Source of the DNA: a virus
Lineage: Duplodnaviria; Heunggongvirae; Uroviricota; Caudoviricetes
Reading direction: 5' to 3' (one strand)
Length of the DNA stretch: 9,066 nt
Virus record (IMG/VR): IMGVR_UViG_2582580966_000020
How positions within the stretch are numbered: the first letter of the stretch is position 1; every line of letters starts with the position of its first letter. Of the stretch, positions 1 through 9,066 are shown piece by piece. A model generated the notes under the pieces. That model made no database searches. It was given only the letters and a program-made list of their open reading frames with translations, and was not told the DNA's origin. A program made the translations under genes and the position numbers.

Positions 1-1131
1 TCAAATGACCAGTTTTTTCCATTCCTTACCGCGTGCGTCGTTGTAAATATCGGTCATTTTTTGATTCGAATGGCCTAGCAAAATTTTGGTATCAACCCCC
101 TGCTCTCTGAACAATCGCTCTGATAAAGATCTCTGCTCATGGAAAGAGGGAGGGGTGCCATTAGCACGCCAGTTGTAATCCACAGAATCCCGGGCTTTTT
201 TAAATGCAACGGTTAATGTTGCTGGCTTAACCATCCCGCCGCGCTTAGCTGTCCCTTTCGCGTGATGGTGGTGCAATAGCCACGGACTAAGAACGCAATC
301 GCGGCAGGATGACACCACATCATCCAGGGTGAGATTTAATTTATCGCAACGCAGAGCCAGAGGGATGGCAATCCGGGTTCCTGTTTTTTGCTGTTCGACA
401 TGAAGATAACCATCCCGGATATCCGAAAATTGCATTTTGCAAATATCTGAAAGGCGCTGGCCTGTCATCAGTGCCAGCAGCATACCGCGCTGTAAAAAGT
501 AACCATCCTTTTCCGCTGCGTTATAAATCATCATCCACTCATCAAAAGTCAGTCGCTGTCTTGATATCCGCACCTGCGGTTTTTTTGCCGATTCTGCAGG
601 GTTAAAGCCTGGCGGGACATCGCCCGTTTGCTGAGCTTCCCGGAAAACATCGATCAGTACTTTCCTGAAAATTTGTCCCATTCTGTTATGTCCTCTGGCC
701 TTGTACTCTTCCAGTACTGATACCACATCTTTTACGGTTATGGCATCTAACGGTCTGGTGCCAAAACGTTCATCAAATACCCTGAGAGGGGCCGCTTTCT
801 GTTTCAGCGTGTTGAGTTTGATCTCGCCGTTTTCATATCTTTCCTGTTGAATTTTTCTGTAATTATTCAGAAAAATGGTAACGGTTGATGAACCGCCGGT
901 ATCACTAATAATTTTCTCCTGCAGACTGAGCATTTGTTCCATTTGCTGCCGGGCAAGACGGCTGTTCGCTTCTGCTGCAATAGTTTCTGCCAGTTTCTGG
1001 TCAATACTGCCGAGACCGTGATTTTTGCCTGTTATGGGATGCCTGTAACGCCAGTAAACTTTGTTATTTCTTTTGTCAAAATACGGAGATAATCCCGGAA
1101 CATCGGTTTTATATTTTCGCGGGCGCGCCAT
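1..1131 (-). CDS. int: Tyrosine site-specific integrase (lambda Int family), complete 376 aa
   Basis: ORF track 376 aa. N-terminus (RKYKTDVPGLSPYFDKRNNKVYWRYRHPITGK) resembles the lambda Int arm-binding region. C-terminus has catalytic-type motifs HEQRSL (HxxR) and LLGHSNQKMTDIY (His...Tyr). Its start is overlapped by an Xis-like gene, as in lambda xis-int. Stop codon at 1-3, so the attachment site lies left of the window. Confidence 0.9.
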   Translation of the reverse strand: MARPRKYKTDVPGLSPYFDKRNNKVYWRYRHPITGKNHGLGSIDQKLAETIAAEANSRLARQQMEQMLSLQEKIISDTGGSSTVTIFLNNYRKIQQERYENGEIKLNTLKQKAAPLRVFDERFGTRPLDAITVKDVVSVLEEYKARGHNRMGQIFRKVLIDVFREAQQTGDVPPGFNPAESAKKPQVRISRQRLTFDEWMMIYNAAEKDGYFLQRGMLLALMTGQRLSDICKMQFSDIRDGYLHVEQQKTGTRIAIPLALRCDKLNLTLDDVVSSCRDCVLSPWLLHHHHAKGTAKRGGMVKPATLTVAFKKARDSVDYNWRANGTPPSFHEQRSLSERLFREQGVDTKILLGHSNQKMTDIYNDARGKEWKKLVI

Positions 1132-1357
1132 CTTCCAGTATCCTCTTCAAAGCAGGGTGATCTGTGGCGATCACCTCCGGCTTGTTTACCATTCCGACAA
1201 AGCGAGCTTGCGGATCCACTCGCCAGCGTCTTCCAACTTTTTTGGGGAGAGGAAATATCATTCCGGCTTTAGCGTATTTACTTAACGTACTCGGAGTAGG
1301 GACCGGTTCACTGAATTCCTCTTTTGCCCACTCAGTGAGCAGAATAAGTCTTGCCAT
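1109..1357 (-). CDS. xis: Excisionase (lambda Xis-like), 82 aa
   Basis: Small ORF directly upstream of int, overlapping its start by 23 bp. Sequence LILLTEWAKEEFSEPVPTPSTLSKYAKAGMIFPLPKKVGRRWRV has the same pattern as lambda Xis (LTLQEW...RRW...IFPPP..GR). Confidence 0.8.
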   Translation of the reverse strand: MARLILLTEWAKEEFSEPVPTPSTLSKYAKAGMIFPLPKKVGRRWRVDPQARFVGMVNKPEVIATDHPALKRILEDGAPAKI

Positions 1358-1421
1358 GAGCGTCGTTCGCTAATCATGGTCGCCGCCACTATAGCTGGTG
1401 GGCAACGACCGGGGTTGAACA

Positions 1422-3893
1422 TTAAAAATCAGCCTGATTCGGGATCAGTTTTTGCCAGATAACTGAAATGTATTTTGCCTGGTAACGGGCGTCATCAAGT
1501 GCATTATGGCGCTCACCTTCGAATGGAATAGCCGTTCTGGCATCGAAGTCTATGGCTTTCCCCAGCTCAACGATTGTGCGTACATCGCGATCGTTGTAGT
1601 AACGCCACGGGCAGGGGATCCCCTGCCGTTCGTATGAACGGCGCAAAATCGTGTTGTCGAAGTTGGCTCCATTTCCCCAGACCTGAACAAAAAATTCACC
1701 GGAGTTTTCGTCGATAAATTCCCGCAATTGTAACAGTGCATCATCTAACGGGATTTCATCGGTCATAATGGCAGACTGCGCTTCACGTGATTGCTTCAGC
1801 CACCTTTTAATGACGTCACGATCAATGACTCCGCCAGCAGTTTCCAGATCGATAGTCTTACTAAATTCCGGTCCCATATCTCCGGTTTGCGGATCGAAAA
1901 ATATTGCACCTATTGAGATAATCGGGGCATCAGGATTTTTTCCCATGGTTTCAAGGTCGATCATTAGATGGTCACACGTCCTGCTGGTGGATGTGATTTC
2001 TTGATGACCGTTCACCTTAATTGAGTGATCTGCCGTCTCGCCAGTTTCATTATCGCTATCGTGATGCTGATTGCCGCCAGTGTTCTCCTTGTGTGGATGT
2101 TCAGCGCCTTCCATTTCCTCCGGATTATCTTCCTGAACTTCAGGCTGATACTCTTCATCGAATGTTTCCTGGTATGTTGCGTCGCCCATTACCGCGCCAC
2201 AATCAGGGCAGTTGCCGCCGCCGGTCTGACCGCAGGCGGTGCAGACTTTTTCCGGTTCCTGTTGCGCTACTGGCTCAGGTTGTTTCGTTTCTGGCTCGTT
2301 TTGTTGCGTATTTGGGCTGTTTTGTTCCGCTTTCTGGTCGTTCTGTTCCGATTCTTGCTGGTTCTGGTTTACAGAATCGCGGGTCTGGTTCCCCTTAACC
2401 CATTTCGGATCATTCGGGTCGCTAATCCCTTCAACAAATTCACCACGTGATACTGCAAGCAGTTCATCGGCGTCAGGCTGGCTGATATTGGCTGCCTGCA
2501 TAATTTTGTTTACTTCGTCAGCGGTAACTTTTACTGACCCTGGTTGTGCGGTCGTGTCAGATGCACCAGTATTTTGTTGTGAACCTGAGTATGTACCGTT
2601 TTTGCAGGCGAAATATTCTTCTTTCGTGATTTCAGTAGCCCCAGCAGACAGCGCCTTATCCAGACCAGAAAGTTTGTTTGCGCGACCGTATTTTTCGCCA
2701 TCCTTGTCGGTGAAGAGGAAGTAGAACGGCCCCTCACGTTCTACAGATGGTTCGACTTCCACTTTGCATTCGGTTTTTTCGTTGCCCGGAATTGCCGTTT
2801 CCACTGCATCAGTTTCTGGTACTGGCGACGAGAGAGTATCAGTTGCGCTCTGATTTCTTCCTTCATCTTCAAACACGCCCTTTGTAGTCAGGTATTCAGT
2901 AATGTATTTGTTCAGTGCCACAGGGTCTTTGTGAATGTCGATCGGACGTTCACGGACAAGGCCAAAAATAGTCTGGCGGTCGTAGCGAAGGGCATCAGGC
3001 TGTTTGCGCATTGATGCCGAGATACGCTTCCAGTCTTCGCGGTCGTTGTCGATAACTTCATTTTTTGCCCAGCGATGGATGCTGCCGTCAATGTTTCCGG
3101 CATCCACATCACCAGGCCAGAGAGCGTAGGCCAGTTCGTCATCCAGTGTTTTCCATGTCTGCTTGTATTCGCGATGAATGGCAGCAATGACCGGGCTGAT
3201 TTTTCCTGTTGAATTTTCACTGTGCTGTTGATTGGCTCTGGCGCGGGCGAGATCAACAACAGACGTGTATTTTCCGGCTTCCTTGCGTTCACCTTCGCGA
3301 CGTTTTTTCCAGATGCGCATCTCTGCCTGAATTTCGGGCCATTTGGCACCAGGCTTACATTTATGCTTAACCCACCCGATGGCATGCAGCTTAAGCTCCG
3401 GATACATGGCGTTAACTTCTGGCATTTTCATCAACGCTTCAACGATATGTCCGTCGAATGTTGCCATGTCTTCCTGCAACAGTTCCTGCGCGCTAATCAC
3501 CATATCAACGGTGATGTTTTCACATGTGTCGAACTTAACCATGACAGCGTTCTGTACTTCAGGGGCCAGCTTGTCAAAAGTGACGTTCATCGGATCTGAT
3601 TCAGTCTCAACCGGGACAAAGGAAGCAGACTCCTCATCCCAGCGGTTTTCCTGCATATATTCAGCATCCCAGGAATCGAGGGCAGGGCGGGGTATACCGG
3701 GTTTATCCTCGCAGACAAGAAATTTATAAGCGCAGTCCTGAGCAGCCGGATAATGTTCCAGGAATTGCCAGTGAAATTTTGCGCGGGCGCGACGTTCATC
3801 ACCGGCTTCAATGGCAGTGGCTACAGCGACGGCACCTTCTTCCTTTATTGCCTGTTCGTCCGGAATGGCGGCGCAAATAAAGACTTTACTCAT
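1422..3893 (-). CDS. recE: RecE-like (exodeoxyribonuclease VIII family) mosaic protein, 823 aa: unknown N-terminal region, RecE-type Q/N/E-rich linker with CxxC-x7-CxxC zinc ribbon, C-terminal DnaQ-like DEDDh 3'-5' exonuclease domain
   Basis: Central segment (DADELLAVSRGEFVEGISDPNDPKWVKG...KQPEPVAQQEPEKVCTACGQTGGGNCPDCGAVMGDATYQETF, about 1971-2474) matches my recollection of the middle of E. coli K-12 RecE. C-terminal 182 aa (about 1425-1970) carry DEDDh motifs: MIDLETMG (D-x-E), WGNGANFD, HNALDD (H-x4-D). N-terminal 473 aa do not resemble the K-12 RecE N-terminus as I recall it. GAGG lies 9 nt upstream of the ATG. The symbol is given because of the linker homology; the catalytic domain is not the canonical RecE nuclease. 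Confidence 0.8.
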   Translation of the reverse strand: MSKVFICAAIPDEQAIKEEGAVAVATAIEAGDERRARAKFHWQFLEHYPAAQDCAYKFLVCEDKPGIPRPALDSWDAEYMQENRWDEESASFVPVETESDPMNVTFDKLAPEVQNAVMVKFDTCENITVDMVISAQELLQEDMATFDGHIVEALMKMPEVNAMYPELKLHAIGWVKHKCKPGAKWPEIQAEMRIWKKRREGERKEAGKYTSVVDLARARANQQHSENSTGKISPVIAAIHREYKQTWKTLDDELAYALWPGDVDAGNIDGSIHRWAKNEVIDNDREDWKRISASMRKQPDALRYDRQTIFGLVRERPIDIHKDPVALNKYITEYLTTKGVFEDEGRNQSATDTLSSPVPETDAVETAIPGNEKTECKVEVEPSVEREGPFYFLFTDKDGEKYGRANKLSGLDKALSAGATEITKEEYFACKNGTYSGSQQNTGASDTTAQPGSVKVTADEVNKIMQAANISQPDADELLAVSRGEFVEGISDPNDPKWVKGNQTRDSVNQNQQESEQNDQKAEQNSPNTQQNEPETKQPEPVAQQEPEKVCTACGQTGGGNCPDCGAVMGDATYQETFDEEYQPEVQEDNPEEMEGAEHPHKENTGGNQHHDSDNETGETADHSIKVNGHQEITSTSRTCDHLMIDLETMGKNPDAPIISIGAIFFDPQTGDMGPEFSKTIDLETAGGVIDRDVIKRWLKQSREAQSAIMTDEIPLDDALLQLREFIDENSGEFFVQVWGNGANFDNTILRRSYERQGIPCPWRYYNDRDVRTIVELGKAIDFDARTAIPFEGERHNALDDARYQAKYISVIWQKLIPNQADF

Positions 3894-3985
3894 TTTGTTT
3901 TACCTCATTACAGATTTAAGGGTGAACAAATCCCTGCCATTGCTGGCATATAAGAATGAAACCGGATATTTATTACGGAACTGTT

Positions 3986-4177
3986 TTAAAGACCTGCCGG
4001 GATTTCGTTATTATCCTGGTGAATAACTTTATCGACCGGGTAACAGTTACCGGGAATTTTCTGTTCGGTTGCTGCAGTCACACACTCCTGCATTGTCCTG
4101 TGAACACTGACTGCAATATCAACTGGCTCTCCGGAAACAAGAAAAACTGTCAGAACAAGTGCAAATGCTGTATTCAT
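3986..4177 (-). CDS. Small hypothetical protein with N-terminal signal-peptide-like segment and two Cys (likely exported), about 63 aa
   Basis: In-frame part of ORF 3986-4231. The Met at 4175-4177 forms an ATGA stop/start overlap with the upstream small gene, with AAGG 9 nt upstream. MNTAFALVLTVFLVSG is hydrophobic, followed by a polar region with C...C. Alternative starts at 4186 and 4231 cannot be excluded. Confidence 0.45.
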   Translation of the reverse strand: MNTAFALVLTVFLVSGEPVDIAVSVHRTMQECVTAATEQKIPGNCYPVDKVIHQDNNEIPAGL

Positions 4178-4362
4178 TGCCAGCATCCTTTTTGTATCGG
4201 ACGTAAACGGGCCAGCATTGAAAGAATGCATATTTTATTTAATAGCTCCCGTTCGTGTTTTCTCTTGTTAATGGCATCTTCAGTAAATACAGGGTTACTG
4301 ATAGTGACACCAATTTCAAAACAACCTTCAGACGTATTAATGTTTGGTAATAACGTTTCCAT
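4174..4362 (-). CDS. Small hypothetical protein, about 62 aa (early-left operon, kil/racC-like position)
   Basis: Part of ORF 4174-4467. ATG at 4360-4362 is preceded by GAGGA with 7-nt spacing. Stop TGA overlaps the start of the downstream small gene (ATGA). The longer 97-aa form would need a GTG start without a clear RBS. Confidence 0.4.
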   Translation of the reverse strand: METLLPNINTSEGCFEIGVTISNPVFTEDAINKRKHERELLNKICILSMLARLRPIQKGCWQ

Positions 4363-4923
4363 TATCGCGTCCTCAACAATGAATTTTGTGATGCGGTGCC
4401 TGGTGCCTCCAGGTGACGTTAACCAGTTAACAATTAACGCCGGATACAGAGAATCCACCCATAACACTGTTTTTGGTTTTAACTGTTCCGCGTGCGCTCA
4501 GCCGCATTCACCACATCACAAAATTCACTTTAAAAAGGGCGGCAGAGCAGTCACGGAGTAAAACTGATACCGCCAAACGTCACCAGAAAATTGATAACAG
4601 AGGGCGTTGCAGCGGGGTTGTCACTTAAGCGTATGGTCAACCTGACAACTCGGTGTCCTCAACGGGGAAGAAATACCCCCGCCATACTTACCGCCGCGCC
4701 ATTTCGCGGATTGCCACAACCGGAAACGCACGGTCGACGAAAATTTAACGACAGGCTATCTATGAACCAGCTACCTCGCCGGGCGCTTTCGCGTTATGGT
4801 CTGACTTTTCAGGGAAATATCCTTTCAGTAAACTGTCAGTGCCGGATGCTCACCCGTGTCCGGCGCACGCACTCCACCTCACCCGTGGAGAACTCCTTAA
4901 TCACCAACCCTCAGGAGGGTGAA

Positions 4924-5199
4924 ATGTCGACTGAAAATGATGAAATCATTAACTCCCTGATACGCCAGATTAATAATTTTGATAAAGCATTGCAACATGC
5001 TGCGGCGCGTAGTGATATAACTCTTTTAGCAATTTCATTTCTTGCATCTGTTATGGATAAAAATGAAGTCGTACGACAGAGTCTTGTTGATTATATCGAC
5101 TCGCTTCAACCCGGCACTTTCAATCATGAGAGCTTCAATCATGAGAAAGAGCATGTTAAGTCTGTAATTAATTCTCTTATTTTGAATCAAAAGAATTAA
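4924..5199 (+). CDS. Hypothetical 91-aa protein, independently transcribed accessory (moron-like) gene on the strand opposite to the early-left operon
   Basis: ATG at 4924 preceded by AGGAGG (4912-4917) with 6-nt spacing. AT-rich coding sequence. Intrinsic terminator 26 bp after the stop. Protein MSTENDEIINSLIRQINNFDKALQHAAARSDITLLAISFLASVMDKNEVVRQSLVDYIDSLQPGTFNHESFNHEKEHVKSVINSLILNQKN has no family I can recognise. The ORF-track form 4591-5199 adds an Arg-rich GC-rich extension with no RBS. Confidence 0.6.
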   Translation: MSTENDEIINSLIRQINNFDKALQHAAARSDITLLAISFLASVMDKNEVVRQSLVDYIDSLQPGTFNHESFNHEKEHVKSVINSLILNQKN

Positions 5200-5509
5200 T
5201 GCTTTTTGTTGCAAAGTAATTTTCAAGGGGTTCTATTCGAATCCCTTTCTTTTTCATTAACAAGCCAAACCCCTTATCAATGATGTCCATTAGATCCAGG
5301 AAGTATTTTTCATGTAAATCCTGGTTATCAGAGAGCTGCTTCTCTTCGTACAGCCCGATAAAGGCTCGGCGTACGTTACCGGATATATTGTCGATGGTTT
5401 CTTTTTCTACGGTACTCAGGTCAAGAGTCGCCAGTTGAGAGCGAACCACATTCGATGCCATTTCCTGGAATGGTACTGGTAAATCTTTAAATTCCATCGT
5501 CAACCTCAT
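5177..5509 (-). CDS. Hypothetical 110-aa protein (early-left operon; AT-rich; 3' end overlaps the convergent plus-strand gene by 23 bp)
   Basis: ORF track 110 aa. Start ATG 5507-5509 overlaps the stop of the upstream gene (TGATG coupling). An alternative in-frame ATG at 5497 has GAGG 6 nt upstream. No recognisable family. Confidence 0.6.
   Translation of the reverse strand: MRLTMEFKDLPVPFQEMASNVVRSQLATLDLSTVEKETIDNISGNVRRAFIGLYEEKQLSDNQDLHEKYFLDLMDIIDKGFGLLMKKKGIRIEPLENYFATKSINSFDSK
5225..5254 (+). terminator. Rho-independent terminator for the plus-strand 91-aa gene
   Basis: AAGGGGTTC (5225-5233), loop TATTC, GAATCCCTT (5239-5247): 9-bp stem with one G-U pair, followed by TCTTTTTC. On the minus strand the hairpin is not followed by a U-tract, so it is directional. 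Confidence 0.5.
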
Positions 5510-5742
5510 CAGTCAGTGTTTCTGGTTAACCAGCGACGCGCGCCAGCTTCAGTTTTAAACGTTTTGCTTCTGGTATATGTCATCGCGGTAAACGTGCCGT
5601 CCTGGTTGGGAAACACGCCGCATACCAGAGATTCGTTGTTGCCAAGCTCGATAGTATCCATGCTGACCTCATTTCCCCTTAACGCCGGGGTAGCGGAACA
5701 AAAACCTGCTGCATAGTTATTAAAGTTGAACCCTGCCGTCAT
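5509..5742 (-). CDS. Small prophage protein, DUF1391-like (YdaF/YdfA-like core of about 50 aa from the internal Met at 5661), first gene downstream of PL
   Basis: C-terminal 50 aa (MDTIELGNNESLVCGVFPNQDGTFTAMTYTRSKTFKTEAGARRWLTRNTD) match my recollection of the E. coli Rac/Qin YdaF/YdfA small proteins. The internal ATG at 5659-5661 has GAGG 5 nt upstream. The ATG at 5742 (full 77-aa ORF) has GAGG 9 nt upstream. The true start is uncertain. Confidence 0.6.
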   Translation of the reverse strand: MTAGFNFNNYAAGFCSATPALRGNEVSMDTIELGNNESLVCGVFPNQDGTFTAMTYTRSKTFKTEAGARRWLTRNTD

Positions 5743-5842
5743 GTTCTTACGCCTCGGGCTGGCTACTTAACCCCTGACCACTGCCTGGTAACTCGAGGTA
5801 TTGCCCTGTATTGTGTGGGACGGGATGGGTTGGTATGGGAAA

Positions 5843-5906
5843 ACTATAGGAAATGCCTAATTACTTGTCAATAGGCTATGCCTAATAATTTGGGCGCAAC
5901 CTAATA
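5843..5906 (-). promoter_or_regulatory. Left operator/promoter (OL/PL-like): leftward sigma70 promoter with repressor operator half-sites
   Basis: On the minus strand: -35 TTGACA (plus coordinates 5866-5871), 17-bp spacer, -10 TATAGT (5843-5848). Operator palindrome TAGGCTATGCCTA at 5872-5884, imperfect TAGGAAATGCCTA at 5847-5859, further GCCTAAT/ACCTAAT half-sites at 5855, 5880 and 5899. The same motif family is found at OR. Confidence 0.55.
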
Positions 5907-5979
5907 GGTGATGGTTTGTGGGAGAGGTAGTAGGAGTTAACTAACGGGAACTAGGAATTTCCCGTCGGACCATATAAGT

Positions 5980-6456
5980 TTAAGTTCCTGTCTTGGTGAT
6001 GTTCTGGCTTTTCCGTTTTGATTCTTGATTTTTCAGATAGTTAGCTACCTTCATTTCCATTGCGGCAATGTAGGCGCGAACGTCATAATCAACCCAACTA
6101 GGCTCCGTAGCATTTCCAGATAAGATGAAAGCCACAATTGCTTTTTTTTCATCAGAGGCGGCTTGATAAAGGCTGTTTATGTCTAAAAGTTCACTTTTTG
6201 TATCTGAAGTGGATGGGGTTGGTATGGGGTATTCGTTAAGCCCCCAATGCTCTGGACCAACCACATCAGAAAAGAAACGCCATAGTTCTGGAAGTTTGTC
6301 TTTACTTATCGAACCTTTCTTAATCCAGTCATGGATTGATGGTGGTTGGACTTTGAAATGACGTGCGATTTCCGCCTTTGATTTGACGGCTCCTGATGCA
6401 ATTTTTTTGTTAATGGCCTGCTCTATCGCTCGGCCTAAGTCTTTACCACTAAGCAT
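5980..6456 (-). CDS. racR: Prophage repressor, RacR-like (CI-type immunity repressor), 158 aa
   Basis: ORF 158 aa with an HTH-like segment (SKAEIARHFKVQPPSIHDWIKKG). Flanked on both sides by operator clusters and divergent from the ydaS/ydaT genes, the arrangement of Rac racR-ydaS-ydaT. AGGAG lies about 9 nt upstream of the ATG at 6456. Confidence 0.85.
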   Translation of the reverse strand: MLSGKDLGRAIEQAINKKIASGAVKSKAEIARHFKVQPPSIHDWIKKGSISKDKLPELWRFFSDVVGPEHWGLNEYPIPTPSTSDTKSELLDINSLYQAASDEKKAIVAFILSGNATEPSWVDYDVRAYIAAMEMKVANYLKNQESKRKSQNITKTGT

Positions 6457-6485
6457 TGCTTAATAGTCTCCTATGCGCATCGCGT

Positions 6486-6553
6486 TAGGCAATCCCTACT
6501 CTCGATGTATTAGGCATAGCCTATTGACAATTTCATTAGGCTAAGCCTAATAT
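6486..6553 (+). promoter_or_regulatory. Right operator/promoter (OR/PR-like) for ydaS-ydaT-replication operon
   Basis: Three operators at 25-26 bp centre spacing: TAGGCAATCCCTA (6486-6498), TAGGCATAGCCTA (6511-6523), TAGGCTAAGCCTA (6537-6549). -35 TTGACA at 6524-6529, 18-bp spacer, -10 TAATAT at 6548-6553. The third operator overlaps the -10. Confidence 0.6.
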
Positions 6554-6580
6554 TGTTGCGTGTTTTTTGGAGTTCATTCG

Positions 6581-6904
6581 ATGAAAAAAGATAACTATTC
6601 ATTCAAACGAGCTTGTGCTGTTGTCGGTGGGCAATCAGCAATGGCTAGGCTTTTAGGTGTATCTCCTCCAAGCGTAAATCAATGGATCAAAGGTGTACGT
6701 CAGTTACCTGCTGAGAGATGTCCTGCGATTGAACGAGCAACAAAAGGTGGTGTCCTGTGTGAAGAACTTCGTCCTGATGTTGATTGGACATACTTACGAC
6801 GCTCGTCATGTTATTCGCAGAATATGTCGATGAAGCAACCAAATGACGAAAACGATCATACCCGAAGCATCAAGAGGCAAATGATTCATGAAAATCAAAC
6901 ATGA
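6581..6904 (+). CDS. ydaS: Cro-like HTH regulator, YdaS family
   Basis: MKKDNYSFKRACAVVGGQSAMARLLGVSPPSVNQWIKGVRQLPAERCPAIERAT matches the YdaS family as I recall it. ATG at 6581 has GGAG 8 nt upstream and lies just downstream of the predicted PR start. The ORF-track GTG at 6560 would sit at or before the transcription start. Confidence 0.85.
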   Translation: MKKDNYSFKRACAVVGGQSAMARLLGVSPPSVNQWIKGVRQLPAERCPAIERATKGGVLCEELRPDVDWTYLRRSSCYSQNMSMKQPNDENDHTRSIKRQMIHENQT

Positions 6905-7313
6905 GCACATCCGCATGGCGATGAATGCCTGGGCATACCCTGATGGTGAGAAAGTTCCTGCAGCTGAAATAGCCCGGACTTATTTCGAACTGGGGATGAC
7001 GTTCCCTGAACTGTACGACGACAGCCATCCGGAAGCCCTGGCCCGTAATACCCAGAAAATTTTCCGTTGGCTGGATAAAGACACCCCTGATGCTGTTGAA
7101 AAAATGCAGGCTCTGTTACCGGCGATCGAAAAGGCGATGCCGCCTTTGCTGGTGGCCCGTATGCGCAGCCACAGTTCTGAATATTACCGTGAGATCGTCG
7201 AACGGAGGGATCGGCTGGGGAAGGATGTCGATGATTTTGTTGCGTCAGCGGTTGTTTTGTATGACCAGATGAATCGCGGCGGCCCGGCAGGGAATGCTGT
7301 GGTGATGCACTAA
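6888..7313 (+). CDS. ydaT: YdaT-family protein (toxic partner of the RacR-controlled ydaS-ydaT pair), 141 aa, divergent
   Basis: Starts MKIKHEHI and ends VVMH, like K-12 YdaT as recalled, with similar length. Overlaps the ydaS 3' end by 17 bp. The middle of the protein differs from K-12. Confidence 0.75.
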   Translation: MKIKHEHIRMAMNAWAYPDGEKVPAAEIARTYFELGMTFPELYDDSHPEALARNTQKIFRWLDKDTPDAVEKMQALLPAIEKAMPPLLVARMRSHSSEYYREIVERRDRLGKDVDDFVASAVVLYDQMNRGGPAGNAVVMH

Positions 7314-7335
7314 AAGCACGGTGTTCGGGGGTTTT

Positions 7336-8298
7336 ATGAGCAGCAAGCTTCATGGTCTTGTCTGGGAAGGGTGCGCCTTCACCGGCATGATCTTATCCAG
7401 GGTGGCGGTTATGGCCCGTCTTGCAGACTACAGCAATGACGAGGGCGTGTCATGGCCTGCCATTGAAACTATCCGGCGTCAGATCGGTGCAAGAAGTGAA
7501 TCCACAGTGAAATCGGCTATTGCAGAACTGGCGAAAGAGGGCTGGCTGACGAAGGAAGAGCGTAAGGTCGGTGGGCGTAATGTAAGCAATATCTATCGGC
7601 TTAATGTGGAAAAACTCGAAGCAGCTGCGGCGGCGGCGCGTGAGTCATATAAACCGAAAAGAAAAATTAGCCCGGCAAAAAATGACCCGTTAACAGTTGA
7701 CCCGTCAAATATTGACCCCTCAACGGTTGACCCGTCAAATTTTGATGGATCAACTGTTGATAAAAAACTGCCGATTAGGGGGGCGATGATTGACCCCGAT
7801 CCGTCAGTATTAAAACCTGATCCGTCAGATAAAAGATCTTCTTGTCCGGACGCTTCGCAACCGGACCCGCAGACGGCTGAACAGGATTTTTTAACCCGAC
7901 ACCCTGACGCGGTTGTGTTCAGTGCGAAAAAACGCCAGTGGGGAAGTCAGGAAGATTTGGTGTGCGCACAGTGGATCTGGGGACGAATCGTGAGTCTTTA
8001 CGAGCAGGCGGCCAGCGATGATGGCGAGATCACTAGACCGAAAGAACCCAACTGGACAGCATGGGCCAATGACGTTCGCACAATGCGGATGCTGGATGGC
8101 AGAACTCACAGACAAATTTGTGAAATGTTTGGGCGTCTCCAGCGGGATTCGTTCTGGGTAAAAAACATCATGAGTCCGGCAAAACTCCGGGAAAAATGGG
8201 ATGAACTGGTTATCCGCCTGGGGCGTTCGCCTGCGCAGCGTTGCGTGAATCACATTTCTGAACCGGACACTGAAATTCCGCCGGGCTTCAGGGGGTAA
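7336..8298 (+). CDS. Phage replication initiation / replisome organiser protein (O-like; N-terminal HTH, C-terminal DnaT-like domain), contains origin iterons
   Basis: N-terminal winged-HTH-like region (SWPAIETIRRQIGARSESTVKSAIAELAKEGWL). Central peptide repeats (VDPSNIDPSTVDPSNFDGSTVD) are encoded by tandem 15-bp iterons. C-terminal region is typical of DnaT-like replication proteins. Start is given at ATG 7336; the ORF-track GTG at 7321 is the alternative. Confidence 0.75.
   Translation: MSSKLHGLVWEGCAFTGMILSRVAVMARLADYSNDEGVSWPAIETIRRQIGARSESTVKSAIAELAKEGWLTKEERKVGGRNVSNIYRLNVEKLEAAAAAARESYKPKRKISPAKNDPLTVDPSNIDPSTVDPSNFDGSTVDKKLPIRGAMIDPDPSVLKPDPSDKRSSCPDASQPDPQTAEQDFLTRHPDAVVFSAKKRQWGSQEDLVCAQWIWGRIVSLYEQAASDDGEITRPKEPNWTAWANDVRTMRMLDGRTHRQICEMFGRLQRDSFWVKNIMSPAKLREKWDELVIRLGRSPAQRCVNHISEPDTEIPPGFRG
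7681..7770. repeat. Tandem 15-bp iterons (putative prophage origin of replication) inside the O-like gene
   Basis: GTTGACCCGTCAAAT at 7696-7710 and again at 7726-7740, with ATTGACCCCTCAACG between them and degenerate units on either side. Each unit has internal dyad symmetry (TTGAC...GTCAA). A further GATCCGTCAG repeat lies at 7797-7806 and 7819-7828. Confidence 0.6.
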
Positions 8299-8338
8299 GT
8301 GTTAATTTCTGGTCATGAGGTAATTTTCAGGAGGGCTT

Positions 8339-8761
8339 GTGGCAAAAGTTTTTACACAAGAAGAGCGGGAGAAAATTAAAGGGCAGGTTGTTGAACTCGT
8401 ACGCCAGAGTGGGCGCGAGACGTTACGACAACTGGAAACTAAAACTGGGGCAACAAGATATCTGATGAGCGTTCTGACCAGAGAGCTGGTTGCCAGTGGC
8501 GATGTATACAACTCTGGTTACGGGTTATTCCCGTCTGAACAGGTGCGTAAGGACTGGCAAAATGCCCGTAAAAAGCTCTCAAGGGCAAAGCCGAAGAAAC
8601 CATCTGCGGTTGATCCGGACCTTATCTGGTCATTACCTGACGGAGAAATACGTCGCTACGACAGGCGTCAGAACATAATCTGTCGCGAGTGCCGGAAGAG
8701 CGAAGTTATGCAGCGCATATTGTCGTTTTATCAGGGTAATTTTCAGAAGGTGCTGTTGTGA
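8339..8761 (+). CDS. Hypothetical 140-aa protein in the replication module (possible winged-helix DNA-binding protein)
   Basis: GTG start at 8339 with GGAGGG 3 nt upstream. It follows the O-like gene, where a helicase loader (P or DnaC-like) would be expected. No recognisable family. Confidence 0.55.
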   Translation: MAKVFTQEEREKIKGQVVELVRQSGRETLRQLETKTGATRYLMSVLTRELVASGDVYNSGYGLFPSEQVRKDWQNARKKLSRAKPKKPSAVDPDLIWSLPDGEIRRYDRRQNIICRECRKSEVMQRILSFYQGNFQKVLL

Positions 8762-8810
8762 GCCAAATTAACAATCGGAACTTCGTGAAGAGAAAGCATA
8801 ATCCAAATCT

Positions 8811-9066
8811 GGTGATGCTGCCAACTTACTGATTTAGTGTATGATGGTGTTTTTGAGGTGCTCCAGTGGCTTCTGTTTCTATCAGCTGTCCCTCCTGTTC
8901 AGCTACTGACGGGGTGGTGCGTAACGGCAAAAGCACCGCCGGACATCAGCGCTATCTCTGCTCTCACTGCCGTAAAACATGGCAACTGCAGTTCACTTAC
9001 ACCGCTTCTCAACCCGGTACGCACCAGAAAATCATTGATATGGCCATGAATGGCGTTGGATGCCGG
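8811..9066 (+). mobile_element. IS1 insertion sequence, left end (partial; continues beyond the window)
   Basis: Begins with the IS1 terminal inverted repeat GGTGATGCTGCCAACTTACTGAT at 8811, followed by sequence I recognise as IS1 including the insA start. Confidence 0.9.
8866..9066 (+). CDS. insA: IS1 transposase InsA (N-terminal 67 codons, truncated by window end)
   Basis: GTG start at 8866, 56 nt into the element. Translation is [67 protein letters not shown], the zinc-finger N-terminus of InsA. The ORF-track entry 8837-9049 is in a different frame and is not insA. Confidence 0.85.

Follow-up and report, generated by a model that had tools for sequence, protein, structure and literature searches.

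An intact YdfE-family prophage protein that joins a RecE-like central region to a predicted DEDDh 3'-5' exonuclease domain

The DNA analyzed here is a 9,066-nucleotide stretch of a Caudoviricetes genome (IMG/VR record IMGVR_UViG_2582580966_000020), referred to below as the window, and the prophage to which it belongs adjoins ompW. One of its genes is a minus-strand open reading frame of 823 codons, which matches PHROG 2082 from end to end (1–823 of 823). The features of the locus are as follows.

1..1357, minus strand: downstream neighbors, a lambda-type integrase gene (1–1131) and an excisionase gene (1109–1357)
1422..3893, minus strand: the whole open reading frame, 823 amino acids plus stop, encoding an intact YdfE-family "exonuclease" identical to WP_032297675.1
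1983..1990, plus strand: Chi site GCTGGTGG inside the gene
3903..3906, minus strand: Shine-Dalgarno-like GAGG, 10 nt upstream of the ATG start, as read from the sequence
3986..4467, minus strand: a ydfD-like DUF1482 gene and dicB, the upstream neighbors in the putative operon
5843..5871, minus strand: pL-like promoter, TTGACA-17-TATAGT, a consensus match only (11/12)

The gene reads as a distal part of an early-left operon, with which it would be co-transcribed, because, apart from the pL-like site, no promoter-like site precedes it on its own strand; a consensus scan found none at 3894–5842. Its GC content (0.48–0.52) resembles that of its surroundings and the gaps between genes are short, and these properties, together with the lack of a promoter-like site of its own, point to an operon member and not a moron. 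A terminator-like hairpin of only five pairs lies just upstream (3935–3948, minus strand), and it was disregarded because terminator-like sites occurred at chance level (7 found, 7.6 expected). The slot that the gene occupies, between dicB/ydfD-type genes and xis-int, is the slot of recE-recT in the Rac prophage, and it is followed directly by xis and then int in the window and in three related loci (L001, L002, and L009); in two others (L010 and L011), int comes next. No annealase gene adjoins it here or at any of these five loci, which agrees with the initial annotation of the window, where the gene was described as a lone exonuclease. A PADLOC search with the five neighboring small open reading frames gave no match. 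The window contains three Chi sites, all on the plus strand (1394–1401, 1983–1990, and 7148–7155), when 0.3 are expected, and none of 200 shuffles reached three.

The protein was divided into the following segments, all encoded on the minus strand.

3624..3893, minus strand: N1, residues 1–90, a small alpha/beta domain assigned to PF27430 (YdfE_N) by precomputed Pfam calls on near-identical proteins
3111..3623, minus strand: N2, residues 91–261, helical, part of PF27432 (YdfE_C)
2859..3110, minus strand: M1, residues 262–345, a helical domain with pLDDT >90
2484..2858, minus strand: M2, residues 346–470, a disordered stretch and then a beta-hairpin/helix mini-domain (~390–431)
1971..2483, minus strand: M3, residues 471–641, with the motif SRGEFVEGISDPNDPKWVKG, a Q/N/E-rich linker, a zinc ribbon, an acidic tail, and the junction
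2199..2243, minus strand: zinc ribbon CTACGQTGGGNCPDC within M3, C551–C565, with the spacing C551-x2-C554-x7-C562-x2-C565
1425..1970, minus strand: predicted DEDDh (DnaQ-like, T4 DexA-like) 3'-5' exonuclease domain, residues 642–823, with D646, E648, D746, H796, and D801

The precomputed calls for YdfE_N and YdfE_C were made on proteins 97–99% identical over residues 1–344. By these two domains, by orthology to K-12 ydfE, and by the same gene neighbors (dicF, dicB, ydfD, ydfE, and int in the Qin prophage), the protein belongs to the YdfE family. The K-12 gene (b1577) is a pseudogene that is 97% identical to residues 1–256 and is cut by IS2E after ~256 codons, with loss of M1, the linker, and the exonuclease domain, whereas all of these are present in the 823-aa protein, which is the intact form of ydfE.

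The N-terminal 473 residues had been described as unrelated to K-12 RecE. This is correct for residues 1–261 and 346–470, for which sequence alignment found no similarity to RecE, but the statement was too wide, since residues 279–336 align weakly with RecE 294–351 (26% identity, E 5e-6). The latter match falls in M1, a segment common to all of the RecE-family proteins examined regardless of their N- or C-terminal domains, including every RecE_N-type relative. M2 is present in YdfE-type relatives and absent from K-12 RecE. The N-terminus of RecE is formed by PF06630 (Exonuc_VIII), to which K-12 RecE matches at E 6e-98; this family had no Pfam match in the 823-aa protein, where YdfE_N and YdfE_C are found instead. 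The NCBIfam equivalog model for RecE (NF007259) scored 275.5 bits, below its cut-off of 1269, and aligned with residues 246–625 only, at model positions 271–602 of 877.

The central region is much closer to RecE. Residues 474–625 align with residues 454–591 of K-12 RecE at 66% identity over 152 aa (E 1e-64), zinc ribbon included, and the earlier suggestion that the linker with its zinc ribbon corresponds to the middle of RecE was therefore borne out. The zinc ribbon block aligns with RecE 519–533 (CNACGQTGGDNCPDC) with all four cysteines kept, and the two proteins also share the motif at the start of M3 and the acidic linker. The combined Q, N, and E content of residues 496–641 is 36%. In nucleotide comparisons, the match to Rac-type recE is confined to nucleotides 1453–1856 of the gene, at 85% identity. 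The homology stops at the boundary of the nuclease domain, where RecE reads "...ETGEVADPVIVEDIEPG" and the 823-aa protein reads "...ETGETADHSIKVNGH...".

Beyond this boundary, residues 642–813 match Pfam PF16473 ("Rv2179c-like 3'-5' exoribonuclease") at E 9.3e-63, with 211.6 bits against a cut-off of 27 and profile positions 2–177 of 177 covered. The motifs that had been picked out by eye contain the catalytic residues (DLE, D646 and E648; WGNGANFD, D746; HNALDD, H796 and D801), and all five align with D7, E9, D119, H186, and D191 of T4 DexA. DexA (8KEL/8KEN) was the sole significant match in PDB sequence searches, at E 6.7e-15 with a small profile, and no other solved exonuclease reached E 1 in the search with that profile. 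The 3'-5' polarity predicted for the domain follows from its family membership, and the substrate is probably DNA rather than RNA, because the only significant PDB match, DexA, is annotated in the T4 record as a 3'-5' DNA exonuclease. PF16473 itself is named after an exoribonuclease, which leaves room for an RNA substrate. The two proteins differ in several respects: their identity is ~26%, the extra loops of DexA are absent here, W152 and D169 of DexA correspond to Y766 and A780, and DexA, from a virulent phage, is a protein of 227 aa that stands alone, whereas the domain in the window is fused to a 640-residue scaffold.

An alignment to a PD-(D/E)XK nuclease was also looked for. No Pfam match to such a nuclease was found in the 823-aa protein, whereas K-12 RecE has PF12684 at 615–850, and in a BLASTP comparison of residues 626–823 with RecE the best E was 0.47. 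Thus, Pfam and the RecE alignment uphold both the replacement of the RecE nuclease by a DEDDh domain and the three-part mosaic of N-terminus, RecE-like middle, and DEDDh exonuclease that the initial annotation had proposed. The catalytic pentad was kept in nine of the ten fused representatives examined, which are only ~50–73% identical to the DEDDh domain here. Among the fused representatives, P0234 has two catalytic substitutions, and P0264, which is incomplete in the alignment, keeps only the first two catalytic residues.

Close relatives of the C-terminal domain also occur alone. The stand-alone DnaQ-like exonucleases of lambdoid phages (mEpX2 gp31, Flotzy, and vB_EcoM-720R4) are 57–59% identical to it and have the same catalytic residues, but they comprise ~180–190 aa and have no scaffold. 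Like the gene in the window, these genes, as well as "DnaQ" of PMC12315714 and EcD of PMC12153337, are found in the early-left operon, inside the Rec module or near int. In mEpX2, the gene for the homologue (57% identical) is flanked by ssb and abc2, next to erf, whereas the window has no partner recombination genes. EcD (HAK9828821.1) is the only characterized E. coli homologue; searches of viral, genome, and metagenome contigs with a 20-mer of its reverse primer yielded nothing beyond chance matches.

Fused relatives were revealed by a search of representative clusters, the first homologue search having returned close fragments only. Two N-terminal types and three C-terminal domains (DEDDh, PD-(D/E)XK, and a third domain) were found, and both N-terminal types occur with each of the three. 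A RecT-family gene (E 2e-36) comes after P0128, a PD-(D/E)XK version, just as RecE with its PD-(D/E)XK 5'-3' exonuclease is accompanied by an adjacent recT in Rac, whereas the DEDDh versions, with a predicted 3'-5' exonuclease, have xis or int directly after them and no recT. The third C-terminal domain is that of the "RecE-2" proteins (PMC12315714), which share the YdfE-type N-terminus, M1, and M2 with the protein described here but end in ~265 aa of a different domain with no nuclease signature. Weak matches to PF04098 (Rad52-like) were present in 6 of 10 members with this domain, at the helix KKSLTDA..KKAL..LGF (best E 0.006). A Foldseek search with the third domain gave nothing at E 0.001 or better, an hhalign comparison with mEpX2 Erf was not significant, and a PDB profile search found no match; from these weak profile signals, the domain may be a Rad52-like annealase.

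The 823-aa gene is widespread among E. coli prophages, defective ones included, and had been catalogued before. The cluster at 90% identity that contains its product has 23,183 sequences, and the linker-to-DEDDh junction was found in 4021 of 5426 complete E. coli genomes (approximately three quarters). A genome often has several copies, up to 8. Many of the database entries are fragments, mostly from short contigs. The gene is also present on the isolated phages mEp460, Tritos (93.5% nucleotide identity), HannyBb, Evi, and PhiR42_1, and full-length 823-aa copies are carried by isolated viable phages. The dN/dS ratio is 0.25–0.40 overall and ~0.1 in residues 1–345, M1 included. The open reading frame is under purifying selection and is conserved in thousands of genomes, and it is not a chance pattern. 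RefSeq, PHROGs, and Pfam already have names for the family, and its architecture has been annotated before, so the finding at the sequence level is not new and the novelty that the initial annotation had implied was overstated. DnaQ-type nucleases of lambdoid early-left operons were described in 2025 (PMC12315714). The literature that we searched contained no biochemical or genetic data for the protein or any fused relative, and no functional study on ydfE, on Rv2179c in connection with phages, or on exonuclease VIII in connection with anti-defense.

We propose, with somewhat less than even confidence, that the protein is a DNA 3'-5' exonuclease of the early-left operon that serves phage DNA-end processing in phages relying on host RecBCD/RecA. 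In this view, lambdoid phages would encode a modular nuclease in their pL operon: the YdfE-type N-terminus, M1, and the RecE-like zinc-ribbon linker form the scaffold, and a Mg2+-dependent DEDDh exonuclease of the T4 DexA/DnaQ type stands where RecE has its PD-(D/E)XK domain. The protein would presumably be made after infection or induction and would most likely trim DNA 3' ends or 3' single-stranded tails on phage or host DNA. It would most likely work alongside host RecBCD/RecA recombination and replication, and not as half of a RecET-like pair, because these phages are Chi-rich, have no anti-RecBCD gene, and have no partner annealase. A previous study reported DnaQ-like 3'-5' nucleases inside lambdoid Rec modules and took Tritos as the prototype of a class that has a nuclease, has no SAP, SSB, or anti-RecBCD, and carries many Chi sites (PMC12315714). 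Two points in the same study speak against our proposal: 3'-5' single-strand exonucleases usually lower RecA-dependent recombination, and DnaQ-type genes beside int are probably not part of the Rec module.

The second of these points favors a rather unlikely alternative, in which the protein would be a defense or superinfection-exclusion nuclease against incoming DNA, such as the hydroxymethylcytosine DNA of T-even phages, in the manner of EcD ("HREX"). PMC12315714 places the near-int DnaQ-type genes among accessory and not core Rec genes, and plasmid-borne EcD digests T4 DNA and protects against T4 (PMC12153337). When the N-terminus of EcD, the only part compared, was examined, its MIDTE... 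was found to resemble MIDLE at the first catalytic motif here. The extreme spread and multiplicity of the gene in prophages also fit such a role, as does a generic DEDDh match in PADLOC (E 1.5e-5), although no specific defense-system model was matched. However, the 5hmC-recognition residues (PMC12153337) are not kept, as W152 and D169 of DexA are replaced, and D90 of DexA is kept as D718, when its loss (A78 in EcD) is said to prevent tetramers and host-DNA cleavage; both are weak points, taken from an alignment at 26% identity. Furthermore, EcD stands alone, and a gene with no promoter-like site of its own and with operon-like spacing and GC would be silent in a repressed lysogen. An enzyme directed at RNA or at defense signals, which would degrade RNA, nanoRNA, immune nucleotide second messengers, or host transcripts, is quite improbable. 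The name of PF16473, taken from the M. tuberculosis 3'-5' exoribonuclease Rv2179c, the label "3'-5' exoribonuclease" that RefSeq sometimes gives to members, and the probable early expression, which is a useful time for counter-defense, favor this reading. It is opposed by the closest solved relative being a DNA exonuclease, by the scaffold, on which the domain takes the place of a DNA exonuclease and which is elsewhere fused to PD-(D/E)XK DNA nucleases, and by stand-alone homologues inside recombination modules (Erf-SSB-exo-Abc2 in mEpX2), and the literature searched contained no paper tying the DEDDh family to signal degradation. The roles on RNA, short oligonucleotides, or cyclic nucleotides and in anti-defense that the initial annotation had raised thus found no support.

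A true recombination exonuclease of reversed polarity, which would resect 3' strands so that the 5' tails anneal through a host or unrecognized phage annealing function, seems unlikely. Single-strand annealing driven by the 3'-5' exonuclease of vaccinia DNA polymerase and XthA-dependent in vivo cloning in E. coli are analogous processes. The slot and scaffold are the same as those of RecE, and the fusion of YdfE-type scaffolds to the third domain with its weak Rad52-like signals would tie the scaffold to annealing-type recombination; however, neither fold nor profile comparison confirmed that domain as Rad52-like, the window and related loci lack an annealase gene, and the Tritos class was scored as having no SAP (PMC12315714). 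Decay was also considered, that is, a functionless remnant carried along in prophages, and we judge it highly improbable. The fragmentary state of many database entries, the K-12 pseudogene cut by IS2E, and the substitutions in P0234 would be expected of such a remnant, but short contigs account for most of the fragments, clusters at 50% identity preserve the catalytic residues, the dN/dS ratio falls well short of 1, and viable phages carry full-length copies.

Under the DNA-end processing reading that we prefer, a DEDDh version that acts without an annealase would help to explain replication and recombination in the large class of Chi-rich lambdoid phages that lack Red/RecET or Gam. It would also offer a way to study the N-terminal two thirds of RecE, a long-unexplained region that improves linear-linear recombineering. 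A more speculative possibility, to which we assign a low probability, is that the RecE-family scaffold is a general delivery platform that brings interchangeable DNA-end effectors (a PD-(D/E)XK 5'-3' exonuclease, a DEDDh 3'-5' exonuclease, or the third domain, which may be an annealase) to one target, with the DEDDh version providing annealase-independent 3'-end trimming that Chi-rich, Gam-less lambdoid phages would need to use or survive host RecBCD. If this is true, most E. coli strains would carry a recombination/replication strategy distinct from those of Red and RecET.

The subject gene is a single uninterrupted ORF of 823 codons (window 1422–3893, minus strand) that starts with ATG, and GAGG is located 10 nt 5′ of this start. 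The initial annotation described its product as a RecE-like mosaic of three parts, which proved correct in Pfam, PDB sequence searches, and the alignment with K-12 RecE. The C-terminal 182 residues (642–823, the DEDDh domain) covered the whole profile of PF16473 (Rv2179c-like 3′–5′ exoribonuclease domain; E = 9.3e-63). The T4 DexA chains 8KEL/8KEN alone reached significance when PDB sequences were searched, with E = 6e-4 for a single-sequence query and 6.7e-15 for a profile from four sequences. The catalytic pentad D646, E648, D746, H796, and D801 was aligned with D7, E9, D119, H186, and D191 of DexA. It was intact in 9/10 fused representatives, each just 50–73% identical to the subject's DEDDh domain; outside this count were the relatives P0234, with two substitutions, and P0264, which was incomplete in that alignment. 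In P0234 (752 aa, RecE-type N-terminus and DEDDh domain), the equivalents of E648 and D746 are K and A, and an inactivated DEDDh domain may have been retained on the scaffold. Sequence tests of membership placed the subject protein in both the PF16473/DexA DEDDh subfamily and the YdfE family.

Residues 474–625 were 66% identical to residues 454–591 of K-12 RecE (E = 1e-64), and this stretch includes both the SRGEF(V)EGISDPNDPKWVKG motif and a CxxC-x7-CxxC zinc ribbon; Q, N, and E make up 36% of residues 496–641. This central region is common to the two proteins, and the likeness ends exactly at the start of the RecE nuclease domain (“...ETGEVAD/PVIVEDIEPG” in RecE, “...ETGETAD/HSIKVNGH” here). 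At the nucleotide level, Rac-type recE matched only nt 1453–1856 of the gene (85%). These alignments mark the boundary as a mosaic joint of the classic kind. PF06630 (2–178) and the PD-(D/E)XK-like PF12684 (615–850) are found in K-12 RecE. Of the traits that define RecE, the subject protein has neither domain, falls short of the equivalog score, and lacks an adjacent recT. The N-terminal 473 residues had been claimed to be unrelated to RecE. However, residues 279–336 aligned with RecE 294–351 (E = 5e-6) and the alignment to the NCBIfam RecE model begins at residue 246, so the claim holds only for residues 1–261 and 346–470.

The exact sequence is registered as WP_032297675.1 (“exonuclease [Escherichia coli]”), and its 90%-identity cluster contains 23,183 sequences labelled “exonuclease,” “3′-5′ exonuclease,” or “3′-5′ exoribonuclease.” PHROG 2082 matched the protein end to end, and the precomputed Pfam calls for near-identical proteins were PF27430 (YdfE_N), PF27432 (YdfE_C), and PF16473. 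Over residues 1–256, identity to ydfE, a pseudogene of the K-12 Qin prophage, was 97%, and ydfE has the neighbours dicF, dicB, and ydfD as in the window. In MG1655, ydfE (b1577; positions 4079–4999 of the locus) corresponds to the first 256 codons of the subject gene, cut by IS2E. Based on this identity, the common neighbours, and the IS2E cut, the window holds the intact form of ydfE, and K-12 therefore lacks the exonuclease part carried by most other E. coli strains. A 423-nt probe for the joint between the linker and the DEDDh domain was found in 4,021 of 5,426 complete E. coli genomes (probe coverage of at least 80%), at up to 8 places per genome. Full-length copies with 91–97% nucleotide identity were present in the phages mEp460, Tritos, HannyBb, PhiR42_1, and Evi and in EHEC “PPompW” prophages. 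Pairwise dN/dS against three copies was 0.25–0.40 overall and approximately 0.1 in residues 1–345. RefSeq names, PHROGs, and Pfam already cover this architecture, and DnaQ-type nucleases have been described, as has the Tritos class with a nuclease only (PMC12315714). Our literature search found no paper on the function of ydfE.

The gene is part of a lambdoid prophage whose insertion site adjoins ompW, with the following features.

Features of the window
1–1131: integrase, first in gene order
1109–1357: excisionase, between the integrase and the subject gene
Beyond the subject gene, in order: ydfD-like DUF1482 gene, dicB, DicF sRNA, small ORFs, RacR-type repressor
4537–4588 (−): DicF antisense sRNA, full length (Rfam RF00039, 76.7 bits versus a gathering score of 48)
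4591–5199 (+): opposite-strand ORF within the putative early-left operon
5225–5247 (+): terminator-like hairpin
5980–6456: RacR-type repressor
Past the repressor, divergent: ydaS/ydaT-like genes, replication initiator, DUF977 gene
1394–1401, 1983–1990, and 7148–7155 (all +): Chi sites (GCTGGTGG)

In a consensus scan, the sole strong promoter-like site on the subject gene's strand was a pL-like TTGACA-17-TATAGT at window 5871–5843, and no further such site occurred between it and the gene. Because of this single upstream site and a GC content (0.48–0.52) equal to that of the flanks, we infer that the gene is a distal member of an early-left operon. DicF lies just upstream of dicB, likewise in the Qin prophage and phage Tritos. 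The ORF at 4591–5199 had no match in Pfam or PADLOC and lies in the lowest-GC stretch of the window (0.39–0.42); RefSeq gives 145 aa (approximately window 4763–5200) in a locus 98.9% identical. Its 3′ hairpin has 9 bp and a T-run. Given that sieB holds this position in Rac, the ORF resembles a moron with transcription of its own, which may be expressed in the lysogen.

Residues 1–344 matched only 175 clusters among 1.84 billion cluster representatives. When six segments of the subject protein and the two termini of K-12 RecE were mapped onto the long sequences in these clusters, a combinatorial family emerged. The N-terminus is either YdfE-type (residues 1–261) or RecE-type (PF06630), and residues 262–345 (M1) are present with both types. 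After each type of N-terminus there may come a DEDDh domain (the subject; P0132, P0229, and P0124 with PF06630 and PF16473), a PD-(D/E)XK domain (K-12 RecE; P0128 and P0225, YdfE-type with PF12684), or a third domain of approximately 265 aa with no Pfam match at 1e-3. The “RecE-2” proteins, described as having no nuclease domain (PMC12315714), are the counterpart of this third type. A Rad52-like identity for the third domain is weakly suggested by PF04098 matches in 6/10 members (best E = 0.006) and found no backing in fold and profile comparisons. P0128 precedes a RecT-family gene (E = 2e-36), like recE in Rac; xis or int came directly after the DEDDh members in 6/6 loci examined. A confident AlphaFold2 model of residues 1–470 (47 aligned relatives; mean pLDDT 84.8) contained four separate units with disordered linkers between them.

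Units of the AlphaFold2 model (approximate residues)
1–95: alpha/beta domain
111–205: helical domain
247–338: helical M1 domain
390–431: small hairpin/helix unit, confident, within window 2484–2858 (−)

The last unit (GPFYFLF..GRANKL..KAL..G..EI..EEY) is kept in YdfE-type and RecE-2 relatives and is absent from K-12 RecE.

T4 DexA, the nearest characterised relative, is annotated as a 3′–5′ DNA exonuclease in replication and host DNA degradation and has been assayed on ssDNA, dsDNA, and T4 DNA (PMC12153337); DNA is probably favoured over RNA as the substrate. The stand-alone homologues in lambdoid phages also favour DNA; they were 57–59% identical to the DEDDh domain, located between ssb and abc2, beside erf, in mEpX2 and near int in Flotzy and vB_EcoM-720R4. 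Lambdoid Rec modules include DnaQ-like 3′–5′ nucleases (PMC12315714). The same paper names Tritos as the prototype of a class of four phages that have a nuclease, lack an annealase, an SSB, and an anti-RecBCD protein, and are rich in actively oriented Chi sites, and it argues that host RecBCD and Chi are used by such phages. Tritos carries the subject gene at 93.5% identity with the same neighbours. The window contains three Chi sites versus 0.3 expected (three were reached in 0/200 shuffles), which fits this Chi-rich, Gam-less class.

Our preferred explanation, given slightly less than even confidence, is that early expression would supply a DNA 3′–5′ exonuclease borne on a RecE-type scaffold, which would process phage DNA ends where phages rely on host RecBCD/RecA and would not serve as one half of a RecET-like pair. 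Against this, 3′–5′ single-strand exonucleases usually lower recombination, and DnaQ-type genes adjoining int are held to be probably outside the Rec module (PMC12315714). A recombination exonuclease of reversed polarity would also be consistent with the slot and the scaffold, but the annealase is absent; this reading is quite unlikely. A defence role like that of EcD, the stand-alone E. coli “HREX” homologue that reportedly digests T4 DNA and confers protection on cells (PMC12153337), is unlikely: the gene resembles a member of a repressed operon, PADLOC gave only a generic DEDDh match, and, in a weak alignment (approximately 26% identity), the positions of DexA W152 and D169 are Y766 and A780, with D90 still aspartate (D718). 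The anti-defence or RNA-directed enzyme proposed initially has the Pfam family name as its sole basis and is improbable, and a non-functional remnant, contradicted by conservation and by occurrence on viable phages, is scarcely credible. The gene is strikingly common, and its discovery here would be unsurprising to a phage genomics specialist.

Follow-up and report, generated by a model that had tools for sequence, protein, structure and literature searches.

A small plus-strand gene in a hypervariable early-left slot of Rac/Qin-type lambdoid prophages is probably an accessory gene

A plus-strand gene within the minus-strand early-left operon

The window analysed here, a stretch of 9,066 nucleotides (IMG/VR record IMGVR_UViG_2582580966_000020), is a PPompW-type lambdoid prophage of E. 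coli with the gene order racR(−), DUF1391(−), 106-aa gene(−), 91-aa gene(+), DicF(−), dicB(−) and, further on, an exonuclease(−). The original prediction, made from the sequence alone, was that the 91-aa ORF is a plus-strand gene lying antisense within the early-left operon. Both the ORF list and the annotation agree, as all other annotated genes, from racR (5980–6456) to int (1–1131), are on the minus strand. RefSeq/PGAP makes the identical call (WP_000102678.1, “hypothetical protein”). The gene is placed between DicF sRNA/dicB and ydfA-like genes; its start lies 336 nt from DicF, which is transcribed in the opposite direction, and its 3′ end overlaps the convergent 106-aa gene tail-to-tail by 23 nt (Table 1). 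The predicted Shine-Dalgarno sequence and start codon are present, with a spacer of 5 nt rather than the 6 nt given originally. Neither the adjacency to DicF, nor the tail-to-tail overlap, nor the hypervariability of the slot behind a shared ribosome-binding site was part of the original prediction.

Table 1. Coordinates of features at the locus, numbered within the window
Feature	Position	Strand	Details
DicF sRNA	4537..4588	−	Rfam RF00039, 76.7 bits; conserved left flank of the slot
Sole candidate promoter	4806..4834	+	TTTTCA-N17-TAAACT; 8/12 matches; weak, uncertain
Two conserved hairpins	4841..4890	+	GCCGGAUGC...GUGUCCGGC and CUCCAC...GUGGAG; fold −33.4 kcal/mol, z = −2.7
Shine-Dalgarno sequence	4913..4918	+	AGGAGG; 5 nt (GTGAA) before ATG 4924
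91-aa ORF	4924..5199	+	ATG 4924, TAA 5197–5199, stop included; ORF list and PGAP annotation
15-bp tandem repeat inside the 91-aa ORF	5119..5148	+	2 copies (FNHES/FNHEK)
Convergent 106-aa early-left gene	5177..5497	−	phrog_6937, function unknown
Intrinsic-terminator-like hairpin and T-run	5225..5254	+	9-bp stem, 5-nt loop

The ORF is under purifying selection and is almost certainly a real coding gene. Compared with the 84%-identical MGFDV allele, it shows 43 differences (16% nucleotide divergence) and zero indels, with dN 0.121, dS 0.432 and an omega of 0.28. When those substitutions were placed at random in the ORF, a stop arose in 68% of placements, and just 0.6% of the stop-free placements gave an omega as low as the observed one. 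The 15-bp repeat is present in 1–3 copies depending on the allele, with the frame always kept (86, 91 or 96 aa). A spurious or decaying ORF, that is, a functionless chance frame in AT-rich inserted DNA, is consequently hard to credit: besides the selection and the survival of the frame, all of the ~50 IMG/VR copies hold an intact ORF of this type, the distant homologue described below is colinear, the Shine-Dalgarno sequence is strong, and an ATG-initiated ORF of at least 91 aa appeared in only 12/5000 shuffles of the region. What speaks for such a frame is that the family is an orphan confined to a narrow clade, together with differing start calls (91 or 145 aa) and frameshifts in some members.

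Gene callers differ on the start, and some PGAP runs give the 145-aa form. We rejected this form: its N-terminal extension falls inside the conserved dicF untranslated block, which is ORF-free in K-12, and the extension lacks a good Shine-Dalgarno sequence and does not stay in frame in the 77-aa allele. Some database members of the family are frameshifted.

An orphan family of Escherichia and Salmonella prophages

The 91-aa protein is acidic (pI 5.4) with no predicted transmembrane segment, and the original expectation that it has no transmembrane helix is borne out by hydropathy (maximum Kyte-Doolittle 19-residue score of 1.43, compared with 2.19 for Rac SieB). Single-sequence structure prediction reached a pLDDT of 62, and an AF2 model built from an 8-sequence alignment was all-helical, with three helices, at moderate confidence (pLDDT 68). 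Foldseek searches against PDB and BFVD returned helical bundles of a generic kind, ribosomal protein S20 among them (best E ~0.6), which we considered uninformative. Nothing was found by family scans against Pfam, PHROGs, PADLOC and NCBIfam, a profile search of PDB with the family gave zero matches, and PADLOC-DB 2.0 yielded just a BrxA fragment match (E = 0.014, 12.7 bits) that we did not count as a hit. Thus the profile searches and structure prediction that had been proposed as checks matched no known family or informative fold.

Relatives were sought at several depths. A word-indexed search of 5.8 billion proteins and a peptide-pattern scan of IMG/VR recovered close relatives only (all from E. 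coli in the former), while exhaustive phmmer against 1.84 billion representative proteins recovered the protein’s own cluster, along with a repetitive 1168-aa protein (E = 6e-5) judged to be non-specific. A colinear homologue of 92–93 aa (28% identity, pairwise E = 9e-6) is found in E. coli L037 and in Salmonella prophages; adding the 92-aa homologue to the profile gained only more E. coli and Salmonella hypothetical proteins, and no relative beyond Escherichia and Salmonella was found among the 1.84 billion representatives. By these searches, the 91-aa gene is an orphan family restricted to Escherichia and Salmonella prophages. The sequence searches likewise showed no parent of which it could be a truncated fragment, an outcome that would have counted against the original prediction. 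As tblastn of the 91- and 93-aa proteins found no match in 50,697 deposited phage genomes, the family may sit mostly in prophages that are seldom recovered as free phage. A literature search found no published work on the gene or its slot.

A hypervariable single-gene slot

An upstream block is common to ~100 related loci, and in these loci one Shine-Dalgarno sequence and ATG precedes at least five small ORF types (63, 73, 77 and 91–93 aa), four of the five acidic, between which hhalign detected no similarity. The dicF block itself is carried by ~4300 E. coli genomes. K-12 Qin keeps this block and ydfC but, past a clean boundary, has neither the Shine-Dalgarno sequence nor the plus-strand ORF nor the convergent gene. 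Given that ORF types with no detectable mutual similarity begin behind one ribosome-binding site and at one ATG, and that none of them is present in K-12 Qin, the locus is a hypervariable single-gene slot. Replacement is near ORF-precise, with cassette edges almost exactly at the start and stop codons, and in the family of the convergent 106-aa gene the N-terminal ~60 aa are conserved while the C-terminus varies with the cassette. The arrangement extends to Salmonella, where the plus-strand homologue has a DicF-like sRNA/YdaE/recET on one side and, on the other, a small minus-strand gene beside the repressor. The 91-aa gene is not tied to particular neighbouring modules: it co-occurs with RacR-, HTH- and LexA-type repressors and with DicB or Kil, and it was found at both the ompW and the tRNA-Ser/mtfA integration sites.

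The gene had been described as much more AT-rich than its flanks, and the G+C of 4924–5254 (0.344) is indeed far below that of the window (0.476), the left flank (0.545) and the right flank (0.441). Values this low occur in 0.4% of 331-nt windows, and the minimum of the whole window is at 4930. The horizontal acquisition suggested on this basis is supported by the foreign composition together with the absence of the gene from K-12 Qin, which keeps the dicF block, so we regard an acquisition or replacement as real.

Transcription signals

The predicted directional terminator past the stop codon was confirmed by folding both strands. The hairpin (AAGGGGTTC-TATTC-GAATCCCTT at 5225–5247, then TCTTTTTC) starts 26 nt past the stop of the ORF, in the 3′ portion of the coding sequence of the convergent gene. 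In the plus-strand orientation its folding energy is −16.3 kcal/mol (z = −2.9) and a U-run follows; on the minus strand a G-U pair becomes a C-A mismatch and the U-run is lacking, which makes the hairpin directional. Because the 1.4 kb scanned contained one terminator-like site, compared with a mean of 1.4 in shuffles, its significance rests on position and directionality and not on the count. The terminator was also seen in another of the related loci (L097). None follows the 77-aa allele, which is the commonest, or the 63-aa allele, and it is therefore no general feature of the slot.

Upstream of the ORF (4455–4923, plus strand), no sigma-70 site with at least 9/12 matches was found. The sole candidate promoter is invariant across loci, and Salmonella L102 has a counterpart at this position (TTTTCA-N18-TAAGCT, with TG in front), but its block also occurs in K-12 Qin, where the plus-strand gene is absent. 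If this promoter is real, the two hairpins downstream of it would form the 5′ leader of the 91-aa gene; they are conserved between E. coli and Salmonella, are present in K-12 Qin, and also fall within the long stretch that the leftward dicBF transcript leaves untranslated. We found no YdaT box (TTGATTN6AATCAA) upstream of the ORF, and the 7 matches in the whole window compare with 7.4 expected by chance. The original prediction went further, calling the gene independently transcribed and mainly lysogen-expressed, for which the sequence support stops at orientation and terminator. As promoter scans at strict and relaxed thresholds gave no convincing site, expression of the gene on its own in the lysogen is something we infer.

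Comparison with SieB and other known systems

The original prediction placed the gene at the position equivalent to sieB in Rac and lambda. For K-12 Rac this holds to the exact slot and orientation: the order there is racR(−), ydaG(−), ydaF/DUF1391(−), sieB(+), KilS sRNA(−), kilR(−) and, further on, recE(−). For lambda the equivalence is weaker, since lambda sieB is co-oriented with PL. Like the 91-aa gene, Rac sieB (K-12 b1353, PF14163) is a single plus-strand gene, it sits between a DicF/KilS-type sRNA with a division-inhibitor gene and the DUF1391 (ydaF/ydfA) genes beside racR, and it is convergent with the neighbouring early gene, whose 3′ end it overlaps. Judged by this gene order, the slot of the 91-aa gene is the one that holds sieB in K-12 Rac. 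The proteins themselves are dissimilar. As predicted, the 91-aa protein is not SieB and is the wrong size for it: it has no match to PF14163 (E ≤ 1), against which Rac SieB scores 109 bits, and BLASTP against Rac SieB gives E = 1.8. Rac SieB has 162 aa, a basic pI of 9.9 and hydrophobic segments, and the general description of SieB (membrane-associated, ~160–190 aa, with hydrophobic segments) does not fit the 91-aa protein. The ~120 nt upstream of Rac sieB also differ from those in the window, and the ribosome-binding site is not in common. The YdaT regulon paper makes no mention of sieB.

Morons, in the concept of Hendrix and colleagues, are autonomous promoter-gene-terminator units lying between operon genes of lambdoid phages. 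The 91-aa gene resembles them in being inserted relative to K-12 Qin and cleanly absent there, in its atypical base composition, in an orientation independent of the surrounding operon, and in its own terminator, though the 77- and 63-aa alleles lack one. It may differ in lacking a recognisable promoter of its own, the conserved 8/12 candidate at 4806–4834 being the only site found, and the slot is tidier than a classical moron, with boundaries at codon edges and a ribosome-binding site common to unrelated alleles. Lambda OOP RNA, which is short and non-coding, is convergent with cII and overlaps the 3′ end of that early gene. The likeness lies in a transcript, predicted for the slot, that stops at an intrinsic terminator located within the 3′ end of an early-operon gene, on its antisense strand; unlike OOP, the slot transcript would carry a conserved, selected ORF. 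Prophage defence hotspots, such as those of P2 and P4 (PMC9122126) or BstA next to the repressor locus (PMC8585504), share with the slot a fixed site near the immunity region where unrelated cargo is swapped between conserved flanks. The cargo of this slot, however, is a single ORF of 63–93 aa matching no PADLOC model.

Interpretation and alternatives

We consider the 91-aa ORF to be probably an accessory gene (moron) in a fixed hypervariable early-left slot of Rac/Qin-type (PPompW) lambdoid prophages. That it forms its own transcription unit, active in the lysogen, we rate at even chances or slightly better. As the gene faces the early-left operon, it would be expressible only during repression of that operon and from a promoter of its own; upon induction, colliding leftward transcription and antisense pairing would shut it off. 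Considering that the product is small, acidic and helical, with no predicted transmembrane segment or recognisable enzymatic domain, its likeliest mode of action would be to bind another protein and block it. The function we would prefer, given the sieB position and the rapid turnover of alleles, is protection of the lysogen from superinfecting phage (exclusion or abortive infection), the alternative being modulation of a host protein. Even so, an anti-phage function is tentative and on the doubtful side, and an exclusion or defence role is something we purely infer. Our best reading is of a lysogenic-conversion gene of the moron type, with superinfection exclusion possibly as its role.

Function could instead lie mainly at the RNA level, with rightward transcription, which would stop at the terminator within the convergent gene, acting as an antisense or interference brake on leaky leftward dicF-dicB transcription, much as lambda OOP RNA acts on cII, and the protein being secondary. 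The convergent geometry suits this, as the rightward transcript would be complementary, over its 3′ end (5177–5254), to the final ~78 nt of the early gene; one protein sequence can stand in for another in the slot; and the slot is directly upstream, operon-wise, of DicF and dicB, both of which are toxic when expressed (PMC5069750). We nevertheless think it unlikely, as purifying selection on the amino acids argues that the protein matters, all alleles have a near-consensus Shine-Dalgarno sequence, a 28%-identical homologue has kept the same length, the commonest allele has no terminator, and dicBF of K-12 Qin is silent without the cassette (PMC5069750). Similarly improbable is a matched two-gene module in which the plus-strand protein is the counterpart of the convergent gene’s variable C-terminal part, whether as a lysogen effector neutralised at induction by the prophage’s own early protein (self-immunity) or as a toxin/antitoxin-like pair. 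Both genes are gone together in K-12 Qin, swaps among the 77-, 91- and 63-aa cassettes also change the C-terminus of the partner while its N-terminal ~60 aa stay, and the overlap is exactly 23 nt in three sequence-unrelated cassette types, with all overlaps equal to 2 mod 3. However, the partners do not strictly co-occur: L097 combines a window-type partner with an unrelated 73-aa plus-strand gene, and the 92–93-aa homologues (L037, Salmonella) are partnered with an unrelated 67–71-aa gene. The linkage could also simply follow from the genes overlapping physically and from recombination having its break-points in the closest stretch of conserved sequence, and neither protein has a toxin or antitoxin match in Pfam, NCBIfam or PADLOC.

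Lambda has CII-dependent antisense promoters, and phage-encoded inhibitors are typically small, acidic and helical. The gene could thus encode an early or establishment-phase protein (an anti-defence or host-takeover inhibitor) made from an activator-dependent promoter and not constitutively in the lysogen. The character of the 91-aa protein fits, no constitutive-looking promoter was found, and the prophage encodes the CII-equivalent activator YdaT, with a near-consensus YdaT box at 6881–6898 (PMC9986795). We judge this quite improbable, since the sequence upstream of the ORF has nothing resembling a YdaT box, the matches across the window are at chance level, and an orientation against the early operon makes lytic expression inefficient.

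One might suppose, with little confidence, that the sieB position is a dedicated single-ORF expression slot for dissimilar, fast-turnover and so far unrecognised small anti-phage effectors made in the lysogen, of which SieB would be the known large example. Each effector would perhaps be paired with the variable C-terminus of the convergent gene as an off-switch at prophage induction, the 23-nt overlap being the trace of that pairing.

If lysogens produce the protein and it stops other phages, it would bring in a family of exclusion proteins, very small and without enzymatic activity, that escape current defence-finding pipelines (no PADLOC, Pfam or PHROG match), and the sieB position of Rac/Qin-like prophages would be a general cargo slot. 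Being directly upstream in the same operon, the slot could also influence how tightly the toxic division inhibitors dicF/dicB are silenced. Should the gene prove silent or phenotype-free, it would be one more orphan prophage ORF. Among complete E. coli genomes, the 91-aa allele is carried by ~4% and the 77-aa allele by ~12%.

Signals of a lone plus-strand gene

The window belongs to an E. coli lambdoid prophage of the PPompW type, integrated next to ompW, and from racR leftward to int its sole annotated plus-strand gene is the 91-aa gene, opposed to the minus-strand early-left genes as the original prediction had it. RefSeq carries it as a hypothetical protein (WP_000102678.1). The AT-richness that had been noted is also evident (G+C 0.344 at 4924-5254, the lowest stretch, vs 0.476 for the window), and shuffles of the region gave an ATG-initiated ORF of such length in only 12/5000 cases. 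The Shine-Dalgarno (SD) spacer measures 5 nt rather than the 6 nt first given. On the plus strand, the hairpin past the stop codon folds at -16.3 kcal/mol (z = -2.9) and is followed by a U-run; it is directional, as claimed, because the minus-strand stem is weaker (G-U becomes C-A) and has no U-run. It was the one terminator-like match in the 1.4 kb scanned, a number not above shuffle level, and the weight of the call comes from position and directionality. The element falls within the coding sequence of the convergent 106-aa gene; among the alleles found at this site, it accompanies the 91-aa and 73-aa ORFs and is absent after the 77-aa and 63-aa ORFs.

No sigma-70-like site with at least 9/12 matches was found on the plus strand at 4455-4923, and a relaxed scan yielded the candidate listed in the table. 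At the matching place, Salmonella has TTTTCA-N18-TAAGCT with TG upstream, inside an otherwise variable patch. The candidate is invariant across E. coli loci, yet it is part of a block that K-12 Qin has without any plus-strand gene. Should the candidate be genuine, two conserved hairpins would lie in the leader (4841-4923), and the strand they serve is undecidable from sequence because their stems are perfectly Watson-Crick. The proposal that the gene is independently transcribed and lysogen-expressed would draw on its orientation, strong SD and terminator, with the promoter as a candidate.

Features of the 91-aa gene and its surroundings (window positions unless a locus is named)
Feature	Position	Strand	Remarks
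racR	5980-6456	-	
DUF1391/ydfA-like gene	5509-5742 (ORF); 5509-5661 (PGAP)	-	
106-aa gene	5177-5497	-	function unknown; phrog_6937
Terminator-like hairpin	5225-5247	+	9-bp stem, 5-nt loop; 26 nt past stop; then TCTTTTTC
15-bp tandem repeat (FNHES/FNHEK)	5119-5148		within 91-aa ORF
91-aa ORF	ATG 4924 to TAA 5197-5199	+	ORF reading
Shine-Dalgarno AGGAGG	4913-4918	+	before ATG 4924
Candidate promoter TTTTCA-N17-TAAACT	4806-4834	+	relaxed scan, 8/12 matches
145-aa reading	4762-5199; L106 6839-7276; L108 6823-7260		reaches into conserved dicF untranslated block
DicF sRNA, canonical	4537-4588	-	Rfam 76.7 bits
dicB, DUF1482 gene, 823-aa exonuclease, xis, int	further left	-	

Evidence for a coding gene

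A diverged version of the ORF, the MGFDV allele, is 76-79% identical in amino acids and differs at 43/273 nt with no indel and an intact frame (dN = 0.121, dS = 0.432, omega = 0.28). When the same substitutions were placed at random, 68% of trials created a stop, and only 0.6% of the stop-free trials reached an omega as low. The tandem repeat occurs in 1, 2 or 3 copies by strain, giving 86-, 91- and 96-aa proteins with the frame always kept. At the same position, another E. coli prophage (L037) encodes a 92-aa protein that is 28% identical end to end over 86 residues (pairwise E = 9e-6), and a profile built from the 91-aa and 92-aa families retrieves 93-aa Salmonella proteins. These comparisons indicate with high probability that the ORF is a real gene. 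PGAP places its start inconsistently between genomes, at 91 aa or 145 aa (WP_001351093.1, WP_001317923.1). The 145-aa reading was rejected, as its N-terminal extension lies in a non-coding block also present in K-12 and loses the frame in other alleles.

The protein is acidic (pI 5.4); of the five small slot alleles, four are acidic. AlphaFold models it with three or four helices, moderately confident at pLDDT 62 (single-sequence input) and 68 (eight sequences). Fold searches of the model against PDB and BFVD returned only generic helical bundles (E >= 0.6), and a PDB sequence profile search gave no match. Relatives outside Escherichia and Salmonella were found neither in a word-indexed search of 5.8 billion proteins, nor by exhaustive HMMER on 1.84 billion representatives, nor in IMG/VR. 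Family-conserved residues include R29, D31, L34, S38, R51, I58, N67, E74, K75 and H77.

An ORF-precise hypervariable slot

The ORF is flanked on its left by ~330 nt that form the "long untranslated region containing dicF" of the dicBF operon (PMC5069750), a block present in 4322/5426 complete E. coli genomes. We compared 94 IMG/VR stretches containing its last 39 nt, AGGAGG included, plus other loci in hand. One SD and ATG are common to these loci and are followed by differing ORFs, of 77 aa (~43 loci), 91 aa (~50, window type and MGFDV variant), 92 aa (1), 63 aa (2) and 73 aa (1). Outside the 91/92/93-aa family, no similarity between types was detectable, and no type matched Pfam. Variation begins at the start codon on the left; on the right, in L097, it ends at the stop of what was once a 91-aa ORF. 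K-12 Qin keeps the dicF block, which joins ydfC cleanly there; the SD, the plus-strand ORF and the convergent gene are all missing. The position is therefore, across these loci, an ORF-precise hypervariable slot with one shared ribosome-binding site, which is our main new result.

Among complete E. coli genomes, 199 have the 91-aa allele and 650 the 77-aa allele. Repressors found alongside the 91-aa gene are of RacR, HTH or LexA type; the gene accompanies DicB or Kil, and the prophages that carry it are integrated at ompW or tRNA-Ser/mtfA. It is thus independent of other phage modules. By tblastn, the 91-aa and 93-aa proteins had no match in 50,697 deposited phage genomes, against those 199 genomes and ~50 IMG/VR prophage contigs. 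Evi and PPompW are examples of isolated or induced phages that carry the 77-aa allele.

The convergent gene

The 91-aa ORF and the 106-aa gene overlap tail to tail by 23 nt (5177-5199). Three cassette types unrelated in sequence have an overlap of exactly 23 nt, and others have 32, 11 or 41 nt; all values are 2 mod 3 (window, slot loci L005, L050, L010, L097 and L037, and Salmonella L102), with no sequence motif common to them. The convergent family (MEFKDLP...; also L005 3035-3442 and L050) conserves ~60 N-terminal residues, and its C-terminal extension takes at least three different forms, for total lengths of 106-110, 124-135 or 201 aa. It matches PHROGs 6937, 1363, 2151 and 9419 through the N-terminus only, with no known function.

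Comparison with sieB and Salmonella

K-12 Rac reads racR(-), ydaG(-), ydaF/DUF1391(-), sieB(+), KilS sRNA(-), kilR(-), ydaE ... recE(-), an order that matches the window gene for gene, with sieB standing where the 91-aa gene does and pointing the same way. In Salmonella (L102-L104) the homologue likewise lies on the plus strand. A DicF-like sRNA is ~220 nt away; YdaE/recET are on one side of the homologue, and on the other is a small minus-strand gene next to the repressor, with which the homologue shares a 41-nt overlap. The positional analogy to sieB in the original prediction is therefore correct for Rac, and the protein is, as it also stated, unlike SieB. It was rejected as a SieB (no PF14163 match, BLASTP E = 1.8): SieB is basic and hydrophobic, whereas the 91-aa protein is acidic with no predicted transmembrane segment.

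The DicF-like sequence in Salmonella L102 (5734-5782, minus strand; 36 bits, E = 6e-6, under the Rfam gathering score) has the same relative position as DicF in the window. Escherichia and Salmonella prophages share about 130 nt of the adjacent untranslated block, two hairpins among them. In K-12 Rac (L105 7406-7503, minus strand, and 7672-8160, plus strand), KilS and the region upstream of sieB are homologous to the Salmonella DicF-like block. This sequence similarity suggests a single, diverged untranslated-region family, made up of the DicF and KilS regions, that flanks the same slot.

Possible roles of the 91-aa gene

The reading with most support is that of a moron-type accessory gene occupying the sieB slot. 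Its protein, probably a small binding protein, would be made while the early-left operon is silent, and induction would shut the gene off through converging transcription and RNA duplex formation. Prophage defence hotspots (PMC9122126, PMC8585504) show fast swapping of dissimilar cargo at a fixed site by the immunity region; because the slot has this pattern, we tentatively prefer superinfection exclusion as a possible function.

Alternatively, the plus-strand protein and the variable C-terminus of the convergent gene could be a cognate pair, considering that both genes are absent together in Qin, that ORF and C-terminus are replaced together and that the 23-nt overlap recurs in three unrelated cassette types; however, L097, L037 and Salmonella break these pairings. 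An antisense or interference role like that of OOP, directed at the operon leading into toxic dicF/dicB, would sit poorly with selection on the protein sequence, and an activator-dependent establishment or anti-defence protein with the lack of a YdaT box upstream of the ORF. That the ORF is spurious is opposed by its omega of 0.28, the in-frame repeats and the end-to-end 28% homologue.

Accessory genes that face the early operon from the sieB position are a known kind, and this one was already annotated as hypothetical. New are the uncharacterised orphan family and the recognition of the slot; we found no literature on either. The gene is a cheap, well-defined candidate for tests of phage exclusion, its function being putative.

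Elsewhere in the window, an inverted repeat (ATGATTCATGAAAATCAA, 6881-6898) is one base off the YdaT operator as published, TTGATTN6AATCAA (PMC9986795). The repeat spans the start codon of a ydaT-like gene (6888-7313), much as the CII site of lambda PRE lies within cII.

Follow-up and report, generated by a model that had tools for sequence, protein, structure and literature searches.

Two small genes meet tail to tail in a lambdoid prophage of Escherichia coli and share the last 23 bp of their coding sequences (5177-5199, both strands). Does this overlap reflect a functional partnership between the two products, a regulatory arrangement of their transcripts, or the way in which the two genes were brought together? 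The window, a stretch of 9,066 nucleotides from IMG/VR record IMGVR_UViG_2582580966_000020, represents an E. coli lambdoid prophage of the Rac/Qin kind, which is integrated next to ompW. The original prediction was that the two genes form a dedicated two-component module, for example a toxin-like or exclusion function paired with a lytic-phase counteractor. We found that the pair consists of real, conserved genes and is part of a larger, undescribed pattern of gene cassettes. An E. coli chromosome 99.9% identical to the window has both genes annotated in RefSeq (WP_000102678.1 on the plus strand and WP_001435739.1 on the minus strand) with the same 23-bp overlap.

The minus-strand gene belongs to the early-left operon of the prophage. 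A strong PL/dicBp-like promoter site (TTGACA, a 17-nt spacer and TATAGT; 5843-5871, minus strand) drives this operon, in which a ydfA-like DUF1391 gene (5509-5661, minus strand; assigned by family match and RefSeq) is followed by the 106-aa gene, the antisense of the plus gene, a conserved GC-rich spacer and the DicF sRNA (4537-4588, minus strand; Rfam RF00039, 76.7 bits). After DicF, the left side of the window contains dicB, a DUF1482/ydfD gene, an exonuclease gene, xis and int in minus-strand order. To the right of the pair are a racR-like repressor gene and then the cro/ydaS and ydaT genes. The matching operon of K-12 is repressed by DicA. The position of the minus gene, second in a repressor-controlled early-left operon behind a PL/dicBp-like promoter, agrees with the PL-type control that had been proposed for it. 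Alignment and a published study (PMC10448788) assigned the spacer (4589-4910, minus strand) to the DicF precursor region of the early-left transcript, and its role as DicF precursor in K-12 explains why it is conserved; it also forms the left flank of the cassette. A search of 4580-5300 with Rfam in sensitive mode returned nothing apart from DicF. The GC content is 0.35-0.40 over about 500 bp (~4900-5400) as against 0.46-0.56 in the flanks. The AT-rich island that the two genes had been said to share is thus real but smaller than the ~600 bp claimed, and the cassette differs from its flanks in base composition, as a moron does.

The minus gene had been described as a 110-aa ORF at 5177-5509. 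This ORF is present on the minus strand, and its 23-bp overlap with the plus gene is exact. The sequence makes a start at ATG 5497 likelier than one at ATG 5509, because every relative starts there and GAGG is located 8 nt upstream; the resulting protein has 106 aa and begins with MEFKDLP (5177-5497, minus strand). The RefSeq gene also begins at ATG 5497. ATG 5509 may be an alternative start, since it forms an ATGA overlap with the stop codon of the upstream ydfA-like gene. When compared with an allele ~86% identical at the DNA level, the minus gene gave a dN/dS of 0.24. It is therefore a real gene, under purifying selection as well as annotated in RefSeq, as the original prediction had assumed. 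Its product consists of two parts. Codons 1-57 (5327-5497, minus strand; MEFKDLP...GLYEEK) form a conserved N-domain, whose N-terminal residues are invariant across relatives, and codons 58-106 (5177-5326, minus strand) form an AT-rich C-terminal module, designated type A, the final codons of which lie inside the exchange junction discussed below. The N-terminal ~55 aa are common to proteins with at least eight unrelated C-termini. The family with the MEFKDLP N-domain is narrow: a set of 1.84 billion proteins contains only 43 clusters of it at 50% identity, and a search of genome contigs with the N-domain detected two E. albertii loci only.

The convergent gene of the window, plus gene A, encodes 91 aa (4924-5199, plus strand) and was found in E. 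coli only. The 91-aa form was preferred because a strong Shine-Dalgarno sequence (AGGAGG, 4913-4918, plus strand) precedes ATG 4924, at a distance of 5 nt. A 202-aa ORF called mechanically (4591-5199) and a 145-aa RefSeq form were both dismissed as the true plus gene, because their upstream part is the conserved DicF-precursor spacer, which is present in loci without a plus gene, and because indels of other alleles in this part break the reading frame. Annotations of plus genes with 145 aa or more are probably over-extended into the spacer. The dN/dS of plus gene A against the ~86%-identical allele was 0.27, the lowest of the six frames. Plus protein A showed a weak, full-length match to PHROG 18692, the family of plus gene B from another cassette type. 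Direct comparison of plus A with plus B revealed that the two are homologous (28% identity, E 9e-6), which makes the 91-aa protein a remote homologue of that family.

The minus protein matched the profile of PHROG 6937 over its full length (residues 1-106, E 6e-67). Sequence searches of Pfam, NCBIfam, PADLOC and the PDB gave nothing significant for either protein. PADLOC returned no match at all for the 106-aa protein, and the only PADLOC match of the 91-aa protein, BrxA (E 0.014, 12.7 bits), was below significance, so that neither protein is assigned to a known anti-phage defence system by a significant match. The earlier statement that no family could be recognized for the minus protein accordingly stands for these four databases but not for PHROG 6937, which has no function assigned. 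Both proteins are predicted to be soluble and helical. The AF2 model of the 91-aa protein consists of three helices (pLDDT 73), and that of the 106-aa protein also has three helices (pLDDT 67); the confidence of both models is moderate. When both models were compared with the PDB by Foldseek, no match was better than E about 0.5. The Foldseek matches were generic helical bundles and proteins like ribosomal protein S20, which we leave uninterpreted. Neither protein matched a toxin, antitoxin or defence family in Pfam, NCBIfam, PADLOC or Foldseek.

Alignment with related loci located the overlap at the right-hand junction of an exchanged segment. Compared with loci that encode a 124-aa minus protein, plus gene A is an indel of ~280 bp, at which those loci have ~55 bp encoding a longer tail, and homology with them resumes at ~5172-5180. 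Pre-existing minus-gene sequence, read on the opposite strand, therefore supplies the stop codon of the plus gene and the six or seven codons before it. The minus gene reaches its stop codon immediately on entering the cassette. Compared with K-12-type loci, such as that of phage Tritos, both genes together have been inserted as one unit between ydfC and the spacer, and homology to these loci stops at ~4911. It follows from the junction mapping together with the K-12-type comparison that the overlap is a recombination junction. The two ORFs are gained or lost largely as a single unit relative to K-12-type loci. At the left side, types A, C and D have an identical junction and RBS in front of otherwise unrelated plus genes. 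The solo 124-aa form retains the last ~nine bases of plus gene D and, judged by its sequence, appears to be a D-type pair from which the plus gene was removed by deletion. The overlap itself is polymorphic: an A/G polymorphism at 5179 converts the minus stop codon TAA to CAA (Gln), which extends the minus protein from 106 to 109 aa and the overlap to 32 bp, and the same polymorphism changes Ile86 of the plus protein to Val. We propose that recombination between a left and a right conserved anchor exchanges the cassettes. On the left, the anchor would comprise the DicF-precursor spacer and a twin hairpin and would reach through the RBS in types A, C and D, and the right anchor would be located inside the minus gene. 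The right-hand junction would often come to lie within the final codons of the minus gene, and each ORF would then enter the other briefly and stop. Such a short mutual run-in would account for the 23-bp overlap.

Loci of this family were gathered from IMG/VR, GenBank phages and assemblies. In almost every type, a small gene particular to that type occupies this slot, convergent with the minus gene and with an overlap of 0 to ~130 bp, and one cassette type has a gap of 80 nt between the genes. Type A combines a minus protein of 106/109 aa with a partner of 91 aa and an overlap of 23/32 bp. The minus protein has 133 aa in type B (partner of 92 aa, PHROG 18692, overlap of 41 bp), 135 aa in type C (77 aa, PHROG 10348, 23 bp), 124 aa in type D (73 aa, PHROG 7249, 11 bp), 122 aa in type E (100 aa, PHROG 8894, 77 bp), 112 aa in type G (64 aa, PHROG 4987, 12 bp), 186 aa in type H (an 80-aa zinc-ribbon-like protein, PHROG 10133, 44 bp) and 212 aa in type I (69 aa, PHROG 4274, abutting). 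Type F, which includes Stx2a phages such as P13374, has a degenerate partner only. At least eight types have a convergent partner, and seven of these partners match their PHROG families strongly, as against the weak match of plus A to PHROG 18692. That the variable C-termini are junk produced by read-through was ruled out, because the type-B module exists as a free-standing 71-aa gene with a dN/dS of 0.19 and because other C-modules match independent PHROGs. The free-standing gene, which is the type-B module without the N-domain, was found in Salmonella prophages that have a RecE/YdaE backbone and lack dicB and DicF. There it is convergent with a 93-aa plus-B homologue, and the two overlap by 41 bp. 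In the comparison of the type-B pair between E. coli and Salmonella, which gave the value for the 71-aa module cited above, the dN/dS of plus-B was 0.25; dS was 0.7-1.6 for the two genes. A Gifsy-1 gene, STMMW_26411 (PMC7067206), was considered as a further family member, and no connection was found.

The signals around the plus gene are in part those expected of an autonomous gene. A terminator-like 9-bp hairpin with a T-run (5225-5257, plus strand) begins 26 nt past the stop codon of the plus gene, inside the coding sequence of the minus gene. The hairpin proper occupies 5225-5247 and is followed by TCTTTTTC, in a match to the consensus, and the 68-nt stretch that holds it (5195-5262) has a folding energy of -14 kcal/mol (z = -3.2). 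A terminator of the plus gene within the 3' coding region of the minus gene had been predicted, and this element is found where it was expected; on the consensus match, the plus gene has a putative terminator of its own, as morons do. In the other types the hairpin is not a general feature, and it is specific to type A. No sigma-70 site with at least 9 of 12 matches was found between DicF and the plus gene (4589-4923). The best promoter candidate picked by eye (TTTTCA, 17 nt, TAAACT; 4806-4834) matches at 8/12 positions. Neither a promoter nor a terminator of the plus gene was consistently conserved in type B, Salmonella and e14 loci. Just upstream of the plus slot there is a twin hairpin (4841-4890, plus strand), which contains the motif CTCACCCGTG twice (4849-4858 and 4878-4887). 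Every cassette type checked retains it, as do Salmonella and Stx phages, and it is also present in loci without a plus gene. The plus-strand RNA of this element folds at -28.1 kcal/mol (z -4.45), as against a z of -0.40 for the minus strand, which hints that the twin hairpin is part of a plus-strand leader. Since the spacer and the hairpin are also found in loci without a plus gene, their presence is no proof of a plus-gene promoter.

The slot of the plus gene corresponds to that of sieB in Rac, an exclusion gene expressed from the prophage; there sieB (plus strand) has the same orientation and is convergent with ydaF (minus strand), with a 4-bp overlap. The two Rac genes lie between the repressor-proximal genes and the cell-division inhibitor gene kilR, and the plus gene of the window lies between the 106-aa gene and DicF/dicB; like sieB, it is placed inside the early-left operon, opposite and convergent to PL-proximal small genes. 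The early-left operon of P22 includes sieB as an exclusion gene, which the antisense RNA sas controls (PMC12197685). Phage L, a close relative, lacks sieB and has early-left genes with swapped domains, and both domain-level mosaicism and the presence or absence of sieB are established for lambdoid early-left operons (PMC8022706). The 91-aa protein showed no homology to SieB in Pfam, NCBIfam, PHROGs or PADLOC. The superinfection-exclusion system SieB of Rac, lambda and P22 has the escape functions esc and sas; for the 91-aa gene, neither an internal Esc-type product nor a sas-type RNA is known.

A second relative of the architecture is found in e14, where ymfI (plus strand) and ymfJ (minus strand) are convergent with a 63-bp overlap immediately downstream of the repressor of that prophage. 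YmfJ, which has no MEFKDLP N-domain, is a mosaic, the first part of which resembles the type-B C-module and the tail the type-E C-module; YmfI is homologous to the convergent partner of type E. Both e14 proteins are uncharacterised and have no detectable similarity to the two proteins of the window. On the basis of RNA-seq, ymfI-ymfJ and sieB-ydaF of K-12 were listed as convergent excludons (PMC12288877). The ymfJ RNA is increased late in the SOS response, ymfI rises little, and the YmfJ protein was detected (PMC11002266). Excludons are convergent genes whose transcripts overlap and whose expression is mutually exclusive. As in excludons, the two ORFs studied here are convergent and overlapping, a putative terminator lies inside the partner gene and one promoter is repressor-controlled; the partners differ from those of excludons in being very short phage genes. 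Antisense coupling of the excludon type is plausible for the pair.

We favour, at slightly under an even chance, the explanation that an exchangeable accessory gene, the plus gene, occupies the sieB slot and faces a modular early-left gene, that the overlap is the exchange junction, and that excludon-type interference is a likely consequence. The purifying selection on both genes, the insertion as a unit and the mapping of the indel and the junction argue for it, as does the finding that the unrelated plus genes A, C and D have one RBS and one junction. It is further favoured by sieB/ydaF and ymfI/ymfJ, which have the same slot or geometry and were scored as excludons, by the shuffling of plus genes independently of the minus C-module, and by the AT-rich cassette, the terminator-like hairpin and the twin hairpin stable on the plus strand. 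It is weakened by the lack of a sigma-70 match, by the restriction of the terminator to type A and by the dissimilarity of the plus protein to SieB and defence families. In addition, the constant association of the plus gene with the minus gene and the persistence of the type-B pair over a deep divergence could mean a functional protein pair.

Under this favoured explanation, the minus gene, which comes second in a repressor-controlled PL/dicBp-type operon, encodes the N-domain and an exchangeable C-module, and the 91-aa plus gene would be an exchangeable 'moron' in the convergent slot that sieB holds in Rac. In the lysogen, the plus gene would be transcribed on its own, ending at the 5225-5257 hairpin, and the 3' end of its mRNA would in that case be complementary to ~80 nt of the minus mRNA. 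Once derepressed, the operon would give a leftward transcript that runs antisense through the whole plus gene toward DicF and dicB. The outcome would be mutual interference, through polymerase collision or RNase III cleavage, and the two proteins would not need to bind each other. The plus protein would most likely have a function that benefits the lysogen, such as exclusion, which is proposed because of the slot in which its gene is found.

The best-surviving competitor, though an unlikely one, is that the two products are a cognate pair, in which the plus protein is an exclusion, abortive-infection or toxin-like factor expressed from the prophage and the minus C-module is an early-lytic neutraliser that protects phage growth. 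Counts were made in 5,426 complete E. coli genomes. Plus gene A was present in 198 of them (199 records), and its junction with the minus gene was intact in 199/199 records. The minus gene also adjoined the plus gene, with the junction intact, in 59/59 IMG/VR contigs, which were found by alignment of plus proteins A and B and all proved to be type A. The arrangement is therefore not due to chance, and a plus gene that never occurs without the minus gene is what a cognate pair would show. The type-A C-terminal half of the minus gene was present in 736 of the 5,426 genomes as against the 198 with plus gene A. It thus occurs without plus gene A in ~540 genomes, mostly as the 124-aa variant; 88 of these have the unrelated plus gene D instead, and the remainder, including O157:H7, appear to have no plus gene. 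The predicted co-occurrence accordingly holds for the plus gene but not for minus C-module A. As the solo 124-aa form indicates, the plus gene can disappear on its own, but it was never found on its own. The frequent survival of the minus gene after clean deletion of the plus gene is the asymmetry that a harmful gene and its antidote would show. Two further observations fit a cognate pair: plus-B and the core of the B module remain paired, convergent and under purifying selection with a 41-bp overlap in a Salmonella prophage without the N-domain and DicF, and in e14 as well as in a prophage with dicB the E-type tail is accompanied by a YmfI-type partner.

The exchange of partners argues against such a pairing. 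For C-module A, the partner is plus A in 198 genomes and the unrelated plus D in 88, and other loci lack a plus gene. C-module B is accompanied by plus B in 125 genomes and elsewhere by an unrelated 57-aa gene, which does not overlap the minus gene and bears its own hairpin. Although plus A and plus B are homologous, no similarity was found between C-modules A and B. Strict co-variation is confined to the tail that abuts or overlaps the partner, for which linkage alone accounts, and the searches turned up no family or fold of a toxin, antitoxin or defence protein. The partner shuffling of C-modules A and B and the absence of such matches weaken the dedicated module of toxin and counteractor that had been predicted.

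Somewhat less probable again is the explanation without any coupling, in which lambdoid mosaicism joined two unrelated small genes and the overlap is a neutral scar. The junction mapping agrees with this, since each ORF runs past the exchange point and stops, and domain swapping in early-left operons is routine (PMC8022706). The shift of the overlap from 23 to 32 bp by one SNP has no apparent cost, and the range of overlaps among the types, including one with a gap, also fits a neutral scar. However, the convergent architecture recurs with many unrelated pairs in three prophage backbones, and the K-12 members have overlapping transcripts (PMC12288877). The leftward transcript must moreover cross the plus gene to reach DicF and dicB, which makes a degree of interference hard to avoid.

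Comparison with known paired systems separates the locus from the toxin-antitoxin classes. The type I system txpA/RatA of the Bacillus subtilis skin element is prophage-borne and convergent, with complementary 3' ends. The pair of the window resembles it in these three respects but differs in that both partners are protein-coding under purifying selection and neither is a short hydrophobic peptide; a small hydrophobic toxin with a non-coding antisense RNA is not what is found here. Type II toxin-antitoxin genes form a co-directional operon with toxin or antitoxin domains, whereas the genes of the window are convergent and have no domain matches. Pore-forming colicin operons include a small gene that is convergent and constitutively expressed. 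Colicin and polymorphic toxin cassettes share with the window family a conserved N-terminal part, a swappable C-module and a small neighbouring gene. In the window family, by contrast, the partner is often absent and the modules are ~50-150 aa long without a toxin or immunity fold, and the strict co-variation of C-module and neighbour that marks polymorphic toxin and immunity genes is not observed, as modules A and B switch partners. The reverse polarity, in which induction yields a minus protein that attacks or takes over the host as Kil or DicB does, and the plus protein is a constitutive immunity against its leaky expression, is improbable: the N-domain with a variable C-terminus and a convergent small gene does resemble pore-forming colicin operons, and the products of the neighbouring operon genes, DicF, DicB and YdfD, are toxic while dicBp fires spontaneously in a subpopulation (PMC10448788), but the genomes with the type-A C-terminal half and without plus A or with plus D speak against it, a lone immunity gene would be harmless and yet is never seen, co-variation is not strict, and the C-module is only ~50 aa long without a toxin fold.

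In a broader and doubtful interpretation, the MEFKDLP-domain proteins and their convergent partners would constitute an undescribed family of polymorphic conflict modules, for which the sieB slot is the site in lambdoid prophages of the Rac/Qin/e14-like and Stx types. The plus protein, expressed by the prophage, would block incoming relatives and the swappable module or tail of the early-lytic minus protein would disarm the plus protein cognate to it; minus alleles without a partner, such as that for the 124-aa protein in O157:H7, would be escape genes, and ymfI/ymfJ of K-12 would be a domesticated member. Even if the pair has no coupled function, it provides a clean example of cassette exchange that creates overlapping convergent genes, and the uncharacterised K-12 genes ymfI and ymfJ gain a comparative context. 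The DicF/DicB early-left operon has been studied in K-12, where neither gene of the pair occurs. Roughly a sixth of complete E. coli genomes, including those of pathogenic lineages, have the N-domain gene in that operon, and hundreds of them also have a convergent partner, which lies in the path of the operon transcript toward DicF and dicB. Should lysogens express the plus genes, these would be new candidates for lysogenic conversion or exclusion, from at least eight unrelated families in one slot, and may modulate the output of DicF and DicB through transcriptional interference.

A twin hairpin was found on the plus strand at window positions 4841-4890, where the 10-nt motif CTCACCCGTG is present twice, 29 nt apart. 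The element is kept 5' of the plus-gene slot in all of the N-domain cassette types that were compared, as well as in Salmonella and in Stx2a phages, and is also present in loci that lack a plus gene. RNA folding indicated that the plus strand forms a far more stable structure (z -4.45), whereas the minus strand gave a z of only -0.40. The twin hairpin (4841-4890) had no match in Rfam.

The plus gene is preceded by 111 codons of open frame that cross the DicF-precursor spacer (window 4591-5199, plus strand), and longer forms of 117, 127, and 145 aa have been annotated by RefSeq and other sources (e.g. WP_001317923.1). Judged from sequence comparison, these forms appear to start too far 5': the spacer is conserved where the plus gene is absent, and indels in the spacer of other alleles break the reading frame. 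A promoter-like site (TTAACA, 16 nt, GAGAAT; 9/12) lies on the plus strand at 4427-4454, within dicB in the antisense orientation and 5' of DicF. An RNA from this site, if made, would run antisense to DicF and might continue toward the plus gene.

A single A/G polymorphism at window position 5179 affects both genes of the convergent pair. It converts the stop codon of the minus gene from TAA to CAA, which adds three residues to the protein (106 to 109 aa) and nine base pairs to the overlap (23 to 32 bp), and the same change replaces Ile86 with Val in the plus protein. The neighboring ydfA-like DUF1391 ORF on the minus strand (5509-5742) can be read as 77 aa and is called at this length in other assemblies as well, while the Pfam match and the RefSeq annotation cover the last 51 aa only, with a start at 5661.

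In P13374, the Stx2a phage carried by the O104:H4 outbreak strain, the N-domain protein is ORF16 (L256 2501-2896), whose N-domain shows about 44% identity. This gene is flanked by a DUF2303 gene and ead/Ea22-like genes, a different early-left context, and the locus retains the hairpin element together with a convergent ORF that is only a truncated remnant. E. coli O178:H19 has an insertion of a RelE/RelB toxin-antitoxin pair (L259 2355-2833) that separates the DUF1391 gene from the prophage repressor gene, and this further points to the region as a hot spot for insertions. The convergent pair is also present on four large E. coli plasmid records of 195-238 kb (among them NZ_OZ392475.1, NZ_CP195449.1, and NZ_AP026904.1), with 100% identity in one of the four, which suggests that these plasmids carry a whole prophage or a piece of one.

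The convergent genes ymfI and ymfJ of the e14 prophage in E. coli K-12 W3110 (L257 2013-2600), which overlap by 63 bp, belong to the same architecture as the convergent pair of the window. YmfJ is a mosaic of a type-B core and a type-E tail, and the type-E partner is homologous to YmfI. The cassette comparison thus provides a context for these two uncharacterized K-12 genes.

Follow-up and report, generated by a model that had tools for sequence, protein, structure and literature searches.

A mirrored operator-promoter unit around racR

The 9,066-nt stretch of DNA analysed here, referred to below as the window, carries the repressor gene racR and, divergent from it, a ydaS-like gene coding for a Cro-type helix-turn-helix (HTH) protein (Table 1). 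A 1.6-kb stretch around racR is 100% identical to several E. coli chromosomes, in which it is annotated as racR, an HTH protein and a YdaT-family protein in a lambdoid prophage adjoining ompW; judged by its sequence, the window is an E. coli Rac-like prophage. Its RacR matches the NCBIfam equivalog NF049929 with 244.6 bits (cut-off 200) and is 90% identical over 158 aa to RacR of E. coli K-12, the N-terminal HTH half being nearly invariant, in agreement with the Rac-type immunity region proposed in an earlier note on this DNA. A Pfam search with RacR yielded no family match, so that an S24 peptidase domain went undetected, and a sequence search found no relative of solved structure.

The product of the ydaS-like gene is 85% identical to K-12 YdaS. 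YdaT, encoded by the next gene, matches Pfam YdaT_toxin and is just 31% identical to its K-12 counterpart, and therefore represents a different CII-type allele. The fall in identity to K-12 from RacR (90%) and YdaS (85%) to YdaT (31%) places a mosaic joint at the 3′ end of ydaS (window 6581-7313). On the other side of racR, a DicF RNA (4537-4588, minus strand; Rfam RF00039, 76.7 bits) precedes a DicB ORF (4174-4467, minus strand; Pfam DicB), so that in place of the kilR of K-12 Rac the PL-side operon contains a dicF-dicB division-inhibitor module of the Qin type. DicF was the sole Rfam match in the window, and no RNA family was found within 5843-6553. An 823-aa “exonuclease” ORF (1422-3893, minus strand) comes directly after xis, with none of recT, ralR and rcbA of K-12 Rac in between.

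Direct reading and a repeat finder show that segment 5865-5887 (TTGTCAATAGGCTATGCCTAATA) is 100% complementary to segment 6508-6530 (TATTAGGCATAGCCTATTGACAA), the two arms being 620 nt apart. No other exact inverted repeat with separate arms in the window is as long as this 23-nt pair; the maximum per sequence averaged 12.6 nt (sd 1.0) over 200 dinucleotide-preserving shuffles and did not exceed 17 nt in any of them. Each arm is composed of one base, the 17-bp operator ATTAGGCATAGCCTATT, the final TT of which opens TTGACA, and GACAA. With up to 2 mismatches allowed, the window has 10 copies of the motif TAGGCNNNGCCTA where 2.16 would be expected, a count that none of the 200 shuffles reached. 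Seven of the ten copies fall into two clusters flanking racR (5847-5903 and 6450-6549). Three copies are perfect, namely OL2, OR2 and OR1.

A promoter scan of 5400-7000 returned just two sigma-70-like sites, each of which uses the TTGACA of one arm: a minus-strand promoter at 5871..5843 (TTGACA-17-TATAGT, 11/12 matches) and a plus-strand promoter at 6524..6553 (TTGACA-18-TAATAT, 10/12 matches), with 5843 and 6553 as the outer edges of the two -10 boxes. The predicted PL and PR thus share the layout operator/-35/operator/-10, mirrored around racR, with operator centres 25 or 26 bp apart; as in lambda-type architecture, the repressor gene lies between two early promoters that face outward and are both overlapped by operators. 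The earlier note had proposed an exact reverse complementarity of the two segments, a TTGACA box adjoining a TAGGC-N3-GCCTA operator in each of them, and the same operator-promoter unit in opposite orientation on either side of the repressor gene. The repeat finder and the shuffles bear out the first proposal, and the promoter and motif scans the other two.

Table 1. Features of the racR immunity region (window coordinates)
Feature	Position	Strand	Basis or remarks
Predicted PL -10 box TATAGT	5843..5848	-	Promoter scan; start site predicted near 5836
OL1 core TAGGAAATGCCTA, 1 mismatch	5847..5859		In PL spacer, 2-nt overlap with -10 box
Left arm of inverted repeat (OL2, -35 box, one flanking base per side)	5865..5887		Repeat finder, shuffles
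Predicted PL -35 box TTGACA	5866..5871	-	Within left 23-nt arm
OL2 perfect core TAGGCTATGCCTA	5872..5884		0 mismatches; abuts PL -35 box
Doubtful third left site TGGGCGCAACCTA	5891..5905		Core 5891-5903 with 2 mismatches; 19 bp from OL2, not 25-26
racR, repressor gene	5980..6456	-	158 aa; RefSeq annotation racR
OR4 weak operator TAAGCATTGCTTA, 2 mismatches	6450..6462		Spans racR ATG (6454-6456)
OR3 operator TAGGCAATCCCTA, 1 mismatch	6486..6498		racR promoter region; counterpart of the -41/-42 site of divergent loci
Right arm of exact 23-nt inverted repeat	6508..6530		Repeat finder
OR2 perfect operator TAGGCATAGCCTA	6511..6523		Abuts PR -35 box
PR (PydaS)	6524..6553	+	-35 TTGACA 6524-6529, 18-nt spacer, -10 TAATAT 6548-6553
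OR1 perfect operator TAGGCTAAGCCTA	6537..6549		In PR spacer, 2-nt overlap with -10 box
ydaS-like gene (Cro-type HTH), first in PR operon	6581..6904	+	Pfam YdaS_toxin, P22_Cro; RefSeq coordinates

No intrinsic terminator was found between racR and PL in the window. Just past the predicted PL start, the minus-strand transcript would be C-rich and G-poor (window 5800-5849, plus-strand GC skew +0.58), and an exact 13-nt direct repeat, GGGTTGGTATGGG, is found at 5827-5839 and again inside racR at 6216-6228. A Rho-dependent terminator has been reported in racR, and the C-rich tract and the repeat may be rut-like sites connected with it.

The right-hand operators and their number across RacR loci

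Much of the right half has been described in K-12 Rac. Three GCCTAA/TTAGGC repeats were noted in the K-12 racR-ydaS intergenic region, on which RacR forms three complexes in EMSA and shows ChIP enrichment (Krishnamurthi 2017, PMC5700373). Primer extension located PydaS, with -35 TTGACA and -10 TAATAT, and mutagenesis of the -10 box confirmed it (Wisniewska 2022, PMC9638921). In the same study, a monomer motif, ATTAGGC, and an operator consensus, (T/A)TAGGC-n3-GCCTA(T/A), were derived from DNase I footprints of RacR, the lowest RacR concentration tested already protected the ydaST promoter, and one operator was found to overlap the ATG of racR, the promoter of which is leaderless (PMC9638921). 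RacR is known to repress ydaST in K-12, and later work described “four inverted repeats” and a RacR octamer in size-exclusion chromatography, which the same research group read as four dimers at OR (PMC11014345).

Alignment with K-12 shows that all of the published right-side elements are kept in the window, including identical PR hexamers, the operator consensus TAGGC-n3-GCCTA and the same four OR sites at -93, -67, -42 and -6, and a divergent ydaS/ydaT operon lies behind PydaS, as expected of a Rac-type locus. The footprint-derived consensus is found at 5847-5884 and 6486-6549 in the form of three perfect sites and two with one mismatch. The recognition sequence deduced in the earlier note from the letters alone, TAGGC-N3-GCCTA, is thus the one obtained from the footprints of K-12 RacR, and its right early promoter is the primer-extension-mapped PydaS. 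As the operator consensus, PR and OR had been published for K-12 between 2017 and 2022, the right half and the recognition sequence are rediscoveries, and it cannot be claimed that the latter was first defined here. The -10 boxes of K-12 PracR2 (AGTAAG) and PracR3 (GAGAAT) are changed to TCGAGA and GAGACT in the window (6463-6500), and the strength of the racR promoters may therefore differ from that in K-12.

Operator number was compared in the racR upstream regions of loci L004-L135. Among the matches listed, four OR sites at -93, -67, -42 and -6 from the racR ATG are present in 45/45 non-redundant contexts of E. coli-type loci, and three sites at about -66, -41 and -6 in 18/18 non-redundant contexts of divergent loci; the site across the ATG (-6, OR4) is therefore found in 63/63 upstream contexts. 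OL has two sites throughout the family. A third left site is represented just by a half-site, ACCTAAT, which is kept in E. coli-type loci and absent from divergent ones, and a conserved third left operator was accordingly rejected. The “tripartite OL/OR” of the earlier note therefore stands in part: three OR sites do occur in divergent loci, but there are four in E. coli-type loci, and OL consists of two operators plus a degenerate, off-register half-site rather than three operators per side. One of the loci, L006 (JARKOR010000130.1), has an E. coli Rac immunity region on a 5.2-kb contig assigned by its label to a metagenome-assembled genome of Candidatus Nanosynbacter; its RacR is 90% identical and its operators are the same, and it is probably a case of binning contamination.

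A predicted leftward promoter downstream of racR

The published K-12 work concerns the racR-ydaS intergenic region only, and comparison with the window adds the left side. We found no published description of operators or a promoter downstream of Rac racR, although an older account may exist; the RacR regulon, including the “ydaFG” operon, has been called uncharacterised (PMC11014345). For comparison, twelve loci were picked from a one-genome-per-species collection by RacR protein similarity alone, and eleven of them were scanned. In seven of the eleven (four E. coli-type loci, Mixta, Proteus and one metagenome-assembled genome), a pair of operators 25 bp apart is located about 90-180 bp past racR, and in two Achromobacter loci the pair lies 1.6-2.3 kb past it. 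A -10-like hexamer comes after the paired sites, which read [ATTAGGC-N3-GCCTA]TTGACA-N5-[ATTAGGC-N3-GCCTA]. Outside the pair, the flanks of the five non-E. coli-type loci that have it cannot be aligned; the cassette downstream of racR extends to homologues of 31-79% identity with such flanks, and the OL2 sequence itself, TAGGCATAGCCTATTGACA, is kept downstream of racR homologues of 56-79% identity. Comparison with other Rac-like prophages, which the earlier note had put forward as a check, thus shows that the operator/-35/operator/-10 cassette recurs downstream of racR.

A scan of IMG/VR with TAGGCNNNGCCTATTGACA gave at least 120 loci, and 101 of those listed encode a RacR homologue. Among the matches listed, all 167 operator/-35 units are positioned in one of two ways with respect to racR, 99 downstream and co-directional and 68 upstream and divergent, and the mirror arrangement is kept in 66 pairs, as it is in divergent loci. 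We also examined 51 non-redundant PL contexts, chosen by OL2 plus the -35 box alone and not by OL1. Among the contexts listed, an OL1 operator follows OL2 in 51/51, offset by 25 nt (by 24 nt in two) and with at most one mismatch in 50 of the 51 and two in the remaining one; for any one sequence, an operator would occur at a given offset by chance with a probability of about 3e-5. In most PL contexts, divergent ones among them, a -10-like hexamer (TATAGT, TAATAT or TAACAT) is found at a constant position, and a few outliers have no clear one. As a counterpoint, the OL1 mismatch in the window falls in a core half-site (TAGGA). In one divergent RacR locus (L025), an intrinsic terminator with a 9-bp stem and a T run (3850-3871, minus strand) precedes OL2 by about 20 bp, as would be expected if a new transcription unit started there.

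Published expression data point in the same direction. When RacR was lowered, transcripts of ydaG, ydaF, kilR, racC and further leftward genes rose 40- to more than 70-fold, within a published range of 40-100-fold for leftward genes, while racR mRNA went down, and silencing of racR by CRISPRi gave the same rise of the leftward genes; a rise of leftward genes accompanied by a fall of racR mRNA is better accounted for by a separate RacR-repressed promoter than by read-through from racR. The start-site table of Kim 2012 for a K-12 lysogen includes a leaderless racR start (1418265, NC_000913.2) and none at the predicted PL, which is uninformative for PL, since this promoter would be repressed in a lysogen. 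The table also contains weak minus-strand starts at 1417782, 1418057 and 1418100 (NC_000913.2), within or just after racR and assigned to ydaG, transcripts from which would traverse OL. Overall, the conservation of the cassette strongly supports the predicted PL and OL as a real leftward promoter and operator.

Interpretation and possible origin of the mirrored unit

The locus is very probably the immunity switch of a Rac-type lambdoid prophage, with the same type of cassette at both of its outward-facing early promoters. RacR dimers would bind 17-bp palindromes of the form ATTAGGC-N3-GCCTAAT. At each promoter, one operator would abut the -35 box (OL2 on the left, OR2 on the right, which together with this box make up the 23-nt arms), and a second (OL1 or OR1) would fill the spacer and overlap the first two bases of the -10 box; with operators so placed, bound RacR would be expected to block RNA polymerase at both PR and PL. 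PR would then drive rightward transcription of ydaS, ydaT and the replication genes, and PL leftward transcription of a DUF1391 gene, dicF-dicB, the exonuclease gene, xis and int. The weaker sites OR3 and OR4 would act on the promoters of racR itself and provide autoregulation; OR4, which spans the start codon of the leaderless racR, is the probable site of autorepression. By analogy with K-12, RacR is expected to bind the right-hand sites of the window and to repress PR, and the sequence leads us to expect promoter activity at PL and RacR binding at OL. Cooperativity between adjacent RacR dimers is plausible, and looping between OL and OR over about 640 bp by the RacR octamer is possible; the OL2-OR2 centre distance is 639 bp in the window and ranges from 614 bp to 2.6 kb in relatives.

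It could be argued that the left copy is no promoter at all, that the leftward genes are reached by racR transcripts reading past Rho-dependent termination, and that the left operators are auxiliary, serving in looping or as a roadblock. Shashni et al. indeed attributed the silencing of kil to trac, a Rho-dependent terminator located in racR, and its expression to transcripts from racR reading past trac (PMC4150792), and both the C-rich, G-poor minus-strand tract past the left sites and the lack of a PL start in the lysogen table would fit such a scheme. It is nevertheless improbable in view of the 11/12 sigma-70 match of PL, the constant position of the -10-like hexamer in most lineages, including those with unalignable flanks, the intrinsic terminator just upstream of the left unit in L025, and the increase of leftward transcripts both when racR mRNA declines and when CRISPRi blocks racR. 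Still less credible is a chance resemblance between two AT-rich promoter regions: a consensus -35 box in both arms would contribute to it, yet the shuffles produced at most 17 nt of the 23, none of the 200 matched the motif count, and the arrangement is kept in dozens of loci, so that the shuffle controls and the 51 PL contexts together can be said to refute this explanation, to which we assign practically no weight.

The identity of the arms could also mark them as a recombination substrate, maintained by gene conversion or used for inversion of the racR segment. A length of 23 nt is near the minimum for homologous recombination, and the E. coli-type OR has one operator/-35 unit more than its divergent relatives, with that unit being equal to OL2. 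Among the matches listed, however, the flank is of the PR type in 68/68 units upstream of racR and of the PL type in 71/71 units downstream, and in the 66 pairs, variation in the spacer and flanks of OL2 is not accompanied by matching variation at OR2; in K-12, moreover, one spacer base distinguishes the two arms. On these grounds, inversion of the racR segment was rejected (0/139 units with swapped flanks among the matches listed), as was ongoing gene conversion (no co-variation in the 66 listed pairs), and recombination between the arms is therefore a very unlikely reason for their identity. About 18 of the 23 arm positions are constrained by operator half-sites or the -35 box, and in all likelihood the identity results mainly from these elements constraining the same bases on both sides; a shared ancestry, with the OR2 unit derived from the OL2 unit, may have contributed further. 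The absence of both OL2/OR2 co-variation and an inverted racR segment thus argues for shared constraint, possibly combined with shared origin, and not for active recombination. As far as can be judged from the sequences compared, the exact 23-nt identity is not itself a conserved feature: among the IMG/VR matches listed, the arm sequence of the window is present on both sides in about 14 of the 66 mirror pairs, and in the remaining pairs the arms also differ in the operator outer flank or the 3-nt spacer.

The origin of the right arm can be addressed by comparing the two types of OR. E. coli-type loci have at -42 a site (TAGGGATTGCCTA) that agrees in position and spacer with the one at -41 in divergent loci (TAGGAATTGCCTA). 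The PR -35 box adjoins the -41 site in the divergent loci; the E. coli-type -42 site is without it. In E. coli-type loci the box belongs to the extra -67 unit, which is the same as OL2 (TAGGCATAGCCTATTGACA); lineages with RacR 56-79% identical have this sequence at PL, too. From these correspondences it can reasonably be inferred that the PL unit was duplicated into OR in inverted orientation, the alternative being that the OR unit was deleted in the other lineages. A fuller version, which we regard as possible but rather doubtful, is that the E. coli-type OR2 and its -35 box are an inverted copy of the PL unit inserted into a three-operator OR, with the octamer bridging OL1-OL2 and OR1-OR2. 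If this is true, the insertion created the four-operator OR and pushed the old OR2 off the -35 box, and a loop of about 640 bp would enclose racR alone, with OR3 and OR4 left for autoregulation; the octamer would then span OL and OR, in contrast to the published view that it occupies the four OR sites.

The closest known systems include RacR/PydaS of K-12 Rac, from which the window differs in the position of the prophage next to ompW, in the YdaT allele and in having dicF-dicB in place of kilR. As in lambda OL/OR, the repressor gene lies between outward-facing early promoters and multiple palindromic operators are about 2.4 helical turns apart; both systems also have a divergent Cro-like gene, a leaderless repressor mRNA and a repressor that is octameric in solution. 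Unlike in lambda, the repressor is no CI homologue and showed no self-cleaving S24 domain of the CI/LexA type; there are two operators (plus a half-site) and four in Rac against three and three in lambda, OL and OR are separated by about 640 bp as opposed to 2.3 kb, and YdaS is reported not to repress racR, in contrast to the lambda switch (PMC9638921). In PaaR2/YdaS of CP-933P, with promoters PR933P, PRM933P and PL933P, a GFP reporter showed that PL is repressed by the repressor (Jurenas 2021, PMC8630535). CP-933P differs in repressor specificity (consensus GTTTAGTAA repeats), in having three reported OL operators, and in harbouring a toxin-antitoxin pair within the repressor operon.

The view of the locus as an ordinary lambda-style immunity switch, with a core already published and a left half that is an expected addition, is well supported. 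Its import beyond annotation is small and consists in coordinates for the probable PL, OL1 and OL2 of Rac-type prophages, and it suggests as a question whether the RacR octamer loops OL to OR. For the family, operator/-35/operator/-10 constitutes a building block placed on either side of racR throughout, and the derepression of kilR or dicB-dicF, ralR, recET and xis-int upon RacR depletion can be read as direct control of PL rather than read-through. If PL works as proposed, the dicF-dicB division-inhibitor module of this prophage would fall under RacR control.

Follow-up and report, generated by a model that had tools for sequence, protein, structure and literature searches.

The window, that is the whole 9,066-nucleotide stretch of DNA analysed here, carries the early region of a Rac-like lambdoid prophage and runs at its right-hand end into an insertion sequence of the IS1 family. 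The features on which the analysis draws are listed below by their positions in the window, and the loci with which it was compared are cited as L001 to L019.

1-1131, minus strand: integrase gene, the first in the window, followed by a small xis-like ORF
1422-3893, minus strand: gene for a protein of 823 aa whose C-terminal domain is of the Rv2179c-like DEDD 3'-5' exonuclease type (Pfam E = 9e-63)
5980-6456, minus strand: RacR repressor gene, 90% identity to the K-12 protein
7321-8298, plus strand: O-like replication initiator gene, intact, 325 aa, with an N-terminal Pfam HTH_36 domain; the PGAP start corresponds to 7336
7677-7760, no strand: iteron-like array with a 15-bp period, TTGACCCGTCAAnnn, inside the initiator gene
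8339-8761, plus strand: DUF977 gene, intact, 140 aa (Pfam DUF977, phrog_142), PHROG 'Ren-like exclusion protein', immediately preceding the nin-type region
8758-8832, plus strand: frame of 24 codons (20 without IS1), most likely non-coding, with a vestigial coupled start site
8762-8810, no strand: proximal part of the ~105-bp AT-rich spacer between DUF977 and a 70-aa gene, unannotated in L001 and L004; the rest lies beyond IS1
8802-8810, no strand: left copy of a 9-bp target-site duplication, TCCAAATCT; the same 9 bp stand at both IS1 ends in L008
8811-9066, plus strand: insertion sequence of the IS1A type, of which the left 256 nt are present; the window end falls inside the element
8811-8833, plus strand: left terminal inverted repeat of IS1 (IRL), GGTGATGCTGCCAACTTACTGAT, defined by alignments of the phage P1 IS1 inverted repeat and of K-12 IS1A
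8866-9066, plus strand: first 67 codons of insA with a GTG start at IS1 position 56, as in K-12 insA1

Gene order of the prophage early region

Between the gene for the 823-aa protein and RacR lie small genes of the dicB, DUF1482 and DUF1391 types. RacR is divergent from homologues of ydaS and ydaT (Pfam YdaS_toxin, 103.7 bits, and YdaT_toxin, 40.8 bits, both above the cut-offs), and the plus-strand order after it is YdaS/Cro-like, YdaT-like, the 325-aa initiator and the 140-aa DUF977 protein. The same gene names are given by PGAP at a 99.6% identical locus, L001, of strain EC21Z-078. The lethality of RacR loss through YdaS and YdaT ('addiction') is established only for K-12 (PMC5700377, PMC5700373), and the reading of these two proteins as toxins has been disputed in favour of Cro and CII roles (PMC5917428). 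The link that the first-pass annotation drew between retention of such an addiction module and disruption by IS1 is speculation.

We note that the 823-aa gene, although located at the recE position, is not RecE-like, that it carries YdfE_N and YdfE_C domains, and that no recT-like partner is visible in the window between this gene and xis. Of the 45 differences that separate the window from L008 (or L004), about 36 are concentrated at 2385-2739, within the part of the gene that encodes the acidic low-complexity middle of the protein. This pattern points to a recombination patch or a hypervariable segment in otherwise near-identical prophages.

The initiator aligns with phrog_391 ('replication initiation O-like') over residues 6-325 and profile positions 1-298 of 298 (E = 2e-115), and its C-terminal third matches the 'DnaD-like helicase loader' and 'replisome organizer' families (phrog_2514, E = 3e-26). 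The reading frame is free of frameshifts relative to L001 or L004. The array inside the gene is composed of 4-5 repeats of TTGACCCGTCAA at 15-bp spacing, partly forms a 33-nt inverted repeat and encodes a repeated VDPSN/VDPST peptide. In phage lambda, ori lies within the O gene, and by its sequence the array is a probable origin of replication. The adjacent 140-aa protein covers the Pfam DUF977 profile with residues 1-136 (profile positions 1-134 of 134, E = 1e-31) and matches phrog_142 with E = 8e-47, from whose PHROG annotation the predicted 'Ren-like' character is taken. Exact copies of the protein are present in 273 blocks of the collection, and a literature search on DUF977 found no functional study.

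The genes that follow the spacer can be read in the relatives. The next gene begins ~105 bp after the DUF977 stop codon, is preceded by a GGAGG of its own and specifies a 70-aa product of unassigned function (phrog_4659), after which the order continues with DUF4014, further small ORFs, hok, DUF968, rusA (RusA) and a Q-type antiterminator; the region downstream of DUF977 is of the nin type. In L001, a GC-rich tetraloop hairpin (4785-4815, GCCGCCC-GAAA-GGGCGG) separates the ATG of the DUF4014 gene from its Shine-Dalgarno sequence, GGGAGG, with a minimum free energy of -18.8 kcal/mol (z = -3.9), and the same motif is found after the spacer in L011, L013 and L015. According to the folding model, formation of the hairpin would place the start codon at a normal distance from the Shine-Dalgarno sequence, and the hairpin may exert translational control or represent a mosaic 'linker' element.

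The IS1 boundary and the far end of the insertion

Window positions 8811-9066 match nt 1-256 of the IS1A annotated in E. coli K-12 MG1655 (768 bp) with 100% identity, and the annotated IS1 of phage P1 with its terminal inverted repeat likewise aligns at 100% from exactly 8811. The inverted repeat that the first-pass annotation had placed at 8811 is confirmed by the start of both alignments, and the element is IS1A, which is already known. Its left and right terminal repeats (IRL and IRR) match at 18 of 23 bases. The 67 insA codons present are identical to those of K-12 insA1 and lie on the strand of the prophage early-right operon, while the insB part falls outside the window; in IS1, insB' comes after insA and is joined to it by a programmed -1 frameshift. 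The full InsAB' product encoded in L008 matches Zn_ribbon_InsA, HTH_Tnp_IS1 and DDE_Tnp_IS1. The standard properties of IS1 comprise a length of 768 bp, imperfect inverted repeats and a target duplication of 8-9 bp (PMC12428005).

Because the window ends 256 nt into IS1, our conclusion about the far junction is carried over from two other genomes with the same left junction. The exact left junction is absent from 5,426 complete E. coli genomes (megablast with 8300-9066), where many prophages match up to 8811, and the left-junction pattern had no match in genome contigs sampled at one genome per species. An exact look-up of the DUF977 protein in public assemblies found the complete chromosome CP170296.1 (L008), which is readable over 12.4 kb. 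This locus is colinear with window positions 2339-9066, has an IS1 transposase gene where the window has its IS1 and differs by one SNP over 4677-9066, with most of its 45 differences lying at a distance, at 2385-2739. The IS1 of L008 extends from 6473 to 7240, exactly 768 bp, and ends at its IRR with …GTTGGAGTCATTACC. It is flanked on both sides by TCCAAATCT, at 6464-6472 and 7241-7249, and the 5183 bp located 3' of it show 4 mismatches to the empty-site allele L004.

In the second genome, IMG 2619619131, the left junction is found on contig L003 (99.83% identity to the window, 11 differences) and the right junction on a separate contig, L017, where the IRR is followed by TCCAAATCT and then by GAATAATTAAG…. 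Compared with K-12 IS1A, the IS1 copies of the two genomes have a pair of SNPs in common (262 A>T and 444 T>G), a pattern that fits one ancestral insertion event. The 9-bp duplication that had been predicted for 8802-8810 is found at the far IS1 end in both of these genomes, and the same 9 bp are present as a single copy in the empty-site alleles.

We propose, with a probability of about 0.9, that the window records a simple intergenic insertion of IS1A into a Rac-like lambdoid prophage of E. coli. An IS1A-type element would have transposed into the AT-rich, non-coding spacer of ~105 bp between the DUF977 ('Ren-like') gene and the first small nin-type gene, and simple transposition would account for a complete 768-bp element, a 9-bp duplication of TCCAAATCT and no loss of flanking DNA. 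The right junction in the source genome would then join the IS1 IRR to TCCAAATCTGAATAATTAAG. It is quite unlikely that the IS1 of the source genome is no longer simple, a recombination with another IS1 or an IS1-adjacent deletion having eliminated or displaced the remainder of the prophage. Such an event would be compatible with a window that ends inside IS1 with its far side unseen, with the median of 11 IS1-matching places carried by E. coli genomes and with strain STEC384, where an IS1 in the same spacer (L015 2178-2945) has no target duplication and ~25 bp of the spacer are missing; however, in both genomes with the same left junction, the matching right junction is present and the downstream prophage is unaltered. 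The arrangement in STEC384 itself, judged from its junctions, suggests an adjacent deletion or an IS1-IS1 recombination.

The short frame and the spacer downstream of DUF977

The GTG at 8758-8760 overlaps the TGA (8759-8761) of the 140-aa ORF in a GTGA arrangement, and the frame that it opens, VSQINNRNFVKRKHNPNL, extends over 18 codons to the IS1 edge, as the first-pass annotation had correctly observed. Inside IS1 the frame runs for 6 codons more (VMLPTY) before reaching a stop codon at 8830-8832, giving a total of 24 codons in the window. With 3 stops per 64 codons, the chance of finding ~20 open codons after a start codon is ~0.4, and so the frame itself provides no evidence for a gene.

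The empty site is seen in L001, L004-L007, L009, L010 and the O157:H7 locus L012, the near-identical relatives among the empty-site alleles having 99.3-99.6% identity. In L001, …AATCCAAATCT is directly followed by GAATAATTAAGTTCAGC… with no IS1 between them. The frame of the empty-site alleles comprises 20 codons and terminates with …NPNLNN*, that is, two codons past the insertion point; the only sequence of the frame that lies beyond this point is AAT AAT TAA (Asn-Asn-stop), both in these alleles and after IS1 in L008 and L017. In more diverged spacers, substitutions and indels leave a frame of 11 codons in L011 and of 10 codons in L013. The 20-codon frame receives no gene call in the PGAP annotation of the relatives, and a tblastn search with the 20-aa peptide against 50,697 phage records, which has low power for so short a peptide, returned chance-level matches only (E >= 0.7).

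These observations bear directly on the earlier proposal that IS1 truncates the gene following DUF977, a helicase loader or other replication gene, and thereby leaves the prophage replication-defective and cryptic. The proposal draws on a start codon with a weak Shine-Dalgarno sequence that overlaps the DUF977 stop, on a frame that is open up to IS1 and on the real genes that other mosaics begin at the same overlap. Yet in the uninterrupted allele the frame ends 2 codons past the point of insertion, so that the remainder of a gene, which was to be sought beyond IS1, amounts to the two asparagine codons and the stop, and the homologous N-terminus that was to be sought in relatives is represented by frames of 10-11 codons and a peptide without homologues. 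Where a helicase loader had been expected, every relative examined has the 70-aa ORF, and in none does a loader gene lie 3' of DUF977. In strain RM9088 the order is replication protein P (a lambda-P-type loader), DUF1627 and DUF977, which places the annotated P protein upstream of DUF977, and the O-like initiator of the window itself matches DnaD-like loader families. The initiator and DUF977 are both intact and nothing in the window indicates a replication defect. Truncation of a replication gene is therefore scarcely tenable.

Across the mosaics, DUF977 ends in a conserved GTGA stop/start overlap. At this overlap real annotated genes begin in L014, L015 and L002 (O111 strain 11128, STEC384 and 22F46, respectively), and past the first few codons these genes are unrelated in sequence. 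The Shine-Dalgarno sequence that precedes the overlap (window 8745-8761) reads GGAGG where a real downstream gene is present and GAAGG in the window lineage. We suggest that in other mosaics the true downstream gene would be translationally coupled to DUF977 through GTGA and the strong GGAGG, and that in the window lineage the downstream sequence may have been replaced and the Shine-Dalgarno sequence weakened to GAAGG, leaving a frame that would natively stop after 20 codons. From this comparison the start site is most likely a vestige at a mosaic boundary and the frame non-coding spacer.

A frame of this kind could also be a real micro-ORF, encoding a small protein or a coupling or leader peptide made by ribosomes that terminate on DUF977, in which case IS1 would change its C-terminus from …NLNN* to …NLVMLPTY* (the empty-site product is represented by MSQINNRNFVKRKHNPNLNN). 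The GTGA overlap, the GAAGG motif located ~6-8 nt upstream and the identity of the frame in many near-identical prophages, including O157:H7 L012, are what such a micro-ORF would show; but this identity is at the DNA level among close relatives, the diverged L011 and L013 spacers cut the frame to less than its full length, and it has neither a PGAP call nor protein-level homologues. We regard a functional micro-ORF as highly improbable.

The sequence around the target has an A+T content of 66-76%, compared with 52% for the window. Promoter, terminator and Rfam scans of the spacer gave no match, and it contains no consensus promoter to drive the downstream genes independently. On the reading as a simple intergenic insertion, no annotated or conserved gene would be interrupted, and the initiator, its internal iterons and DUF977 would be left untouched. 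The window would then be best described as an intact Rac-like early region, comprising the immunity genes, the O-like initiator and DUF977, followed by an intergenic IS1A, rather than as a disrupted replication gene. As a caution for annotation, a short frame that runs into the end of an insertion sequence does not equate to a truncated gene until the empty-site allele has been checked.

Predicted transcriptional consequences and relation to known systems

That IS1 insertions in operons are strongly polar has long been established, and on this basis the likeliest effect of the insertion, inferred from its position, would be reduced read-through from the early-right promoter into the 70-aa ORF, DUF4014, hok, DUF968, rusA and Q. 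Since IS1 is oriented with the operon, derepression of the prophage would also be expected to transcribe into insA, and a rise in IS1 transposition upon transcription from upstream has been reported (PMC12428005). If the predicted polarity holds, the insertion could dampen late-gene expression of the prophage, which would be a routine step in prophage decay. The significance of the insertion otherwise lies in correct annotation.

Other IS1 copies are found nearby. RM9088 (L019 2091-2858) carries an IS1 in the same AT-rich spacer, with a 9-bp duplication, ACTGGAGGC, located in the Shine-Dalgarno sequence of the 70-aa gene. Two further copies in the neighbourhood are present at L002 4314-5081 (strain 22F46) and L018 1877-2644 (strain NH-21), one of this pair, with the duplication CTGCGGTTG, being located within the DUF977 ORF and the other, with the duplication TTCTTGGCT, in unrelated DNA downstream. 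The five nearby IS1 copies all have the same orientation, a result that is biased by the search, which joins same-strand pieces only.

It is conceivable, albeit unlikely, that the conserved AT-rich spacer CTGAATAATTAAnTTnAGCACTGTAAATAAAAT…CCTTAACnGGAGG, which comes after the DUF977 and small-gene block, is hit repeatedly by IS1 in lambdoid prophages of E. coli, where the element would act as a polar block and help to lock prophages in a non-lytic state. At least three independent insertions, in the window lineage, RM9088 and STEC384, bear on this scenario, under which the polar IS1 would separate the replication module from the Q antiterminator, and early-right read-through after derepression would boost expression of the IS1 transposase. 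By a rough estimate, ~0.5 insertions in a 60-bp interval would be expected by chance over ~3,700 genomes, and 2-3 are observed. Since IS1 is known to prefer AT-rich DNA, the excess is no more than weakly suggestive of a hot spot; the insertions in this spacer may reflect a weak one.

The element itself shares with the IS1A of K-12 the 256 nt of identity, the IRL and the insA start, and in the genomes that share the junction it conforms to the IS1A type in its length of 768 bp, imperfect IRR, 9-bp target duplication and AT-rich target. Compared with K-12 IS1A, the full copies in L008 and L003/L017 carry 2-3 SNPs, and the location alone is new. Classic polar IS insertions in operons include those in the early-right operon of lambda. 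As in these cases, the element in the window lies inside a polycistronic early operon, between cistrons, on the same strand and upstream of Q. In contrast to them, the present case is known from sequence alone, and N-like antitermination, if the phage has it, could suppress the polarity.

Within the host prophage, RacR is 90% identical to the repressor of K-12 Rac (racR-ydaS-ydaT-ydaU-ydaV-ydaW), and the YdaS and YdaT families follow in the same order, whereas YdaU (DUF1376), YdaV (ATP-binding) and YdaW are replaced by the O-like HTH_36 initiator and DUF977. The left arm also differs from Rac, with the YdfE/Rv2179c-like exonuclease gene and dicB/DUF1391 genes of the Qin type. K-12 YdaW (L016 5253-5813) was considered as a homologue of DUF977 and ruled out (BLASTP E = 1.0). 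The two prophages share the immunity region and have unrelated replication modules. The replication module of the window instead resembles the O-P-ren-nin arrangement of lambda, where likewise an O-like initiator that contains iterons precedes a 'Ren-like' gene, small nin-type genes, rusA and Q. The DUF977 gene (phrog_142) corresponds in position to lambda ren, which lies after O and P, although, in contrast to lambda, the mosaic in the window has no separate P-type loader gene.
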